NCBI GenBank assembly: GCA_000934665.2
Contig: KZ538490.1
Coordinates: 115,943-135,942, forward strand
Direction of reading: 5' to 3'
Source of the DNA: Catajapyx aquilonaris
Lineage: Eukaryota
DNA: 20,000 bases
The position numbers were made by a program, and so were the translations under genes. Positions 1 through 20,000 of the stretch are shown here, one piece after another (position 1 is the stretch's first letter; each line of letters opens with the position of its first letter). The notes under the pieces are model-generated. The model saw nothing but the letters and a program-made list of their open reading frames with translations. It was not told the DNA's origin and did no database searches.

Positions 1-479
1 TCCAATCATTGAGTGCGTTGGATCGTAAACTTGAAGTCTGCGTATTGTCATATGGACTTGAGCGTTTTAAAAATATTAATCGGGTCACGTGATTGACAAC
101 CCTCTGCAACAAGTTGTCAAATAACTCTTCCAGTTTAACATTATGATTTGAACAAGATATTGGCTCTGATATTACGATATGGCAGCCGATCGATGAATTT
201 ATAACGTGTCTGTCGCACATGGCAGAACATGTGCTACCACGTGACGTCATCGATATGATTCTTTTGTACGATCAAGCTGTGATTGTGACAGGCTCGGTTT
301 CTGTCAAGTATTTAACTGACCGTTAGCGACGAACCTTGGAATCTAACGTCAACTAGTAAACACCGCTCAAGTCCAAATGGGACGTGAATTTCAAGCGTTT
401 CTGACTTCAGGCATTCAATATTTTTTTTGATTTTCTAATTATTTTGCCGTGCACTATATGATTTTGACGAAGACGCTTT

Positions 480-1640
480 ATCTAGGTAGGTGATTTCAGT
501 TCATTTCTTCTCTGTGGAAACCGGGGGAAGCCAAAACCTGGATCCGCCCTGGTATTAAAAACCCCCCCCATGGTTTTTAACTCGAATCACACCCACCTTC
601 CTGCTATTAATTCGCACATTTTAATTTCCTAAATTCTTTCCGTTCATATTCTTCGTCTGGTGTGTGGAGGCCATATTATTATTACTATTCTCCCAGCTCA
701 TCCGTTAGTCAATCCATCACTATATATATACTCCCCCCCCCCCCACAACCCAGCCCCAGAATTATGGATGGTAGCCTACCGTGTTCCTGTCGTGTTTTTG
801 CGAGGCTCGTCACATTAACGAGGAGGCTTACAGTTATAATCCCCGGCGAAATTGTTTTGCACCTTGCCACAAGCACGGGTTACCGAGGACAAAAATCAAC
901 CATAATTTTGGGTTGGGTGCGGGGAGGGTTATTCTGCGTATGTGTGTGTGTTCTGGGGTGGGCTAATCTTTTCATTTGACTTTCTAAATCGAATTCAGAA
1001 ATGCTGGGACCGGAGGTTAAAATAACCTTTTTGCTGGCCAACCGATCGGATTTTTTTATTTTTTTAAAGCGAGAGGACCGATTTTTTTTTTGGTGCGATT
1101 TTTTAAAAAGCGATGATTCCAAAGGGACGTGAAAAGTTGTTGGTTGTCCAATTAGGCGTGGATGGGCTGGGAATTTGTCCCGCCCACGCTTTTTTTTGGG
1201 GGGGGGGGGGGNATATCTTCCCCTCACTCCCTAAATTTCAACGAGATTGATTCAGAGGGATGGTAGCAAGTGTGGGAGATTGAAATATATAATAAAAAAA
1301 ACACGAGAGGGGGCGATCGGAGAGGAGCCAACTGGGGACCATGTGTGGTAATAACATGTTCAGTGTGTTAGTATGACGCCCTTGACGGACCCCAGGAATG
1401 TTTGGGGAAAAAAGAGGGGCGGCTGTTTTTTTTGTGGAGGGGGCGTCAATGAACTTACGTGATCGACCCGGCAGCTTTCTGGGAAAAGTGCGGGTCAAGA
1501 TTACGAGTATTCGATTCTCTAGTATACTGCACCCACCGGATGTCATCAATAATAGAGACACTCGCGATCTAGGGGGAGGCTAAGCGGTTTCTTTGCTATT
1601 TTTTTAGCGATGAAGCAGGCGATGGTTGAGGTTGGCCGGT
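480..1640. other. Probable low-quality sequence flanking an assembly gap (single N at 1212)
   Basis: N at 1212 directly preceded by long T and G homopolymer runs; both sides are dense in inflated homopolymers, as in degraded read ends. Boundaries approximate. Confidence 0.6.
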
Positions 1641-2010
1641 TTTTGAAGGGTTTATTCAGTTGCGAGGAAAAGGTAATCCTGCATTGTAGGCAACCCAAGG
1701 GCATCTCTTGTCTCACCGGTTGCATAAGTGGCAGGGGCAACACCTGAGGGAGGTGGATGAAGTTGTGGATTGTTTTCTCCCAGCAACCCACTGGAAGTCA
1801 TGGCCATGTTAATTGGTGGTGATCGTTGCTTCTTGTTAGGCTGGTTGCTGAGGTAAACAATCTATAATTTCTGCTCCCTGGCCTTGGGTAGTGCACTTGT
1901 ATTGTGCCACTAGTAGTGATGTGTCCTTGGTATCGAAACAGGGGGAATTGGGCATATGCAGAATGCCATAGTCATACTCATCAGGAGTGAAAACTATGAC
2001 TCTGAATTAA

Positions 2011-2293
2011 CCTTGGAACAGTGGCGTGACTGAAAGTTACGGCAACCGTGACGTGGGGTCTTTAAGGACCCCATCCATATTTTAATTTTTATTGATTTTT
2101 ATATAATACTTTTCAATGTACTGACTATATGCAATCATTCTTTGAACAATGCCTAAAATGATCGCTAATTGAATATAAACATCCACTTCCTGTTATATAC
2201 TTTTAAAAATTGGCTAAAGTTCATTGTAATTATCATTTTAATGCATTTTAATTCCTTTGGGGTCCTAAAAGACCCCACGGCACGATTCCAGGG
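2011..2293. mobile_element. piggyBac-like non-autonomous element (MITE) with TTAA target-site duplication
   Basis: TTAA at 2007-2010 and 2294-2297. Left end CCTTGGAA..CCGTGACGTGGGGTCTTTAAGGACCCC matches the reverse complement of the right end, CCCTGGAATCGTGCCGTGGGGTCTTTTAGGACCCC. AT-rich non-coding interior. CC...GG termini plus TTAA are piggyBac hallmarks. Confidence 0.85.
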
Positions 2294-3317
2294 TTAAACA
2301 ATGAGCATGCTTGAATGATGACAATTTTTGTACTACTGCAGAGTGTTACTCATGACTAATAGACATCATAGAAAGATTTCGCTAATCCCTGTATGCAATT
2401 CAGCTAGGAGAGTGTAGTAAAAGTTGACGTACCGAAAGTTATTATGACAGTGGTGCCAGTGATTGCACAAAATCTCTTAGATTACAATTGAAGCAACCGT
2501 AAGATTGCAACTTCTTGCCATTTGATATCACAAATAATCATCCAATTATAAATTGTATGCTGAATCACATCTTGAAAGGTGGTCATGCGTGATATGAAAG
2601 TATTGACCCAGAATATAAAAATCTATCACAAGATACATGCATGCATAAATTAAAAGTGCAAGTGAATATTTGAGGACTAGGAAAATTACTAAAGATAATA
2701 TAAACATTGCATCTGACACCTGCCGCAATGCAAGGAATGTGTTCTCTGCAACATGGGTAAACATGCAAATTGCATGCTGTCACATTGCATAAGAGGACAG
2801 CATAAAAGATGAGGTTGTAAGAATACTGTACAGTACCTAGAAGGCAAGTGCAGAGGCATATAATTTATGTGCAGCATTTCCTTTCATTTGTCCTCGGTCT
2901 AACACCTGCATAAAGTAGTTATAAATAGGAACGTGTGGTATTAAAATTCCACAGCAAGTTGGCGGGAAGTAATCCTTTCATACAGTCTTGAATACTTCCA
3001 ACATTTCCATGCCCAATGCTTCCCAATGCTACGTATGCAAAATTTTACTGAGTAAGGATGGTTGATTAGTACATTATTGGCTTGGAAAGAATTTAAACCT
3101 TATTTGTGTAGTGGCGGAACTCTATTCTGCCATAACTGTTACGTAATGAGACTTTAGGCCATTATATGCATAGGTCAAATGGAAATAGATAACGTCAATA
3201 TGAATAATGGTTGCAGTGTAAGAAATCCCTAAGCTATGCTGGATTTTCTTGGAGTGAAATTACATTTGCTGTCATTTTTGTCAAGTCTGTAGTCCTGCGC
3301 TATGTCTGACCAACTTA

Positions 3318-3448
3318 GGGCCAATTCACATGGCCACTTCTTTTTCCTAAGAGAAGCTTTAGTATGACCATTCTTTATTGTTATTTAATATTAAATGGAG
3401 TTTCTAAAGCCTCCATTAGGAAAAAAAAGTGGCAGTATAAAAGGGCTG
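3318..3448. mobile_element. Palindromic (hairpin) MITE, PIF/Harbinger/Tourist-like
   Basis: Arms 3333-3362 and 3404-3433 are 26/30 reverse-complementary; outer arms are more degenerate; flanked by TTA (3315-3317) and TAA (3449-3451). Superfamily assignment is inferred from the TWA flanks. Confidence 0.65.
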
Positions 3449-3887
3449 TAACAGGACAGGATAGTGTATATTCATATTTAAATGCGAATATATTTAGAGA
3501 AGCTGCTTGCCGTATGGATAACTCATGCTAGTAATTGCTAGATGGTCAGTTTAAAAAATATATCCTCGTACTAACTTCAAGATTGTAGGTTTGCTCCTGT
3601 GCAAAGTAGATACATGAGTGTGATTCCTGTTTCACAATTTATATGTTTAAAAATACCAGTATTTATTTATTTTTCTAATACCTTTCAACCACATTGTCGC
3701 TTTGCAAGTAGCAGTTGTAGTATTGGATAACATGGAATATACAAATATTAACTGAGATTGTACAGAAGTAGCTTCTTGTCAGTAGTGAGAGGCTAAACAC
3801 CATTGTTAAATAGCAGACACTGTTTCTTCCCTCACTGACTTTTTTTCCAATTCCCCCTTGTACTCATGACCACCTTCTTCCTCGCAG

Positions 3888-4259
3888 GAGACGAAGCGGC
3901 CATCGAAAGAGATGCAGGTGACCATTGCCCGCCAGCTGGGCCTGGAACCCACCACAGTGGGCAACTTCTTCATGAACGCCCGGCGGCGGTCAATGGACAA
4001 ATGGAAAGACGAGGTGGAGAGTCCCGGCAAGAGCACCCCAACACCATCAAGCGGAGCCCCAGCAACCCCAACCACCCCCACCCCAGCACCCCAGACCCCA
4101 TCCACGGTGGTCACCCAGGTGGTCACGCAGGTGGTCACCCAGGTGAGCCCAGTGGTGGCCCACGCCCATCCTCAGCAGCAACAGCAGCACCAGCAACACC
4201 AACAGCAACACCAGCAGGTTGTGGCTCAGCCCCAGGTGCACACCACAGACGCGTTGTGA
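3888..4259 (+). CDS. onecut: ONECUT (HNF6-family) CUT-homeobox transcription factor, terminal coding exon (C-terminal part of the homeodomain plus a low-complexity tail)
   Basis: Pyrimidine tract and CAG acceptor ending at 3887, then ETKRPSKEMQVTIARQLGLEPTTVGNFFMNARRRSMDKW, with the ONECUT-diagnostic F48/M50 (NFFMNARRR) in helix 3; followed by a P/T-rich, VVTQ-repeat, poly-Q/H tail; TGA at 4257-4259. Upstream exons (CUT domain) were not found in the window. Confidence 0.95.
   Translation, partial: ETKRPSKEMQVTIARQLGLEPTTVGNFFMNARRRSMDKWKDEVESPGKSTPTPSSGAPATPTTPTPAPQTPSTVVTQVVTQVVTQVSPVVAHAHPQQQQQHQQHQQQHQQVVAQPQVHTTDAL
4107..4142 (+). repeat. 12-bp coding tandem repeat x3 (VVTQ)
   Basis: GTGGTCACCCAG GTGGTCACGCAG GTGGTCACCCAG. 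Confidence 0.9.
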
Positions 4260-4367
4260 CGCTATGCCACATTCGCCCCTCCGCACCCCCCGGCCCCCCC
4301 ACCCCCTCCGCACCCATCAGCCCCTCTGGACCAGTATGCTGCAAACAGCTACTTGGTCTTGAACTGA
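4260..4367 (+). CDS. Candidate stop-codon readthrough extension of ONECUT (35 aa)
   Basis: In frame after UGA-C: RYATFAPPHPPAPPPPPHPSAPLDQYAANSYLVLN, then TGA at 4365-4367; CCN codon periodicity; composition switches to A-rich immediately after the second stop. Confidence 0.6.
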   Translation, partial: RYATFAPPHPPAPPPPPHPSAPLDQYAANSYLVLN

Positions 4368-5030
4368 TCAAAAAAATACAAAAAAACACAAAAAAATTTC
4401 ACCACCAGAGCCCCAGGTTAACGAGGAAGGACCTCCCTCTTGGTTGTCTTAAGTGTCATTCTCGTGATCATCCCGTGCTGATTGTTGAAAGAGAGAGTGA
4501 GAGAGAGAGCGATAGAGAGGGAGAGTCTACCGATACCACAAACAATCTCTGATTGTTGATGAAAAGCAATTTTGGTTGGTGAGGGACCACCGTCGAGTGG
4601 GTGCATTTATGCAAGCAAGGCATCGTTGAGATTAGGGTGGCAGGTACTGGATAGCTACATCAACACCAGAGAGTCATATGCAAAAGTGACGAGGAGCAGT
4701 GGAAGGAATAAAAGTTTAAATAAATGAGAGAGAACAAGAGCAGGGTGGGTGGGTACTGACAAAGAACTAAACACGTGAGAACATTTCCCTTATTTATTTT
4801 CACAGAGGCACGTGAAAGAGTGGCAGTCATTCTCATCTCAGGGGGTATCCGTGTGAAGAAAGGGCGTGATACGTACTTAAAATGTATACATAAGCAATCA
4901 TATTCAACAGCCACAAGGAAGCACAGAGGGTTCAGTCGCTGGATATGCAAGGTGCAAGCAAAATGCACCATGTCTGATATTGTATGTCACCTCTGAAGCG
5001 GACCATTGTAATTGCACATGAATGATATTC

Positions 5031-5050
5031 ACCAAAGTTGTCACCAAAGA
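5031..5050 (+). promoter_or_regulatory. Tandem miR-9 seed-match sites
   Basis: ACCAAAG (7mer-m8, 5031-5037) and ACCAAAGA (8mer, 5043-5050), complementary to the miR-9 seed CUUUGGU. Confidence 0.6.
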
Positions 5051-6430
5051 CCTGCTTAGAGTGGGCACTTTGATACGATCCGGAGCACTTTGCTTCCACC
5101 TTGCAATGCCTGCTGTCTGGTGAATGGATGTAGCACTAACGGGTTCTTTCTATTGGCCAAGGCATAGTTGCGACAATGACGAGGGAAGACAGAGTGAAAA
5201 TAAATTCTGGGGGTAATGCGTAAACCCACCCACAATGCTCTGAATATTATCCGACCATATTTTCGAAGATAATCCCTTTTCTTGTACTATAATAATGACA
5301 ACGTGCTATTTTCTTTCCTCTGCATCGACAATACACCCTGGAACGGTGTAGATTGTACTATTCAAAGAGTGTGGTCTAGCACCTTTCCTTCCTCCCCCCT
5401 TTCCCCCCATCCCTCATACCCTGTATTCACCCCGACCCTTACACATCTCCCATTATATGAAAAAAACCTCACACCTTCATAGTGTTAGCAGTGTAAATGC
5501 AACAAGAGTAGGGGGAATGCCTGAGATTAACATTTCCTTTCTGAAACTTGCAAAGAGGGGACAACTTTGTACATAGGCTGCATCCAATTCCGAGAAGCAG
5601 GTTATAGTCGCTTTCTGAGTTATATTTGCAAGAAAACGTTTATATATAAAAAAAAGAAAGAGAGAGGAACCACACGAGTCTACTCACTGCTCTTGCAATT
5701 TTGCTGTTTGTTTACACTCTCAACCAATAACGTATGATTAGGTAGGGAGACACCGTGTTTAATTTTGCACCTGAACTGGTCAGGGCGAGGGATAGGCGTC
5801 ATTTATTTATTTCGATTGTCTCTTTTTTATTTTTTTGAAAATAAGGGGCACACCTTCAGACAACTGGCTGTGATTAAACTGGTCATCAGTGTACTGTATT
5901 AATTGGTTGTAATTGGTGGATGATTACATTCCAAAAAGAAAGAGGAGGCAATGGGAGGAGGTGAGGGGAATGGGGCAAGGTCAAACATAAATTATGAACC
6001 AAAAAAAAAGCAGGGGTCACCCAATCAATATAGTAATGGCTTTGCTGCGATGGGTCGAGTGAAGATATTTGACCTACGATTTAAAATACCATTTCTAGTC
6101 ATTCTTTGTTGTGAAATACATCGTACCTAATTATTTATTTTCTTCCTTTTGTTTTACATCTATTTTTACTATTATTTTATGTTTTGTTGTTTTATGTTTG
6201 TTATGTTGTTTCTTTTTTCCCGTTTTTTTTTAGATGCCTCTATGCTTAGTGTTGAGAAAAAGGAGGAAAAGGAAGACCAGAAGAAAAATAGGCTAAAATG
6301 TAATTGCCGTTTCTTCTTGAAGACCCAAGTACCTGACCTCATATATGAGCAAATACTAAAAGACAGAGAGAACCTCGTAACATGAAGGTATGTAGTGTGT
6401 CCTCACACTGCATGGGATTCATCTAACAGT

Positions 6431-6497
6431 CACATGTAATTATTACTTCACTTAACAATTCCATACACATGTAATAATAACTTCACTTAACAATTCC
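6431..6497. repeat. 35-bp tandem duplication (about 2 copies)
   Basis: CACATGTAATTATTACTTCACTTAACAATTCC-ATA followed by CACATGTAATAATAACTTCACTTAACAATTCC. Confidence 0.9.
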
Positions 6498-8124
6498 TTT
6501 GTCTGTATATCATTTTGTTCAATACATGTGGGTCAAAGGTCATCATAAATGGAGCCAGTGTCGTTGAAGCCATTGCTTATTACTCCCCCTACATCCAGAC
6601 CCGTAACCTTACCGTACGCTAAATTAACGGACTGATTGACAGGGCAATCAGGAAAGGCAAGGATATCACGAAGTAATTAGTTTGCTTTTGTTTTGCCTGA
6701 TTGCACTTAAGTTTTGTCCACAATGTTTGGTGCGTTTTGTGCTAACCTCCTGTTGGAATACATGTGCGTCAAAGAAGGGGTGCCACGATTCTGTAACTTA
6801 GTCACTTGTTGGGTGGCATGGTTTTTGCTGCTTCTACTGTAATTTATTTGTGCGGCCAAATTTATTTTGGTCCTAGTCATAAAATTAACTAAAAAAGTAG
6901 ATGGAGGTGATGGCAGATAAGTTATTTGTGTGCACGTGGTTTTTTAAAAAACAAAGGTTCACCCATTGATCTCTACCATTGCATTCCAGCCTAATTTATT
7001 ACACATGAATGTTAAAATTTAATGTACATAATTTCATCATCATATTTATTTGTAACTTATTTTACTGTGCGCAACCCCCATGAACTGTACAAAAAATATG
7101 TTGTCATTAATTTATGGGTTCACGATTGATCTGATCATGAGTCCGAGTCTATTTATGCAAAAACCTTTTATGTCTTTGGTTCGCGAAATGTGGCGTGAGA
7201 GGGGACAAGAATCAAAACAATCATTTCGATGTTTATGTTTTTCTGTGCATATGTTTGGTGCAAAATTTTAGCCAAATGGTGAGTGTCCTATGCATTACGG
7301 CATCTCCTTATTTTTAAAACCCCCTTTTTAGGCAAGATTATTGTTTAATGACCGTTCCTTGTTCCTTCCATCTTTCTAAGGATGCAGGCTCTTCAACTAT
7401 GCACGTTTACTTTTAGTCACAATTGTTTGTCGTAGGATCTGGATAAGGATTGTGTGATGTTATTATTGCCTCGGAAGCATTCCAGTTGCTGATACCTTGC
7501 ACAGTTTGCTTTCATTAGTCCTTTCTGTCTCTGTCTCTCTCTATTCCTTCCTCACACATTACTCACACCATCTCTGTACCCATCATCATTATTTTTATTA
7601 CGACCACAAAGAGTAACTATGGGGAGGGGTGGGAGTGCTGGGAAGTCAAGTGGAAAAAAAAGTAATATATTATTATCGGGCACTTTCTCTTCTTTTCAAT
7701 AGCAAGCTGTCTAACATTTTATTTGTTGCTAGTATGTAAAAGCATACCCCCCTTCAGTAAAAAAAAATGCAGTTGCCTGTGGCCTAGTCACCTGGTAGAT
7801 ATGCACAGAATTTTTACATTTTTATAGAAGTCTGGTTAGTTCATTTGTAGTCCTAGCAGAGAAACAGTGTCCCTTCTTTTTCTACTTAATAATCAATGTA
7901 CAATGAGCTCAATGTTAGGTTTAGAAGCGATTGAAAATGGAAGTCATGCCCCTCCCCGCTCCACCCCAATTTACATTAAACTTCCCCCCCACACCACCCC
8001 CTCAAAACCTGCCCCAACAATCACATTAACTTAAGTTGTTCATGTACTTGTGTTTTTCAAAGGCACTGTTACGTGTCGGGTGTGTCCCCACTCCACCAGT
8101 CTCGTTAGAATGGTGATTATTGGT

Positions 8125-8150
8125 GATGATGATGATGATGATGATGATGA
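8125..8150. repeat. (GAT)8 microsatellite
   Basis: Read directly from the sequence. Confidence 0.95.
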
Positions 8151-9884
8151 AAACAATGGTGGTGGTTATTCTGGTCATGGAAGGAAAAAAAACAACAACA
8201 GTATATATAATAATATAATGTCGCCCTTCTCTCCCACACATACACATATTTGTATAAAAATAATGACACTTAGGATGAAGGAATGAAGAGAGAGTGCGAG
8301 AGAGAGAAAGAGCGTGCGTGTGAGAGAGAGAGTTGTTTCTTTATCATGAGAACTCTATGGAATGAACGAGAGAAGGGCACAAGTCACTCAGTTTTTAGTC
8401 GTCTTGTACAATATCTTAAGAGGGAATCGTGTGTTGATTCAGATTTTAGTCTCACAAAAACCCTACTGAGTGCACAAAATGTACAAATGGTTCCTAGAAT
8501 GGGAAACATCTGAAGAGCTGTAACTTTTTTTTTTTCTCCCCCTTCGATGATACTCAGCGAGGTGGAAAGATTGGCTTAACGTAGCCCTGTGCCCCCCAGA
8601 TTAATCCCTTGACCCTTGACCTTCTGTGAAGATGGACCCCTCCCCCCTTGCTCCCTGCCCCAAACCCAAGTGAGGACATAAGTGTTGTATATAAGCCTGT
8701 AGGGAAAGTCTGGTTTCGATGACAAATAATAAATAAATGTACAAAGTAAGATACTTAAGGAACTGCCCAGTTGAAGTCACAAAGGCAACTTTTGAACCTC
8801 TTCAGATATTTCCTGTTTCTTTTTCGCGTGTGTATCGTGCAATAACACTTTTTGTGTGTGGAGTGTATCTTGATGACATATCATGTGTAAGTTATATATG
8901 TTTTCATGCAGGTACAGCCATTTTTTTTCTTTCTTTTTTTATCTTGGACCATTTTAGTTCTGAAGCTAAAAAGAATTGTAATGTGTGAAAAATTAAGAGC
9001 TTTATTATTGTCCACAAAAAAAAAAATTGTCGAAATTTGACAAGTGCTCTAAAGTGCATATTGCATTTTAGAAGGGGAGATTCAATTGACACGTGGGGAG
9101 TGAGTAGTATGACGAAGAACCTTGTACAGATGACCAATGTCCAGTGGTACCAAACACGGTAACAAGGTCTCACAGCGACACATAATAATTATCCCTGCTA
9201 GAGACGCCCAAAAATATAACAACAACAATGTATCATTGAAAAGAAGACGTAATATTATGCTCTTTTTTGCCCCCTGATTTTTGGGGGTGTAAAAATAATT
9301 TATTGCAGACACACTGTGGGAAAAAGTTTACACGAAAAATAAGGAGTTTAAAAAAAAGAATAATCATATGGCTCTTTGTTGCTGGGAGAGAAGGGGGGAA
9401 AAAAGAAGAGGGAAAAATATTGGACTCTACGTTTTCAAGGTTATCAAATCCGTAGTTTTGCAAGAGTAATCTTACACTTTTAGACCCTTGTAGGTATATC
9501 AGTCACATTGTGCAATAGTGAATTTGTGTGTGCTGTCTTCTCCGCCATAGTGCCCTTTTTCTGAGGTGATTGATGATGATGCACCGCGGCACTTCTTCTC
9601 GAAGGTAGTTACGTACTGTTTTAAAAAAAATATGAAAACATAAAAACAGCCCTGCCAGTCACCTCCTGAAGACATTTTATGTGTACTGGACTCCTTGTCA
9701 AAAGGGAAGATGTGCCGTATAAATATATATTGAAAAAAATAAAAGAGATAAGGAGACAAACAAAAACAAGTACACCACATTTCCAACGGCCAAGATATAC
9801 GTGGCACGTGTTTTGCACCATGTTTGTGCCGTACAATACAGTATTATAGGTTTGGTCTGTCAGCATCTCCCAAATGAACATATA

Positions 9885-9905
9885 ACACACACACACACAC
9901 ACACA
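9885..9905. repeat. (AC)10 microsatellite
   Basis: Read directly from the sequence. Confidence 0.95.
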
Positions 9906-10414
9906 ACATCAACAACATCAACAATAAGAAAGAAAAATTGATGGGGATTAAATAGTGTGGAGGTAACTTGATCCAGAGAGTATCATTATCGGACAGTTTC
10001 AAACGCTTTATATTTTTCAGTAAAGGACAGCAACCCGTTTGGTTTGCTTTCTGGTTTTGGTCCATTCCACTTTGGTCCGCAAACTTGCATCATAGACTAT
10101 ATTGTAACATACTTTGCTGTGAAACGGAATAGAAACCAAGACAGTAAAGAAATAAAAATGGAGGTTGTCCCTTCACTTATTTCTCCTTCACATTCTTTTC
10201 GCTCCCCTTGCTCCCCCATCCCCATCACTAAATGTCTACCCGAAGCTGTTCTGCCGCTAACGGATCTGGATGTGGTGTCATGTGAACTAACGTGGGCGTT
10301 ATGCTGCATCTGAAAAGTAGTCAGAGTCACTAACATTTTGGTCTGGTTTCTTGGAGCATGTGTATTGTACTGTCACTCCTGGAAAAAACTTGCCACGCAT
10401 GACATAATTCATAA

Positions 10415-10420
10415 AATAAA
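10415..10420 (+). terminator. Candidate distal polyadenylation signal of onecut
   Basis: AATAAA at the point where the UTR-like sequence character ends; more proximal AATAAA hexamers also exist (e.g. 4707, 8728, 10151). Confidence 0.45.
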
Positions 10421-11385
10421 GAGACTGTAGACTACAGTGCTTATTACATCAGAAAATAATAGCTCACCAAATACAATCATGTTGCCTACAACCTTTTTGT
10501 ATACCGCATGGAAAATTATTGTGCAAGATAATTTGTTGATGGCAATGCCTTTAAAGTTATTATATTGCAACACACTCTATTATGGACATATTTTGCAGTT
10601 AACATATGCAATTGGTGATTTTGGAACTAGCCGATTAATTAAAGTAGCATTGGTCACTCATGAGCAAAGTCTGAGGTTGCCACTTGCGTAATCAGACCTT
10701 GTAACTTCATCGTGTAAATGATTCCTTAGCGAAAGTGATTAGGCAAAATCATGTGCAATTATAATATTAGATCAGTGCCAACCCTAGAATTAGATTACAG
10801 TCCGACCACAACTGCCATGTTGTAATCCCATCTCACTCTTAACCTAAATACAAGAGACTTTGGGCCTTCTCGAATCTGCAGCGTTACATGCCATGCAAAT
10901 GATAATTTCCTTTGATGCAAGTGTGGGATTTTGCTCAAACAGCCTAATTTTCTCATGTAATTTCTGGTGTAATGTGAAAGTTACTAGTTGCAGCTTATGG
11001 GAATTTTGAGCCCCACCATGCAGAATTCCGGTTTTGTGATATAACTCTTGCTAAGATAAGGAAAGCACACAGATAATACCTTTCTTCGCACACATTACAG
11101 GGAGCTTATCTTGGAAGCCACATAAACAGTGTAAGCTTCACTTTATAGCACGATAAGTTCACATTATTTTCTGGACATACTACTGATGAGCAGCAATAAT
11201 TGAGACGTGTGGACTTGTACCACTGATTTTGATGAATTGGGCACGGTTGCCTGTCAATACTTACCACAACTTAGAGTTAATCACCATACAAAGTGTTGGT
11301 TGAACAAATCCAGCTTATAGCCTATATGGCAAGATTATCATCATAGTTATCAGATACCATTAGGCGAACCGACTAGGCTCTGGAA

Positions 11386-11409
11386 ATGGATGAAGAAGTG
11401 AAAGAGGAG
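11386..11409 (+). CDS. Multi-ankyrin repeat protein, coding exon 1 (MDEEVKEE)
   Basis: ATG at 11386 and a strong GAG|GTGAGT donor; splices in frame to give VKEE|FFTSCQEG, matching the paralogous VKEEFLYACREG of exon 5. Confidence 0.8.
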
Positions 11410-11600
11410 GTGAGTCGCTCTGTACATTACCATATTGACAAATGTGTGACTTAACTAGCATGATAACGAGCAGGAGGCTTAATTCCAGCCTCACTTACAT
11501 TCTATTTTGAAAAGGAATTGAAATGCATGGGAATGGTGTTATAATGCAGCATATTTATGACTCATTCCATACCAGCCATGTTAAAATGGATGTTGTACTC

Positions 11601-11829
11601 CAGGGGTCGAAATATTTGGATGCAAAGGTGCAATTTGCACTCCAACATGGTTACTTGCACTCCAAAGTGAGCCATGGAGTGCAAGGTTTTCACTCGAGTT
11701 GGTCTTGATTCTTAACATTGCTAATCTCAGTTATTAAAAATGAAGCACTCCAAGTAAGTAATGGACTCCAGATGAAAGTCTGGAATGCAAACTTTGCATG
11801 TAAACAAAAGATTTACGATTCGACCCCTG
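11601..11829. mobile_element. hAT-like MITE in intron 1 of the ankyrin gene
   Basis: Perfect 11-bp TIRs CAGGGGTCGAA / TTCGACCCCTG; both flanks contain GTACTC (degenerate TSD); several internal (TT)GCACTCCA(A) sub-repeats in both orientations. Confidence 0.75.
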
Positions 11830-11926
11830 CGTACTCTTATGAAACAGCTTCCATCAGCTATGCATTTGTGCTTCAAAACATTTTAATTTTTTAATAATCC
11901 ATGTTGTACAAATATTTTTGCTACAG

Positions 11927-12481
11927 TTTTTTACGTCATGCCAGGAGGGAATCTTGGAAACTGTAAAGAAAGTGGTCAAAGAAACTGGTATTGGGCAGCT
12001 GGCAGGGGAGAAGAAGGATGGTGGAGACAGTGGAATACACGTTGCAGCCAAAGAAGGAAGGGCAGAAGTTGTTTCATTCCTGATGAGGAAGGGATGGCCG
12101 GTTGATCAGCAAGGGTCTTTTGGCCTCACTGCACTGCACCACGCAGCCCAGCACGGCCACCTGTCCACATGCCGAGTTCTCATTCGAGCAAGAGCAAAAG
12201 TGCGGGTGAAGGCCAGTAATGGAGATGAACCCATCCACAGGGCTTCGCATGGGGGCCACGCTGAAGTTATTGAACTTCTTCTCAAAAGTGGGGCTCTCTT
12301 GACGGACAAAGGCTACAAAGGTCAAACACCTCTGCATCATGCAGCACGGAGAGGACATCGTGAAGCGGTTGACTTTCTTCTGTCACAAGGGGCGGATAAA
12401 ACGGAGAAGGATGCTGATGGGATGACTCCAGTGGACTATGCAAAAACACTGGGGCTTTCCAATGTAGCTGATTTGATTGAG
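11927..12481 (+). CDS. Multi-ankyrin repeat protein, exon 2 (module A1, ~5-6 ANK repeats)
   Basis: CTACAG acceptor, GAG|GTGAGG donor, phase 0-0; motifs GLTALHHAAQHGH, GDEPIHRASHGGH, GQTPLHHAARRGH. Confidence 0.92.
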
Positions 12482-12549
12482 GTGAGGGTAATTATTCATT
12501 TTGGGAGTTGTTAGTGAAGTAAATAACTATTTTCATTTGAACCCCCCAG

Positions 12550-13014
12550 AAAGGAAGTAATTCTACTGAGAATCAGTCAGGGTCAGGTTCAGCATCCAGA
12601 AGAAGGAACTTGAAGAAACAACATGCCATTGATGATGATGACATGACACATGACACTTCTGCCAAGCAAAGTCACTCATCCCTGCCACCAGAGCATCAAT
12701 CAGATGCTGGGTCATCACAAGATGACAATACGCCTGATCCCATAGATGAAGACGACATGGCCCATGGCACTCCTCCCTCGCAAAGTCGCTCATCCCCATC
12801 ACTAGAACATCAATCAAACGATGGGTCCTTGCATGACGACACTTCACCTGACCCCACAGATGAAGACGGGAATGACGATGATTATAGCCAGAACCAGGAG
12901 AGTGAGGATGAAATATCTGCCACTCACACTTTCATGCAGCAGGACTCGCAGCCATCTACCTCAAGTCGCTTTGGCTTCAATCGGAGAGAGGAGTATGCGA
13001 ATCAAAGACAAACT
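12550..13014 (+). CDS. Multi-ankyrin repeat protein, exon 3 (acidic Ser/Asp-rich disordered linker)
   Basis: CCCCAG acceptor ending at 12549, ACT|GTGAGT donor, open phase 0-0 frame of 155 codons containing a 38-aa internal repeat. Confidence 0.8.
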
Positions 13015-13141
13015 GTGAGTGAAATAGTCCAACATTTTCCAACAGATTTGCCGTTCCTCATTGTAGTGTAAGCACTGAAAAACAATGGTCCGTAAAATGA
13101 CTTACTACTCCAATGAGTACAATACACATGTTACATTGCAG

Positions 13142-13582
13142 GTGGATCCGGTAGCTGACTTCCTAGATGCGTGCAAGAAAGGCCGTTTGATCAAGGTGAA
13201 AGAGTTGGTGGAAAGAGAGGGGCTGGATGTAAATGAAGCAAAGGACGGCTGTGGTTGGACTGGCCTTCACTTCGCTGCTTGGATGGGCCACCGGAACGTT
13301 GTTGAATTCCTGCTTGAGCAAGGGGCAAAAGTGGATCACAGGGATGGAGCATATGCCAGCCAGACTCCATTGCACTTGGCATCATGGAATGGCCATGAAC
13401 CTGTAGTGCGTCTCCTTATGGATGAAGGAGCAGACCCTAGGAAAAAGGACGATTATGATGAGACACCTGCTCAGTTGGCCAAGGACGAAGGACATGTGTC
13501 ACTTGCTCAAGTCATTCAGGAGGAGGAGAAGCTGGTTGTAACATGTGGATTGAAGCACGAGAGAGGCGATGCCAAAGAAAAG
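13142..13582 (+). CDS. Multi-ankyrin repeat protein, exon 4 (module B1)
   Basis: TTGCAG acceptor, AAG|GTGATA donor (an alternative in-frame GTAACA donor lies at 13538); motifs GWTGLHFAAWMGH, QTPLHLASWNGH. Confidence 0.88.
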
Positions 13583-13773
13583 GTGATATTACCATTAAGT
13601 TACTTTATGACCAACATTTAGTGCTTTCTGGAGAAAATCACTTTGAATGTGTCTGTTTTGTATAGAACTCATCAGATTGGACTTGTTAACATTGTTATAT
13701 GTTGAGCATACAAAATACCTTCTAAAATTTTTGAATAGCAGTTACAAAAATTGTAATATTTCTTCTTTCCAAG

Positions 13774-14343
13774 GTGAAGGAGGAATTCTTGTATGCCTGC
13801 CGAGAAGGTTTGTTGAAGGTGGTAAAGAACAAGGTGGAGACAAAGGACATTGAAGAACTCATGGAGTGGAAGGATAATTTGGGCGACAGTGGGATCCACC
13901 ATGCTTCCTGCAAAGGACGCGATCAAGTGGTTTCGTACTTGTTGAGTGCAGGATGGGATGTAAAGCAGAAGGGTTGGTTGGGATGTACACCACTTCATCG
14001 AGCTGCTGAATATGGCCACCTCTCTACATGTGAAATATTGATAGCTCAAGATGAGGCGGCTGTGAAGGATAGGGACAGCAATGGTGATCAGCCAATTCAC
14101 TCAGCTTCAGCTGGAGGTCACGTGGAAATTGTCGAGTTGCTCTTGGAAAAGGGTGCAAAGACGGAAGACCGAGGATGGAATAATCAGACTCCACTCCACA
14201 GGGCTGCATTAGACGGCCACTTGGATGTTGTCCTCTTCCTCATGTCGAAGGAAGCAGATACCCTGGCTGAAGATGCTGATGGAAATCTTCCACTTCACTG
14301 GGCCAAGAAAGTTGAAAAGGCTGCGGTCGTACATGTATTAGAG
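13774..14343 (+). CDS. Multi-ankyrin repeat protein, exon 5 (module A2)
   Basis: Pyrimidine tract plus AAG acceptor, GAG|GTATAT donor; motifs GCTPLHRAAEYGH, GDQPIHSASAGGH, QTPLHRAALDGH. Confidence 0.92.
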
Positions 14344-14420
14344 GTATATCTTGTGTGCACATTTTTTCTTTAGGCATAAAAATGTATGGAAATAACAAAT
14401 CACCAGTTATTTTTATTTAG

Positions 14421-14807
14421 GTGAATCCAGCTAAGGAATTTTTAGATGCCTGCAAGAAGGGGAGCTTAGCGAAAGTGGCAGACTGGGTAGTGGCAAAGGG
14501 ACTGGACGTTAATGAGGTGAAGGATGACTGTGGGTGGACCGGGTTGCATTTTGCTGCTTGGATGGGCCAGCTGGATGTTGTCAAGTTCCTGATTGACCAA
14601 GGAGCAATGGTAGATCAAGCTGAAGGTGCTTATTCCAGCCAGACACCTTTGCATCTGGCAGTGTGGAATGACCAGCATCATGTGGTGAGATTTCTTCTCG
14701 GTCGAGGTGCAGACCCAAAGAAGCAAGATGACTATGAAGAAACTCCAGAGGAGCTGGCTGTTAAGATAGAAAATACTCCTATCATACAGGAGTTCCGAGA
14801 GCACAAG
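14421..14807 (+). CDS. Multi-ankyrin repeat protein, exon 6 (module B2)
   Basis: TTTTATTTAG acceptor, AAG|GTAAAG donor; clear paralog of exon 4 (shared FLDACKKG and CGWTGLHFAAWMG). Confidence 0.9.
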
Positions 14808-15076
14808 GTAAAGGTGTCTATACTTGATTGATTTACACTGTGCGTTTCAGTATTTAGTTCACACTCTTATAAATTAAAATCTTGCATGCCCATTTCCAAT
14901 TGAGTGCAGCTCTGAAGGAGAGGTGTTTGAGTCGAGCATGTCAGCTCAATTCTGAAGTGCAAGGTATTCACTCTCATGCCGAAATGTTTTTTCAGGCCCA
15001 AGAAATGTTTTGTTTGCACTTATCTCGGTAGAAGTACAGTCATGTAACTAACAAAAAATCGTGCTAATACCCACAG

Positions 15077-15643
15077 GAGCAAAGGGATTTTCTTCAGGCC
15101 TGCCGAGATGGTTGCATGGACGAAGTGAGAAAAGCTGTGAAGGAGAAAGGAGTGGAAGCGTTGCAAGACATAAAAACTGAGTGTGGAGACAATGGGATTC
15201 ATATTGCTGCCAAAGAGGGTAAGCTGGAAGTGGTGAAGTACCTGATGAGAGAAAAATGGAGGGTGGACGAACAGGGTGGATGGCGTTGGACTGCTCTCCA
15301 TAGGGCAGCTCGGGCAGGTCATCTGCCTGTATGTCAGCTGCTAATTAAAGAAGGAGCGACTGTGAATTTGAAGGACTTGAAAGGTGACCAACCCATTCAC
15401 TGTGCAGCAATGAGAGGACACACAGATATAGTGAAGCTCCTTCTCAAAAAAGGAGCAAATGTGAAGGATGCAGGGTGGAACAGTCAGACTGTTCTTCACA
15501 TTGTTGCAAGGACTGATAATGTGAATCTTGCCCGCTTCCTTATATCAAAGGGAGCCAGCTCAATGGTAAAGAATGGCAATGGAAAGACGGCCCTGGATCT
15601 GGCGAAGGAGAAAGGAGACGAAGGGATGATCAGCGTTCTGGAT
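15077..15643 (+). CDS. Multi-ankyrin repeat protein, exon 7 (module A3)
   Basis: CTAAT branch point plus CCACAG acceptor, GAT|GTGAGT donor; motifs WTALHRAARAGH, GDQPIHCAAMRGH, GKTALDLA. Confidence 0.92.
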
Positions 15644-16297
15644 GTGAGTATGTGAAATGCTGGTCAGAATGTCTCATAATTTAGATGGCACTTTGTCTGA
15701 AAAAATAATATAGCATTGTTTGCATGAAAGAAACATGGGATGTTTCTTATCAAGTAGGAGAAAGTACTTAGTGGAGCCTACTTTACCTTCAACTAGATGA
15801 AAATTTACACTGCAACTCACCTGGGGTATAAAAGACAATCCTAAATCAATTACCTGCATCATGATGACTTCTGTTATTACATGCACACATTTGAGTAGGG
15901 GCATTAAATTGAGGAAATAGTGAGAGTTTTGGGGGACTAACTTTGCTGGTCAGAAACACAGGACAAATTCACCTTTGCTTACAAGAGTACTGCATACCAA
16001 ATAAGAAACATAGGTTCCTGTTAATCTATGACAGAGCAGATGTTAAAAATTCCACTAAATAACTGAAAGATCTGTAAAGTGCTGGAGTATTTCTGAATGT
16101 GTGGAACTGTGAGAACCTATCTCATAAAGTCATAATTAATGGCGATAGTGGCCAGTTACTGCCCCCTGCCAAACAAAATTCACTTTAAATTGCACTGTAC
16201 TCAGTTTACTACAGATAATTACAGGTCCAATGATTAAGTTCTAGGCGTCTCTACAGTGCCTATGTTTTCAACTAATTTTCTTGTGTTAATTTTTCAG

Positions 16298-16339
16298 GGC
16301 CAGCGTCATAGGAAACTGTCACGATCTAAAACAAAGTGA
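16298..16339 (+). CDS. Multi-ankyrin repeat protein, probable terminal exon 8 (GQRHRKLSRSKTK*)
   Basis: CTAAT branch point, long U-tract and TTTTCAG acceptor; phase-0 compatible; TGA at 16337-16339; ATTAAA at 16401-16406. Confidence 0.65.
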   Translation, partial: GQRHRKLSRSKTK

Positions 16340-17030
16340 TTTTCAAATAACTCTTCCACTGCTCATGTGAATGTTTCACAGAGATACGGAAAAAGACAAA
16401 ATTAAACACAATTTACATTATGAAAAATTATTTTACACACCCTTTCATAAATATCATTGTGTATCATCATGGTACCACTGTCTTATTGCATTACAATATG
16501 ACCATAATTTTAAGCTCTAGCTGGTTTTGCTTGGGACACGCATTTTTGGAGCCACTTGACTTTCAACCACTTTTGATGTGGCTGTGCCGCCTGTGCCACA
16601 CCATCTTTGCGTAACATGATATAGAGGGCATCATGGAGAACCCAATGCCACCTCAAACTAATTTTTTCCCATGGTCGGATATAGCTGCTTTTGCTTGGGA
16701 GCTCTTTGCTTCTGATGGCATTGGCTAATTTTGCAGGAATGCCACAATGGGCAGATTGAACAAGACATCGTTCCATATCAAAGGGTAAATGACAAGATGT
16801 GTTAATTTAGCGATTAGTGTCATCAAGAGTAAAGGTGTCATTGACTACCACTGAGGGGGGCAGGGTTGAATTGGAAGTAGGGCTCATGAATTTGACAAGA
16901 AGATTTTCTTGGGTCGCCAGTGAAAAAGATTGGGAAGCACCGATATAGGGGAAAGAATAGACTACCCGGGCCCTTCCAGGTGGTAGGCGCTGATTTGTTG
17001 AAGCTAGCCAATCATCACTTGAGGCACCAT

Positions 17031-17156
17031 CCCACGCGAACATGGAGAGAACCCAACCAAACTCTTTCCACATAAGGGTCATCTGTCCGATCCGAGGATC
17101 TAACTCGAGACCTCAGAGGGGGAAGGCTGTGGCTCTAACCACTACACCACTGTTCC
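17031..17156 (-). mobile_element. tRNA-derived SINE head plus start of a conserved central domain (V/Meta-SINE-like), truncated
   Basis: Minus strand: A box TGGTGTAGTGG (17149-17139), B-box-like GAGTTAGATCC (17106-17096), then TGTGGAAAGAGTTTGGTTGGGTTCTCTCCATGTTCGCGTGGG, resembling from memory the SINE core TGTGGAGTTTGCATGTTCTCCCCGTG..GCGTGGG. Confidence 0.7.
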
Positions 17157-17416
17157 ACTCTGTGATCAACAGTATTAGGCTAGTTGCTAATATTAGGTTG
17201 ATGGATCAGCCCTCTTTCTTGACACTTGAGCAGTAATAGTGTTAAATTTCATGTCAAAAATTTAATGTGCCATCATAATTATGTCCACCAATTACTACGG
17301 AGAGAAGAGGGTAAGTTATGTTGTATTTTCAACATTATGAAGCTTTTATAACAAATATTGTTCATTGTAGAGCAGGAACTCGTAACATCCACTTTTAATA
17401 ATTATGTACAGTAATT

Positions 17417-17651
17417 TTATTCAATCGATATATTCTGGTTATCCAACATTTCTTGGCGGAAGCCTGTATCTTGCAATGCATGATTCATGAACTTGTATAT
17501 ATGTGCAAATTGTGCCATGGTTCTGATCATTTTGGCTCTGTTATTGGCAAGCGCCACCACAGTTTCAAATATGTTGACCTTTTGCTCATACAAAGCTTGT
17601 TGCAAAAGGATGTCTGCAGCTACGAACACTCCGGTGCGGCCAACACCAGAA
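17417..17651 (-). CDS. Receptor-type protein tyrosine phosphatase, terminal exon (P-loop second half, Q-loop)
   Basis: TTTCAG acceptor; (S)SGVGRTGVFVAADILLQQ...VNIFETVVALANNRAKMIRTMAQFAHIY; the TAA stop overlaps an AATAAA. Confidence 0.92.
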
Positions 17652-17693
17652 CTGAAATAAATAAAAAATAAAAAAATTGTGCTTTCAATATTA

Positions 17694-17920
17694 GGGGAGA
17701 CCGGGGCTAGAATGATGGTACACAGTCATTTTACACTTCATTTTTTTCCTGATGCCAGTTAAGACTTTTTCACTGTAATTTTTATATTAATATTAGACAT
17801 TTGAGCATATATAGGCCTTTGTGATATTTTCACATGTTTGCATTTTAGATATGCTATCCACTAGAAATTATTTGAAAATTCTCTGCGTGTGCCATCATGC
17901 CCCTTGCCTGGGGAACAATG
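17694..17920. mobile_element. Truncated DNA-transposon/MITE end in the last PTP intron
   Basis: TA followed by GGGGAGACCGGGGC...ATGATGGTACAC, with an internal inverted copy GTGTGCCATCATGCCCC (17887-17903); would explain why this intron is 409 bp versus 60-77 bp for the others. No matching distal TIR seen. Confidence 0.5.
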
Positions 17921-18060
17921 TTTTTAGTGACTAACAGGCAGTCATAAGAGTCATGGACAGGGATCGTCATCCCAGTCCAATTCACCTGTTTTAAACCCAT
18001 TTTGAACCTGTTTAATACCCATTACTCAGTATCTTGATTCTCGCTGCATCAGTGTCTCAC

Positions 18061-18221
18061 CTGCAGTGGACTAGTGTTAGAACTCTCTTATCCATTGCTT
18101 TTCTAGCCTCTCTGATGAACAATAGCAAGATTCTGTTGTCCACGGGGCAGTCGTCGTTGTTCCACAGTGAAAACTGCAACTGGGTCACAGTTCGGTACTC
18201 TCCTCTGTATATTGAACTCGA
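18061..18221 (-). CDS. RPTP exon (WPD-loop region to VHCS)
   Basis: TTCCAG acceptor; SSSIYRGEYRTVTQLQFSLWNNDDCP...LTLVHCS; AG|GTGAGA donor, phase 2. Confidence 0.88.
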
Positions 18222-18283
18222 CTGGAATCAGTGTATTAATGTGAAAATGCCAATTAAAAGTTAGGGACAATTTGTATACTCAC

Positions 18284-18400
18284 CCGTCTAACTGAGAATG
18301 TGCGCTTCACGTAAGGACCACTTTTCTCAGATTTTAAAGTTTTAACAACAATGTCTTCGTAGTCTACCTTATCATCATCCCAGTACTGGTGACATTTTCC
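18284..18400 (-). CDS. RPTP exon (KCxQYW motif)
   Basis: GKCHQYWDDDKVDYEDIVVKTLKSEKSGPYVKRTFSVRR; canonical AG acceptor and GTGAGT donor. Confidence 0.92.
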
Positions 18401-18460
18401 CTGGAAGTAGAAATATGATTCCCTCATACTTGTGAGCGATCAATTTAATTAGTGGCTTAC

Positions 18461-18595
18461 TTTTCCCCTTTCGAAGCATTCTGTCAGCATAATTATCAGC
18501 TTGACCTTTTCTTGCCACACCATCCGCCAGAAATCCTCGCACGTTGCTCGGTTTGGTCCCTGAGCTGCTATGTACTCAAATTCCCCACTGTACCC
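18461..18595 (-). CDS. RPTP exon (YIAAQGP / DFWRMVW motifs)
   Basis: GYSGEFEYIAAQGPNRATCEDFWRMVWQEKVKLIIMLTECFERGK; canonical splice sites. Confidence 0.95.
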
Positions 18596-18659
18596 CTGGA
18601 AATGTGTAACATTGTCAGTTGGACAAATCTTTATGTTTCCTCCACAGCAGTGTTATAAC

Positions 18660-18733
18660 CTCAATGTATGAAGCATTGATGTAATCTGATGATTCAGCAG
18701 GATTAGGTGTTAACTTGACCCTGTCCTTGTCAT
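18660..18733 (-). CDS. RPTP exon (DxxRVKL / DYINAS motifs)
   Basis: (Y)DKDRVKLTPNPAESSDYINASYIE; TTGCAG acceptor, GAG|GTTATA donor. Confidence 0.93.
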
Positions 18734-18802
18734 CTGCAAGCAACAAGCATTCACCGCATCATCTCACGTGTTACAGTGCATGGAAATAACATTGTGACTT
18801 AC

Positions 18803-19041
18803 ATGGATGAACTTCCTTGTCCCTGTTCTTGGGCTCATTTTCTGGCCTACTTGCTACATCCATGGTGTAATCAAAAGCACAGCACACTTGCTGCAGCCTG
18901 TCATATTCATCCAGCAAGAGGGTGTCACTTTGATCCATTAGCAAGTTAAAATTGGTCTCGAAGTGATCGATGTCTATGGCTCGTTGCTCGTCTATGAACT
19001 GGCGTCTTCGAGTGTTTGAGACGAGAGACGTTTCTTCGGAC
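18803..19041 (-). CDS. RPTP exon (juxtamembrane region and start of PTP domain)
   Basis: SEETSLV...LLLDEYDRL...ASRPENEPKNRDKEVHP; CTCTAG acceptor, T|GTAAGT donor. Confidence 0.9.
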
Positions 19042-19111
19042 CTAGAGTATGTGCAGTGGTTACAATAGTGATCGACACAGAACACACTGAAAATATTGGC
19101 GCGTCACTTAC

Positions 19112-19226
19112 CTTTTTCGAAGCTTCCTGCGGTACATCAGAGCGGAGGAAATTACCGCTGCGACTACTATAATTGCCACGGAACATCCGATTATAATGGT
19201 CAGTAAGTTGGATCCTTCAGGTTTAA
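19112..19226 (-). CDS. RPTP transmembrane exon
   Basis: KPEGSN-LLTIIIGCSVAIIVVAAVISSALMY-RRKLRKR: hydrophobic span followed by a basic stop-transfer cluster; GCACAG acceptor, AG|GTAAGT donor. Confidence 0.92.
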
Positions 19227-19303
19227 CTGTGCGGGGAGGATAGTGTGATTCAGTCATATCTAATGGCTTGATAGTTTCTCTGCATGGTTTTGAAGATGCG
19301 TAC

Positions 19304-19588
19304 CATCAGACGAAGTTTGGGCACTTATACCAAGTTGAGGGCCCTCTGCCACAGTGAAAGCTGACACATTCACTTTATACGTAGTCGCAGGCTCCAAATT
19401 CGTGATGGACAACTCTTTACTGTGGCAGTCAGTTTCGTTGTAACTGGAATTGCTTGGGATGTCAGGACCTTGGTAGCGGACTATGTACTTGCGAATGATC
19501 CCGTTGCTTATGATCGGATCGTCCCACTGCAACTGTACGGACGTGTTGCTTCGTTTGGCGACTCTCAAGTTTCGCAACAGTCCAGGAG
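19304..19588 (-). CDS. RPTP fibronectin type III exon
   Basis: Phase 1-1 exon of 285 nt: PGLLRNLRV...SVQLQWDDPIISNGIIRKYIVRY...LSITNLEPATTYKVNVSAFTVAEGP, a typical FN3 consensus. Confidence 0.92.
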
Positions 19589-19659
19589 CTGTGGACCCAA
19601 CGGAAAAATTTGATCGATTTTGAGAAGGTACTTGCCCAACTGCATGGTAATTCGCTCAC

Positions 19660-19762
19660 CCTGAACATTTGCACCATAGATGAGCAGAAACCCACCAATG
19701 CGCGAAATTATTGAAGATACAATGTCGTGGATTTTTCCACAGACAAAGGCAGTATTTAGCCA
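19660..19762 (-). CDS. Possible further upstream RPTP exon (5' boundary unresolved)
   Basis: CAGG|GTGAGC phase-1 donor at 19660/19659 compatible with the FN3 exon; open frame WLNTAFVCGKIHDIVSSIISRIGGFLLIYGANVQ; acceptor choice uncertain. Confidence 0.35.
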
Positions 19763-20000
19763 CTGGATGGTTAAAAATGGGGACCCTAGTTTACATACTG
19801 TAGTTAAAAAGTTAATGAGAGTACAAAATGCGTCACAAGTTGCAGGACAATTCGCTCACAGCGCGCGCTTTGTCAAATTAATTCGCTCAGGTGCAATGAC
19901 TGTCTCAAAGACGATGTCCTTGCTGGCCCTTTTCATATATCGTCCTTCACACGACGTCACACATATCAGTGCCACCTCAGACACCAGCAACATGGCACGT

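Follow-up and report, generated by a model that had tools for sequence, protein, structure and literature searches.

The question raised by this locus is whether translation of an ONECUT-type homeobox gene always ends at its first stop codon or whether a minority of ribosomes reads on into a longer protein. The window analysed, a stretch of 20,000 nucleotides of contig KZ538490.1 of Catajapyx aquilonaris, carries the last coding exon of this gene on the forward strand (positions 3888-4256), and the exon encodes the latter part of the homeodomain together with a T/P/V/Q-rich tail that closes with TTDAL. The exon is closed by a TGA with a C at position +4 (4257-4260), i.e. by UGA-C, which is a weak termination context. 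Behind it, 35 in-frame codons (RYATFAPPHPPAPPPPPHPSAPLDQYAANSYLVLN, 4260-4364, forward strand), constituting either a candidate readthrough tail or a plain C-rich 3'UTR, remain open up to a second in-frame TGA (4365-4367, read directly from the sequence and followed by T). These two stops and the 35 codons lie precisely where the first-pass annotation, which proposed programmed readthrough, had located them. ONECUT proteins are conserved regulators of neuronal and sensory-cell differentiation. A C-terminally extended second ONECUT form, if it is made, would be missed by standard annotation. Of the explanations considered here, the most likely, with a probability of about 50%, is a conserved leaky UGA-C stop followed by a lineage-specific, low-complexity tail.

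The exon begins at 3888, directly after the acceptor tcgcag|GAG, and translates as ETKRPSKEMQVTIARQLGLEPTTVGNFFMNARRRSMDKWKDE, with the T/P/V/Q-rich tail and the TTDAL end following. Two Pfam families, Homeodomain and Homeobox_KN, were above the cut-off in the exon frame, and the helix 3 region of the window homeodomain is of the ONECUT type (…NFFMNARRRS…). A longer-protein search with the exon frame produced 896 onecut matches (E <= 0.001), and nearly all of the 120 that were listed are named onecut, HNF6 or 'One cut domain family member', almost all of them from arthropods. Among these listed matches, many insect proteins are 100% identical to the window in the homeodomain part (41-42 residues). 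Of the ONECUT gene, only the last exon lies within the window; none of the upstream open reading frames of at least 90 amino acids appeared CUT-like by eye, and the exon encoding the CUT domain is probably situated upstream of 3888, outside the window. As for the surroundings of the gene, the FN3 exon of a neighbouring phosphatase gene gave two weak matches only (one of them to a bivalve protein, at 32%), and an Atlas look-up returned generic ankyrin clusters only.

The position of the first stop was compared with the C-termini of the 120 listed onecut matches. Ninety-six of them end with L, mostly in the form [D/E/H]-x-L (DVL in 37, HLL in 19, DLL in 8, EVL in 8, DML in 6, and others), while the remainder comprises 15 mosquito proteins ending with VLN and nine proteins with other ends. 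The terminal L was invariant in an alignment of ten sequences, i.e. the window TTDAL end and nine other proteins. Judged by its homeodomain and its [D/E/H]-x-L C-terminus, the window ONECUT is of the arthropod type and, by the same sequence comparison, the stop at 4257-4259 sits at the ancestral ONECUT C-terminus.

A serious possibility, somewhat short of an even chance, is that this stop is an ordinary one, that translation terminates at TTDAL and that 4260-4364 is simply the beginning of a C-rich 3'UTR, in which the open frame is a product of composition and any leak is unselected; the recurrence of TGA-C in related genes, described below, would then be due to something else (composition, or a short overlapping element in the RNA or DNA) or to an accident of small numbers. 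The properties of the extension fit this explanation. C makes up 48-50% of its bases, and all three forward frames are open across 4260-4359, the other two for 237 and 71 codons, respectively. Thirty-five codons without a stop are expected with a probability of 0.60 if the local base composition is used for the calculation and of 0.23 if the 300 nt that follow the stop are shuffled. Among 105-nt windows that lie outside exons and contain at least 35% C, a given frame was open in 103 of 300 cases on the forward strand and in 53 of 127 on the reverse strand (roughly one third of such control windows; as the windows overlap, these counts are to be read as a rate only). The open frame thus carries no weight for readthrough, since its 35 codons are not longer than expected by chance and all frames are open, and the mere length of an open frame in C-rich sequence is no evidence of readthrough.

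The first-pass annotation had further argued that the C-rich tract resolves into CCN proline codons in exactly this frame. This argument proved weak. The non-C letters of 4275-4333 are spread over codon positions 1, 2 and 3 as 5/5/10, and a periodicity test on the C-rich tract was not significant. When a position-specific likelihood was trained on the exon, the frame of the stop scored higher by 3.9-5.7 nats; this margin was not significant (it was equalled by 575/5000 and 395/5000 shuffles), and non-coding control tracts subjected to the same test gave margins of 0.4-7.6 nats. A part of the proline-codon pattern, together with the repeated PPHP, is generated by an imperfect direct repeat of 22 nt (4276-4297 and 4303-4324, forward strand), whose copies are 86% alike and spaced by 27 nt, i.e. 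nine codons. Moreover, further C-rich tracts downstream on the same strand (5372-5456 and 7939-8024) can also be read as Pro-rich peptides, which again agrees with ordinary termination. It had also been pointed out that the GC-rich composition continues through the first stop; it does so indeed (GC of 0.55-0.66 on both sides), and as an argument for readthrough this too falls within chance, as do the open frame and the CCN codons.

No relative of the tail was found that would speak for its being a coding sequence. Pfam gave no family in the extension (4260-4364), and none of the 120 listed matches of the longer-protein search covers the tail; the best of them cover 26-57% of the query, and this coverage corresponds to the homeodomain and low-complexity parts. 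A search for proteins of near length with the region of residues 40-159 returned 0 matches at E up to 10, and HMMER, run with the tail and the extension (TGA read as W) against 1.84 billion representative proteins, returned 0 matches. A resemblance of the tail end PLDQYAANSYLVLN to the mosquito C-terminus PLEHNYQQHVLN was considered and rejected, as 3288/5000 and 1169/5000 shuffles scored equally well, and the similarities of the tail to named proteins were likewise discarded as low-complexity matches only.

The surroundings of the window stop were also inspected for elements that stimulate readthrough. UGA-C is called the leakiest context in the 2026 preprint PMC13278127, as the first-pass annotation had stated, and according to the legend of Supplemental Figure S1 in PMC5100048, 36% of the readthrough candidates of Anopheles gambiae use it. 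The stimulatory motif UGA-CA[A/G]N[U/C/G]A, as given in PMC13278127, is not matched by the bases directly after the window stop (CGCUAU). No RNA structure was predicted in the first 100 nt after this stop (z = +0.74), of which the first 58 nt are unstructured. When 4257-4400 was folded, a z of -2.34 was obtained (6/200 shuffles folded equally well), and the only hairpin predicted covers the last part of the extension together with the second stop (4316-4368, forward strand). The tail without a homologue and the stop without a neighbouring stimulatory structure or motif are both consistent with ordinary termination. Immediately behind the second stop the A-runs reported by the first-pass annotation were confirmed: an A-rich 10-nt unit, CAAAAAAAYA, occurs three times (4369-4398, forward strand) and marks the beginning of a clearly non-coding 3' region. 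Two AATAAA hexamers on the same strand, at 4707 and 4719 (4707-4724), are, by their pattern only, candidate polyadenylation signals and the first such signals after the stop.

The evidence in favour of a leaky stop comes mainly from other onecut genes. A scan of metagenome contigs identified, among the matches listed, at least five loci with an onecut last exon (designated L001-L005), whereas scans of genome contigs and viral contigs gave no further onecut loci. Three of the five have a D-x-L end followed by TGA-C: L001 (...SDVL, extension of 18 codons), L002 (...QDVL, 9 codons, with CAACCA as the context after the stop) and L003 (...QLDL, 82 codons). The two others are L004, which ends with ...SSCA at a TAA-A (extension of 8 codons), and L005, which ends with ...TSCG at a TGA-C (1 codon). 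The first-pass annotation had pointed to the 3' ends of related onecut genes as the place to look for a conserved UGA-C, and it is present there in four of the five listed metagenome loci, including all three with a D-x-L end. These genes are deeply diverged, for among the loci the homeodomain codons match at just 9/32 to 20/35 synonymous third positions, which indicates saturation. In addition, the intron before ETKRPSKE is absent in two of the five.

Among 12,058 non-readthrough stops of A. gambiae, TGA-C is the rarest of the 12 contexts, by the order shown in Supplemental Figure S1 of PMC5100048. With 1/12 taken as the upper bound of its frequency, the probability of finding TGA-C in at least four of five loci is ~2e-4, the bound being derived from A. 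gambiae and assumed to apply to these organisms. The recurrence of this rare context in four of five diverged loci speaks against an ordinary, unselected stop.

Two of the loci have additional features of readthrough genes. The CAACCA context of L002 fits the UGA-CA[A/G]N[U/C/G]A motif described in PMC13278127. The 82-codon extension of L003 has 0, 2 and 8 stops in frames 0, +1 and +2, respectively, and is longer than expected by chance (642/20000 and 222/20000 shuffles stayed open, P of 0.011-0.032), and a strong hairpin begins at +13 after its stop, which is the usual distance. Such an extension, with such a hairpin, argues against ordinary termination. The L003 extension is also acidic, as are the tails of insect onecut proteins, to which it has a weak similarity (reached by 20-61 of 1000 shuffles, uncorrected).

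The peptides behind the stop present a different picture. In the six loci (the window included) the extensions comprise 1, 8, 9, 18, 35 and 82 codons, which is a chance-like distribution except for L003; those of the relatives are mostly short (1, 8, 9 and 18 codons), as would be expected of ordinary termination. When the four loci with a D-x-L end were aligned as nucleotides around the stop, no conservation was seen past its immediate surroundings (L001 was misaligned by the program in this alignment), and the tails and extensions of the five loci could not be aligned, save for a weak match between the window and L001. These two genes have a tail architecture in common (TVVTQ ... polyQ ... 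[ST]D[AV]L). Right after the stop, 11 of 18 nt are alike between them, a value reached by 324/100000 and 256/80089 of the nulls, and a global alignment of their extension peptides beats 94-96% of shuffles (P ~0.04-0.06); since the comparisons between the window and L001 were picked post hoc, these values amount to ~0.05 once this is allowed for. The selected Pro-rich interaction or activation tail that the first-pass annotation had envisaged therefore finds no support, as the extensions of the relatives (1, 8, 9, 18 and 82 codons) cannot be aligned with it beyond the weak L001 match.

The published readthrough catalogues were consulted for onecut, as had been suggested with the readthrough proposal, and they gave a divided answer. 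In Supplementary Table T3 of PMC13278127, a resource of about 1,400 Drosophila readthrough genes in which tiers 1 and 2 form the high-confidence group, Drosophila melanogaster onecut (FBgn0028996) is entered in tier 2 with a score of 8. The entry lists a TGA stop with a stop-codon identity of 1 and positive calls by 3/3 ribosome-profiling classifiers, which is a further point against ordinary termination at the window stop. The same entry gives an extension of 384 nt, which fails both conservation thresholds and has a Conserved_SCR of 0. The conservation-based catalogue of Drosophila and Anopheles published by Jungreis in 2016 (PMC5100048) contains, in its 687 rows, no onecut, AGAP000061, CG1922 or FBgn0028996; this absence of onecut from a PhyloCSF-based list, for both D. 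melanogaster and A. gambiae, is in line with ordinary termination. The rows of that catalogue pass from AGAP000058 directly to AGAP000063. Full-text literature searches revealed, among the titles listed, no paper on translational readthrough of onecut.

The window can be compared with several known systems. With D. melanogaster onecut, as tabulated in PMC13278127, it shares an orthologous gene, a TGA stop and an in-frame extension, the comparison of stops being one of the TGA alone, with the +4 base left aside. The Drosophila extension peptide is poorly conserved (protein identity of 0.51, below the threshold). The two cases differ in the length of the extension (384 nt in Drosophila versus 105 nt in the window) and in the kind of evidence, as the Drosophila call is based on ribosome footprints (PMC13278127), whereas the window case is known from sequence alone. 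The protein tails differ too, being acidic in Drosophila onecut and T/P/V/Q-rich in the window. Like the insect genes with 'abundant' readthrough described in PMC5100048, the window gene has a UGA-C stop that is kept, with its context, across lineages, and it is likewise a regulatory (transcription-factor) gene with a low-complexity, presumably disordered extension. What defines those candidates is an extension that evolves with the signature of protein-coding sequence (PMC5100048), whereas the window candidate is based on the stop context. C-terminally extended transcription-factor isoforms produced by readthrough, of the kind proposed here, are represented by a Drosophila POU/Oct factor (PMC8417969) and traffic jam (PMC9226519), for which experimental proof and a functional read-out are reported, in contrast to the window, where the proposal is drawn from the DNA.

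Taken together, these observations favour a leaky stop on the following grounds: (i) TGA-C recurs in four of the five diverged loci, (ii) ribosome profiling places Drosophila onecut among the tier-2 readthrough genes (in the table cited above), (iii) the L003 extension is longer than chance and is accompanied by a hairpin, while L002 fits the stimulatory motif, and (iv) the window and L001 are alike behind the stop, the last being a post hoc observation. On the opposite side are (i) the tail without a homologue, the chance-length frame and the window stop with no nearby structure or motif, (ii) the absence of onecut from the 2016 catalogue rows and a Drosophila extension below the conservation thresholds in the 2026 table, and (iii) the number of relatives, which is only five, and their assumed TGA-C background. 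The readthrough interpretation of the first-pass annotation is thus partly supported. What was directly observed is the stop with its UGA-C context, the coincidence of this stop with the ancestral C-terminus and the presence of TGA-C again in the relatives; that ribosomes read through in this organism, how often they would do so and whether the tail has a function are inferred.

According to the favoured reading, that of the conserved leaky stop, the ONECUT frame would end at a poorly terminating UGA-C, placed right after the conserved D-x-L and kept in distant lineages. The majority of ribosomes would terminate at 4257-4259 and release the canonical protein with its TTDAL end, while in a minority a near-cognate tRNA would decode the UGA (in the Drosophila proteomics reported, Arg or Trp is inserted at readthrough UGA codons) and translation would continue through 35 codons as far as the UGA at 4365-4367, thereby adding a proline-rich and presumably disordered tail of 36 residues. 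Selection would act on the leaky stop and perhaps also on the first few codons that follow, rather than on the sequence of the tail, which would be lineage-specific and derived in part from the 27-nt duplication, its open frame being an effect of composition.

Abundant readthrough is reported, in the sources available, for insects and a crustacean (Pancrustacea) only. Readthrough of Drosophila onecut has already been catalogued as a candidate, and the window stop, if its leakiness is real, would be a further instance of a known phenomenon that is abundant in insects; such a further case would be unsurprising, because readthrough is common in insects and onecut is already found among the roughly 1,400 Drosophila genes catalogued. 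The point of interest in onecut is that its weak UGA-C appears to persist between very remote lineages, whereas the peptide that follows does not. Should the conservation of this stop context be borne out more widely, onecut would make a good test case for the question of what selection acts on in readthrough genes with unconserved extensions. A bolder version of this reading, which we regard as unlikely, is that of an ancient, arthropod-wide switch, in which any extension, whatever its sequence, would bury the otherwise free D-x-L end; the leaky stop would then be selected while the tail drifts between 9 and 127 codons and in composition, and each mRNA would give rise to two functionally different ONECUT forms.

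Much less probable than any of the above is alternative splicing, in which the GT of TT|GTGAC (Leu TTG followed by TGA) would act as a weak splice donor, so that the stop is removed and a downstream exon is joined. The window, L001 and L002 all read GTGAC at the stop, and such a site would account for the keeping of TTG-TGA-C at the nucleotide level. However, L003 has TTA-TGA-C, where no GT exists and TGA-C is still kept, and all 96 of the L-ending annotated proteins (of the 120 listed) stop at this motif. An exon side of TT and a C at +5 also fit the usual donor consensus poorly. No joint from 4256-4257 was seen in the contigs examined, which derive from runs without RNA on record.

That the UGA encodes selenocysteine is extremely improbable: a conserved in-frame UGA is also a signature of selenoproteins, but here it follows a conserved C-terminus, the sequence behind it is not conserved, and neither SECIS nor any other relevant Rfam match (E up to 1) was found in the window at 3800-9000 or in L001-L005.

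Equally negligible is the possibility that the TGA arose through a wrong base call, a fault of the assembly or a recent nonsense mutation, the 35 codons then being ordinary coding sequence; nothing in favour of it was found. The TGA was unchanged in the contigs of sequencing runs X1, X3 and X4 (0 differences, word depth of 19-34), of which those of X1 and X3 span 2800-6800 and that of X4 spans 2800-4279; these three runs were made from a single sample, from which this DNA probably comes, and are not independent evidence. Run X5, from another study (depth of ~3), covers 4411-5001, 5162-5436, 5619-5881 and 6334-6603, along with repeat matches, and leaves 3872-4410 otherwise uncovered. As the stop comes directly after the conserved D-x-L and shows no change in the contigs of the probable source sample, an origin by error or by recent mutation, the circumstance that would have turned the proposed extension into plain coding sequence, is very unlikely. 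The stop lies, moreover, where 96 of the 120 listed orthologues end, and a TGA is found at the same place in four other loci.

The metagenome locus L003 carries, at positions 1765-2016, a onecut orthologue with the C-terminus ...SAQLDL, which is followed by TGA-C and then by 82 open codons. This extension has an acidic end (…DSDQVILENHEEILETEEEVLDDDDCLEPPD), the remaining two frames contain 2 and 8 stops, respectively, and a strong hairpin starts 13 nt past the stop codon. As a candidate for readthrough, L003 is better than the window's own onecut stop. At another metagenome locus with the last onecut exon, L001, the intron 5' of this exon weakly resembles the Rfam family mir-9457 on the minus strand at 1356-1411 (38.4 bits, E-value 1.2e-4, under the gathering score of 90).

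In 15 mosquito onecut proteins, the C-terminus is remodelled compared with that of other arthropods. Among the 120 matches listed for the window's onecut exon, all 15 proteins ending in N are of mosquito origin, and each of them (including P0014, P0015, P0041, P0043, P0050, P0059 and P0061) terminates with ...EHNYQQHVLN and not with the usual [D/E/H]-x-L. The same 15 proteins share the internal stretch ...N[VL]ILEH...

In sequencing run X4, the contig covering the onecut exon ends at position 4279 and the next one begins at 4286, within the poly-C stretch of the extension, while a single contig spans 4279-4286 in X1 and likewise in X3. No difference was listed, and the break could stem from a length variant or from a problem with coverage or the homopolymer. 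Within the onecut exon, the CAG/CAA (poly-Gln/His) segment (4166-4217) has matches in numerous other contigs of each of the four runs, with a summed word depth of 257-517, and therefore behaves as a genome-wide repeat, as does the GA-rich stretch at 4484-4525, which also matches many other contigs. The whole window contains only one N, at about 880-1230, which appears as X in a minus-strand ORF located there.

Downstream of onecut, two further tracts with a C content of at least 50% were identified on the plus strand (5372-5456 and 7939-8024), and none on the minus strand. These could represent a strand-specific trait within a long 3'UTR (possibly C-rich sites for protein binding), or they may reflect mere local composition. 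Further downstream, on the plus strand, lies a run of six long, adjoining ORFs (11843-15655), three of which (11843-12514, 13079-13621 and 15068-15652) were shown by a Pfam scan to encode ankyrin repeats (Ank_2, E-values down to 9e-51). Since two unit types alternate in these ORFs (as judged by eye), the run suggests a tandem array or a single multi-exon ankyrin gene. The minus strand encodes parts of a receptor-type protein tyrosine phosphatase (17417-19655) in a Y_phosphatase exon (17417-17725) and an fn3 exon (19260-19655); the latter gave 2 matches, i.e. its detectable relatives are almost absent.
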